Positions 1 to 64,000 of a stretch of 64,000 nt of DNA are shown here, piece after piece. The translations under genes were made by a program, and so were the position numbers. The notes below the pieces were generated by a model that worked only from the letters and a program-made list of their open reading frames with translations, made no database searches and was not told where the DNA came from. This DNA comes from Paecilomyces variotii (lineage: Eukaryota): assembly GCA_004022145.1 (NCBI GenBank), contig RCNU01000009.1, one strand, 5' to 3'. Within the stretch, counting starts at the first letter, position 1. The number at the start of each line of letters is the position of its first letter.

Positions 1-1050
1 AGAATATCCGCCATAAAACGCCTCCCAACGTGCGAAAGATGAGCTAGAGAGCCCGTGACGAATTTCCCATGTTTCATCTAGCTACTACGGCGCAGCCACA
101 ACTAAAAATCCTTCGAGTTGATTTTTCATCCTCCAAGGCCCTAACTAATCATACTCCATATTGAGTATTATTAGTCGGCGACGCCGCGACGGATTCTTGT
201 CCCGCCACCGGTAATTACTAACTCGTAGCTACTGAGTTAATAATTTAACCTCGTTAGGGGCCAATCCCCTCCAAAAAAAGAAGCTGAATAAGTTAAGTAA
301 TATTCTTTTCATTCGACGAGAATTATTAGATTTAAGTTAGGCTCAAGTTAGATAGGGCGGAGAGCCGTTTTCTTTTTTTTCTTGGCCTCTCGGTAATCTT
401 CGCCGTTTTATGTTTTCTTAATTCAACTCAATCCAATCCACGGGTCTGGAACTTATTTGAGCCTTTGAGGCTCGTCTAGATAGAAAAGAAAAATGAACTA
501 CATAGGAGAATGAGAATCTACCTCGGGCCTCCCCGAGAACTCCGTGCGCAAACCGCCCTGGCCAGAAGCCGATCCAGCTTCACTTAAGTTAACGAGCTCA
601 CGAACCACTAATAATATGCCTGAATCTGATTCAGTAAAATTAGTCTAGTCAGTGAGTCAGTTAGGCTAGATACTCCGTACCCTATCTAACTAAGCTAACT
701 ACTAACTAACTAACTATATTTAATTACCATATTTTCTTCACAACAAAGTTCAGACTTTCCCCCTTGGCGTTATGCGGCGCAGCAGTGAACATTCCCGAAC
801 CATTATTGGCTGAGGTAAGTTAGTGTGGCATGCATGGTGTTCCTTTTCGGACCGATAAAACTAATTTCCTGCGGATGTGCTGATCCGACGACTCTAGAGG
901 ACCCAAGGGCTTACACTAGATAGACGCTGATATGAGTTGGGTAAATGGACTGGGGGTTAGAGTAGTCTAGGCGGCTACCGCGGTGAATTCTGACGAGGAG
1001 GGGGGGTATCAGGATTAGATGAGGCGGAGGATCTAAGTTATTATTATTGA
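1..1050. pseudogene. Degenerate TpA-rich sequence, probably a RIP-mutated repeat or gene relic running off the left edge
   Basis: Dense TAA/TAG/CTA/TTA words (e.g. 680-725) and no credible ORF. A residual + strand intron-like signal remains (GTAAGT ~815 ... GCTGAT ... CTAG ~897). Family not identifiable by eye. Confidence 0.5.
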
Positions 1051-1372
1051 TGTTACCAGGTTTAGTGATATGATTATGCAGTTCTGTATGACTGTTCAGA
1101 TGGGTAGTATCTTTCTTCATGGGTCTTCTCAGCTGATTGACCTCGAAATCTGTGTTCCAGGAAAGTTGGCGGATATAATACATAATACTCATCAACCACA
1201 GGTTAGATAGACTAGACTAGACTCCATACCAACGCGTCCTGCAGACAGTTGAGACACGGGAAGACAGATCCTTGGGTCAACTAAAGCAACTAACTTGGGC
1301 TTCGGCTGTCAAACTTCGCCTCGGCCCGCTTCGCTCGGGCCGCTCATAGCTCGTGTGACTGTGACTGTGACA
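1051..1372. mobile_element. LTR-like element (~322 bp)
   Basis: Begins TGTTAC (1051) and ends GTGACA (1372), giving TG...CA termini with a 5/6 terminal inverted match. Ends in (TGTGAC)x3, has a GC hairpin CGGCCCG-CTTCGCT-CGGGCCG at 1322-1342, and is TpA-rich inside. No target-site duplication is visible (ATTGA vs AAAAG). Confidence 0.5.
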
Positions 1373-1685
1373 AAAAGTGACAGGGGAGCGCAAGTCGTTG
1401 TTAATTACCGTTACTGTGAGTAAGCTGCAGTCATGGTGCCAGTTTTGTCGTTATGGAACGGAGGGTGTGGATCGCAGGGCGAAGTTGTCTAAGTGGTGGT
1501 TACGTGGTTACTAGTTACTACTAATTGGGACGTATGTATATGTATAGGAAATGTCTGGTTACGGTACATTAGGTATAGATAGATAGATACAAATGAAATG
1601 AAAAAGGGATATAATCTAGTAAAAACATAGAATAGAAGAATGGTCAGGCTTTTTTTTTTTTTCCGAATGGTAACTACCACCGAAT

Positions 1686-3381
1686 TCACCAGCCATTCTC
1701 CCTTCCGTTATTATGCCGTTCGTTCTCCTCGTTATCCATCAGTTCGATCACATCAGAATCACCGCTCTTCGGCAAGATGCTGACAGTATGTTGGACCGTC
1801 TTCGTAATTCCTGTTCCGGTCAAATTCCGCGACGATGAGATCCGGTAGTTCCGGTCTTCGTAGGAGTTCGGGTCGTTAGAGCTGCCAAAGCACGTTGGGA
1901 AGACTCGTCGGAGGATGGATCGGACGGCTGGCATGCATGTGCAGATGATGCTGACGAAGGCTTCCAATACACTCCAGTATGCGGTCGGCACGTTGTCATC
2001 TGTTTTGTTTGGTGATCAGTATATACTCTTCTCTGCTGAATGAACAATAACTTACATGTCGCATTGTTGGACCGGGCGAACTGAACGAGGGAACTGAGAC
2101 GAATGACACTGACAATCGTGATGCTATACCATCTTAGTTAGCCCTTTCCCTGCAGTTATGTAATTGACGGTACTCACAAGAATCCGACGCTGAACATGAG
2201 TATCACATGAACTTTCCTCCTAGTTCCCAGAGCCAGTCGAAGTAGTTGCGGGATCGGTAAAAAGATGACGAACAAGTCGAGGATGATGTTGACAATGGCA
2301 TGAGCCCAAGCAAAAGCGTTGAAATTGATGCAATATCCTTGCGTCTCTCCACTCCACTCAGTCCACCCATACGAGACGGGCCAGCAGTGGAAAACTGTGC
2401 CCAGTGAGAAGACGAGCGCGAATATAATACAGACGCCGATAGTGACGAAGCAAGTGGTTCGGAACGGCTTCGATGGGAACACTTTCAGATACAGACACAG
2501 GATCGTGATTTTGGTGAATCCCATCGCGGCCATGTAGAAGATTTCGGTCAGCCAGGTATACTGCAGTAAAAGCCCTTTAGTTAGTCGAATGCGTCCAATC
2601 GTCCCGGGTGGAATAATAGAGTGACTTACCTGGATGATCTTGGTGATATTGTTGAATGGTAAGGTCCAGATATCTTTTCCGAATCCTAGATGTGACACTA
2701 TTTTGCCGATTAGCATTGGATCGATGGTGTTGTACACCTGCGCATAACTTTCGGACAATAACGTACTGGCAAACTCCAATCCTCCCATCGGGAGCGCGAG
2801 AACCTGCGGGAAAGAAAGGCGACAATTAGTTTCGATCGCTGACGAACTCAGACACCTGCAAGTAACTTACCAGTGATGCGACCGCAGTCATGTCACCAAT
2901 CTGCAGATTGTTATACTGATCCCAGAGTCGGAGGAAAACCGCAATAATAGCAAGGCCTCCTGATACTCCTGTAATGACGGGAGTGACTGTTGTCCTGTCT
3001 CGAATTGGGTCGCCGCAAAGAGTCGATGTTTCATTTTTGGCCGCTTTAGGGATGTCAGCGCGCGCAGAATAGGGAGTATTATCTGGATCTGCTCACTTAA
3101 ACTCTGTTTGATTGTGCAGCTACCGAGGACACAGTCTTGCACACCATTCATCAAGGTCACGTCCGCGCATATACATGCGAAGTCAGTTGCGCTGCAGGTG
3201 GAGTTTGCGAGATATGACCCCAGGCATTTTGTCTGGAAGAGGAAATGCATCAGTTCTGGCCTTTTGGGATAGTAGGGGATCGTTCGCTGCAACATACCGC
3301 ACATGCTGGCATCTGACCCTGGGCTTGAACAATAGCCAAAAGGCCAGCCACGGCTATGGAAAACACCCACTTCACCTTCAT
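1686..3381 (-). CDS. CFEM-domain PTH11-like integral membrane protein (fungal rhodopsin-like GPCR family), multi-exon
   Basis: Exon 1 (3381-3298) encodes a signal peptide MKVKWVFSIAVAGLLAIVQAQGQMPACA. It is followed by CFEM cysteines (TKCL..STC.ATDFACIC..VQDCVLGSC) and PTH11-type TM motifs GFGKDIW, TKITIL.LY..VF, CWPVS..W, NIILDLFVIFLPIP and WSVLEAFVSIICTCMP. GT-AG introns join the ORF pieces. Confidence 0.9.
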
Positions 3382-4896
3382 TGTGCCAAAAAAAAAAGAT
3401 CCCCAAAAAAAGAAACAGAAACAAAAGTACCCAGCGCTTTCGTTAACGAGATCCTTACAACAAAGTCCTCGTCTTCGAGATTACTTAACGCAACGGGACC
3501 GAGGAACTCCTTTGAGATATAAGCACTGTAAATCCACACGATCGGACCCCGGACTCTTAGAAACGCCTTACGGAGTCAGATCAGTGACATATCCAAGAAA
3601 AATAAGAAATAAAGAAATAAAAAGCAATAACTACTCGCTGCTTCCAAGCTTTCGGGTTCGTGTTCCAATACACCTGAGACGATCTGTCAGACTAGTACTA
3701 CGCCTCTTCGCCTGCCGCCTTGGTACCAACCTCTCGGCGCTCCTCGCGCGGCCACATCGCAGTCGGTAATAATACTCAACGTGCGTACCCTAACTAGTCA
3801 GTAAACTCTATACAACATCTTGACAGCTGCGCCGTCCACGAGTCTATCTCTCCGGAGGCGCTGTCCGGCCCCACAATCCGGTGGACCAGCTCGTAAATTT
3901 GGGACATATCAGAAGAGACGCCAAACCAGGAACAACCAGACTACCGGGCGGCGCAGCTTGTTTCAAGACCTGGTCTTCTTCACGCTCTTTTCGCTTTTCT
4001 TCAGTCCTCTTTTCCCAGGATAATGGCACGGCGTCGCCTCAGGGTCGAAGATGGGTAAGCTCGGACTTGGCCATTGTTTTCCGGGGCCAAGGAGTCAGGA
4101 CTGCAGTGGCGCCCTGTCTGATTTAGTGTGCATTAGTCTTCTTGGTTGAAGAAAGTTTTTCGGGAGTCGAGAAGTACCTAATTGTACAGAGACGGGTTCT
4201 CAAAGCTCTGAACCTGGGGTTCCGTGGACTTCTGTTCCCCCTGTATGAAAAGACGGGGAGTTGGCATCTTGTTGAACGAATAAGTGAGGGGTATATGCAA
4301 TCATATGTGAAACCCCCGCCTCTTAGAAATAATATTATGCCGCACCTGATGGGCTTCCTAGAGCTCATGATCTCAATTAGGCCTTCTGGAAAGGATCCGA
4401 CCACGATCTATTCCATATCAAGTTTTCACCCTAGGTATCGTAGCTTATGTAGAGTGCATTAGCCGAACTCTAGGGTAGATATCCCGATTCCCGACAGCTT
4501 TCTGGTGGCGTCTTTCAAACGTCCACAATTTGCGGTTCCGAAGGATGTCCGCTAGAGAGAAGCAGGTTATCCTGGGTGAACGTCCCGAAGAGGTGGATGT
4601 CATTGTCTCGTTCTAGGCAGGTCGCAGCCCGTGGGCTTGAGACGAACGGGCTCGCCACGGGGAACCTAGCTCGTGGACGTTTTGACAGATGGGGTATTAG
4701 TGGTAAGACCGAGTGCTTGGCTAGCATTGTGGATGCCACGCTGCTGACTGTGCTGAGTATAGTATGTAGTTAAAAGAGAGGCTGCGCGAGCAGCTGTATC
4801 CAAAGCCAAATCTGTCCCTTTCTCTTCTTTACTCTCTTTTCTCTTCCATTCCTTGCTGAAGAAGCCTTCGCTTCAGGTAATCTCCAAGTCCTGAAG

Positions 4897-6566
4897 ATGG
4901 CGTTCACAGCGGCTTTGCAGACCGTATCCCCTCTTTATTCTTTAGGCCTGTTTTCTGGTGCCTTTGTTCTGTATTGGATTGTATGGATCATCTATGCCAG
5001 AACCCTTCACCCTCTGAGCAAAGTGCCGGGGCCATGGCTGGCTACCGTCAGCCGAACATGGTACATGCTCCAGATCATCCGGGGTGACATGGAAAAGACA
5101 CAGAGGCGTCTCCATGAGAAGTATGGACCGCTCATCCGGATTGGACCCAATGAAGTCGCCTGTGCTTCGCCAGATGCCATCAAGAAGATCTACCGGATCA
5201 AGGATGCCTTGAACAAGACGGATTTCTATCCTGTCTGGAGTAACAATACCTTCAGCAAGTACCCCGATAACTTCACCGGAATCCTTGACAAGCTTCACGG
5301 CGAGAGAAGGCGCATCGTCAACCATGTCTATTCTCTCTCGAATGTGTTGCAGTCGGAGCGGTACATCGACCGTTGCTCTGAGGTGCTTATGCAGAAGATG
5401 AAGGAGCATACAAACAAGAATGAGCCTTTTGATCTCGGAACATGGGTTCAATGGTGTGTTGTTCAGTCTTTTCTGCGTATCCGTTGCATGAGGATATTAA
5501 CCAGTGCGTAGGTATGCATTCGACGTGATTGGCGAGCTGTACTTCGGCCGGATGTTCGGCTTCATGGAGAAAAGCCATGATCATGAGGGATGGATCAATG
5601 CTCTGGAGCTTCTGACTCCGTTCCTCTGCGTGACAGGAGTCGGTCCAACGTACCTTCGTCCCCTCATCCTGGGCTCGGCCATCGCGGTTCCAGGCTCCCT
5701 CAAAGCTCTGAAAGCCATCGATACAGTCGCGCATGCGGCCAGAGAATGCGTCTCGAAGCGTTTCGGTGAGGGGGCTGTTCAAACTGAAAAGCGTACCGAT
5801 CTCCTGCAGCAGCTCTATGACATCTACCAGGAGAAAGGCGAGAAGGTCGACTTCAAGATGGGCGAAATCACGCAAGAGGCATGGGTTGGCTTGTAAGTGC
5901 AAACAAGTCTCGCTCATCAAGAAGGACCAAACCCCCTCTAACATGAGTTTATCTAGGTTCGCCGGATCGGACACGACTGCCATTGCCTTCCGTGCCGTTT
6001 TCTACTACCTGATGAAGACTCCGTCTGCCTATAACAAGGTCGTTGCAGAGATCGACGAAGCCACTGAGAAAGGAGAGCTCACCTTCCCCTGCAAGTACTC
6101 CGACGCCATCAAGCTCCCCTACCTCTGCGCCTGTATTAAGGAAGCATTCCGTATTCACCCCAGTGTTGGCTTGACCATGGCCCGCCTCGCCCCGGCCGAG
6201 GGCATGGAACTCTGTGGCACATACATCCCGTCTGGCTACCGCGTCGGTATGAACGGTGCTGTCGTCCAGTTTGACAAGTCGATCTTTGGCGAAGACGCAG
6301 ACCAATACCGCCCTGACCGCTGGCTCGAAGGCGACGCGACCAACATGGAAAAGCATATGCTGCACTTCGGTTACGGAACGAGAACCTGCATTGGCAAGAA
6401 TATCTCCCTGGCAGAGCTCCACAAGCTGGTGCCCCAGGTCCTCAGACACTTCAAGATCGAGATGTGGGATCAGAATAAGGAGTGGGAAACTTGCAACACC
6501 TGGTTCGTGAAGCAAACAGGTGTTGAGGTGCGGCTTACGCCAAGGAAAGAAGCCGTGTTGGCTTGA
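4897..6566 (+). CDS. Cytochrome P450 monooxygenase (pisatin-demethylase/benzoate-hydroxylase-like group)
   Basis: N-terminal TM anchor and HPLSKVPGP, I-helix AGSDTTA, ExxR (EAFR), PDRW and heme motif FGYGTRTCIG. Introns 5454-5511 and 5893-5956 join the three ORF pieces in frame. Confidence 0.95.
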
Positions 6567-6828
6567 AGTTCATTCATTCCCCATTGGTGCGGTGTTTACT
6601 TTTCTTTCTTTTTTTTCCTTCTGTTGGATACTATTTCTTTTGGGCTCTGTTTATATATACCTTCCTTTTTCTAGTTCCATATATCAAATTCTGTTTAGAT
6701 TTTCTTATGACGCCAGTCATTATCCCCTAATTGTTCTGTTTGGTTTTTTTTTTTTTGGGATACTATTACTTACCCAGGGGGTGAAGAGGGATCAGACATG
6801 ACAGCATGCAACCCGCATCAACTCACTC

Positions 6829-7345
6829 CCGAGGTAATTAACGGTGGGCTCAGAATAGTGAAGTATTGAACGGCACGATCTCTTGAATATGAATAATAGC
6901 AGCATTCTTACTCAGTCCAATAGCCAGATGTCAGTAAGCCGGACGAACTGAAGTTCAACTGGAAGTATCAGGTACATCATCCGCAGTACTAAAACAGCGG
7001 TATATCCAAGTACCAGTTACCGTGCGTGCCGTGAGCCTCGGCTCTTTTCCAGTGCGGGCCCCGGACCATCTCAAGACTCCATCCGCTTGCTCTCTCTTGT
7101 TTCACCCTTGACTTCGCCCCTTATCGTACAATTGATTGTACTAAGTAGAAGTGGATTGTACTAAGTAGAAGTGTTTATTTTGTCGCAGGTAAGTGGCAAG
7201 ATCTCAAACTCCGTTATTACTGGTTTAAGGGGCTACATATACTGCTCTTTTTCTTCTTTTTTGCCGCTTGTATCTTTCCCCGCATCCGGCTCCGGCGGAG
7301 TTTCGCGGAGCTCGAGCTGCTTCGTCCCACGTTTTAAGACCTCGG
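6829..7345. promoter_or_regulatory. Three CCTCGG/CCGAGG motifs (FarA/FarB-type fatty-acid response elements) upstream of the thiolase
   Basis: CCGAGG 6829-6834, CCTCGG 7036-7041 and CCTCGG 7340-7345. CCTCGG is the established core site of the Aspergillus FarA/FarB Zn2Cys6 factors in beta-oxidation genes. Confidence 0.6.
7134..7173 (+). repeat. Perfect 20-bp tandem duplication (GATTGTACTAAGTAGAAGTG x2)
   Basis: Seen directly at 7134-7153 and 7154-7173. Confidence 0.95.
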
Positions 7346-7488
7346 TTTCCGGGATTCTACATCGTTTCTTGCTTTCCATATATCTTTGTTTCTCATCCGG
7401 CCGGTCATCAGCGCGGTTGGCTTTGGATTTGCGCTGACCGGGCTATCAAGGAGCAACATAATCTGGAGCATTTGCTACAGCGTCGACC

Positions 7489-8927
7489 ATGGCTACGGAA
7501 CGACTGTCCTCTATCCTCAACCACCTGAAGGGAGGCTCCAGTGGTGTTTCTGCAATGTAAGCTCGCAGTCCAGCTTTACAGATCCCCGCATTTCAATCCA
7601 TATACTTACGATCTCGGGATAGCACTCAGAAAAACCCAGATGATATCGTCATCACCCTCGCACTGCGAACGCCGCTGACCAAGGCCAAGAAGGGCGGTTT
7701 CAAGGACACCGATCTAGACTACATCATCTATGCTCTCCTAAAGGAAGTCCTGGCCAAGTCGAAGATCGACCCAGCTCTCATTGAAGACGTTTGCCTCGGA
7801 AACGTGAGTTCTAGTCTTCCACGCGTTCAGGAAACTCCGCATATTGACACTGCCTTTCCAGGTCAATGATGGCAAGGCCGCTTACCTCGTTCGAGCTGCT
7901 TCCCTTGCGGCTGGCATTCCTCACACTTCCGGCGCTTCGTCTGTGAACCGGTTCTGCTCATCTGGTCTAAAGGCCGTGCAGGACATCGCCAACCAGATCC
8001 AGCTGGGTGCCATTGATATCGGAATCGCCATGGGTGCTGAGTCTATGTCTGCGGGTGGGGATCGTCTGGAGAGGCCTTTCAACGAAGAGGTCCTGAAGAC
8101 CCAGGAGGCTGCCGACTGTATGCAGCCTATGGGACAGACCTCCGAGAACGTCGGCGACGACTTTAATATTACCCGTGAGCAGCAGGACCGCTATGCAGCA
8201 GAGTCATACCGCCGGGCAGAGGAGGCACAGAAGGCCGGTTGGTTCGATGATGAGATTGTCCCGATCACAACCAAGATCAAGGACCCCAAGACCGGCGAGG
8301 AGAAGGAGGTCACCTTGACCAAGGACGAAGGCATCCGATATGGCACCACGTATGAATCTTTGAGCAAGATTCGTCCTGCATTCCCCGCATTTGGAAACAA
8401 GTCCACCGGTGGAAATTCCAGTCAGGTCACCGATGGTGGTATGTACCAGCAGTATCATCCTTTCTGAAAACCATCAGCGAGCTAACCATGAATCTCCAGC
8501 TGCTGCTATCCTCCTCATGCGCCGCTCCAAGGCCATTGAACTGAACCAGCCTATCTTGGCCAAGTTCTGCGGCGCCACCGTTGCCGGTGTGCCCCCGCGC
8601 ATCATGGGTATCGGCCCTACAGCCGCCATCCCCAAGCTTCTCAGCAAATTCAACCTGGCCAAGTCCGACATCGACATTTACGAGATCAACGAGGCTTTCG
8701 CTTCCATGGCCGTCTACTGCCTAAATAACCTCGGCCTCGAACATGAGAAGGTCAACCCTCGCGGAGGCGCCATTGCGCTGGGTCACCCACTGGGCGCTAC
8801 TGGTGCACGACAGATCTGTACGATCCTGAGCGAGGCCAGAAGGACGAAGAAGAAGGTCCTCGTCACGAGTATGTGCATTGGTACCGGACAGGGTATGGCT
8901 GGGTTGTTTGTGAATGAGCAGATCTAA
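7489..8927 (+). CDS. POT1: Peroxisomal 3-ketoacyl-CoA thiolase, multi-exon
   Basis: N-terminal PTS2 RLSSILNHL, catalytic NRFCSSGL, EINEAFA, GGAIALGHPLGATG and SMCIGTGQG. Confidence 0.93.
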
Positions 8928-9337
8928 GGAAAATCGAGTTGAAACTTGACTGGGTCGAGGCCTAGTTAGGTAGTGCCGTGTATATACAGTACATTTTGAT
9001 ATGCCATATGACGCTGTCATTTGTTTTGAGATAGCAACTACTAAAAATACGATATCTACTTTAATGCAAAAGGAACGGTTGATTCCGCACTTGTTTCAAG
9101 TATAGTACAGTAATACAATGAGTATCTATCGATTCCCAAGAAAACAAAAGACAGCACGATCTGCTCTAATGCAAACTCCTGGATATCATCAAAAAATAAT
9201 GCAACATGGCATGCTCTCCAAAGACAGGTCGTAATAATCGTAAATCAATAGGATTGCCGCTATGCAATCGAGGCACGAGAGTAATCGGGGAGAGAGAAAC
9301 ACGGTAGTATGGCAACAGAAGACACTGCCCATTCCTC

Positions 9338-10402
9338 CTAGTTATGCTCCGGATTTCTGCCTCTTGCCTTCTCCTTCTTCAACCGTTCCTCCGCCGCTCT
9401 GGCTAATATCTCCCTTCGACTCTCCGTGCCAGTCGCACTGGGACGATCCTCCTTTAATCCACCTAGAACGAACTCGCCACCCGTCCAGCCTCTGTCGTCA
9501 ACTTCCTCCCTACCCGCCTGCTCTTCCCAATCTTGTGGATTATAGAACTCTTGTTCCGTCAACCGGTGGCCAGCACGAGTCCAATCTCCTCTTTCCACCT
9601 CCCCCTCGATTTGCTTGGTCAAGTTCCAAAAGTCACGATCATGTTCGCTAAACACGCAGTGCGCAAGCTCGTGGCAGAGCGTTTTCCGAATCGTTCGATA
9701 GTCGCGATACCCGTCGTATGCATCTGTTCGAAGACGTAACTCGATCACCTCTCCCTTATTCCGATTCAGTCCCAGTGTACGCGATGACTCTGTCGTGTGT
9801 TCGGCCGGGTTCATCTCCGTAAGCAACGGGACGGAGAAGCGGTGTTTTTGCATCGCAAACTTGATCCCTGGATCATCTCGCAGGCGCGCTAGGAACTGGA
9901 GGCTGCGATCTGGATTTGGGAGGTAGGAGAGCGGGAGAAGTCGGTGGAAAGTGTATGTATCTGGTGATGGCGATGATAGAGTGCGTACTCCTCCAGGAGG
10001 ACGGCGGGAGATGCGCGGGTGCGAGGAAGAGGTAGCTCGGGCTTCAAGACGTCTGCGATTTGATGAAACAGCCTCGTTTAAATCTGATATCTCCTGGGCA
10101 GGGCTGCCCAGCAAGGTGATTTTGAACTTTGGCGAAGAGCGAATCGAGTCTGGGAGGAACTCCGCCAACGGAGTATTAGGGAACGGAGCCTTTAGCATGC
10201 CGGGCTTTGGGGAGATGAGGAATTTCTGGTTCTCCGTGGGTATATGTAGTTCTGAGGCGACTGTCGAAGAGAGATCCTGCATCGTAGCAGACGCAGGAAG
10301 AGTGTATGCATGAGGAGAACCTCGATAGTGGATAGTGAGCGTTATCGCATTCTCCGAATCCATTGCGGAGAGAGATGCAGGGTGTTCCCCGGACGTGCTC
10401 AT
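9338..10402 (-). CDS. UBL-WLM domain zinc metalloprotease (Wss1-like)
   Basis: N-terminal ubiquitin-like segment, WLM core LGLNRNKG..IELRLRT and HELAH (HExxH), and a C-terminal VCP-interacting-type motif RREILARAAEER. First ATG in the ORF is at 10402. Confidence 0.88.
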   Translation of the reverse strand: MSTSGEHPASLSAMDSENAITLTIHYRGSPHAYTLPASATMQDLSSTVASELHIPTENQKFLISPKPGMLKAPFPNTPLAEFLPDSIRSSPKFKITLLGSPAQEISDLNEAVSSNRRRLEARATSSSHPRISRRPPGGVRTLSSPSPDTYTFHRLLPLSYLPNPDRSLQFLARLRDDPGIKFAMQKHRFSVPLLTEMNPAEHTTESSRTLGLNRNKGEVIELRLRTDAYDGYRDYRTIRKTLCHELAHCVFSEHDRDFWNLTKQIEGEVERGDWTRAGHRLTEQEFYNPQDWEEQAGREEVDDRGWTGGEFVLGGLKEDRPSATGTESRREILARAAEERLKKEKARGRNPEHN

Positions 10403-10566
10403 ATAACAATTGTAGGGCGGAAACTGAAGCTGTATTCTGTGATTCTTAAATAGATACGTGAGTAAGAGTGAGAGAAACGCGAGGAATGAACAGAGGCAAA
10501 GAGGCGTGGCTGACAATTACATATCGACTCTTCTCCGTCTTCTCTCCGCATCGGTTGCCTTCTAGA

Positions 10567-10576
10567 GTCACGTGAC
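10567..10576. promoter_or_regulatory. Palindromic E-box GTCACGTGAC (bHLH/Cbf1-type site) upstream of the WLM gene
   Basis: Perfect 10-bp palindrome ~165 bp upstream of the ATG at 10402. Function is inferred. Confidence 0.35.
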
Positions 10577-10597
10577 ATTTACGATGTCAGCTGTTGA

Positions 10598-10625
10598 TAG
10601 TTAGTTAGTTAGTTAGTTAGTTAGT
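10598..10625. repeat. (TAGT)n microsatellite
   Basis: About seven tandem TAGT units seen directly. Confidence 0.9.
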
Positions 10626-10881
10626 CATTGACTAAGGCATTCGATGAGGCATGCATTTTAAACTGTGTACCTGGATTCTAGTTGATATCTGTTTTAGCTA
10701 ATGAAACTGGATTGTCTTAATCTAGTTTTACTTGGTGGCTATATTTCCAACGGAATTCCAACATAGAATGACGTTCTCAGATGGCGATCTAAAGGCGCAA
10801 TTAATAAGCTCGGGCGAGCCCACGGCACAGAATATTCGAAAAGGCACATTAACCAAAATCTTCTCAACAATTCCAACAAAG

Positions 10882-10953
10882 TCCGATGTGGTGTAATGGC
10901 TAACATCGCTGTCTCTCACACAGCAGCTCGGGGTTCGATTCCCCGCATCGGAG
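10882..10953 (+). tRNA. tRNA-Glu(CTC), copy 1
   Basis: 72 nt. Acceptor TCCGATG/CATCGGA, anticodon arm GCTGT-CT-CTC-AC-ACAGC, T-loop GGTTCGATTCC, and a T5 terminator at 10968-10972. Confidence 0.97.
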
Positions 10954-11292
10954 AGATTAAGATTTCCTTTTTGTTTCCGAAATTTTTTGGCCTGGTTACG
11001 GGTGATAGTATCGGGTATTGATTTTATCACGACTGGTTTATGCGGTTTTATTCTTTTTTTTTTTCTTTTCCTCTCTTCTGTGCCGCTATTCGCGAGCTCT
11101 ATAGTGGTTTTGACTAGTTTTCTGTAGGATTATTTCCCAGTATCATGACGTTCTCAGATGCGTAGCTAAGTGCTCCGCACCGATACTGCAGTCTAGTCTC
11201 AGGAGCTATAATAGTTCCTTCACTCTTGAACGGCGGCCGATCGTGGTATAGCGACCGAGAGCACTGCAGTGATTCTTCTCAGGCAGCTAGCC

Positions 11293-12051
11293 ATGGAACT
11301 GACAATTGCCGATATTACTTTCATCCAGGTCCTCAAAGAATCTGACTCCTCTACTATTTTTCAAGTGACCGTTCAAGGGAAACTATGTGTTCTTAAGGTG
11401 GTATGTTGTTTATGATGAACCCAATTTCCTGAGCATTTCCTTAAGATAACTGCAGTACCACAGCGCAAAGAGATCTTACGCCGACCCTCCTAACCGTGAA
11501 ATCGATCCCTTCATCTGTGAGAGTACTGCATATCATCGTCTAAAAGAGTACGGATTATGTCGACAAGGAGTGGTACCAGACTTCTACGGTGTGATAAAAG
11601 GGATCGATCCAACATCGTGCCAACCCTTTTTGAAGCGGTTTTTGAAGGATGAGCTCTTCCCCAATGCCATCCTCATTGAATATATTCCGGACTTGCATGA
11701 AATAGATCTTTCAACATTTTCAGACTACCGCATAGCCACACTTCGTACAATTCTGGAGAGCATCCATGGAGTGGGAATTTATCACGGCGACCCCTACCCT
11801 CGAAACATGATGGTCCAGAAATACACAAAAAGGGTTCTCTGGATCGACTTTGATCATGCACAGACATTCTCAGAGCGTAAATGGAACTCTCAGTGGATAG
11901 AGGACGAAAAGGAAATGGTTAATGAGTTTTTTGACGCCCTAGTAAGTACTCCCCGATTGTTTTCCCGATCCAACTGACCTCTGCCTAGATAGAAGACTAT
12001 AATGATGGCAAGATATCGCGCACCTGGCCTTATTACTACACATATTTGTGA
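11293..12051 (+). CDS. Small atypical protein-kinase-like (PKL-fold) protein, 3 exons
   Basis: Exons 11293-11400, 11456-11941 and 11989-12051 splice in frame. Motifs: CVLKVY (VAIK-like Lys), FICESTAY (alphaC Glu), ILIEYI, HGDPYPRN (catalytic loop) and WIDFD (DFG-like). No Gly-rich loop. Resembles a kinase-like family I recall as expanded in Eurotiomycetes. Confidence 0.85.
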
Positions 12052-12239
12052 ATTCGCTTCAAATTATAGAATAGCTACAAAATGAGTTCTCTATGAGTGG
12101 AAATTGCATCTTAGTGACTGTATGGAGAAGCAGAAATGACGATAGTCCTGGAGATTAGTCTAGTAGTCATTATATTTGCTGTGGTGACTTTTGGCCGTTA
12201 GGGTCATTTATGACTTCTAGATGCTCGACCTCGCAGCGA

Positions 12240-13080
12240 TTATATCTAACTCTTCTCCGTCAGACTTCATATTGCAGGGCAGTTTTTTCGTCCTTCCTAT
12301 ACTCGGACTAGAGGAGACCCAACTCATTCAATAAACATTTATCATAGCCTTTTTCAGAGCAGCATCGCCCTTATAATCAGTGCCCAACATTTACTCGCCA
12401 CTGTTTGCTATCGCCTGCTGTGTTTTTCAAGTAGTATAGAAGATTGCTTACAAAGTGTTCTAAGTGTATCTTGTAGGAAATGCTTTACCCAGACGGAACG
12501 AACTAGCATACTTGATAACTGCTGTTCAATCTAGTTAGTTTCCGAAAATAGAGGACTACTAGATTTGCCACAGAATTCGCTGCTTAAAAAGTTGCAATGT
12601 CTTTTTTCCAGTAGATAAAATTCGACTAACTACCTGGTAAGCCTATTAGGGCTAATAACTTACACACACCGTGTTAGTACTTCTAGTATTGCTTAAACGT
12701 CGATTCGGGAAAATATCTTATAACTTTAAGGGCTTACTCATTATATTAAGGACTGGTAGGTTATGTGGTAAGGTATCCAAACGATTTAAATAACCTCCCT
12801 TATCCTTTCCTCGTTATCGTATAGTTAGGTGCTTTTATCATTAAGTGGGCATCGGGTATATTAACTCGGCGAGGGGGTAGCTTTTTCCCGTGAATTTATC
12901 CTAGTTTCTAGCCTCGAGCTAAGTACTAAAACTATCGATTATTCTCCTATTACACTACTATATTATTATGCGGAAATATATATATTTACTTAACTACTTA
13001 CCTACTTATTATTATTAAAAGGTAAAAAAGCTATTTAACTATAATAACCTCTCAGAACGGATACTAGTTAGTAGTTACCC
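12240..13080. pseudogene. Degenerate AT/TpA-rich relic, probably RIP-mutated
   Basis: No ORF of 60 aa or more in the track across 12.0-13.3 kb. Strong TA/TAA/TAG enrichment, most marked at 12900-13080. Confidence 0.5.
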
Positions 13081-13183
13081 ACCGGTATCCGCGAACTACG
13101 GCACATACAAAGCCAAAACCAGACCCATAATTTTTCGGTTTAGGTCATGAATCAAAAATTTTCACACCACTCCAACAACTACA

Positions 13184-13255
13184 TCCGATGTGGTGTAATG
13201 GCTAACATCGCTGTCTCTCACACAGCAGCTCGGGGTTCGATTCCCCGCATCGGAG
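13184..13255 (+). tRNA. tRNA-Glu(CTC), copy 2, identical to copy 1
   Basis: Same 72-nt sequence as 10882-10953, followed by a T-run terminator at ~13266-13276. Confidence 0.97.
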
Positions 13256-13940
13256 TCTACAAATATTTCTTTTTTTGTTTTTGATTTCTGTTTCATGGTT
13301 GGTTGTGGAGGAGGGAGGGGGGTTGGGTGTACTATTTTTTTGGGGGGGGGGGTGGGATGCAGCAGTGCGCTCTGTGTGGTGGGGTTGTACCGCTGGTATT
13401 GCTGACTACACGGACATGTAAATACTGTGATATGATGCGAAGGGGTGGTATCTTCAGAAAAGCTGGTAGTCAGGATGCAAGCGGTTGAGGATGATGGAGG
13501 AGGATAGACTGTCAGTCCAGACGTGCAGCTTGAGCACGGACGAGTAGAAATTGTAATGGAATTTATTTATATCCAGGATCACAAGCCAAGAACTCTGTGC
13601 CCAAGAGGATCTCGCGAGGATATTATATACAGTAGATATAGGTGGACGATGCCGGAAGATAAACACAGACTATCCAGAGGTTATATATCGCAGATCGCCA
13701 TTTCCGCATGCCAAGAATAGATCCAACGCCCAGCTGATGCTGTGTATGTATACGAAGGGCAGACTGATGCATCGTAAAGAACAAACGTAACGCCGAACCA
13801 TGCACAGGCAAGAAGCCAGAGGACCAGAGGAACCGCTAACGCCAAAACTGAGCAGTAATGAGAAAAGTCACAAGAGAAGCACGGTGATCAGAAGAGTCGA
13901 GTCGAGTCGAGTCGTACCAGGTAGATGGGATATGGTTTCA

Positions 13941-14977
13941 TCAGGCGTACTGATTCTGTCGATCCTCTTGTCGTTTCTCCTCGTCGAGCTGCTTCTTCCG
14001 TTCCTTTTCCTCCTGTTTCTGTCTCTCCGCAATGTGTGGCTCATCGGCGACCCAAATCTTCTGCTCAGGGCTCCAAGTGTGGCTGCGCAAAACGTTAGCT
14101 AATGGCTCTATAATGAAAATGTATAATCGATAACGTACTTCTGGAAGTGAGTCGAGGACAATGCCTTGCCGGAATATTCTGCGATCAAAATCGAGTCGTA
14201 CTTGAACGGCACTTTGGCGGGCACGCCTTCATAGGTCGTCTGACGCATCGGGTAGAGATCCTCCGTGTTGTACTTGTGGAAATTTTTGCACTGCCAAACT
14301 CCGGGCTCGACGTCGGGATGGAGCTCGCTCAGGCCGGTGATGTCGATGTATAGACCGTTGCGGATGTCGATCCAACGGGCGTCGATGATATTCAGGCCTT
14401 CCCCTCGATCACGCTGGCGTGACCACGGGTTGACATCGAGCAGATACCTCCGTTTGACCTTTCGATCTTCTGAGATGTACTGCGCTATCGTCTGGTTGAA
14501 ATGGTCTCCCATGTATAGTAGAGTTTCCTCGGAAACCTGGGTATCGACGTCCCAGTCCCACGGTAGCATCTACAAGAAAAAAAGAATGTCAGCATTGAGT
14601 TCCAGGACCTTCCGGGTCACTCAGCCTACCTTGCCGTTCCACCACCAACCCAACAGCGTTCCATGTGCAATCCATGTCTCCAGACCATTCTCCCGGAAGA
14701 ACTCCAAATATGCGCGGATCATGTGAGTGAGTGTATCTGTCCGCTCGTCGTACGAGACAACACCATGGAAGAACCGAGTATCATAGTGCCCCATAATATC
14801 ATCACCGCCAGGCTCGTGGAAATATTTGGTCTCCGCAGGCTTTGGGGGCTTTTCCTGCTCCTGCTCCTGCTGCTGTTCCTCATTCTCGGCTGCATCGGCG
14901 CGGACTGACAATGGAGACGCCAGAATCAAGATCGGGTATAAGGCGATCAGCAGCGCCAGCAAACTCAGGTACCTCAT
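13941..14977 (-). CDS. LicD-family (fukutin/Mnn4-like) phosphotransferase, secretory pathway, 3 exons
   Basis: Signal peptide/anchor, KYFHEPG..HYD.RFF, TWIAHGTLLGWWWNG, LPWDWDVDTQV (DxD) and IDARWID..NGLYIDIT. The last exon ends ...DRQNQYA* at 13941. Confidence 0.88.
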
Positions 14978-17900
14978 GTCGTCGTGTTCCTTTCTCCCAG
15001 TGTCACCGTCTCTTTCGCATTCTGTGACCTGTGTCCCAGCCCTTTACGCGATACTCCTAGTTCATTCGAAATAGAACCTAGAGAGCCGTCTCGTCCTGTC
15101 TGCAAAATGTCCTCCGGTTTGTTCTCCCAGACCTTCTTAGTCGCCGCGCAACAGTCGTCCTGATCGTTCACCAGGCGCAAAGAGCGGACCTCCTGTACAG
15201 CGCGAGCAGCGTCAGGAGACCAGTCTCTCACCTCGTATACACCAGATACCGGTGATGTCCCAAGTCCCCCAGGAATATCTTATTTCTGTAGGGACAGGCG
15301 ATCACAAATAGAAGGGAAAAAAAAGGGAAGAAAATAGCTGTAAATCGGGGATATCGGTTGATTTCGAATCGCCTCGGAGACGGGATACCCACGGACCGGC
15401 ACGGATCTCGGCCAAGTTTTTCACTTTTCTTACTCTTATTGGGAGGACAGTGGCGCACACCAGCGCACTCAACTGTAGACAGCAACTGAGATGGATGGAG
15501 AATACTCAGAGTTATCGCAAAAGGCGGGGTAGGTAGCGGCTCAGGACGGAGGACATGAAGCCTCTCCCCCTGGTTTCAAACGAGGCCCCCGGGGGGTTTT
15601 CATAACTGATCTCGTTGACATCAAGGGCGCGTGCCCCCCTTCCCGCTTGGGTTGACCTCGATCTAGCATTGTTCCATTCTCCACTGCCGGCGTCGCCACT
15701 AGCCTCCGCGATTACTTGGCGTCAAGTTGGCGACGACTCAAGGAGATGGAAATGCTGACAACGTATGCTCGACTGTAACATCTCTGCCCGGGCTAGGCCG
15801 TGAAGGGAAAGACAGGTGCAGGACCAGTAGTCATTGACTACGGTCATATTGATGCCATCCGGGTTTGCGCCAACAGATACGAGAGTTGTTCTAGTAAAAG
15901 AATCGCCGGAAGAGGATATCGCGTCCCGGGAATAAAATGAGTGATACATGGAACGTCTCTCAGGAAGAGAGGAGCGAGTCATGCATTGTAAACCGGGCGC
16001 ATAGTGATCACGATGGCAGTGTCATCATTCCAAGCGAGGGTAGGAAAACGGCCAAGACTTTTCTCGGAAAAACTTCTCTACCCACGCCCGGCTCTTTTCT
16101 ACACGAGCTGATAGACTAGTCTGCCTGTTGAATTCTTTAACTCGCTTGCTCGGGGGCCGGGGCTGACCGATCTAGCGCTAAGAGGAACACTAAGAAGAAC
16201 GCCGGGCCTTCATGCCCCCCAGAAATTATTATTGAACCCCCTGGGACGGGCCGACTTGGCATCCTCACGTGGTCGCCAATAGTATGGAGATCGCGTTGAG
16301 ATAGTCATGGGCGATCTGGGAGATGAACGCCCAGATCAACCAAGTATTCTATACAGACAGGGTTCGCGCAAGATGATACTGTGCAATACCACCTTAACAT
16401 GTCCAGTTCCACGGATAGAGAGTACCGAAATCCAGTGAATCGGCATTATTATTATTCATAGACACAATCAGATCGTCCTGCAACCGGTCGAGTCAAAGTG
16501 GAGTATTTCGACTTATGTCAGCTACCGGCGTTCTCTATGCCTCAGGCTCTCATTCTAACTTCCCCGTTCAGATTAGGTATGGCTACCGTATATTGTACTC
16601 CATAGTTGTGATCTCTTGTCATACTGCCTCTCATATGTCGGGTTTATATATCCTCTGCAGCTCGAATGATACTATTGCTGCAACAAGTTCTTATAAAAGA
16701 AGATCTGAAGAGTTTCCGGTTGCCTTTGTTTGCTCCCGTTCATTCAAGACAAGGGACGATTACGAGAAGGTAGCGGCTGTGTGACCTTATCAGATGGATC
16801 TAAAACGTGGCTGGCTGCCAGTGGCTGGTGACACCGACAAGAAGACAATCGTGGCTACCCGGGAGTATTAATTGTATTATTGTCTTCCAGCATCGACGTT
16901 TTCCACAGCAAATACCCATTCATTTGACCACCCCGAATATAGACCTCGTCACAACCTTCTGCGACAGATCTACAGTCTCTTCTTGAAATTATCAACAGGT
17001 TATCAAAGTCTGACTCACCATAGTAATATTGATGGCCCGTATGTACAGTGCTATACATGCATCCATGACTGATACTATGCAGATAAAGATCAAACACGAA
17101 GCAATTGACTGTCGGAACCACATTTGTCTCTATTTCAAAACACACGAAGTAACTAGTATTGCGCGTATGAGAGTACTACCCGTTCCAGGGTATCTCACTG
17201 CCTAATCTATCACTCATTGTATATGTCAACCTCTGAGGAGATGAACTACACGACTTTCTCTGAAAGCTTAGCTAGCTATCTAGAAATCATCAATTATTTA
17301 GGCACTCTCTGATGCGACTAAATCAACCTATAATAATACAAACCCCCCGATGTTTTTTGTGAGCTAAAAATACTCCGAAGCTGAAGCACTAGCGAGACGA
17401 TCCAAGGTCAAACTGGCCGTTTGTTGGTCGATGGGAACCGACAGGCTACAGCAAATCGGGCGTGCTATTCTAATGGAACGCTATTGGCTGGTCACTACGT
17501 TGTTGCCTATTTCGAGAACAACTTTACTCCATCTCCTCGAGAAGACTCATTATTACTCTGTATTTGTTAAGTGCGCACTGAGTATCGCGACAATACAGCG
17601 AGATTAAGCGACGAACATTTTACCTTGGTAGTCCTTCTATGGCGAGGAACTCTATGTACTGTAAGACACTATCATGGATGGTTGCTGCGAATCCGAGTTC
17701 GAGTACAGATTGTAAAGTGGTTTAGAATTGAATCGTGTCTATTTTTCAGTATTTACTATGGCAATATACGTAAAGTTTTAGGCACACTGAGGTGTCACAA
17801 AATAGCTTGCATAACACGGAATTATTATTAAGTACAAAGGGGTATTGTAAATAAGAGAACTGACATGTCACAGTACATTTAACCGCATTGGGTTGTTGCA

Positions 17901-18160
17901 GCGCGAAGTTCGCTAGTCCCCACCCGCCCCTCGTGGCTTTAATTTCCTGTAGTAAGGATCTGTATAGTTCTTACACACAGTACGAACTGATAATAAATAT
18001 TTCTGTCCACCACATGTGAGGAAATATCGTTGTGCTGTCAGGGAAGCGGGAACTCTCGCGGTACTGCTCTGACGGGTAGCTAACGGCAACTTTCTCGACG
18101 GTATACTCGTCGCTGCACTCCCTTGTTTCCCGTGTCTCTCAACTCCGATTCCAATTCTAG

Positions 18161-21100
18161 ATGGGTGAATTGTCAGCTGCCTCTGTGCAGACGCAACCAG
18201 AGACTCCCCTAGATACGACATATGTTAGACACGATGTCGAATCGAACAAGCGTGGGGAGGACTCCAGATCGAAGTCCACCAAGTCTGATGCAACGCGCAA
18301 AGACAGCGATAAACAGCAGGACCAACCCGCTTCCTTGGGTAGCTATCTGGTGAGTGCAGCATATCAACTCGTTTGCAACTCTATACTGACAATCGTTGAT
18401 AGCGGGCTCTCTCTTATGGATCGAAAATAGATGCCTTGCTATTCGCAGCAGCCACGTTATGCGCGGTGGCTTCTGGGGTCGTATGTATACTCTCATCGAT
18501 TTTCTACATCAATAGCTGACTCGTGGACAGGTCCTCCCGCTCATGAAATATCGTTTTCGGCAATATCGTTGGCAATTTCAATGAGTACTTTATACCAGGG
18601 AACAGTACTCCCCAGAGCAAGTTCAAATCCTCAATCGACAGCAATGCGTATGTGTCTTCATCTCCCTATTCAGTACTCAGGTCGGCGCCCTAAACAATCA
18701 TTCCAGTCTCAAGATCGTGTACCTGTTTATCGCGAAGTTCGCGACAACTTACGTATCTATGGTAAGACTCATTTGCTTATATTTTTGCTCGATCGACGCT
18801 GAAAAGAACACAAGTTTTGTTTTCGAATGGCCGGCCTTCGTGTCACGGCAGGCTTGCGGCTCATGTACATAGAATCTGTCTTTTCTCAACCTGTCAGCAA
18901 GCTCGACCAAACATCTACAGGAACGGTCGCGAATACGATCAGTGCCTCCTCCAACACGATACAGAGCAGTATCTCTGATAGACTATCTACCCTTTTCCAA
19001 TCACTGGCTCTACTTGTAACGGCATATGTAGTAGCCTTTCGATACTCCTGGGCACTTACGCTGGCCGCCAGCGCAACATTACTGTGGTCACTTATCGTGT
19101 ATGGTCTTACTGCCCCTACGACGATCAAGTTCCAACAGGAGACCGATAAGGCAGATGAAAATCACGCGTCGATTGCTGGCTCTGTTTTCGGTTCTATCCG
19201 TACGGTGTTGTCTCTGGGGGCGGAGGCGCAGTTATCAGAGAAATACTTCCACTGGGTTGAGGTGTCACGAAAACTCGGGATGAGACTACCATTGATCCTG
19301 GGGATACAGATCGGCCTTATATTTTTCGCAATGTATGCCAATTACGCGCTAAGTTTTTGGTTCGGTTTGGAGCTCTATCGAGAGGGGCACATCGCAAACA
19401 TCAATACTGTTATCATGTAAGTTCGACACGCATTCTCACATATGGATAATATTGACCCTAGTGCAGCGTGTTCTTTTCTGTCCTTATCGTGGGCACCATC
19501 ATGGGCGGTATTCTCATGCCAGTGATGCAAATTTCCAAAGCCATCAGTGCTTCCGGCGGCTTCTTTGAGATCATTGACTCTGATCGCGTGGAAAGGGATG
19601 GTCTTCAGGAACCGCAGGTCTCTGCACATGCAGACATTGAATTCCACAACGTTACATTCGCATACCCTGCCAGGAAGGAGGTTCAAGTACTCAAAGGCTT
19701 TAGTGCTCGTTTCGAGAAAGGAAAAAACACGGCATTGGTAGGGCCTTCAGGGTCCGGGAAGAGCACGATCGTTGGTTTGCTGGAGAGATGGTATCAGCTT
19801 GGCGAGGTGCAAGCACCCCAGCAGACGAGCGTGGATGCTCTGTCCGCTTCAGATGGCACAGAGAATACGATAAATGTCGACGAGCTCGAAGCCGGTGACC
19901 AGACTCAAGTTGACTGCGGTAGCATCACTATCGACGGTCATAACATCAACAGTCTGAGCTTGAAATGGTGGAGATCCCAGATTGGCCTGGTGCAACAAGA
20001 GCCTTTTCTCTTTAACGATACTATCCTCAACAATGTCGCGCATGGATTATTGGGTTCCAAATGGGAGAATGAGCCAGCAGAGGTCAAAGAGCAACTTGTG
20101 AAAAGCGCCTGCAGGGAGGCATATGCGGACGAGTTCATCAACCGACTTCCAGAGGTATCTCCTGTTTCTATGCATCCTGTCGAATGTCTCTGATGATTAT
20201 AGGGCTACTCAACCATTGTCGGTGTGGACGGCATCAAACTGAGCGGAGGCCAGCGTCAACGACTCGCCATCGCCCGCAGTATTGTGAAACGACCCAGCAT
20301 TCTTATATTGGACGAGGCCACGAGCTCTGTCGATGTCCATTCGGAGAGAATTGTCCAAGCGGCTCTTGATCGTGTATCCCAAGGCCTGACAACAATCACC
20401 ATTGCTCACAGACTGTCGACTATTCGCAGAGCTCATCATATAATCGTCTTGCACAATGGAACTAAAATCGAGGAAGGTACCCACGAGGATCTCTTGTCAA
20501 GACCGGATGGCATGTATCACAACCTTGTCGAAGCGCAACATATCGAGGCGGGAGGGACATCGGAGATTGATGATGTGAGCGATACTGAACCTGTTGAGGA
20601 GGCTCAAGAGTCAGAGAAGACAGTATCCAAATCTGTCCATGTTAAGGAAGAGGCTCAAAACTCGCGTACTAAGTATGCTGCCGTTGGCCGTGTAGTTTCT
20701 GAACAGCGCACCCTATGGCCTTACTATGTTCTGATCTTATGCGCAACGATGTGTTGTGGTGGTAAGTAGACCTCTGCACCTATACTTTCTCTTGCCCTGT
20801 GGAATGTCACTCATATGTGGGACAGCTGCCTATGCACTGCAAAGTTGGCTCTTCGCGCAACTGATCCAAGTATTTCAGTTTACCGGCCAGAAGCTCAAGG
20901 ATGCAGCTAACTTTTGGGCGTTGATGTTCTTTATTCTCTCGCTGGCTATGCTAGTCTCTTATTTCTTCGTGGGCTATGTTGGCATGTCTATTTCAACGGT
21001 GAGTTCTATCAATCCGTCAACCTTCACAAGCCTAACAGCGTATAGCACATAGGTTCAGTATATCGAAAGGATTACTTCCAAAGCATGCTCCGGAAGCCTG

Positions 21101-22868
21101 TTTCATTCTACGATACCGATGGCAATGCCTCTGGGAGCTTGATGTCGCGCCTTTCCACGGACACGAAGCAGGTTCAAGACGCGCTCAGTGCTAGTGGTGC
21201 ATTCCCAATGATATCCATCTTCAACTTGATCGGATGTGTCGTCATATCATTCGCCTTCGGATGGAAGCTGAGTCTTGTCTCCTTGTTCGCAGCGTTACCA
21301 GTGTTGTTTGTTGCGGCCTTCATGCGCATCCGATATGAGATCAAATTCGAACAGATGAATTCGGACGTCTTTGCTCGTAGCTCTCAGTTTGCCGTCGAAG
21401 CAATTGGTGCTTTTCGCACAGTCACTGCATTGACCATGGAGGACTATATCGTGGATAGGTATTCTGCTCTGCTCAAGCAACAGGTCAGAAGAGCTTTCCG
21501 GAAAGCAACTTACGCCACGCTTATATTTGCTCTTTCTGATAGTGTGGAACTATGTGCCATGGCTCTCACTCTCTGGTAAGATTCCTCTCAGTATCTAAAA
21601 TTCATGGTATTTGCTCACACCACCCCCTCAGGTACGGTGGACGGTTACTTGCGAGCCGAGAATATGATCCCCTCGCTTTCTTCGTCATCTATACTGCCGT
21701 TGTTCAAGGAGGACAGGCTGCTGGACAAGCCTTCAGTCTTGCTCCCATGTTCGCCCAAGCCACTTCTGCCGCCAACCGTATCTTTAATCTTCGACCAAAA
21801 CCAGACCAGCACGGTACCACTGCTGGTGAGCCTTTATCAACCTCTGGTTTAGGTATGCAGATCGAGCTCAGACACGTCTCATTCAAATATCCCACGCGAG
21901 ACACTTCCATCTTCGAGGATCTCAACATCAACATCGAAAGCGGACAGTTCGTTGCATTCGTTGGACCCTCTGGATGCGGAAAATCGACTACGATCTCCCT
22001 CCTTGAGCGCTTTTACGAACCTACCGCCGGTTCCATCTACCTTAATGGCAAGGACCTGCGATCCTTTGAAATATCATCCTACCGTCGAGCCCTCTCCCTA
22101 GTCTCGCAGGAACCGACCCTCTTCGAGGGCACCATTCGCGAAAACCTCCTTCTCGGACTTGACGATCAAACGGAAGACGAAAAGCTTGAAGAACGAATCA
22201 TCCAGGCTTGTAAGTCCGCCGAAATTCACGACTTCATCGTCTCTCTTCCAGACGGCTACTCGACGCATCTAGGCATCCAGGCGCAAACCGCCCTCAGTGG
22301 CGGCCAGCGACAGCGTCTCTGCATCGCTCGTGCGCTGCTTCGTAACCCTTCGCTTCTTCTTCTCGATGAAGCGACGTCCAGTCTAGACTCACATTCTGAG
22401 AAACTCGTGCGGACCGCGATGGACCGTCTCGCGGCCCAGCGTCGCATGACCATCGTGGCCGTAGCACATCGGCTCGCTACGATCCAGAAGGCGGATGTGA
22501 TCTTCGTCTTTAGCGCTAGCGAAGACGGGGGCGGATCCAGAATCGTGGAGAGAGGAAGTCATGGGGACCTGTTGAGGCGAAAAGGGGTATATTGGCAGAT
22601 GGTAAGTTAGTCCCAGTCCCGGCATAAAAAAAATTTCGCGATCGAAAAAAAGAAATGTCAAGTGACCAGACTGGGGCTCGATCCCAGGACCTTATCGGTG
22701 TTAACGATACGTCATAACCAACTAGACTATCCGGCCATCTTGTTGGAAGACTGCTGGCTGGTGTGATTTATATACGGAACAAATATCCATTCTGCCTACA
22801 ACAGCACTACAGATGGCCGGTCAATTAACCTACTGCTTCATTTGCTTGTGCAGGAACAGTGGCAGTAG
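18161..22868 (+). CDS. Full-length ABCB/MDR-type multidrug transporter (TMD-NBD-TMD-NBD); frameshifted in exon 3, so possibly a pseudogene; 3' end at 22610 or 22868
   Basis: Two Walker A motifs (GPSGSGKST, GPSGCGKST), two LSGGQRQR signatures, two LDEATS motifs and two AHRL H-loops, with many GT-AG introns. An extra A at 18546-18548 breaks the expected PLMNIVFG reading. Confidence 0.88.
22663..22736 (-). tRNA. tRNA-Val(AAC)
   Basis: Reverse complement reads GGCCGGATAGTCTAGTTGGTTATGACG-TATCG-TT-AAC-AC-CGATA-AGGTCCTGGGATCGAGCCCCAGTCTGGTCA (74 nt). T7 terminator on the minus strand at ~22645-22651. Confidence 0.95.
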
Positions 22869-25800
22869 CTGGTTATCTCGCATCGTTAACACGGATGAGG
22901 TCGCCGGATCGAGCCCGGCCCGTCCTCCTTTCATCTCCCGAGAAAAGAAGAATACAGAGAGCTAACGTGATTTCGGTTGTTATATATAGTGTCAGGCACA
23001 AGCCCTCGACCAGTGATCATAACAATTTCGATACAGCATTCATATCTTCGCCCATTTTCCTTTTCACCCTCATGTTCCTCTTCCCACGAGACGTGCCATG
23101 TGATATGCGATCGCCTATCTCCACACGCAACTATATATGCATGCATCTGCATCGATGCCTCTTTCAAAAGTGCCGCAATAGCGTACTTGGCCAATTGGAT
23201 ATCTAGATATCTATTTGTTGCTTGAAGCATCATGGCGCCATGCAAAAAAAAAAAAAATCAATCTCAACCTTCTCATTGCGAACTGAAATCCTCTGCGCTA
23301 CATCACTCTACTTTCGGTACTACACCGGTTCCCATGTTGAAGGAGAAAGTAATTCTTGACCAGAGAGCAGACATAGCTGACAAGTACAACATGAACTTTT
23401 CGCCCTTCATCACTATCTATCCCGATCTCTCAGGAGTCGAGTTACAGACAACTCTTCAACGCAATATCAGCAGATTAACCTTTCCCAACACAGTAGGGAG
23501 TTTAAGAAGAGGAAACAGTATTTATTACTGCATAGACATAGGAGCCTGGTTTAGCTAACGAGTTTCAGCATTCTTTCGGATATAGTTATTATCCAAGTCC
23601 AACCTTTCCGATTGTACATATACCTGGTAGTACCAGTCACCCTCCCACAAGTATGGTATTGCCACAACCACAACCACATCCCCAGCCTCCTTCTATTTCA
23701 ACACCACCGACGAAATGCTATCTCTTTCCCGCTCTCCTTCTCATGTGTCCGAATTGTATTGTTAGACAGTCTTTGCTCTGGAACAGAGTACGAACACGGA
23801 AACAATATCGGCTCAGGTAGGTACCAATGCATTCATTAAATGAAGTGAAAACGAAGGGGACAGGAAATTAATTGTTAACGTCAAAGTCAAAACACCCAAG
23901 AAAAGACCTCTATTCAGAGTCTGGCTTTAGCGGGGGAATTCTTGTTTAAAAGCAGCGACCTGTGAGTAGTTTTCGACTGATTTTTTTTGGAGGGGTGTGA
24001 GAGTTTTTATTACCGATGGGAGAGGATCGGGTTGGATATATATAAGTTGAAACATGTAGAAATATTTCGAAAGAGTTGGCAATTGTATTACCTTAGGATG
24101 GCATCAACCAAATAGTACTCAGAGAGTGTAGAGTGATCCTATAAGTAGTGGGGGTATTAGTAAAACGGCGGCTCGCTGTTGGGAGGGAGTTATGCGTTAT
24201 CTGGAATCGAAAGCTGTCGGTTTCGACGTTAATTATTGCACAGATCCTCACACCCTATGTATGAAATGGGAAGGGAAATATCAATTTGAGCAATGTATGG
24301 AAGGTGATGCTTTACCAAGATTATATCAGATATGGAAATGCAAGGAGAGCCATGTACTGTTCGTTCTCACCATATTAAAGTTACTGTTTTATCTTGATTA
24401 CAGACCGCATATATTATCATCGCCAATTGCATCACATAAGGTTAGTCTTACTGTACTTACTCTATATTAAGTTAGTCACGAGTTGCAGAAGAATTTTCCA
24501 TTTCAACCCCTCTCCTCAACCCAGGAGATTTTCCTTCATTCTCGCAACCTTGGGTGTTTTGTTTCACACGCGTAAATTAGAGTATATCCATGGTCTCCAC
24601 GTGCTAGGTACCTAGCTAAGGTGGCTAATGATCTGAAAATTCCGAAACGAACCCTGGAACGAACGGGGGCCCGCGGCAGCTGTCATGTTCTTCGCACTCT
24701 TCGAATCATTCCTATCCTTGGTTAATCAAGCTGTATACTCCATACTTAGCGTCTGCGGAGAGGGAAAAAAGTTTCGGACGGATGACTCAGAGTCGTAATG
24801 ATGATGTGCCTGTCATTCGCCGGGGCTGTCTTCCCTTGTTCCCTTTCCTTTCCCCTCACGCGCATTGAACCCTGCATGGAGAGAGGACGTCTGCTTTCTT
24901 CGTGTCATATTCCGGTCGTACTAGTAGGGATGACGAATATGACATGACAACAGAAAGAGAAGAATAGGCAGATAGTGGAACCTAGTGGAAGCTGCAGCCC
25001 GGCAAAACTGCCATATTGCGCTGAGGTGGTTATTCCCTCTCTGGTCCAAGATCCGGCTCAGCAATGAGTGGTATTCCTCTCGATCGAAAGAGATGGATGA
25101 AAGACATGTGGAGTATCCAATAATAGCAGTTGCTGGATAACGAAAGTAACGATATGCATTCCTTAGGTAACATCCACGGCGCGAGTCGGAGAACTGCCGA
25201 CTATCTGGTTCGTTGGGCGATCGTCTTTTGTAGCCGGCTGGCTGTACTTCGTCTGTAAGTATATGTAGCGTCATTTGCTTTTTTCTCTCAACGGGCGGGA
25301 ACTACTGCAAGGCCGGGATTGTTGTTTCTCTGACCCCGAACATCGCTCCAATCCATCGTCGGAGAGGACCGTTCTCGGCGGAGTTCTCGGGTGATTGTCC
25401 TCGGAGGAGGACTTGAAAAGCAGTCCAATGGTGGGATCTGCTGTGCTATCTTTCGAGCAGAATAAAAGCTCGATGTGACTGCAGAAACGAGACACGCTTG
25501 TGGCAGAAGAGAGGAGGGAATTGCCGCATCTCTCCCCACCATGGATTCCAGAAGGAAAATAAAGACGAACTTCGTAAAGAAGCAAGTCATATGGCCCTGT
25601 GAAGAGATGAAGAAATGAGATATCCGGAGAATCGCACGGACGCCCTGACATCATCCTAGTCGTAAGTCTTCGGCTGCTTCGCCATGGACGGCGTCTGTTA
25701 TGTCGCGAAATAAACCGTTCATTGGTTCGGGAAGTCTCTCAAGAAGATATTTTAGATTGTTCTCTTACTGTCCGTGTACAGTAGTAGTCGGGCTTTGACC

Positions 25801-28800
25801 GCCAGAACGGAAGAGGGCGGCAGAGATGATTGACGATTGGGATCACGCGTACAGCCCAGAGTCCAGACATTCTTGGATCCCTGTTTTGAATCCAGACTCT
25901 CCGGCTAAAACTTCATCGTTCTTCTCTCTGTGTCGTCGCGTCGCCACGCGTTTTGGCTGATAAGATAGCGGGGATGACGCTCGTTGTCTCAGATGTGGAA
26001 GAACCGGTGGCCCGAGAACTGAACCCTGGGATGACTATCGGGATAGATCTACGGAGTATTCTACTTCCAAAACATACAGTGGCAAATATCTGCGAGCGGC
26101 TTTCTTTTGACCGCAGCTGGACGCGGGAATAACAGAAAAAATATCGCGATCTTGCCCTGTTTTGACCATGGTCATCGTTTCTTCAATAATACCGGGACGT
26201 TCTCCCGCGCATCTTGTGCCCTATCTTGCCTGTAACTCAGATCGATTTGACTCCTCATGGTTCTCCAGGGCCGTTGCGGGGACGCTGCCTGGATTACGAT
26301 TGCATAGCGGGGGTTTTGACTTTTGTTCTTTGTTACACAGCCACATATTGGTCGAGCATTTCGGGATATCGACTGCTCCCAAAGGAGGTTGAGCAGCTCG
26401 ATTCTTGTACTAATGTGAAATATGCTTTTCCCAAGCCTAGAGGCACTTCAGTAGGTACCCGCAGATGGAAGGCTCTACGATAACCCAGATAGGCGCATGG
26501 ATTATTCCGTATTTAGTGACTGGCAAAGGCAACACAGACCAGTTAGCGAGCCCTCAAACGAAGATCATGGGCGATCCGGGCGGCTTTACGGACTTTGGGG
26601 ATGTCCACGGCCATGAACTTTCCCAGAGCAGTTTTCCTCTTCCATTGTTATCACCGGATCGCACTCTCGACGGAATGACCCAGGTTCACACTGCAGTTGA
26701 CGACGCGGAACCGCGAAGCTTGGCGGCACCTAGACGGCGACTGTGATGTCTATCTGGTGAAGTAGTTTTCAAGGTTTCGAGGAGAAAATCAAAGGCGGGG
26801 GAGCAAGTTTCAATAATGTATTTACCCAGTACAAGACCATGGATCATCAACTGTCGGCCGCGCCCAGCCCATGGGCCATCACCGGAGACTAAGAGTTTAA
26901 GTGGCTGTGATGCGCCTCCCGATCGCCCTAGTAAACGGCGTACGACGACTGTACGATGCAGTGCAAGGGCATGGGACTTGCTTTAGCCTAGGGAGGCTGC
27001 ATCTGCTTCCTTTTGGATGCCGGTTCATGCCCCTCTTCCGGACAATAATTATCACGAGGAAGATAGAACTAAGAATGAGAGGATAGCGCGACTGCAGTGA
27101 CGATTGTGATTCGTCTTCAGCTGGTCTCTCGCATAAGCCGTCTCTCCCCTTCGAGGACCGACCATGTTGATCCTTAGCATTAGTGGCGCTTATGAGCGTA
27201 GACTTGCCGTAGAATCTCTGTCTCCTCCAAGACTTGGGCGACTGGCTGCCATGACAAAGAACAAGTATTATCACTCTCAGATTTGAGTATCAATATTTTT
27301 GCTCCGTTACGGTGGCCGGTGCATAGATGGGGCCGTTGATCGACTGTTAGTGCCCGCTTTCAAATGACCCTTGTCGACCTTGTAGGGGGCCGAGAAAGTG
27401 CGAAACTCTATTGTCGCATTATCTTTGTACATACTTTGGGGACTTCGTCTCGATATCAAAGTGAAGGAGTGAGGCAGCGGAGCCGGGGCCGTTTTAGAAA
27501 CCACAAAGGTCTCACGAGGACATGAAGTCGAGAAAAGCTTCCAGGACGCTCCAGCGACAGGGATAGTATATTCCATCGAAACCAAGGGTATCGGCCACAC
27601 AATGGGCCATCTGATTCCGATATCGAGGGGTGATCCATGATGCGAGTCCCTGCCGGCATATCCCCCTAGACCCGGCCTAACTTTCGAGACCGATCATATC
27701 ATGGGCTCTGCAGACCTCGCGCTGTGTCCTGCTCTGCTCAGCCCTGGGTCCCACCTCTTTCATCTCGAGTGGCGGATTGTCGACAGTTAGCTCCGTACGA
27801 CGATGCATGCTTGTTAATGGAATGAGAGCCAGTCCGTAGCGTGGTCCTTAGCGCGATTCCCGATATGCTCTACTCGACCGAGTCAGTCGTCGATTGACGG
27901 ACGAGGGGCAGCTGAGAGGTTGCAAATTGCAAAAGAAAAAGTCCCATCGTGAAGGGACATTCCCCGTTGCGTTGAAGGTAACTTCTAATGGAGAGTCCCA
28001 GTATGGATGGAAGGTGGCGGTCTGAAATCTTTCGAAATCAGGAGGACACAGATCCTTGTTGGTCATTAAGGACTTACTCTTTTCGGGCTTGCTACCTTGT
28101 GTATGAACCACCAGCATCGCCCACCATGTTCGCTCCAGGAATTAGGGGCTTGGAATCTGTTTTTCGTATTATGGTATACATCCGTTACTACAGTGGCAGC
28201 ACCAAGTAACTTATATAAAGCTTCTTGAAGCCTCCACCAGCGGTGGCTTTGGCAGGATATTGAACATGTAACGTATACAATATTGCCGAACGAATAGTTA
28301 GTTAGTAGTCAACGGAGCTGCATGCTGCCAGATCGGATGAGAACCACTGAACTTTGAAGCGCTTCCGCCCTTTGCCTGGCTGGTGTTACATGATTAAGTT
28401 TCTTCTGGATAAGACGTATGCACCTGGACGGTTTGATCGTAGACATGCTGCATCGCATCTATCCTGCCGGCTCCATCAAGACATCCCGGTGGAGATCATC
28501 CTGGTAGGGTTTATCCGGGCCCTACCTATGCTAGTAGAGTATTCTACTATAGTAAACATTGATCCGATATGTAGTAGTCTTGTCTTCAGTATTATATTAT
28601 TCAGTACGGAGTAATAATGTTCATTCTCCTCCATCTTCTCCTGGCCACTTTCTGTTCCCGTGACCTTTGTCAGCGCGAGAGTCTCGTGATCTATCCCAAA
28701 ACGGAAGGACCGGCGATCGAAAAGAGTCGAAAAGACGAAAAGGAAGATAGAAAAAATAGAAAAAAAAAGAAGAAGAAAGAGAGAAACAGGACAAGAGGCA

Positions 28801-28932
28801 GTGCTAAACTGAGATCTTGTGTTCATTAATCATTATTTCATTTGTGCTGATCCCGCTCTGGCCACCATTATTATTTTCTGCTTTCCTTCAGCCAACAAAC
28901 GCTGAATGTCCAAACGCCTCCCGACGACGGCT

Positions 28933-28960
28933 TCTCTCTCTCTCTCTCTCTCTCTCTCTC
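28933..28960. repeat. (CT)n microsatellite
   Basis: Seen directly in pyrimidine-rich, promoter-like sequence upstream of NPL6. Confidence 0.9.
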
Positions 28961-30442
28961 CACCAACCGCGGTCTCTCAGATCTCTTCTCATCAGATTCC
29001 GTCCGTCTCTCTCTCTTTCCATCAACTAACTTGAGTTGATTGATTAATTAATTCCTTATTAACTTACTTCTTCAGTTAACTAACTAGTTGAGGCCGCGCC
29101 TGTCAGCAGTTCTACCTAAGTTAACTTAACTACTGTACTAGGATCGACGGCAGCTTCCGCTTGACGCTCCCTCGCGTCGCCTGCTGGATCCCTGGCTCGC
29201 ACTCGCGCATCCGCCAACAGCCAGCCCAAGGCTTGCCAGAAACTTAGAGAACGCCGATTTCTCGTGTCCCACTTGGGAAAACCCCTCTTTGATCCCTCTC
29301 TTCTCTTAACTTACCCGGGGGAAGTCTATCATCCACCGACTAGATCGTCTGCATCGTCCGTGTACGACCAGCAGCCATCTGCCGCCATCCAACCAGCTCC
29401 CTCAGATACGCCCCCTCCAGGTCGCGTCTGCTGCTTCAGAGTCGCGATCACAGTTTGTGGTCTCTGTGCGCGAACCACTACTGCGTTGCGATTCTCCTCT
29501 CGTTGGCGTGTTGTGATTCCTGCCTGCGTGCAAGAACCAGGCTGTGCTAGGCAAGAAAGAATCGCTTGTTCCTCAGGCGCCAGCACTAACGAACCAATAA
29601 TCCTCCCGATCGAGCATGTCTGTCGCGATCGGACATCGACTCTAATCATCGCTGGAAGCACCACTACCATACTACTACTATCTTCCCGACCACCCCTTCC
29701 TTCCAGGCATCGGCATCTGCTCTCTAGATATTATTCTCCTGCTGCTGCCTCTTTGCTGCCGTCGCTTCCTCGCGTCCGTTCCATCCCGGCTCGTTCCTTG
29801 GCCCAATCACGTCAGCGTGGCGCTTCCCAGACGGCCGCCGAAAAGCAACGCACAGGACGGAAAAGCCTTCAGTTCTCCTCGAGATCGCTTCCGCTGCACA
29901 TCCTGTCTTGTTGTGTCCTCTGCTTCGCAATCCTATCCGGTTCCCCCTCCCCCAAAACACCCAACCCCCCACCATAACCCTCGACTGCCGACTGAACCAC
30001 CCTTCAAACCACCCCAGTCGCCCGTATCCACCGACCTTTCTTTCGGTCGCCTTATTCCTCTGCTTTCCGTCCTTTCCATTTGTTCGCGGCCCGCGATCTT
30101 GCGCTGCGACGGCGACGGAGGATCTCAGAAAAAGCTGGTCGGGCTAGGTTCTCAGCCTCGTTGTGGCGGTACCCGCGCAGCCTTACCGAGAACCCCCTCA
30201 GTCAAAGCTTTTTGGTCCAGTTGCGATTGCTTCAGCTCCCGGTGATCCGCCCTGCTGCTTCGTGGACCAAGCTGCATGCGACCTCTGCGCAAACCATCCG
30301 CGGTCTGCTTGCATCGTTGCATCACCCTCTTCTGAGAACGATCCATCCCCGGCGGCAATCTCGTCGAGTTGTTCGATCCCACCGCGTCCGCTGACGCGCC
30401 AACGGCCTTCACGGCCTCAACCCCCTCCATCCTTGGCCCATC

Positions 30443-32909
30443 ATGTATGGCACTTCCCACACCGTTTCCGCCTCGATGAATGGCATGGGAGGAGAGCTGG
30501 TAGATGGTTCCGGTACCATCAATCCGGCTGCATTGAACAACACTGCAGGTATGCTTCAATAATCTGTCCCCTGCCGCGTCGCGCCATTTGATATGCTCGC
30601 GCGACATCAAGAAAGTCCTGATATTGGTCAGCGTTTGATGGCCCGCGATTATTCTATCGATTTGGCGATAATCTGCTCTGTCGAACGCTTGTACTGGGTC
30701 GTCTCATCATGGTGAATCGATGCTGACGGTTTTGCAAGCAGCTTCCTTGCCAACTCCTCCCATCGCTGCGCCGAGCACCAGTCCGCGAGGCATCAAGCGT
30801 AGTCGTTCCCCGGAGCGGTACGAAGATGTGACTTTGGAGGCAGAGCATGACGATGGTACGAGTTTTCTTCTCCAGTGATTGATTTGTAATCTGCTTGTGG
30901 AGGGCAGACAGATTTTTTTTGCCTTTTCGTCTCACGCGTTTTGGGGGAGATACGGAAGAGCGAACTGACAGAAAACCCTTTGTTTTACAGATGATCACAC
31001 TCGCCGTAAACGGGGGCGCCCTCCAAAGACGCCACGAACTTCCAGCGGTACCATTACGAGTCCTGTAGCCTTGTCTCAACAACCGCCATCTGTCCCAGCG
31101 CAAGCGCAAACACCTCAGATGCAGTCGCAATCACTGCCCCGGCAGACTCCTCCGTCGCAAACGTCTCCTGTCCCCAAGACTACTCCCACAAAACCTCTTG
31201 TGAAGGCTCTACCCACAGTGAGGGATCATACTACTGATCAGCTCGGTCCAGAGGGCGATGAATACATTCCAAAGGAATTTGACGAAGCAGGAGAGCAAAA
31301 GGTCGATGCCTTGGGTTATCCTCAGGATTCGCGGCAGTACAAGTGCAGGACTTTCCGTGTTCCCAACCGCGGAGACAAGCTCTTCATGCTGGCGACGGAG
31401 TGCGCGCGCGTTCTGGGATACCGTGACTCGTATCTTCTCTTCAACAAAAACCGATCCCTTTACAAGATCATTGCGACGCAGGCAGAAAAAGATGATCTCA
31501 TCCAGCAAGACATCCTTCCGTACTCCTATCGGTCGCGACAGATCGCCATCGTCACCGCCAAGTCCATGTTCCGTCAATTTGGGAGTCGCGTTATTGTCGA
31601 TGGGCGACGCGTTCGGGATGACTACTGGGAGAGTAAGGCGAGAAAGCAAGGATTTACTGAGGAAGATCTGGCTGGCGAGAAGAGACCAGGTGCGGCAAAA
31701 GCCAGAGACGCAGCAGCCGCTGAAGCAGCCAGTGCTGGCATGCTACCCAACCTTGGTCACGGCGATGTGATTTACAGTAACGCGATCGAGAGTATGCCAC
31801 CGACTCATGGGCTGCCGCCTGGTTTGGGGCTTCCAGCCTCGTCGCTTGCACCGCTGCCGATGATCCACCTCACGCCGACCACGACAGATGACCCTCGACT
31901 GCGAGAGTACAGCAACATCCCCCGTCCACGACAGGAGATGACGGGGCAACCGTATCAAGACCGCACACAACCGAGCACTGCTGCAGAGATCCTCAACCAA
32001 GCTGGGCACACCGCAGATTTCAACAAGATCCTAAATTCTCAGCGCGCTTTCCGTCACAAGGGCCTGGACGAATTCTACGCCAAACAGCGGGATATCCCGG
32101 TGTCTGCATCCCAGTCACAGTCGGTGCCGGTGGAGGCCAATGTTGCAGTATCACAGGCGCTGCAGTCGCCCCGGCTGTCCTCGGGCATGATGAACGCTGG
32201 TCAGCAGCAAACAGTGATGCCTCACCAGACGCCGATGATGACGCCTCAGGTTTCCTATCCCCAACAGCAGACTCATCAGACGCCTATTGCCCAATCCCCT
32301 ATCCGTGGAATGCCTCAGGGGATCCGACCGGATCTGCTACATCAGAGATCCAACCCTTCTCTATCCTCGGCCGGATCGGGACAGAGCACTCCCTATGGAT
32401 ATGCTTCACAACCGCAGCAGATGTGGGGTCAGCCGCCACCTCAGCCGCAGCCGTCACCGATGTCTGCCTCTCCGCATCACAACATGGGGATGCCCCAGTA
32501 TGCCGCGCAGATGCATCCGCAACAGCAGACGCCGTCGCCTCTTCCTCAGAACGCCCAGCAGCATCATCCCTCTCAATCGCCGCGGAACCAGCCCCGCCCG
32601 CCACAGCAGATGCCCCAATCGATGCAGATGCACCCTCAAGCAACGGCACAGCAGACGATGGCATCTCTTGGCTACCCAGGCGTCACTGCGGCTGGATACC
32701 CTGCTCTATCCGCTGCGCGAGCAATGTATCCTTCGACACAGGGTCCCGGTCAGCAGTTCCTAGCTCACCAGCAACCGGGAGTCGCTATGGGGATGGGTGC
32801 AGGACCTGGCATGCCCAGTTGGCCGTCGGCAGTAGGCGGGCCTATGCAGCCTGGACAGCCTCAACCAGGTCAATCTGGAAGTCCATTGGGAGGATGGACA
32901 GGTTACTAG
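30443..32909 (+). CDS. NPL6: RSC/SWI-SNF subunit Npl6/Rsc7/Swp82-like protein, 3 exons
   Basis: Exon 1 MYGTSH...GTINPAALN, exon 2 PRGIKRSRSP, exon 3 with AT-hook RKRGRPPK. Conserved core FMLATECARVLGYRDSYLLFNKN...FRQFGSRVIVDGRRVRDDYWE, then a Q/P-rich tail. Confidence 0.88.
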
Positions 32910-35900
32910 CGCATAACCGGCGCAAACTCTTTTCCTACAACGGCTGGCGTTTATGGGATTTGAGGCGTCAAAAGAACGAGGGGTGTGGCAGGTTTGGCTC
33001 ATCTGGGTTGAACGCGAATTTCAATTGTTTTCGTTCCTCTGGCTTGTTTCATGTGCTTTCCCCCCCTGGTGCATCTTATACCCCCTGGTCTGAATTTATA
33101 TGTTCTGAGGGTGATCACTAATGATACTTCGATCTACCCTTATTTGTTGTCTTCGCTTTCGTCCTTTTATACCCATTTGTCCTCTTCCTTCCTTCCTCTC
33201 GGTCCTTATTGGGGTTGCGTGCGTGTGTGGAGGAATATAGTTGCTCGGTCGAACGAATTTGGTCTACACATTTATCCGAACAATCTTGCATTTATGCCTA
33301 TGTAGAAAGGGCTGATGAGGCCGTTATTGGATCATCTTCCTTTCGACTGTCCTCTTATGTTTGATATCCCCAAGTTCTCCCTTTGCATCGAGGTCTCTCT
33401 GTGTTGCATTTCTGTAACGTTTTTTCTGCCTCGGATCGGTACCTTTCACTCATTAACATGCTTTCACTTCTTACACTTGTCGTACAATGCTTCCGGAGTT
33501 ACTACTTATGACTCGCACTTGGTTGCCCTTTACCCTTCTCTTGTCTATATTTCTGCAATTCTTATTCCCTTATGGGCCATGCATTCTATCGCCTCATCGT
33601 TAAGATCCTTTTCTCGAGCCCGTACTGACTCCCGTGTGGAGTCTGCGGGATGGTAGACGTATGTTACGTGTCATGTCTTTTTTTCGTTGTTTCTGCCTCT
33701 TTGAAGGTACCAAATTGAACTATCAACCGTGTTCTATGTTCATTGAGAATGGCAAAGTGGGAGGGAGTCATCCTTTCCTTTCTGGCGACAGTAGCCGGCC
33801 GCTCGTCGTCATTCGACCATTACTCTTCGGGGGGTAGTGCCAAGGACGACTCATCTTATGTCGCTAGGGGCCTCCAGTGTAACCCCGTATGATTGCACGA
33901 GTTCCCTTTTCTTTTCAATTTGGCCTCGAGTTTCGTATGTCATGCTACCATGAATCTTATATCTTTCCACTCTAGCCTATATTCCTTTATCTCTTTACCC
34001 TTACTAAGAATATGATACACGTTTCCACGTCTCTTATCTATTATCGTCATGGGTGGATCTTGTCCCATTATTCTCTTGTATATCTTTCTGTAAAAAGGTC
34101 CAAGTCTTTTGGAGGCCCCCTTATTCCTTCCCTTCCCTTCCCAGCGTAGAGGCCGTTACTTGTATTATGGTTTGATCAAGAAGAGTTCAATATTGCTTAA
34201 CACTTTTAATATTCCCGTGGATGGAACTAGAGCCACTTGATTCCAGTTCAGTTCATACTCGTTCACCGTAGGCATACAACTTTCATCTCGAGAAATCAAA
34301 GAGCCCGTGATGATTTCGTAATTGCACGTGGACCTTTTTTCCTGCCGGAAACTCAGACATATAACCTATTCTGTTTCCAAAGATTGAATCTTAGCGGACA
34401 TATAATACCTATAATATTCTATCCAGACCTGCTGGTGATTTTATCGAATCCTACACGGAAGCATAGTCAGAATTGAACGACCGAGCTATTTCCTATATTG
34501 CTTGAATTTCTTGCTTAACTCTAGTTCTTTCTGGGAGGGGAGGGGGGGGGGGTCCCATCTTGATCTCCTATAGCATATAATATAGAAGAAATCTAGACCT
34601 TACTGTTCTAGTGGGTTCTATCCTATCATTAGGATATTGAAGAACTTGCTGTAAACGGATAATACGACACGCCAACAATATATACAGTACATCCCTATAT
34701 CTTTTGACTTTGTTCATAAGGAGTTACATAGATAGTGTAATACTTACTTATTCAGTAACTGGGTTATAGTTATAACCATTTCAACATTAAGTAACTAACT
34801 ATTCTTGTTGTGTCTATATTTAGGCGGATATAAAATTGAGCTCACGTGTGTCTAGGTCGGGCTTAATTTACCTTGCGGATATAATAGACGCATATATATA
34901 TATAGTCTCATAATGAGAATAATGGCAATAAGTGCGAGCATGATTAGTTAATGGGATTGAGAAGTGATTTGTCTGTTTTTGGTATTCATATATATATATA
35001 TATATGCACTAACATGCCTATGTATAGTGTATGGCATTGTTTAATGCAATGTGGACGGAGATCTAAGAAAGTGGTATTAGCCATTTAGAGGGGGCGCATG
35101 AGCAGACTGACGAAACAATAGTTAGCTGTCCGGAAGGCATTTAGATATGCTGATTATCTAGTTCTGATTGTCAGAAATTGTGGACATTCTGGGCCTGTTA
35201 GATGCCGGTAAACGAAGAGGAAAAAAAAGAAAAGCACGAGTCCACCGTAGGCATTCCCGGAGATGTACATACATACTACTGCCCAAATAACATCATAGCA
35301 CTTATCTACTAGAATGGAGCATCGCGATAATGAGAGTTAAGTCTATCTATTAGTTACTGACATTCTACGCCGGAGTTCCATAGTTGCTCTCCGCAGCATT
35401 ATGCCAGCCTTTGCCATGACGACCAGAAAGAGCACCTTGTAACTACTGAGAGGTTTGTGAGAATCGGCGATTAAGATCGACCACTTTATGATATAGTTAA
35501 CTAATTGGAATAATCTTTGCCATTGCGTCAGTTGTTGTTTGTGGGTGCGGTCGGAACTACAAGTCCGGTTGATCAGGCCGAAGTTGTTTACCGCGGTCTG
35601 TTTTATATATGTACATAGATAGTCTAGCGCCAGTATCAGCCCCTGAGTCTCCATCCGTTCTTGAGCACGGATGCGTTCTTTTTTTCTCTTTCTTTCTTTC
35701 TTTCTTCTTTTCCTCGGGCAGGTAGCCACGGGGTTGGGTATTCATAACTAACTAACCAAGGACTCGGCACTTACGTATTCGAACGACGATGGATCCGTCG
35801 AATACTCATCCTGAAGAATAGATCGATCCCGTAGCGAACAGCAACGCTGGAGATGAGTATGTACAGTACATACTATCCAGAGGCTATCCGCACTGATTGC

Positions 35901-37264
35901 AAAGAGAGCCATGCTGTATACTGTATTCCGGGCAGCAAGAAAACAGAAGAAGGCTCAATAATAATGCTTAATGCATGCTATAATAATAATGTCGATGCGC
36001 TCGTTCCCAGTGCCCAGACTGGGTAGACTTGGCTGTTCATCCATCGCATCCAATCCCGCCTGCCAGTCTGGCACGTGCATCCCAGCAAAACCAGATAACT
36101 AATACTTAACTAAGCCGTTAACTATTTAATTATCCCGCGCGGAGCCAAGTGACAAAAATTTTCTTTGTCCGATGGTCCGCCCGTAGTAAAGACGCCTATC
36201 TTTCGAATGTATGTACTGTAATTATTTATACAGGCTGGCTGTTAAGGTCTGCCGGGGACAGGAATGTCACTCAACGGCGATCAGCAGGTGTTGGCCCCGT
36301 AGACTGAAACATCGGGCAATGATGGACGGTGCCAATTTGTCGCACGACCGTTATCTTATAATTATGACGGCGATTGCGTATATTACCGGCGAGCTGTCGG
36401 GAAATATACTGTACAAGTGCACAATACTTTTGCTGTATGGAACTTTCGCCGATTCGATCGACGAGAGACTAGGCCCTTTTGATAAAAGTCATTGTGATAG
36501 TTATATACTACCAAAACATGCTTGTCAGGATTCTGACTTGCTGATCATGTAGGCATTCTCCAACTCATGTTCGGAGTGGGCCTAGAGATAGCAGTCAGTT
36601 TGACTTAACATGATGGAAAGCTTTGCCACCGCAGATGAGCCCAATCAGACTTTCTCGATCGTGTGATCGACTCTTGAGAGAGTAGCGAACAGGACGCGTC
36701 CTTTCATAGGATATTACCCTTAACAGTTAAGATAGATAGAGCCACAACTGTAGATGAAAATACTTGGTCTGTGGCATCCACAAGACCGCCGAATATATTA
36801 ATATGTAATTACGCCGGGAGGGCTCGACACGCTAGATGCGTGACAAGAAAATAGACCCTCCGGGAATGCTGCTTAAGGAGGCGCTTGTAAAGACAGACAG
36901 ATACCCACACCGCGAGACAAAGAACTGAGAGAGGAAAAGAGAGAGAGAAGAGAGAAAGAAAAGACTGTCCAGAGAAAAGTGACTCGAACCCCATAAAACC
37001 ATGCCAGAGACTGTTCATCGCCCCAGAGGGAAAAGCAGGAATAGTGCCGAGGGTAAGTAATAATGACAAAACATGATAAGCAGATAAATACCGAATGCCC
37101 CAGTATGAGAGGAAGTAGATATGAGACAGTGAAATAGACCTCCAAAAAGGCGGGTATATCTTAGAAGTAGCCAAGGGAAGCGAAAGAAAGAAAACCTGTA
37201 AATCACATCGGAGGCAGAATACTGCCACAGCTCATATATAGGAACACATAAATCCTGAATATTG

Positions 37265-39576
37265 CTACATTGGCCTCGCATGGACGCCATCATGCAAAAG
37301 ACCATTCCCAAGGGGAAGTTCGTGATTGAAGTCGCTGGGTGTTCGATTGGCGAACGTGTAACTTTTGTGTTTCTGCTGGGGCAACTGCTGCGCGACGAAG
37401 CGATGGGCTTCTTGCTGCTTTGGAAATTCCTGGATGAGGAATTCTGTTGCCTTACGGTCCGACATGGCTGAAGGTGGCGTGTTGGAGCTCTTAATCGGAC
37501 TGAGCATCGGCGCAGATTCTGACAGCGGCCAGTTATCTGCATCGCTGCAAGGTTGCAGAGACTGCTCATAAGCCATCGGCGAAATATGAGTTGGTTGGGG
37601 CATGTGGATGCCCGATTGAAACGAGGAGTTGTCTGGCGATGGAATGGGAGCCCCATCAGCCCAGCTTCTCGCTGTTAAAGGCGCACCAGAACAGGGCGAG
37701 CACTCCGGGAAGGTAGTATAATGAGCAGGTGCCGACATTGGCGGCGCCATGTTCTGATACTGCATTTGGGAGAACACATCCACCGTCATGGGCGTAGAAG
37801 GAGGCGACGCAATATTGATCTGCATTGGCTGCGTGGTTGGGAATAGATGGTTCTGATCGTGCTGAGCGCTTGCGCAGAACTTGCTCTCGTTCGGGGTGGA
37901 TGGAAGCAAGTGTTGCAAGTCTTCAGGAGTCAGAGGCGTAGGTGGTGCCAACGAGCTGGAAGACGTAGAAGGTGGCAGCATCGAACCCATTTCCACATTA
38001 GCAGAATTGAAGACCCCAGCTTCTGCAAAGTTCGAGATCCCAAGTGGAGAGCGCTGAGCAGCGGAGAATTTCCGGACACCGGCATACCCTCGAGAACCAA
38101 GATTCTGATGTGATTTGGCATGTCTCATAACATGATGACCGGTACCAAAGCTGGGGATTCTTCTCGTAGGCGACATGGAAGGGGGCCCAACCAAGGATCG
38201 GGATGAACCTGTGCCAATGGCAGCTGGCCTCGGGCGCTTCCTTCGCGCAGCGATATCCAGTTCCTTTTCTGGGTGTCTCCAGGTGGTGCCATCCGTTCGA
38301 TGAGGGAGTTGCTGCATGCTTCGGGAGTGTCGAATAGTATTGATGCCAATATTACCGAAAGAATCAGCAAGCTCCTCTGAGGAGGAACCACGTCGACATG
38401 ATGCCATGTCAGAGGCCTGAAGAGTTGAAAACTGCATCGAGTTGTATAGTTGGTCTGAACTGGCGTGATGACGAATCGCATCCGTAGGAGTCTGCATACG
38501 CCTTCCCCATTCAGCGGCCTGTTGACCAAACTGTACCTCACCAAACATGTCCTCAGTAACAGTGCTCTGATTCGGTGGACTTTCCAACTGAGGAACGTTC
38601 AGGGCGCCCTCCGTAGAGTGGAGGTTATGGGCCGCGTTCAAGCTGCCAAAACCAAAGGTCTCCTCGGGGCTCTGGGAAGCACCCCAAGACATCGACGAAT
38701 CTCTGCTGCTCTCCCACTGTGGAAAAGACGGATTCGGTGTGTCCTGACTCTTATCAGCGGACGCAAATGCGCTCGAGTTGTGGATGGAGGCTTCGATATC
38801 GGACCCTCGTCGCTGGATGGTTCCATCTGCGTACTGGCCCCGAGCCGCCACAGCTGCATTGAGCGCTCTTTGCAATGAAGCAAACGTCGCTTCTCTTGTG
38901 ACCTCACTCTTTGTCTTCTGGTGTCTTGCCCGTGCGGAACCGCTGCCGCTAAGTTTTGATTCATCGCCCGTGCGCGCTGGCGTCTGCATGGGTGTCAGCT
39001 GTTTCCCAGCATCGTGTTCTTCCTCCTCTTCCTGCTTTTCCTGAGTCTCTGTCGAGTCGCTGGAGTCATCTCTGGATTCTGTCTTATCCTGACTGGCTTT
39101 TTCACTGGCGTCTCTTTGCATCCTCTCAAACTCCTCCTGCCGTTTCTGTTGTTTGGCCTTTGCCCGGCGGTTCTGGAACCAATTCTGCGAGCACTGTCAG
39201 TTTACGAATCCCAGTTGGTCATGGATGATGATTCACTAACCGCAACTCTGGGCAGGGTCAAATTGGTTTGCAATGCTAGTTGCCGCTTGACGTTGCTGTT
39301 TGGCTTCGGGTGGGCCTGAAACTGAGCTTCCAGTGTATCCACCTGCTCTTTGGTTAAACGCGGCCGTGACAAGTTCTCTGCGTATTCTTCATAGTCCTCC
39401 ATCACCGTGGGCTGCGGGTAGAACTCCGCCATCTCGAACGGGGGGTGTGCATAGATGTAACCATCCATTGTGTTTGCCATAGCCGGATGTGGCATTGGGG
39501 CCTCATAGGTGACGGTCTGCTCCAATGGCATCCCCGCAGGGACTGCGAACGAGTAGGGGTGATGTATATAGCTCAT
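37265..39576 (-). CDS. hbx1: Homeobox transcription factor (Hbx1/HbxA type), 2 exons
   Basis: Starts MSYIHHP. Homeodomain SRPRLTKEQVDTLEAQFQAHPKPNSNVKRQLA...LPRVA|NWFQNRRAK is split by a short intron near 39185-39240. Also has the DIAARRKRPRPAAIG motif typical of this orthogroup. Confidence 0.9.
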
Positions 39577-42500
39577 GGTTGCGAACGAAAGAAAAATAGT
39601 GGCGGAAATCAATTGAAGATGGGCGAGAAAACCGAAGAGTGCTGCACTGCAGGCAGCCGTTGGATATCGATCTATCGCATTAGTCTGATAGTTGCTGCTT
39701 GGATTTAACGAGAGATAGTCGAGAGACAGTTGAATTACTGGCGTCGGGTCGGATTAAACAAGTGAGTGAGTGATTAAGTGAGTGAATGAATGAATGTATG
39801 CACGTATGTACTGGCGGTAGACGAAACGAGAGACGGAATCGAGAGCGGGTAGTAGAAAGAACGTGGATTGTACACAGAGAGAGAGAGAGTAGTATGTGTG
39901 CAAGAGAACGACGGCGAGAAAAAGGACAAAAGAAAGATCGACGATGTGGATTATGATGAAGAGCAAAGCAGCAAAGAAGGGAGAAGGAGTTGAAACTGCC
40001 GTGATGATGGGGGAATCACTTTTCGGGGGTGAGGGCAAGCGAGACGATGCGCTGGATGGACGGGAGTAATCGGTGGAGTGTTGTTTTGGCGCCGTATCGA
40101 TACCGTACCTGGGAGCAGTCCCTGGGCCCGGCGTGGGGATGGGGCTTGGCTTGGCCCAGGGGATTCTACGGTAACAATACGGGAGACGGACGGTACGGCT
40201 TGGAGTTACCACCGACCGTAGAACGAGAGAAAATCCCATCCATCCATCCACTTCGTCTTAACATGAATCCACCATCAACGCCCTCTTGGCGTCCGGCCTG
40301 TTCCGTTTCTAGGGGCTCTCAGGTCTCTTCTCTAGTGGCCCACGACCGCTCATCCCAGTGATCCCACACTCTTTGACTGCTCGCTGTCCCTGGGATCGCG
40401 AGCGTGCTGGCCGTCTGGGGAGCACTCCCCGGCATCGTCAGGGCTGGCTGACCATGGGAGAGTGGTGGATCCCGGTATCTGAGCCTAAGACGCCATAGAC
40501 GGCTTGGTGTATCTGTTACCACTGTCAGAGTCCACAGGATAGGAACTTTAGAAACAATAATACTACTAAGGCGCCAGCGAAATCCTGACAGCTGGTGAGC
40601 CGCTGCTTAGCTGACGCCGCTCCGTCCGATCACCAGCGCCAGCGTGGAACGTCGACCCAGTCGCGACAATCTTGACTGTTATTGACTGGGAATAATGCCC
40701 TTCCTCAAGGCCGGGCACGCACTCGACGAGACTCTGTCGCTGTGGTGGGCGCAAAGATACACACATACACAAACGCACCCTGATCCCAGCGAAGACGGCT
40801 CTGCGGAATCGGTGCTTTCTGACCCGTCAAAGTTTGCAGACACGGTTCCCGATATCCGATGTACTGTGACCGCTCTCACTGGCTCGCCGTGTCCGTTCCT
40901 GGTCTGTTCCTGCGTTAGACCTGTGTCGCGCGTCCACGCCTCTCAAGGGGCTCTTCACTTCGCCAAGCTCCTCCTTTTCCGAATGGCCCTAGGCTAAGGG
41001 CCTATTCTAAAGGGCGAAAGTGCTTGTTGTCTCGGGCTTATTATTATTCCTATCCAACAGAGCTGTCTGAAAGTCGTGTGTCCCTCTGAGCTTGGGATAG
41101 ATAACGGACACGTTGTTGTCGTTAGAATGTAAAACGACAACCCGCCTTGGCTCGGGACGGCCCCATCACACACATCCGCGCGATTTGTCCAGGCGTCATG
41201 ACTAACAGGGGAAGTTTGATATCGCAACCACATTCGAGGCGCTTCGTGCGGTACAACACATTTCTTGGTTACCCGCACCACGTTGATAAGCCATCTAATT
41301 GTGCAGTATTTCGTCCATCCTTGGGTAAAGACTGACATGAGTTGGCCGGTCAGACGCTAAGTATTCTGCTCGCCCCAGATTTTCTGAACTCCAAATGACT
41401 CGAGAAGAGACTGGCGCCGTATGGCGTACTGTCCAATCTTCCAGTCAGCCCCACTAGGCCACAGACCATCGTATACCGTTGGTGCGTGGTACGCGGTGGG
41501 AATAGAAAAGCGTGATCAAATCGGGTTAATGCATCAATAGTTCAGAGATTCTGTCGATCACATCAAGGTTGGCAGATCTGCTCTTCACACATTTTATTCC
41601 CCGCGATATTCAGGGTCCGCGGATTGATCACACCGTCACACTCCCACAGGACTGGTGCGCCAATTGGGTTGAGACTCATGACAATTATCCAATGACAAAT
41701 CACAGCCTGTGCTCCTGTCGCCTCGCGGAAAGTAGGAGTTCATAAACATATGGTAGGCAATGCCAAGTAGCACGTCCCAGAGCCATCAGTCTCGCCCTGC
41801 AGATGTCTAGCCAAGTTTCCACTGGGAGCATGGTACTCCGTATTCGAGTCGTTTTTCGGGGATTGAGTCTTGTCAAGGGCCCGCGGCCCTGCGCAACTGA
41901 GTTGGCAGTCATGACTGTATGCAGTCGTTGTGCTGAACTACTAACGAGAGATCACCAGTGAACCCCTGGGAAGCCATCCTTTCTGGCTGGGAGCAGATAG
42001 GCACCTGACTGGGCTTGCGGACCAACAAGGGATAGCTCGGCGTTGTTGTGCATCATCGGAGGGGTAAGCAACTGGGATCTGCGAAAGATCCTCTGTCGTC
42101 GACATGGTTCTCTAGGGTCTTGAGTTACACGGGCCGCTCTGCCGATTTCTCTATCTTGCCCTGCCCTATCCAGGAGACGGTACGATCTCAATCTTCAGCA
42201 TTGAAAATCCCCGAAGATGCCGGAACACATATGGCATACGCGGTGCCCTGTAGCGGTATTGTATTGTTAGGTTCGCTTGGCGCTGAAGCTTGGATAAAGC
42301 GGCTTCTTTTGCCTGGGACACCGAGATCGCCTGTCCACAGATGCGGTATTTGCGGACTTGCTATCCGGTCATTAATCCGGCCAGGGACAAGCGCACCTAG
42401 GTAAGACACGTAATAATAATAATAGTACTCTGCTAACTATTTATGATTTCTCGACAGACAACAATAATTTCAGACCAGCTGTATTGATCGTATTTATCGA

Positions 42501-43760
42501 CGCACCGCCACTGATCCCCGTCTACCTTTCCCTTTGGAGTCTACTAACTAGTGGCTGTGTAGTCTGAGTCGCTGTATTATTTTTATTACTATGAATATAT
42601 TTGGATGATTCGAGACTTGGCCTGACTTGTGAGACAGTGGCGAGATCTGATAGACCGTCTCTAGGCAAGAGACCCATCTGTTACGTCTCCGTCGAGGCTT
42701 GGATCTCACGAAGACACGGTCTAGAGCACGATGTACTCAGCCGCTGCCGACTTTTGCAGTCTCGAGAACCGTGTCGCCAAAAGATGCGAAGGGGTCACGA
42801 AGTACTTTTCTATATTGGTGGTCGTCCGCGAGGGGCAAACCAGCTTGTAATTTGTGTTGTTTTAGTTACAGCACAGTCGAGCAAGTGCCGCCTCTTTGTG
42901 GACTGGTGGCCATAGATACCTTCTCCCCAAACACCACCCCCTTACATCCCACAAAAGCATCTACCGTTTAGACAGCGGTGGCACCGAATCATTGCCGTTC
43001 ACGTTACCATGTCCTGAATCGCTTACTGGACCATCCCCCCTTTAGGGTGCAGTTACTTTTCCTGCATCTCGCAGTGAGACTACTGCGGTTGAGCTGCGTG
43101 TTCAAGCAGGCCTGATTGTCTGAATCGGCACGTTGCCCGAAGCCGCTCTGCTGCACGACGGTTTTTTTTTTCTTCTCTTGTTCTTAGAAGCGCCTCGGTT
43201 AACCTTTGGAACTGCAATGGAAGCTTGTCCAGGTACACGAGAACGTACTTTCGTATACCAATTCCGCAACCCTGCAGGGCTCGTCCAACCAACGGAGAAG
43301 AGGACAAATGATATGTTTTTAAGAGCCTGCTCACACAGCGTCCAGGGATTTTACTGGTCGAGTATACCTAGCAGCTTTTTTTTTTGCTCTACGTTTGGCC
43401 GCAACATCATGTTACACAATCATTGATGTGATAAAGCTCAATCGGATGTGAGGAGTCATATCCTTCCAACTTTTATCGAGATCTCGAAGAATTTTTTTGT
43501 TCTATGTTGTCTCAGAAGTTGCTGTTTCCGTAGGGCAGGTGGTATACAATGGACACAACGAAGCGGTCAGGCTACTTGCCTCGTGCTTGGATCTTCTTCA
43601 CTTCTTGTCTCTCGGTAGTGTGACTTAGTATATGCAAGGTATCATGTGGTGAGACGTCTATGTCTTGGTTGCCCTGGTTTCATCTTTTTTTTGTTGTTTC
43701 AAGGATCGTCTCCTCTGCTTTCCATTTGCAGTTGAACTGCATCAGCCATAAGCACCTTAC

Positions 43761-44756
43761 CTATCGCAAGGCGTTCTTGATCTCGATCTTCACTTGTCCA
43801 TCGACCCCAACAAGTGCAACGCTGCTTAAATCCTGGACGATCCAATCCGCGCCCGCCGCCTTAAGTTGGTCAATCGTGTGAGTGGTCGCAAGTCCTAGAA
43901 CCTTGAAACCTGCAGCTTTACCAGCCTTGATCCCAGACGGGGCATCCTCAACAACTAGGATCGACGTGCTGTGGTTCAGACCCAGACGGGAGCGTCCCAG
44001 AAGGTAACACTGCGGATCCGGCTTGCCAACTTCCACATCCTCTGCGACGACGAGGAACTTGGGATGAGCGAGCTTCAACACAGCAAGCCATCCCTCGACA
44101 AGCGCACGCGTTCCGGATGTAACTACTGCCCAGGGGGCACCTGCGTTCTCTAGACTTTCAAGGATGGCTCGTGCACCAGGGATTTCGACAGCGTCTTGTC
44201 CGTATTCTTTTGGGATGCGGCCCTCTATTTCGCTGACATCTGGTGATCCGATCATAAGATGAGCGAATTTGTACATGGAAAGAACATGCCAAGCAATCTT
44301 AAGGACCTAACAGTACCGGGAGAAATTAGGACTTACACTCCCAGTTGGCTTTCTTCTCGTCATAGAGTTTGAGAGTGTCGATACTCCGTCGTCCGTGCGA
44401 TGTAGCAAGAATCACATTAGGATCCACGCCCATCTCCTCTCCTAGCCTGCGAGAGTGTGAGCGATCGGGGTTTTATTGACTCGTCAAAAAGGTCAAGGCT
44501 AGTAATAGCATTCTTATGGCTCTGTAGTCTCGACGCAGAGCCATGAAGGCATATTGGGCTGCTTACTTATGCCAGTGCTTGACAATTGCTATCCGGTGAG
44601 ATCCAACTCAGTACTGGGTTCTGTAGGGACAGATAATGCATTGACCGTATACTAACCATCTGTGGAATCAATAATAGTTCCGTCGAAGTCAAACAGCAGA
44701 CCATCGAAGGTAAGCACCTCAGGAGGAGCCGAGAAGTTCGCTTCTGCCGTAGACAT
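43761..44756 (-). CDS. gppA: HAD-family glycerol-3-phosphate phosphatase, 4 exons
   Basis: HAD motif I LFDFDGTIIDS, HGRRSID, WAVVTSG, GKPDP and VEDAPSGI. Confidence 0.9.
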
Positions 44757-45197
44757 GGTGGGGGAGGACAAGGTTGTAGACGAAAAGCACTGCAGTCTAA
44801 GATAGAGAAATGACTTGATGAAATGGAACACAGGTCTAAACGTCTCTGTAAAGCTGATAATATCACCGAACACCGAGCAAAGGATAAGCAACGAAAAGAA
44901 GAAAAATGTATCGTACAGACTTTCAAAGTTGCCTCGAACCGTGGGCTGATCTGAAATCCAACTCTCTCTTTCCCCCGCGGGTGATCGGAGATCGGCCAAA
45001 CTCATCTTCCTTTTATCTTAGCGCTGCGAAATCTTGGCGCCGCTCAACTTTCTCGGGGCCCGCACAAAATTGTTCGAGGTCGAGAGTACTGAGTCGGACG
45101 AGTTTCGCCTTGTCTCTTGTTCCCTTTCTTTTTTTTTTTTTTTTTTGCTGAACCCTCCATCTTAGAAAACAGGGAAGGGGTTTGCAAATTTTTCAAT

Positions 45198-46978
45198 ATG
45201 ACTAAGTTGGGTAAGAGAATTGCTGTCATTGCTGGATCTTATCGTGCAGATCGGAGAGAAGAAAAAAATACTGACGACCGCCTTCTACAGGCAAGAGCTC
45301 CAAGCGGGTGCCTGTCCGGTTGCGACACAAGATCGAGAAAGCCAGCGCGGCGAAGAAGAGAAAGGAAAGAAAGTTGGCGAAGAAGGTTAGATTTTTTTCA
45401 TGACACTGGAGATAATGATTGCGGTTCCTAACATACTGTTGTCGTCAGAATCCCCAATGGCGTTCTAAGATCAAGAAGGACCCTGGCATCCCCAATCTCT
45501 TCCCATTCAAGGATAAGATTCTCCACGATATTGAAGAGAAGAAGCGCCTGAAGCAGGAAGAGCAGCAGCGTCTCCGGGAAGAGGCCCGCGCCCGCCGTAA
45601 GGGCGAAGCGCAAGAAAACGAGGCCGAAGATGAAGAAGTTGCTGACATGGTCGAGGACGACGAGGATTTGATTGATGATGACGATGAGATGCAAGATGAT
45701 GGAGACGGTTCGAATCCCATGGCAGCTCTGCTCGCATCAGCGAGAGCAAGGGCCGCGGAATACGAAGAAGATCACGAAGACTCTGACGACGATGAGATGG
45801 ACGATGACGAGGACGATGAAATGGATGAGGATGATGAAGATGGTGGCGCGCGTCTTGCTGTCGATGATATTCCTTCTCTGGCAGCGCAAAGTGCTTCAAA
45901 GGAGAGTTCGAGAAAGGCCTTCGACAAGGTATTCAAGCAGGTTGCTGAGGCTGCGGATGTCATTCTCTACGTCCTTGACGCCCGAGACCCAGAGGGCACA
46001 AGATCGAGAGAGGTGGAACGTCAGATTATGGCTGCGGAGGGTGGATCCAAACGACTGATCCTCATTCTCAACAAGATCGATCTCGTCCCTCCTCCCGTGC
46101 TCAAGGCATGGCTGATCCATTTGCGACGATACTTCCCTACGCTGCCTCTGAAGGCATCCAATGGTGCCCCTAATGCCCACAGCTTTGACCACAAGCAACT
46201 TACAGTGAAGGGTACTGCGGAAACGCTTTTCAAGGCGCTCAAGACCTACGCGCACAGCAAACAGCTCAAGCGAGCTATCTCGGTCGGCGTCATCGGCTAC
46301 CCCAACGTTGGAAAGTCTTCCGTTATCAACGCTCTTACTGCCCGTCTCAACAAGGGATCGAGCAACGCCTGCCCTACCGGTGCGGAGGCTGGTGTTACCA
46401 CTAGTCTGAGAGAAGTCAAACTGGACAGCAAGCTGAAGCTTATCGACTCCCCAGGTATCGTCTTCCCGAATGCGGGTAGGTCTGGCAAGAAGTCGAAGAA
46501 GCAGGACGAGCAGGCCCGTCTTGTCCTTCTGAACGCTCTTCCCCCTAAGCACATTGAGGATCCTATTCCTGCTGTCAATCTTTTGTTGAACCGCCTTTCC
46601 TCCTCTGAGGTTCTCTTCGAAAAGTTGCTCAAGGTTTACAACCTCCCACCGCTCTTCCCTACCGGCGGCGATAGAACCACCGACTTCCTGATCCAAGTTG
46701 CCCGGAAACGAGGCCGTCTGGGTAAGGGTGGCGTGCCCAACATCAACAGTGCCGCGATGACGGTGATTACGGACTGGCGTGATGGCCGAATCCAGGGCTG
46801 GGTCGAGGCACCTGTTCTCCCAGTTGTGGCTGCAACCACTGGCTCTGAGGGTAGCACTGCTGCCGCACCAGGTGCTGACACAAAGCAGATCGTGACAGAG
46901 TGGGCCAAGGAGTTTAAGATCGAGGGTCTGTGGGGTAATGGCGAGGGAGAGGGAGAGGATGAGGAGATGGTCGAGTAG
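45198..46978 (+). CDS. NUG1: Nucleolar circularly permuted GTPase Nug1/Grn1 (GNL3-like), 3 exons
   Basis: Micro-exon MTKLG, then KSSKRVPVRLRHKIEK and KKDPGIPNLFPFK. GTPase motifs occur in G5-G4-G1-G2-G3 order: DARDP, NKID, GYPNVGKSS, GVTT, DSPG. Confidence 0.93.
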
Positions 46979-48982
46979 TTCCCTTCGACTGATCTTTTTG
47001 TCTTTGTCTGCCAAGGAAGTTTATCTACCTGTGATATTCAATGTTTGTCCGATTTCCGCTCATGGATGGATACCATACCAAAAAGGGAGGCGTTTGGCCG
47101 GCTTTCATACATAGAATTCATTATTGAATGGGATTATCTGTTTTGCCAGTGTAGCCATGTTGACAAAGTCGATTCCTACTTATGCGTGTATGATCATAAT
47201 ACCTGATGAGTGTCACGACCCGATTTCTAGAGTGTACTCCAGGAGCTAGACCGCTACGCTACTGGCAAAAGACTAGGATATTCTGATAACTACTGCACTC
47301 CCTTATATAGTCATATGTAGCACAATGAGTAAGAAATCAACCTTTTCTGACCGACTCCGATAGCCTGTTATAATCAACCTCTCTTTCAGTATACACTAAC
47401 AGACAGGGATGCAAAAAAAGCTCATACCCCCGAGCAATCGTCCACAGGAAGAGAGATGGAGGGAGGGTGTTACGAAAACCCTGCCTATGCTTTTGACGGG
47501 CAGGATTTTTCTTTGAAATTCCCATGGACACTCCAGGGTTCGAACAGGAAGCCTGCCGCTAGATGGAGGTGGAATAGCTTTGTACCACCGCACAATATGG
47601 GCTCCTTGACTGGTAAATGGACCTTTATTGTTGTTGTACATACATATGGGGTGTGGGTGAATGGTAGGACGCCGGAAGGGGGGATGGTTCTCTAATGTCA
47701 GGTCGACTTTGCTGATGAGGTTTATATGTATTAAGTAGAGAGATTGCTGGCTTTGGAAAGCGTATAGAGGAGACTGGAGTCACTGGTTAAGGGGCTATGC
47801 AGCATGGTTATCTCCTCGTCTTTCATACAACTTGGTATTGCCAACGTGTACTGTATCCATCACAAGAGTTCTTGGCTACCTGCCAATCTTCAATAGCCAA
47901 ATTCTATCGAGTCAAAGAGGACATTGGCATTGGCGTTAATCAGACCGTTATTTGGCATTCGAAGAACAAAATGGCCAGTAGAGAAGCACTCATAGAGAAA
48001 TTGGAATCTATTATTTTGACTGACTCGATCCCGAGACAATGGATCGAGGTTGTTGGAATGACGCCATATGAAAGCGCCAGTATCTGCATCTAATACTTAA
48101 CTACCCATTAATGTTACCCCCGACCAGAAGGTTTTCCTGAGAGTTCAACACCAAGATATATGCATTATTAGCAGAATATTAGAAGAATAATAACAATTTA
48201 ACCCGACCCTCTTCTGCTCCTACGTATTAATTATTATTCCATATCTACTGCAAAACCTGCAATGAAGGGACCTCCTTTAGTGCCAAACCTAAAAAACAAG
48301 CTCTCCCCCTTCCCAACTCGCGCTCCCCGCCATTTCTGCGTCGCGCCGGTTTCGCGTCACGTTCAATCGGAAGACCAGTCTAGCCCTGCACTTTTTTTTG
48401 CTCCAAAAGCTTTCTGGACAATTTTCGTACACCGCAACGTTATCCTCTTTTACAGCAGAGAAATTCGAGATTGACATTTTTCACTCTTCATCGTACTGGG
48501 TTTTTTATTTGTGTGAGCGTGACTTTTTTTTGGTTTTATGACACGGTCTCTCGATACGAGGATTTGTTCCGAAGAAAATCGTCGCTTATTACGTCTTTCG
48601 ATAATCCCTGCAAATAGCGATATCGCGAGTCAGTGAGATAGTGAGATTCGGGACGGATATCGAGACGAGACGAGGTGTTCGTGTTCGGACGATACTTAGG
48701 TGTCGGGAAAGTTTGACAGAAGATTGCAAAGCGCAGTTTGTTGCGAGGGGATCATCCTTGGTTGGAAGTCGTTTTGAATACTTGGCGATTATCTACGAAG
48801 AAGGTTCGAGCTTCCAGGATTTATCCGGCCTGCGACGAGGAATCTCGTATCTCGTTTATCTCGAGGCACAGCCAACGAAAGGATATAGACCCCGGGAGTC
48901 CGTATGGACCATTGGGCTTTCTGAGTAGTGGCCGTTTCCACGTTTCCTCTTTTTCTCTCCAGCACAGCCATCACAGATTACG

Positions 48983-50152
48983 ATGCCGCCGCGAAAATCT
49001 ACGTCGTCCGTCACGCCCGCGGAGGCGGATGAGGTGACGGCGACGCAGCAGCAGCTCAAGGCGCAGGCGGAGGGAGGTGTGAACGTCGAGGTAAGCTTTG
49101 TTTATACATCTCATTGGACTTGTGTGGAATGGAATTTCCCTTTTCGTCCCATCACGTTGCATGGGAGTCTTCTCCTGATCAATGTCAATCCCACAAAATG
49201 GAACATAAGCTACAGTGATATCATGCTGGGGGGGGGGGGGGGCAAAGAAAGCATGAATTAACTAACCCTCTAAATAATAACTACAGGACTATCTCCTCCC
49301 TCGATCCGTCACGCTTCGACTCGCCAAATCCGTCCTTCCACCAAATACAACAATCCAAAAAGATGCCGTGCTCGCTATCCAGAAAGCAGCGACTGTCTTC
49401 GTCAACTACGTGGCTTCGCAGTACGTCTTCTTCCCTTCCCTCCGTCCCTCAGACTTCAAATCAAACTCTCATAAACTAACATACGCCCCCCTGGCAAAAA
49501 AACCAACAGTGCCAACGAACACACTCTAAAACGCACCCTAGCACCTACAGACGTGCTCTCTGCCCTCTCAGAACTCGAATTCGACTCTCTCCGTCCTCAT
49601 GTAGAGCGCGAACTCGCCATGCACACCGATCTCGCCAACAACAAGCGCAAAGCCAAGAAAGCCAGCGCGGAACAGACCCTTTCCCAACAAACGCAAGAAC
49701 AGACCGAAGGAGGAGCAGCAAAACCCACACCTGCAGGAACAGCAGAGGAAGCTTCAAAAGAAACCAAAGAGAAAGAGAAGGAGAAAGATACCGTTCCGAC
49801 TCGTGGGACAAAGCGCGTAAAACGCGATGGTGAAACGGATGGAAAACAACCCGTCGAAGATGACGATGAGACGGAAGAAGAGGAAGAGGAGGAGGAGGAA
49901 GAAGAAGAAGAAGAAGAAGAAGAAGAAGAGCACGAAGAGGAAGATGATGATGAGACGCAAGAGGAAGAACAAGAAGATGAGGAGGAGGACGAGGAGGAAG
50001 AGAGACGGAATGATAACGAGCTCGTGGAGGATCTTGATGGAGATTCGTCGCGGCGACGACGGATGGCGAATCCGGATGCGGTGGATTCGGATGAGAGTGA
50101 TTATGATGATGGTCCGGGGGCGCAATTGCGAGAGAATATGGGTTTGGGTTAA
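48983..50152 (+). CDS. DPB4: CBF/NF-Y histone-fold protein, DNA polymerase epsilon subunit D-like, with acidic tail, 3 exons
   Basis: Spliced GGVNVE|DYLLPRSVTLRLAKSVLPPNTTIQKDAVLAIQKAATVFVNYVAS...RTLAPTDVLSALSELEF histone fold, followed by a long E/D tract. Confidence 0.88.
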
Positions 50153-50898
50153 TGAATTTACCGAGACAGAGGTCTCCGGTGCAGTTTCGCGATCGATCTA
50201 TCTATCTATATCTACGTAGTTTTGAGTAGTGTTTGGTTGTCCTCTTTTCTGATTCTACGATGGAAAAAGCACCCTGACCAGTGAGAGTGAGAGCATGCGG
50301 TTGTATTAATATGACATTCATATCCGTATCCATAGCATAGCGACTTTCGCAGTTCGCTCTTCTAGATAACACACACACACAGTTCGTAAAACAGGTCGAG
50401 TAGCCTTTCTGTACGGGCGGCAGTGAGGCAAAAGAAAAAAACGGAACACGTTTCCTCGACACCGCGGATAGATGCGTCAAGAGGTAGCCGCAAGACTTGT
50501 ATGAGGGATAATTAACACAAACACACATGTCGTCGACTGACCCGCTCCCCAAACCACATAACGCCTGGTATTACACAGCACGGCGAATTGCGCGCGCGAG
50601 AGAATCTGCCAACATAGTCGAGCAGGAGAAACGAACAAGATAACCCGATATAATCAGTAAAGGACGCGAATCGGTCCCTCCACCGGTCTCTCGTAAAGAA
50701 ACAGCACCGCCCCCGTCCTTCCTCTAGACCCCATGGAAACGCCGCCAATGCAAACAGTAATATATCTTGGTATCTCTGCGACTTTTCATAAGCAGGATCT
50801 GGCCCTTCAGCGATGCGGGCGAGAAGATCGAAAACTAGAAGAAAAATATAAAAGGTAAAATGCGCTCGAATGACAGCGGAGGATCCTGAAATCGACCG

Positions 50899-52758
50899 CT
50901 ACGCGCTGGGTTCGCTCAACAGGTCGGTCATACCCTTAGGCACGCGTGGTGGGGAGATAGTCCCCGGATTGCGCCAGAGCTCACCACACGGAGAGGCATC
51001 TCCCTTGGTAGCCAGGTTGGGGAACAGAGGCCCATTGTTGCGGGCAGCACCCGGTGGCAGGGGATGCATTGGTTTGGCGGATTCGCCCTTCTCCAACTTG
51101 ACCGCTTTGGCTGTGCCGGCCGCAGCCTTGGTCCCTTTGGTAACCTTGCTGAAAGATGTGATCTTGGTGACCTTGGCGGCCTGTTCTTTCTTTGCACGGG
51201 GCTTGGTCGCCTTTGTGGTCTTGTTGGCCGTGCCCTTCTTCGGGCCTGGCTTTTTGGGATTTGCTGTCTTGGTTCCCCGGAGAACGTCGTTGATGCTGGG
51301 GCCTTTGCTGGCCGGGTTCGCACGCGGAGCCGGGGATTGTCTCTGCGAAACCCCTGACATCTCGTCGTGACTGGAGGAGGGCGTGAGGAAGCCTGTATTT
51401 GTCTTCTGCTGCTTGTGCGGCGTCGTGGGGACCACGACGGAAAAGCCACCATGCTGCTTCTTCACCCGCTCCACCTCGGAAGCATCGCATTCGTCGAAGA
51501 CATTTTCGCTGTCGTCGTCCCACCGCTTCAGCCCGGCTAATCTAGCGACTTCCTCGCAGTCTCCCGTCACCATGAGGTCCCAGCAGTCCTCGAACTCCTT
51601 GCCCACTGGCGGGTCGTTGTTGATCCACATCGTGACTCCATTTCGCCGGCTGCGGACAACTGTACACATGTCTTTCACGAGACGACGTACGCCTGGGATC
51701 TTCAAGCTGGTTCCTACGACGATTAGAGCATCGGGCCGGGATCGAATGTCTGAATTCATGACGGAAGCAATGGCCTCCTCGTCCGGGTTATGTTCGTTGT
51801 AGAGGACAATGCGCGGTCGCATCTTGCCTACTCCGTGACTGCGTTGACCAGTCTCAGCGCGGAATGCATCTGTCTCCGAGCACGCAGGACAAAGAGGCGC
51901 ATCAGGACCATCGAAGAGCTCGCGTTGGAAATCCGAGAGGTGGCGGCATTTCTGGCACACCATCTTGTCAAGGCTGCCATGGAGTTGGATGGTGCGTGGC
52001 CATGGTGCCTTGTTGTTCAGTGGAACCTGCGTCGCCAGCGGTGGCATCGAAGTCTCGATGCAATCAATGTTCTGGGTGTAGAGTCGCGCCAGGCGATTCT
52101 CCTTGGCCAGTCGAGCTAGAAGGTGGTGAAAGGCGGTCGGGGAGGATTTGGCGGCCTCCTCGGACAAGGAGCGTACCATCTCGTGGAAGGACGCGGTGAG
52201 GGAGTCATCGCGGTAGACCGCTGCGTCAAAGAGCAGCTTGCCGGACGACTTGAGGTTGTGCTTCTTCTGCACCGACTTGAAGAGCCCGTCTGTCGAGCGG
52301 AAGTCAGGAACTACAGGACTGCGTTAGCGCTGGCAGAAGGCCGTTGCAGCCAGGAACGGGGAACACCTACTGCCGGCCGACGTGGAGATGCCGGCACCGG
52401 CAATCACCACGATCTTGCGGTGTTTGCGCAAGGTCTTCTTCAGCAGATCCAGCTGTGCCTGCTGCTGGGCGTAGGACTGCTCGTCATTGCGGGATAGATC
52501 CAAGTGCTGCGTCGTGCGCGGTTTGGGTTCCACCCGCCTCCTCTTCTTCGCGGGCCTTTCGTCTTGGCTGCGCGCCGCGCTAAAGTCGTCCGCATCTTGA
52601 TCCTGCGAGGGCGGCGGCGAGGGATAGAACCCCGGCGGTGGACGAGGAGATGCCGGGGGTGAACTGAGATCAGACGTATCGGTATCGTCGTCTATCTCCA
52701 TCGCAGTCACGATGGGCTGCGTGGTCGCATTGTATGCGGCCGTGGATGTGGCCGCCAT
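50899..52758 (-). CDS. HST4: Sirtuin (NAD-dependent deacetylase), Hst3/Hst4 class, 2 exons
   Basis: GAGISTSAG|.PDFRS, YTQNID, IQLHGS, Zn-binding CQKC...CPAC, RPRIVLYNE and VGTSLKIPG. Confidence 0.9.
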
Positions 52759-53943
52759 CAGGTGAGGTTGTAAGAGATTGACGGAGCACGCGCTCCTTCA
52801 GCTGGCTCGGGATAGATCGAAGAAGGACACAAACCAGGCGCATGGGGGAATCTTCCGGTAAAACTAGAGAATTAAAGGGAAAACCCCAAATCCAGGATGA
52901 TTTTCGGGGAGGTAAATGGTCCAGCGGTCGAGAACCAGTCAGTTGCCCGATCTCTCTGAGCCTGGAGGTGGGAAGAGAGAAAAGAAAGAGAGAAAAAAGG
53001 GACCAGAGATCGGGCGACGTTAGATGAGGTCAGGACGGTGTCGCTGTGCCGGACTCAGAAAGTCTGGCTCAGGGCGAGAGAGCAAAGCGGCTCGCTTGGC
53101 TTGCAAGCGCTTGTGTTTATTTTGACCCGCCAGGGCAGAGGGGGAATCCGATCCGGCGGCAGTGGGAGGAATGCTCGAGCACGGGGGGTTCACTAACTAA
53201 CTAATAAGATGTTGGGAGATAGAGAGACAGGATCAATTAATTCATCGCAGGAAGAATGGGACGGGACGTTCCCAAGTCATGGCGGTGTGTCTTGCAGAAT
53301 ATTGTGATCCAGGCTACTGTACGTCAGAGTCCCTTGGTGATAGTGAACTACCTAGTTACTCTACTCTAACAATAATCATAATCCCTCGTGGGAACAGAAT
53401 AATACAACACAACACTTGCCGGTCTCAAATGTCAATTGCTGGTATAAGAATTACTCTGCTGCCGCTTGTCTGGCGCCGCTGATTGGCTGCGGCTGTGCTG
53501 TCTCCACTGTCGCTTGCGTTGGCGGGGAGACGGCGCTTGTGTCATGTGCCAGCTGACTCAGCATGGCTCGTGCTGCTGCCTCCGGGGAAGTTGGGAGGAT
53601 CGAGAGAGACAGGATAATAATACAGGGAAAGTCGATGGATGGACCGAACTTAACGGCCAGTACTTTCCCTCTTTCGTCTCGAGTATTCCGCCGTCCATTG
53701 GAGCTGCTGTTGAGATACCCAGATCTGCTATTTTCTTGTATTTCGCTTGTATGATTGCATCCTGATTCGTTAAATGTGTCCGTTGATGCGCTATACCTAC
53801 CCATTGGCATCTACATCTGCTCGGTTAGAACATGGCGTGTGGCTTCACCAGCATCTGTGAATTGTACTAGTGAACGACTTTGTGGAAAAAAGAAAAGGAC
53901 ACACTGTATCTCTTATCCCTTCTGTTTGCTGCAAATCTTCAGC

Positions 53944-56900
53944 ATGCCCATGATCATGGAGGAAGGCATCGATGTGGATGATCTATTCGGGGATCCCTCT
54001 TCCCTCGAGTTGGGCCTTTCATCAACGACAGCGACGAAAGGTCTGGCTCAGCGCTTGGATGAGATGCGCCTCGTGGGATGCTGCCAGTATGTGTGTCCCC
54101 GTGCATCGTCCTTCTAGAGCCTTTCCAGCTGATGCATCGCAGAAAAGTCGCCTGGTCCAGGCTGGGCTGTATTGCATATATCTCGCAAGACGGTCTCAGG
54201 GTGAATGTGCGCCATTTATACTGCCGGCCCACAGATGGTAAATGGACTCTCAGCGAAGATACGCCTCTCACGGCTGTTACAGAGGCTCACGGGAGTCACC
54301 CACTCGCTCATCTGTCCTGGAACGAAACGGGCTCCGAACTGGCCGTCGTGGATTCTTCCGGAAGGGTCTCGATATACGCTATATCGATTGCCCTCAACAG
54401 CATTTCCGGTCAACGACAGGCAGTCCTTGACGCCGACGATGATGGAGGTCAGATCGTCGGGATGATGTGGCTCAATTTGCAACGAATCGTATGGACTTCC
54501 TGGACGCTTCATGCAGCATGTACCCCTGTAGTAGCATGACTGACTCGCAAACTAGATTCATGCTTTCCACCAGGCGGCAAAGCTAAATGGCCGCTGGGGA
54601 TATTCGCCTTTCCGCCGCCGGCCCATCGGCCCCTTCCACCCAGTAAACAAGTCAGCACTGGTCTGCATCACCCGGTCTGCCCAGATCCGATTGCTCTATC
54701 AGAATCCCGACAGTAGATGGGCAGAAGTCTCAACGGAACTCAAGCACACTGCTCACTCAGACGGGCTCTTAACACACGCTGCCCTGGCGCCGATTCAAGG
54801 TTGGTTGGTCCCATAGCCAGATTATCAATGCTGTCCTATCACTGACCCTGTCCGAATATAGGCGGCATTATCCTGGCGACCCATTCTGCATGTCAAAAGA
54901 TCTCGGTTTACCGTGTGAATATCACATGGAATCCTCCGCAATGGGACCCCAACCAACCCAAGCAAGCATCCGCTGCAGCCCCTTTTCCAACACCCACCCT
55001 TCGCTTCTTGCACAGCAAGATCGAAACATCAAGCGGTGTCTTTGACAAAGGTCGTTCAGGACTCGATCATTCCGATGATCTTTCTCACTCCGCCAACTCA
55101 CTGTATTGTCTCACCCGTCTCGATATCGTCCCGGGACCGTCCGAGAGCACGGCGGGAAGCGCCTCTGGGCCGTGGATTATCGCGGTGTTCTCAAGTCCTG
55201 TGCATGTCAGCGAGGACCATCACCAGCAGCAACACCACCAGCAACAGCAGCAGGGTGCTTCAAGTATCATTGTCAGATGGCAGCTGGAGACAGCCGCACA
55301 GTCGCTCCATCCCAAGTTTGATGAGGTGGTATCTAAGAAGAGCAATGCCCAGACCAAGGTAAGCAAATGTTGATGTCTGTCGGAAAGCATGATATATTGA
55401 CGTTATATAGCCTCGGATAGATCTAAGACGGCTCGAGGACGTCTATTCAGATAGATATATCGTATCTGTAGACCACACGGAATATGGTAACGTGCTTTCT
55501 GTGACGTACGACGATAGTTCTATCGCATTCTATGATCCCAAGACCATGACCAACTTCAACGGGGTCGATGACACCAATACGGTTACCAGCATGGCTCAGG
55601 CCGGATTCCATTTCCCTCTCGATGCGTCAGGTCGGTGGCCTTCTGTGGACTACTACATGGGAGCTTCTTACTAAATAGCGATAGGTATTCACATCAGCTT
55701 TTCCCCCAATGCATGCTTGGCTGTTGTCCTGGACGCGGACTGGCAGATGCGCTTTAGGACGATGGAGCATTCGTTTGGAGCGGAAGAGGGGCTATATGAC
55801 GATAGTAGGTATGGGCTCATCTTTTTGACATAGCTGGTACTAATCGATACAGGTAAATTCTCAGCAGCAGTCGCAGCATTAGCGCTTGCATTTTGTCGCG
55901 GCTGCGGAAGTGATACAAATACAGATGATATAGTCATGATGCTTCTGCGCCAGTTGACTCCAGGTCAGGACTTCCAGCCACTAGATAATCGGACTTCCCT
56001 ACTGACTATGGTCATAGACGCCCAAAGCGTATTCGTCAGTGAAGTCTACCGGGCTCTACCTATTAACTGCAACTTCACGGTCGAACACGACAAGCTTATG
56101 CAACACCCATTCATTCCGCGGTGCTTAAGCGTACAGGCCGCATTGGGTTTCAAAGAGTACAGTAAACCGCGCACGCTGCCAGCGGCAGTACCATGGTCAA
56201 TCCTTCATCTGCGCCATGCCTCTGTACTCTTCGCATACTTTTTCCAGTATAATAAGGGTGCCAGGGAAGCCGAGCCCCATGATCCTGGTGAGCTCCATCC
56301 TTGACAAGAGGCTCTCTTCACACTAACTGGGGATTGTAGATGTGCTACGGATGATCCTGGGAAATACTAAATGGGCTTTGGGTTTTGCCAATTACATCCT
56401 CGACGAACTCTTTGACCTGCAGGATGAGTTTCAAAGCGTCTTCTCTGACCAGGAAGCTTTCGCACAGAAAGGTAAGCGCAGAGCCCACAACACAGAGAAT
56501 TCACTTTCTGTTTTTCAATGTCAACTGACTTTGTGACAGTGAAATCAGCCTCGTCCCTGTCCCTGCTTATTCTCCTCTGCAGCATGTCTCGTGCATTCCT
56601 GCGGTTCATATGCCGCGGACTGCGTGGCGTCTACGCTGGCTTTGCAGCCGCGCATTCTCTCTCCGGCGAGGCCCGTGTAGTTTATGCCGAGATCTGCAAG
56701 GTCATCAGCGCCTCGCCCGTGCGGATTGATGTGTATGAGAAATTTCTGGCAGGTGTCGATTCTGCCGTACGACACGCTTACCAAGGCGCTGGGTTTGGGG
56801 ACGCCGAGCGACCAGCTCCAGAGAAGGAGCTCCTCACCAATGCTCGAATTCCTGCGGTGCTCGTTCCGGCGGTTGCGACCCTTCTACGGCAGACCCTTCC

Positions 56901-57327
56901 CTCAATAAAGCCTGAGATCGATCGCATGGGGCTCTACCTAGCTGATTACAGCTGGCTCGGGATCGGATATGACCGCAGAACAGAGCTCTATCGACGCAGT
57001 AGAGAAGTCGACATCTTGAAAAAGGTCCCCCTGCGGACATCTCCCACTGACACCGCAGATCAGAATGGTGACAGCAACAGAGGGAAGTCTGCAATCCCCC
57101 GACGGCGTTGCACCCGCTGCGGCGAAGTATCTGGAGACGTCACACCGCCACGCTCGTTTCTGTGGTTTCGCCTGGTCGCTAAACTGGGCATTCTGCGGTC
57201 TTGCCTGTGTGGGGGAATGTGGACTTTGGAACCGGGGTCCGCGTCGGTGCCAATGTTGGCACATCAGCAGCACAACTCAGCTCGCACTCCCGCTGCGACT
57301 GCTGCAGTACTTCCCGGTTCTGCGTGA
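53944..57327 (+). CDS. MED16: Mediator tail subunit Med16/Sin4, multi-exon
   Basis: N-terminus [17 protein letters not shown], then [14 protein letters not shown] and [15 protein letters not shown]-like repeats. C-terminal RRCTRC...CLCGGMW zinc ribbon. Confidence 0.9.
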
Positions 57328-57729
57328 TTTTGCGGTAACTGAGAAATCGACATATTTTGCAATCTAATTGACATCTCTCATTAACTATGTGTGATATAGC
57401 CACTAATAACTAGCGGGTGATCTGCTTATAGAGATTTGAGCCTGGCGTCTTCTTTTGCTATGATACTATGTTGGGATCTTATATGGTTTGGGAATACGTT
57501 CTATATTTTCTGCTTATCATGATTTCTATTTGCCGTCGGAGAGAGACAGCTGTGGACCTATTGTGTGACGAGTTATGAATGTAAGATCTAGCAGATTAGA
57601 AGCAGCATGAATATAGAGTGAATGTAGCAATTTCAATTCAATTACACAAGGCATGATGGCATATGGTGTATACATGTCCATAGAAGGCCCGTTCGAAGAC
57701 GCCTGTAGCGATAGATAAGACAGAATAAT

Positions 57730-57732
<3 letters not shown>

Positions 57733-57762
<30 letters not shown>
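57733..57762. repeat. (GA)n microsatellite
   Basis: Seen directly. Confidence 0.9.
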
Positions 57763-57766
<4 letters not shown>

Positions 57767-57997
57767 AGGGAGCATAACCTCCTTGTTAGGTAGGTAGGCA
57801 TCGCATCTCATCGCGTAAAAACCCACAGTATGACATAGGAAATAGGGTGAAAACAAGTGATCGTCAGATGATACTACCAAAAAAAATCAACAATGGATGT
57901 AAATGAGCGTTCATTTCATATCAATAAGGAGGAATCTGGAAATGCAGAAAAAAACAGCAACAGTCTATAATGGACTGGGGAAAAAAGGGATTTATTT

Positions 57998-59202
57998 CTA
58001 GATGAGTTCCAGCGCCTCAACGCCACCGGTTCGTTTGGTGTTTCCGTTGGCAACTTCCATGAGGCTGGTGAATTCGCCGTCTCCGGTAACATCTGTATTG
58101 CATTACAATTCATATGTCAGCCATGTTCTATATGAGGGATAGTTAGACGGTTAGATGATAATTGATTATATAACATACCTATACTCGACTCGTGTCTACT
58201 TCTCGAAGTAGATCTCGAAGCTAACTCTCTCTTCGAGCGCATAGACCGGGACGATGGATTGTCATTGCGTGGTTTTCCCACGACGACAGGCTTCTTCCTC
58301 TCCGTAGCGCTCCTGGCTACGGTTTTCGGATGATTATACACGGGCTGTTTCGGGGCTGTTTCTTCATCGAGAGATATACGATCCCACTCGAAGGTGCTTT
58401 TGCAATGAGGTGACGGCCCATAGGCTGATAGTCGTGCAGAAGGCGCGAGAACGGAAAGGGAGAGAGAAAGAGATAGCCGGTCTGTTTTCTTCTTCCAGTC
58501 TTTGATGGTACTTCTTCTTCGAACTGCCTTGTTTGATGGTTCCGCGAACGTCTGAGTTGGAGTTGGGGGCGAGATCCGGGGTTCGAATGATGGGATTTCA
58601 GCGGCTGTTGAAGTTGCACTGGGTACTCTGGTGCTGTGGTGGTCCCGAAGGGATAGGAGTGTAGACAGGGAAGATTCTCGACGACTTTGAGGTCTATTAC
58701 GTTTCTTCAACGTCGAGGACATCCCGATATTCGGGGTGAAAATCTTCGTGGATGATGTGGTCATTGATGATTTCTCGTAGGTCTTCTTCTCTTTTTCGTG
58801 ATCTGCAATGCTGCTCTTGGTTCTTGATCGGGGGATTTTCAGAGATGACATTCGACTTAGACGCTGTGTGTGTTTTTCCTTGTTGTCGATCTTCTCGTTC
58901 CCTTGCATCTCCACGTCGTCGTATGCTTCTAGCTTGGTGTCGTTTCTCCTCTGATGTTTATCCTGAGGGGATGATCGGAAGAAACGCGAAAGAGACGCTT
59001 GCCATTTAGGCTTCGATTTGTAGTACCTCGATGATGATTGTGAGGTCGACTTCGTGGCCGCATGTTGGATATCAGTTGCTGTTCGTGGTGTCCAGTGTGT
59101 AGAAGAAGAACGAGCGTCCTTGGGTTGTTTTTCAGAACATGAAGAGCCGAGGGGCGAAGAGAAGAGATCTATGGCCTGGAGGCCACTGAATGGGACAAAC
59201 AT
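57998..59202 (-). CDS. Hypothetical Ser/Lys/Arg-rich, probably disordered protein, likely 2 exons
   Basis: 366-codon open frame with first ATG at 59202. A GTATGT donor near 58178, GCTGAC branch and CAG acceptor near 58093 add DVTGDGEFTSLMEV...LELI*. No recognisable domain. Confidence 0.55.
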
Positions 59203-60260
59203 GCTGGATATGAGCACGAGGTCCCTGTTGGCATAGTCTGATCCTGTCTTTGTGAGGGACGGATAATGAAAGGTTTCAAGAGGGAGAGAGAGTGAAGAAG
59301 AAAGGCTAGGCTAAAGAAGTAAACACTTAGGTAGACGGCTTTGTAGGAAATGAAAAAAAAAGACAGAGATGGTTGAAAGAGCGGCATGTGAGAGTTAACA
59401 ATAAAATAATGGTGATTTCTTTTTCTCTTTCAGTTATCCATGGTGAACGATACACAATCGACAACCTCCCCAGATTTTGTTAGGGAAGGAACAATGACAG
59501 GAACACAGAAGACAGCGGGCGAGAGTCAACTGCGAGAAAAGGAAAACTGTCCCTTGCAAGATACAAGTTGATAAGGTATGGGGGAGCTGATAATGCTCTC
59601 AGGCATGATGATGCCTTGCTAGTTTCCCGTCGCAAGGGGGTCGGCTCGCTATGCAGATACCTACCAGGATGGGACATATGGGTGAGCAGTATTTACCCCA
59701 GTTCTGAGGAAGGTCGACCTAGAGTTATGCTGGTAGTGGAGCACATGGAATGAAGAATGTCATATTTTGCAAGTCCATTGGGTGCGATGCATTGGTCATG
59801 ACAGAATCGGGGGTGCTTGGCTGCGCCATTTGGGGACGTTGGATATCCCTTCGGACGGGAGAGCCGGCGCTTTTCAAAACCTGTGACTTCATAAGAGTAT
59901 ACCAACCATGCGAGCGCGCAATCTTCAGTGCCTGTTTGGACGAGTAAATCAATGGAAAGAAAAAGAAAAGGGACTGCTACGTCAATCGACATCATTGATA
60001 ATCGGAGATGGGCGCAAGAAAAAATTTGGTCATGTCATGTCAACAAGTCCTTCATTGCTGGTGCGGATTTTTGGTGCATCCTTTTGTCTTCTCTAAGATA
60101 CATGAAAAATCCACTCTTTCCCCGTTTTTGAAGAAGAATCGATCTCGAACATCCCGGGGAAGGGAGTCGAGTCAATTGCTGTTTCCACACTAGCAACGAC
60201 GACCCGCGTAGGAAGTTTCGAAAAAACACCGCCTCAAAGCCCATGCATTTTCGTCCCAAT

Positions 60261-60961
60261 TTAAGCCTGTAGCAGAAATTCACATCAGCGCATGTCCTTC
60301 ATATCCAAACAGGATCCGATGTTGCTCCATCTTGCAATCCCCCAGGTATATGGGTCGGCTCGGTTTCTTCATACCTTAACGGCGTACTTCCGCTGGGGGA
60401 AGTGGATCTGGCGCTTCCTCTCCTTCTCAGTGACGAGGGAGGCCTCGTGCTTGGTGAGTCTTCGGCGGATGGCACGGGTCTTCTTGGCTCGGAGGTCGAG
60501 AGGGAGGTACTTCTTGTTCTTGTAGAACAGACGCAGCTGAGCGCGCTGGTTGGCGTTGATGACGGTCAGGATACGGGCGATCGACTTGCGGAGGTCGTGG
60601 CTGCAAAGAAAAAAAAATTCTCCATGTCAGTCTCGTATTATTCCCCGTCATTTCCTTCTTTTTCCATCGTAGCTATCGCCCATTTTCCGTCTCTTTATAT
60701 TCTTATCTTTCGGGAGGAGATTGAACGCACATTCTGGTGAGCTTGGAAGCAGCACCGCCAGAGACCTTCTGGACGCGGATCTGGTTCAGCTCAGTCTTGA
60801 GCTCCTCGAGCTGCTTCGTGAGGTCATCCTTGCTCTTTCCCCAGAGCTGACCGGTCTTGACCTTGGCAGACGACTGGAAAACGAGAGAAAAATTTCAGTC
60901 AGCATTTCTCTTCCATGCTTTTTTCCGGTGACAGCGATTCTGAAGGTCAAAAACGTACCAT
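60261..60961 (-). CDS. RPL35: 60S ribosomal protein uL29 (L35), 4 exons
   Basis: ATG-only first exon (60959-60961), then [34 protein letters not shown] and [15 protein letters not shown]...[19 protein letters not shown]...FPQRKYAVK. Terminal micro-exon GCT TAA at 60261-60266. Confidence 0.95.
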
Positions 60962-61314
60962 GGTGGGCGGCTTCGAGTCGGGTCGTGAAGGTTGTCGACT
61001 TGATGATTGAAGATAGCACCGCTCAATTTGATGTTTCGTTGTGGGACTAGGGCTTTTTTCGTGGTGCGGCCTCGCCCTGCGCTAAGCGGGCACAGCGCAC
61101 GTGACTGAGCTGTGGCTTGGCGTCCTGATGCGGGCCGAGGAGGCGTCGTCACTGCGCTGGGGACTCGCTGCGTCGGATTCAAGCAGCGATCGAAGAAGAA
61201 ACCGGGTTGAACCCATCATGCACGTTTCTGATTCTATTGCAAAGGACTACTGGAAGTGGTAGTCTTGAATATCCTCCAGAGATTCTATTTCTATACTACC
61301 ACTAATTGTCACTA

Positions 61315-62129
61315 ATGGCTACGTCAACCGGAACCGGATGGGCCCAGCTTCGGCAGCAGGCCCGTTCGTTGGAAACGCAGGTACGGATTTACAGATTCAT
61401 CTCGAGTCTCTGTTGGGATATGATGCTGACTGGATGCGATTTTAGACGGAAGGACTCTTCCACACCTACGCACAGTATGCCTCGATGACCAAACTGCCGC
61501 CGCAGCCTTCGGAAGAAGAGCAACGGATCGAAGGCCAGTTACGGGATCTCCTTGAGAAGGTATAGATGACTCTCATCTGTGAAGGGATCAGTTGTCATTG
61601 AGCAAGAGTGGCTGATAATTCAATGCAGCGCGAAAACCTCATTTCCCAACTATCTCGGCTCCTCGATTCTGAAGCCAGCCTCACCTCCTCTGCCCTCAAA
61701 CAGAACAACCTCTCCCGTCATCGAGAGGTCCTCCACGACCATCGACGTGAGCTGCAGCGCCTGAAGGCAAGCATATCCGAATCCAGAGACCGAGCGAACC
61801 TCCTCTCCAACGTTCGTTCCGATATCGATGCGTACAGATCCAACAACCCCGAAGCGGAAGCCGAATACATGCTCCAGGAGAGGGGGCATCTTGACAGCAG
61901 TCATAATGTAATGGATGGCGTGCTGAGCCAGGCATATGCCATCAACGAGAATTTTGCTTTCCAGCGAGAGACGCTGGCTAGTATCAACCGACGAATTGTC
62001 GGGGCTGCTAGCTCGATTCCCGGTGTGAACTCGTTGATTGGGAAGATCGGCGCAAAGAGACGACGGGATGGCATTATTCTGGGTGCTTTTATTGGCTTTT
62101 GTTTCCTAATGCTGCTCTTTTTCCGATGA
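61315..62129 (+). CDS. GOS1: Golgi Qb-SNARE Gos1, 3 exons
   Basis: GTGWAQLRQQARSLETQ|TEGLFHTYAQ, RHREVL.D, and a SNARE helix ending RRRDGIILG plus a C-terminal TM anchor. Confidence 0.93.
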
Positions 62130-62303
62130 AGCGGATCTGATCCTTAACATACCCTCTTTCCCTGACATCAGCAACGGCGTTCCTTGGGTATCATCTTTCC
62201 GTTTTTCTTTCATGTCCTGCGGATCAATTATGGTACGGTCTGGCGTTGGTTGGTTCTATCGATCATCATAAATGTACATATAATATACAGATTTGTTTGC
62301 CCA

Positions 62304-63490
62304 TCAGGCTCTCGACACTACCCGTGGTCTGAGGCTTGCCGGGCTTTTCTGTTTGGTGCTTTCCCACTCTGCAGCTGGCGTGGCCGACTCAATGGATTTC
62401 TTTTTCTCTGCAATCAACCTCAACAGACCATTGTTCAGAGAATCCAGCTCCTCCTCCTCAGCGGGTCCACTGCCAGCCCAGCGGATCCTGCAGTTCTCGT
62501 CTAGAAGGTAGACGTATCCGACCTTGCTGTTCATCATGCCGATAGCCTCCTTCAGACCGTCGTCGAGACCCTTCCGCACAAGGAAATACTTGTCATGCTG
62601 CTCCTTCGGCAGTTTCCTCCTCATGCTCCACATAAACATCCGAACTATCCAAGCCTTAAGCGCATTTTCTTCCAAATTAATATCGACCTTCTGCGCGAAC
62701 CGGTTCTCACTCGCTAGAATCTCGTACAACCCCGGGTTCTGCTTCGGACCCGTAAATGTAGCGACCTGCGTCTCTGCCCAGACACTAGAGAAGAGGCTCA
62801 CGATGGAGACCTTGCCGCGAAGCAGGGTGGTCGTATTCAGTGGCTTGCTGGGCGATGCCAATGTGATACCGTACATGTTGGGGAAGTAGAGGGCGGCATC
62901 GCGCTTGAATAACCGCGCAGGTGACAGGAATGACTTTCCCTCGTGATACTGCATATTTGTCCATTCGCGGAAATACGGCTTGGAGACTTGTCGAGTTCTA
63001 TTCGGGGTGAAAATGACTAGGTTAGCAATGTCTTTGGGTGAAAAGCAGATATATGACTCCATTGCGAATGTGCAGAAGGCGGTTCATACAGCTCTTTCCG
63101 TCTCTGAATATGTTTCTCATAATCGACAAAATCATCACGACGCTGTCGCAACGTGCGCGCATCGATTCCGGTATTCTGCCATTCCTGCGGAGGATATGCG
63201 AGGCCCAGAGGACGGTCGAGCGGCTTGGGGATGAATTCGGGATTTGGGTTTTCTCCCTCGATTGGTTCTGGAGAGGGTTTCTCTTCTGCGTCTTGTGTCT
63301 TCTGTTCTGGAGTCGGAGAGGGTTGTTTTTCCTCGTTGCCCGTGCTGCTTTTGCTGGCGTAGTGTCGCCGGACAGATCTTGAGATTGGAGTCGCATTGCG
63401 GAATTGGCAGCCTAGGCACCGACCGCTTTGCAGAAAGGAGGAGCTCTCGAGTAGGAAGGAGAATGATGCCGGTTTCAACATGATGGGCAT
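62304..63490 (-). CDS. ATP10: Mitochondrial ATP synthase assembly factor Atp10, 2 exons
   Basis: Arg/Ser-rich presequence, PLDRPLG...NTGIDARTLRQRRDDFVDYEKH, KPYFREW, ALYFPN and GYVYLLD.NCRIRWAGSG. Confidence 0.93.
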
Positions 63491-63865
63491 GCTTGGGACT
63501 GCAGCCTGGAGGTCAATGATAATGATTAACTGCGCGGTAGAGCATTACAGTTACCATCACTTGGGCCGCATTTAAGTGACCGACCGCCGACAATAAGTCC
63601 GTACCCCAAACGGGTTAAATGAAGTGGAGGACAAGTAACGTGACTTGGCGGCATTTTCGCGGAAGTTGTCCCTCGCGTCTACTGGTAGGACGTGTTACCC
63701 CGCCTGGATGACCCAAGGGTGAAGAGAGGCATATGCGCTTCTTTGCCTCGTTTACTCGTTAAAGTTACACAAGTTGGCTCTCACTTTAGGCATCTATTCT
63801 GCCGTCCACATGGCTTGCTGTTCTTGTTCAGATGGGATAGTGCGGCGGGACAGGAAGCGGCAGAA

Positions 63866-64000
63866 ATGGCGGGGAGAGGCAGCAAAGAAAGCTTTTTCAA
63901 AGAGCTTGATGACTTGGATAATCTGAGCGGTGACTCTGATGTTGATGATTTTGAGAAGCTTATGAGAAAAGGTCTCGAGAAGAAGAGTCAGAGAACTATC
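63866..64000 (+). CDS. 5' end of a gene running off the window; N-terminus weakly reminiscent of fungal X-family DNA polymerase lambda
   Basis: Open frame MAGRGSKESFFKELDDLDNLSGDSDVDDFEKLMRKG... to the window end, divergent from ATP10. The product guess rests on 45 residues only. Confidence 0.35.
   Translation, partial: MAGRGSKESFFKELDDLDNLSGDSDVDDFEKLMRKGLEKKSQRTI

Follow-up and report, generated by a model that had tools for sequence, protein, structure and literature searches.

Probable horizontal sharing of a kinase gene and its probable insertion into a duplicated tRNA-Glu unit of Paecilomyces variotii, with a possible origin in a split nuclease-kinase module

The window considered here, a stretch of 64,000 nucleotides from Paecilomyces variotii (contig RCNU01000009.1 of assembly GCA_004022145.1), contains two tRNA-Glu(CTC) genes that enclose a kinase-like gene and a tract of RIP-like DNA. 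The features of this interval and of its immediate surroundings are given below, with tRNA1 and tRNA2 standing for the first and second tRNA copies.

9338-10402, minus strand: WLM-domain metalloprotease gene, left core neighbour (Pfam WLM, E 3.4e-54)
10714-11106, plus strand: first unit of a tandem duplication, comprising block A, block B, tRNA1 and trailer (A aligns with 11107-11169, B with 13091-13178)
10714-10792, plus strand: block A, upstream DNA of tRNA1
10784-10879, plus strand: block B, upstream DNA of tRNA1
10882-10953, plus strand: tRNA-Glu(CTC) copy 1 (ARAGORN; Rfam RF00005, 57 bits)
11107-11169, plus strand: block A', the left-hand portion of unit two (matches block A at 55 of 61 aligned letters)
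11170-13090, no strand: putative insert of about 1.92 kb splitting the second unit, placed by junction alignments
11293-12051, plus strand: atypical (Rio/Kdo-like) kinase gene, 218 aa, with three GT-AG exons (11293-11400, 11456-11941, 11989-12051)
12447-13090, no strand: RIP-like relic (composite RIP index 1.18), ending 93 bp upstream of tRNA2
13091-13178, plus strand: block B', the right-hand portion of unit two, preceding tRNA2 (matches block B at 63 of 85 aligned letters)
13184-13255, plus strand: tRNA-Glu(CTC) copy 2 (ARAGORN), with the same sequence as copy 1 and as an unlinked gene
14108-14977, minus strand: exons of a LicD-family gene, the core gene on the right side (Pfam LicD, E 7.9e-14 and 2.1e-4; coordinates are those of the exons, not the gene ends)

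ARAGORN and sequence comparison place the two tRNA genes on the same strand, identical over 72 nt and spaced 2,302 bp apart, and Pfam identifies the WLM and LicD genes that flank the interval on both sides, as a first-pass annotation of this DNA had described. That the two tRNA bodies match exactly is nothing unusual, given a third identical tRNA-Glu(CTC) copy on another contig (L004), and three other Glu(CTC) genes in the genome are identical to each other. Close identical pairs are common as well: identical tRNA genes cluster inside 10 kb at five further places (30 tRNA loci fetched; at least 61 matches listed), one example being tRNA-Asn copies of like orientation separated by 161 bp and by 3.6 kb, and two more close Arg pairs share an anticodon. 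Such pairs will mimic att sites, and a eukaryotic tRNA-anchored island is left unsupported. A similarity between the upstream flanks of about 30 bp had also been claimed, and it depends on the length compared. Over 130 nt it stands, with a score of 41 that is above chance, being matched by none of 707 unrelated tRNA-gene pairs and by none of 33 other identical-tRNA pairs (maximum 37), the controls for the upstream and trailer comparisons having been drawn from 39 tRNA genes. Over 35 nt it is unremarkable, a global comparison giving 8.0 against 8.5, 8.5, 7 and 7 for unlinked pairs. When flanks were shuffled, a wide-window test was weak (36 of 200 shuffles reaching the score), compared with 2 of 200 for a narrow window, and the resemblance between the tRNA trailers is not significant, their score being reached by 186 of 707 control pairs.

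The homology upstream of tRNA1 recurs in two separate places, so that the order along the strand is A-B-tRNA1-trailer-A'-(1.92 kb)-B'-tRNA2, with duplicated DNA reaching about 170 bp upstream of tRNA1. Neither the alignment of A with A' nor that of B with B' was equalled in 1000 shuffles (0/1000 each), the A region having been picked after a shared 16-mer had been seen; in a pattern search of the assembly (G000), exact occurrences of this 16-mer were found only at 10768 and 11145. Eight to nine letters of the overlap between A and B are present in degenerate form at both junctions of the insert (11160-11168 and 13091-13098), and this 8-9 bp duplication appears to resemble a decayed target-site duplication. 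In five tests, neither the insert nor the relic showed terminal repeats, whether inverted or direct, 47-332 of 500 shuffles reaching the scores. By this arrangement, a tandem duplication with a period of about 380-390 bp took in a tRNA-Glu gene, its trailer and some 170 bp of the DNA before it, after which the flanks decayed and the tRNA bodies stayed identical. A segment of about 1.9 kb would later have entered the second unit, roughly 93 bp upstream of tRNA2, with the tRNAs as bystanders. This may have occurred in one or two events, bringing in the kinase piece and a repeat that was subsequently RIP-mutated. That the tandem duplication came first and the insertion later is considered likely.

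The first-pass annotation had read the same interval as a mini-island, in which recombination between the two tRNAs would integrate or excise a 2,302-bp circle and so spread the kinase among tRNA loci. In prokaryotes, tRNA-anchored integrative islands have directly repeated tRNA sequence around accessory DNA, and the perfect 72-bp direct repeats seen here, lying in the right orientation, would suit such a mechanism, as would a kinase that is patchy and mobile. In contrast to those islands, both tRNAs are here whole genes whose flanks were duplicated along with them, the insert stops short of the tRNAs on either side, an integrase is absent and the relatives of the kinase show no tRNA preference. 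The split of the homology at 11170 and 13090, well inside the interval, means that the tRNAs are not the ends of the insert and does not support reading them as attL/attR-like, since integration at a tRNA does not produce homology split around an insert. It also means that the predicted empty allele carries a pair of tRNAs, separated by about 380 bp, instead of a single one.

The proposed spread among tRNA loci was not borne out, as a credible tRNA was present at none of 11 other kinase loci in the assembly (10 kb each) and at none of 18 metagenome loci, eight of which were under 3 kb. No 5S rRNA or other Rfam RNA was detected in the 10 kb around each of the 11 paralog loci. A tRNA call at one locus (L038), made by the intron-allowing default of ARAGORN with a 600-nt intron, was judged spurious, and relaxed ARAGORN scoring was discarded as it gave noise everywhere. 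The remark that no recombinase is encoded there agrees with the open reading frame list, which has no ATG-started frame of at least 70 aa inside the interval, and the abundance of close identical tRNA clusters elsewhere in the genome further weakens the island reading.

Four of 23 listed sequencing runs were examined, namely X2 (a metagenome), X17, X20 and X23. In X17 and X20, contigs span the cassette with both tRNAs at a depth like that of the flanks, X2 holds the cassette in pieces, and the raw reads of X23 cover it. No joint skipping or circularising the interval was present in any of the four runs, of which only X23 consists of raw reads (31% read, 5% threshold), the contig sets breaking at tRNAs. 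A single-tRNA allele was likewise found in none of the four, although contigs that break at tRNAs could not show a rare empty allele. Read depth in X23 is 1.84x that of the flanks over 11308-12477 and 1.0x over the relic, which suggests a second close copy of the kinase and its 3' flank without the tRNAs. The kinase lies next to the WLM gene in six further assemblies, judging by consecutive accession numbers. Its 90% cluster is represented on 19 P. variotii contigs, compared with 23 for WLM, so that up to four of 23 annotated assemblies with a WLM protein may lack, break or mis-annotate the kinase, a count that could be accommodated by excision from an island. Taken with the internal junctions, these results make tRNA-tRNA recombination very unlikely as the origin of the interval. 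Of the earlier proposal, the parts that survive are the mobility of the kinase, as DNA of accessory type, and the production of both tRNAs by one duplication with flanks, and the att-site mechanism is the part that does not.

The RIP-like character of the DNA between the kinase and tRNA2 could be confirmed. In 644 nt, an excess of TpA and a depletion of CpA and TpG are seen (TA 94, CA 18, TG 21), and the two highest 500-nt RIP windows of the 64 kb fall inside 12447-13090. Stops interrupt all six reading frames of 12050-13183. A DNA search of the assembly, which skips common words, returned only the self-match as a copy of the relic, and comparison with 30 other tRNA loci gave no outstanding score. 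Two candidate origins were rejected. The relic does not match a DNA or protein profile of the nuclease partner discussed below, and as a RIP-mutated copy of either the DNA upstream of tRNA1 or the kinase it gave scores reached by 36 of 200, 42 of 50 and 41 of 50 shuffles. From the general behaviour of such elements, the relic may be a separate remnant of a tRNA-proximal transposon. A RIP-like upstream region is also present at one other tRNA locus (L093).

The relic bears on another possible history, in which the long unit is ancestral, a kinase-bearing segment having been duplicated in tandem and its first copy having then lost the kinase and relic by deletion. Such a deletion yields the same pattern of A-B-tRNA1 followed by A'-insert-B'-tRNA2, and it could account for RIP, which needs a duplicate, having acted on a relic that has none today. 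A linked duplicate of a gene is expected to be hit by RIP, yet no mark of RIP is seen in the kinase gene. The degenerate 8-9 bp duplication found at either junction accords with insertion instead, and among the matches listed no kinase of this subclade is named from P. lecythidis or from divergent Paecilomyces assemblies. A long ancestral unit is held to be very unlikely, and insertion into an already duplicated unit is the order retained here.

The kinase-like gene was confirmed to be intact, with exons 2 and 3 open and a 218-aa database protein (P0123) containing the translations of all three exons; it is 99% identical to proteins named P. variotii. Its catalytic residues are K35, E58, H146-G-D148-x4-N153 and D167, among which E58, D148, N153 and D167 are invariant across 66 aligned rows and K35 is nearly so. 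A beta-3 lysine, a helix-C glutamate, an HxDxxxxN loop and a DFG-like aspartate fit atypical protein-kinase-like (Rio/Kdo) enzymes, and a Pfam Kdo match lies just over the cut-off. In the AlphaFold2 model (pLDDT 95), the best fold match is Rio2 (1tqi), with Z 15.2, rmsd 3.2, 162 aligned residues and 21% identity, many kinases being tied behind it. The minimal kinase fold and intact catalytic residues are thus shared with Rio2, Kdo/WaaP and Bud32-like kinases, but the identity to Rio2 is low and the window's kinase belongs to a lineage-expanded mobile family. A dN/dS of 0.18 was obtained against the nearest paralog (C6), two other comparisons being saturated, and the kinase appears to be under purifying selection, also where no nuclease is linked.

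Evidence for mobility comes from the distribution of close relatives of the kinase. Its 90% cluster includes two proteins of Monascus purpureus, from two assemblies and in one case from a 3.0-Mb contig, which differ from P0123 at 5 of 218 and 4 of 198 residues, and between one P. variotii allele and another there are up to 6 differences. A second cluster unites a Talaromyces stipitatus protein with another Monascus copy, 15 of 217 residues apart and respectively 84% and 82% identical to the window's kinase, so that Paecilomyces, Monascus and Talaromyces carriers represent three families. The WLM neighbour, taken as a control for vertical descent, is 92% identical to its counterpart in P. lecythidis and 65% to that in T. 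stipitatus, and among the best 120 of 1,804 matches it has no row from outside Paecilomyces above 72%. A difference of 5 in 218 residues to Monascus beside a WLM ceiling of 72% among those 120 matches indicates that the kinase is mobile. In a quick tree of 63 chosen rows, computed with no bootstrap, the Monascus proteins and P0123 nest among the P. variotii alleles with an SH-aLRT of 93. The Monascus kinase shares two residues with the outgroup that are absent from all P. variotii alleles, and the direction of transfer could therefore be either way. No P. lecythidis kinase protein was named among the best 120 of 154 kinase matches. From these sequence comparisons, it is very likely that the kinase has been transferred horizontally, with a very recent exchange with Monascus purpureus.

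Starship transposons of the Eurotiales are a known transfer route in the order (PMC11162782, PMC13562431), and one Starship has been reported as common to Aspergillus oryzae and M. purpureus (PMC13562431), which indicates earlier participation of Monascus in transfers of this kind. A Starship is a possible vehicle for the Monascus copy of the kinase. At the locus itself, however, the insert is of 1.9 kb with one gene, and neither a tyrosine-recombinase captain nor multi-gene cargo is present; the targets reported for Starships are 5S rDNA and AT-rich DNA (PMC11162782, PMC13562431). The exchange would be a very recent transfer of a single gene, with no Starship in view, from one fermentation mould to another that belongs to a different family. 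No published account of a Paecilomyces-Monascus transfer of this kinase was found in the literature searched.

A comparison of neighbourhoods revealed a recurring second gene beside paralogs of the kinase, encoding a PD-(D/E)XK-fold nuclease. Profile searches place it no more than 2 kb from the kinase at 4 of the 12 loci in the assembly, twice head-to-head and twice in tandem, and equally near at 3 of 6 distinct outside loci having 2 kb on both sides. Chance linkage is estimated at well under 1 in 100 per locus, with 10 nuclease loci in 30 Mb. Unpaired loci of both kinds are frequent in the assembly (8 of 12 for the kinase, 5-6 of 10 for the nuclease). A further kinase locus (L037) was suggested as paired by tblastx and is counted as unpaired, the profile not having confirmed it. 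The nuclease gene carries stops at three of the four paired loci and is whole at the other (L030), and at two paired loci where the nuclease is broken (L026 and L027) the kinase has no stops in exon 2. A second unbroken nuclease (L068) is not counted as active, since both its catalytic D and its catalytic K are substituted. DNA and protein profiles detected no nuclease remnant in the 64-kb window, so that the link of this copy to the two-gene module rests on family membership.

The nuclease partner has no Pfam family, and 748 relatives were retrieved at E <= 1e-10 among 50% representatives. Its conserved residues are D137, D/E157, K159, Q186 and Y190, and its model shows a restriction-endonuclease fold, matching BpuSI (Z 10.2, rmsd 3.3, 149 aligned residues) and DrdV (Z 8.7); Foldseek returned no match for the model at E <= 0.001. 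An Atlas feature lead (0.91, 178 features) points tentatively to SPOK2_N. Among 261 nuclease relatives screened, one (P0481) joins to the nuclease, in a single open frame, a whole kinase-like domain with altered catalytic motifs, and one other carries the start of a kinase. A neighbouring pair from Aspergillus pseudonomiae (P0435 and P0013), taken as adjacent from the locus tags 257340 and 257344 and from the equal length of their contigs, gave a complex score of 0.77 compared with 0.00 for the best of three controls, a mark that 51 of 78 solved pairs attain, as do 7 of 44 blind neighbours and 2 of 108 mismatched pairs. Contact agreement between runs was at least 80% and partner pLDDT at least 89. 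In the predicted contact, conserved nuclease residues 23-41 lie on residues 147-152 of the kinase, which form the catalytic loop, and on residues 169-172. The prediction supports binding within a natural nuclease-kinase pair. The kinase cluster of the window shares 20 of 35 interface residues with the A. pseudonomiae kinase, no more than overall (118 of 218).

Taken together, these data suggest that the kinase family would travel as a two-gene module with the nuclease. The nuclease would be a likely toxin and the kinase an antidote that binds, and probably phosphorylates, it, in the manner of a Spok protein cut in two. Once such a unit is fixed, loss of the nuclease would be free, and loss of the kinase would be costly as long as an intact nuclease stays or may arrive by fusion or mating. 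Asymmetric loss of this kind would explain why orphan kinases remain under purifying selection and why species exchange them. A toxin-antidote function of the pair is close to evenly balanced as a proposition, leaning slightly towards doubt, and the window's kinase may be an orphan antidote-type kinase from a split Spok-like module. The complete history, from an old tandem tRNA duplication through a later insertion to a horizontally shared orphan kinase of such a module, is mildly favoured.

The kinase could instead be an ordinary accessory enzyme of signalling or detoxification with the same anatomy and transfer, in which case it would have no role as an antidote and would be linked to the nuclease because both hitch-hiked in a transposon-like unit that has since decayed. 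Most copies being solo and purifying selection persisting where no nuclease is linked are both compatible with this, and kinases specific to filamentous fungi have been reported as often gained or lost with no known phenotype (PMC3591445). Set against it are the recurrence of the linkage in four orientation-contexts across genera, the decay of the nuclease before the kinase, a predicted complex that covers the active site, and the joined open frame, and an ordinary kinase is regarded as rather unlikely. The antidote proposal, for its part, would give a large and anonymous family of kinases a candidate function, namely that of an antidote to the adjoining nuclease.

In Spok, the nuclease part kills and the kinase part rescues in cis and in trans (PMC6660238). 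The Spok drivers of Podospora and Fusarium share with the present system a PD-(D/E)XK nuclease, an atypical Kdo-like kinase and a patchy distribution with cross-species transfer (PMC6660238; 10.1101/2025.02.05.636631). They differ in being one tripartite protein, whereas here two small genes (about 260 and 220 aa) stand head-to-head or in tandem, separate at all four paired loci of the assembly, and orphan kinases are many. By analogy, the window's kinase may act like the resistance half of Spok, though its architecture would not make it a member of the Spok family. Dyads of restriction-endonuclease and kinase domains are widespread (PMC5289972), and the Crinkler/CR dyad (Zhang et al. 2016, as summarised in PMC5289972) likewise combines a toxic part of restriction-endonuclease fold, a kinase proposed as regulator and a link to mobile DNA; in contrast, the present genes have no N-terminal header domain and are not fused as a rule. 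A published account of the split pair was not found in the literature searched, and Zhang et al. 2016 may already describe standalone pairs. A tentative extension, put somewhat below even, is that a two-gene toxin-antidote system, the split counterpart of Spok, is widespread in Eurotiomycete moulds and moves between families as units of 1-3 kb, its nucleases decaying and its orphan kinases being kept and traded as immunity genes, with the window as one such trade between Paecilomyces and Monascus. How the Spok kinase neutralises the nuclease is described as unknown (10.1101/2025.02.05.636631), and a naturally split pair would allow this to be tested directly. Among known kinases, the unclassified 'Ffk' kinases of A. 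nidulans (PMC3591445) may be comparable to the window's kinase.

An unnamed protein family of about 260 amino acids with a PD-(D/E)XK fold has members paired with kinase paralogs at four loci of the genome containing the window:

L030, 6899-7693 (contig C23): PD-(D/E)XK-fold gene, whole
L027, 6041-6820: PD-(D/E)XK-fold gene, broken
L031, 3231-4016: PD-(D/E)XK-fold gene, broken
L026, 2943-3497: PD-(D/E)XK-fold gene, broken

A protein of Lipomyces kononenkoae shares 78% identity with the whole nuclease-fold gene product of L030 (P0342/P0344), and the kinase family also has two members in Lipomyces. The kinases of T. stipitatus and M. purpureus (P0002/P0131) show 15 differences in 217 positions. 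As judged from these sequence comparisons, both the kinase pair and the nuclease pair are likely to represent additional transfers. Two truncated kinase paralogs, at loci L036 and L034, adjoin strongly AT-rich, RIP-like blocks with a GC content of 16-31%.

In X23, the raw reads of another isolate, depth reaches about 1.8x over window positions 11308-12477, and this isolate therefore probably carries a second, near-identical copy of the kinase together with its 3' flank. The same reads have loose ends at 12441-12446, the left edge of the RIP-like relic, where about 145 additional letters are found in X17, the contig set of another run; for these reasons, a short piece has probably been lost from the genome under study or gained by X17 and X23. 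Within the relic, a 128-nt imperfect palindrome occupies 12947-13075, its score being matched by 1 of 100 shuffles. On the left flank, a short tandem run of (TTAG)n type lies at 10598-10629, between the WLM gene and block A, the duplicated segment upstream of the first tRNA-Glu.

tRNA genes that are identical or share an anticodon (Asn x4, Ile, Trp, Ala and Arg) are also clustered within 0.2-7 kb at loci L109-L113 and at the following locus:

L108, contig C12, 3494894-3499762: tRNA gene cluster

These are for the most part inverted pairs, and several of the clusters enclose a protein-coding gene. At L093 (contig C78), a tRNA-Trp of another close pair has a RIP-like stretch upstream (index 1.16).
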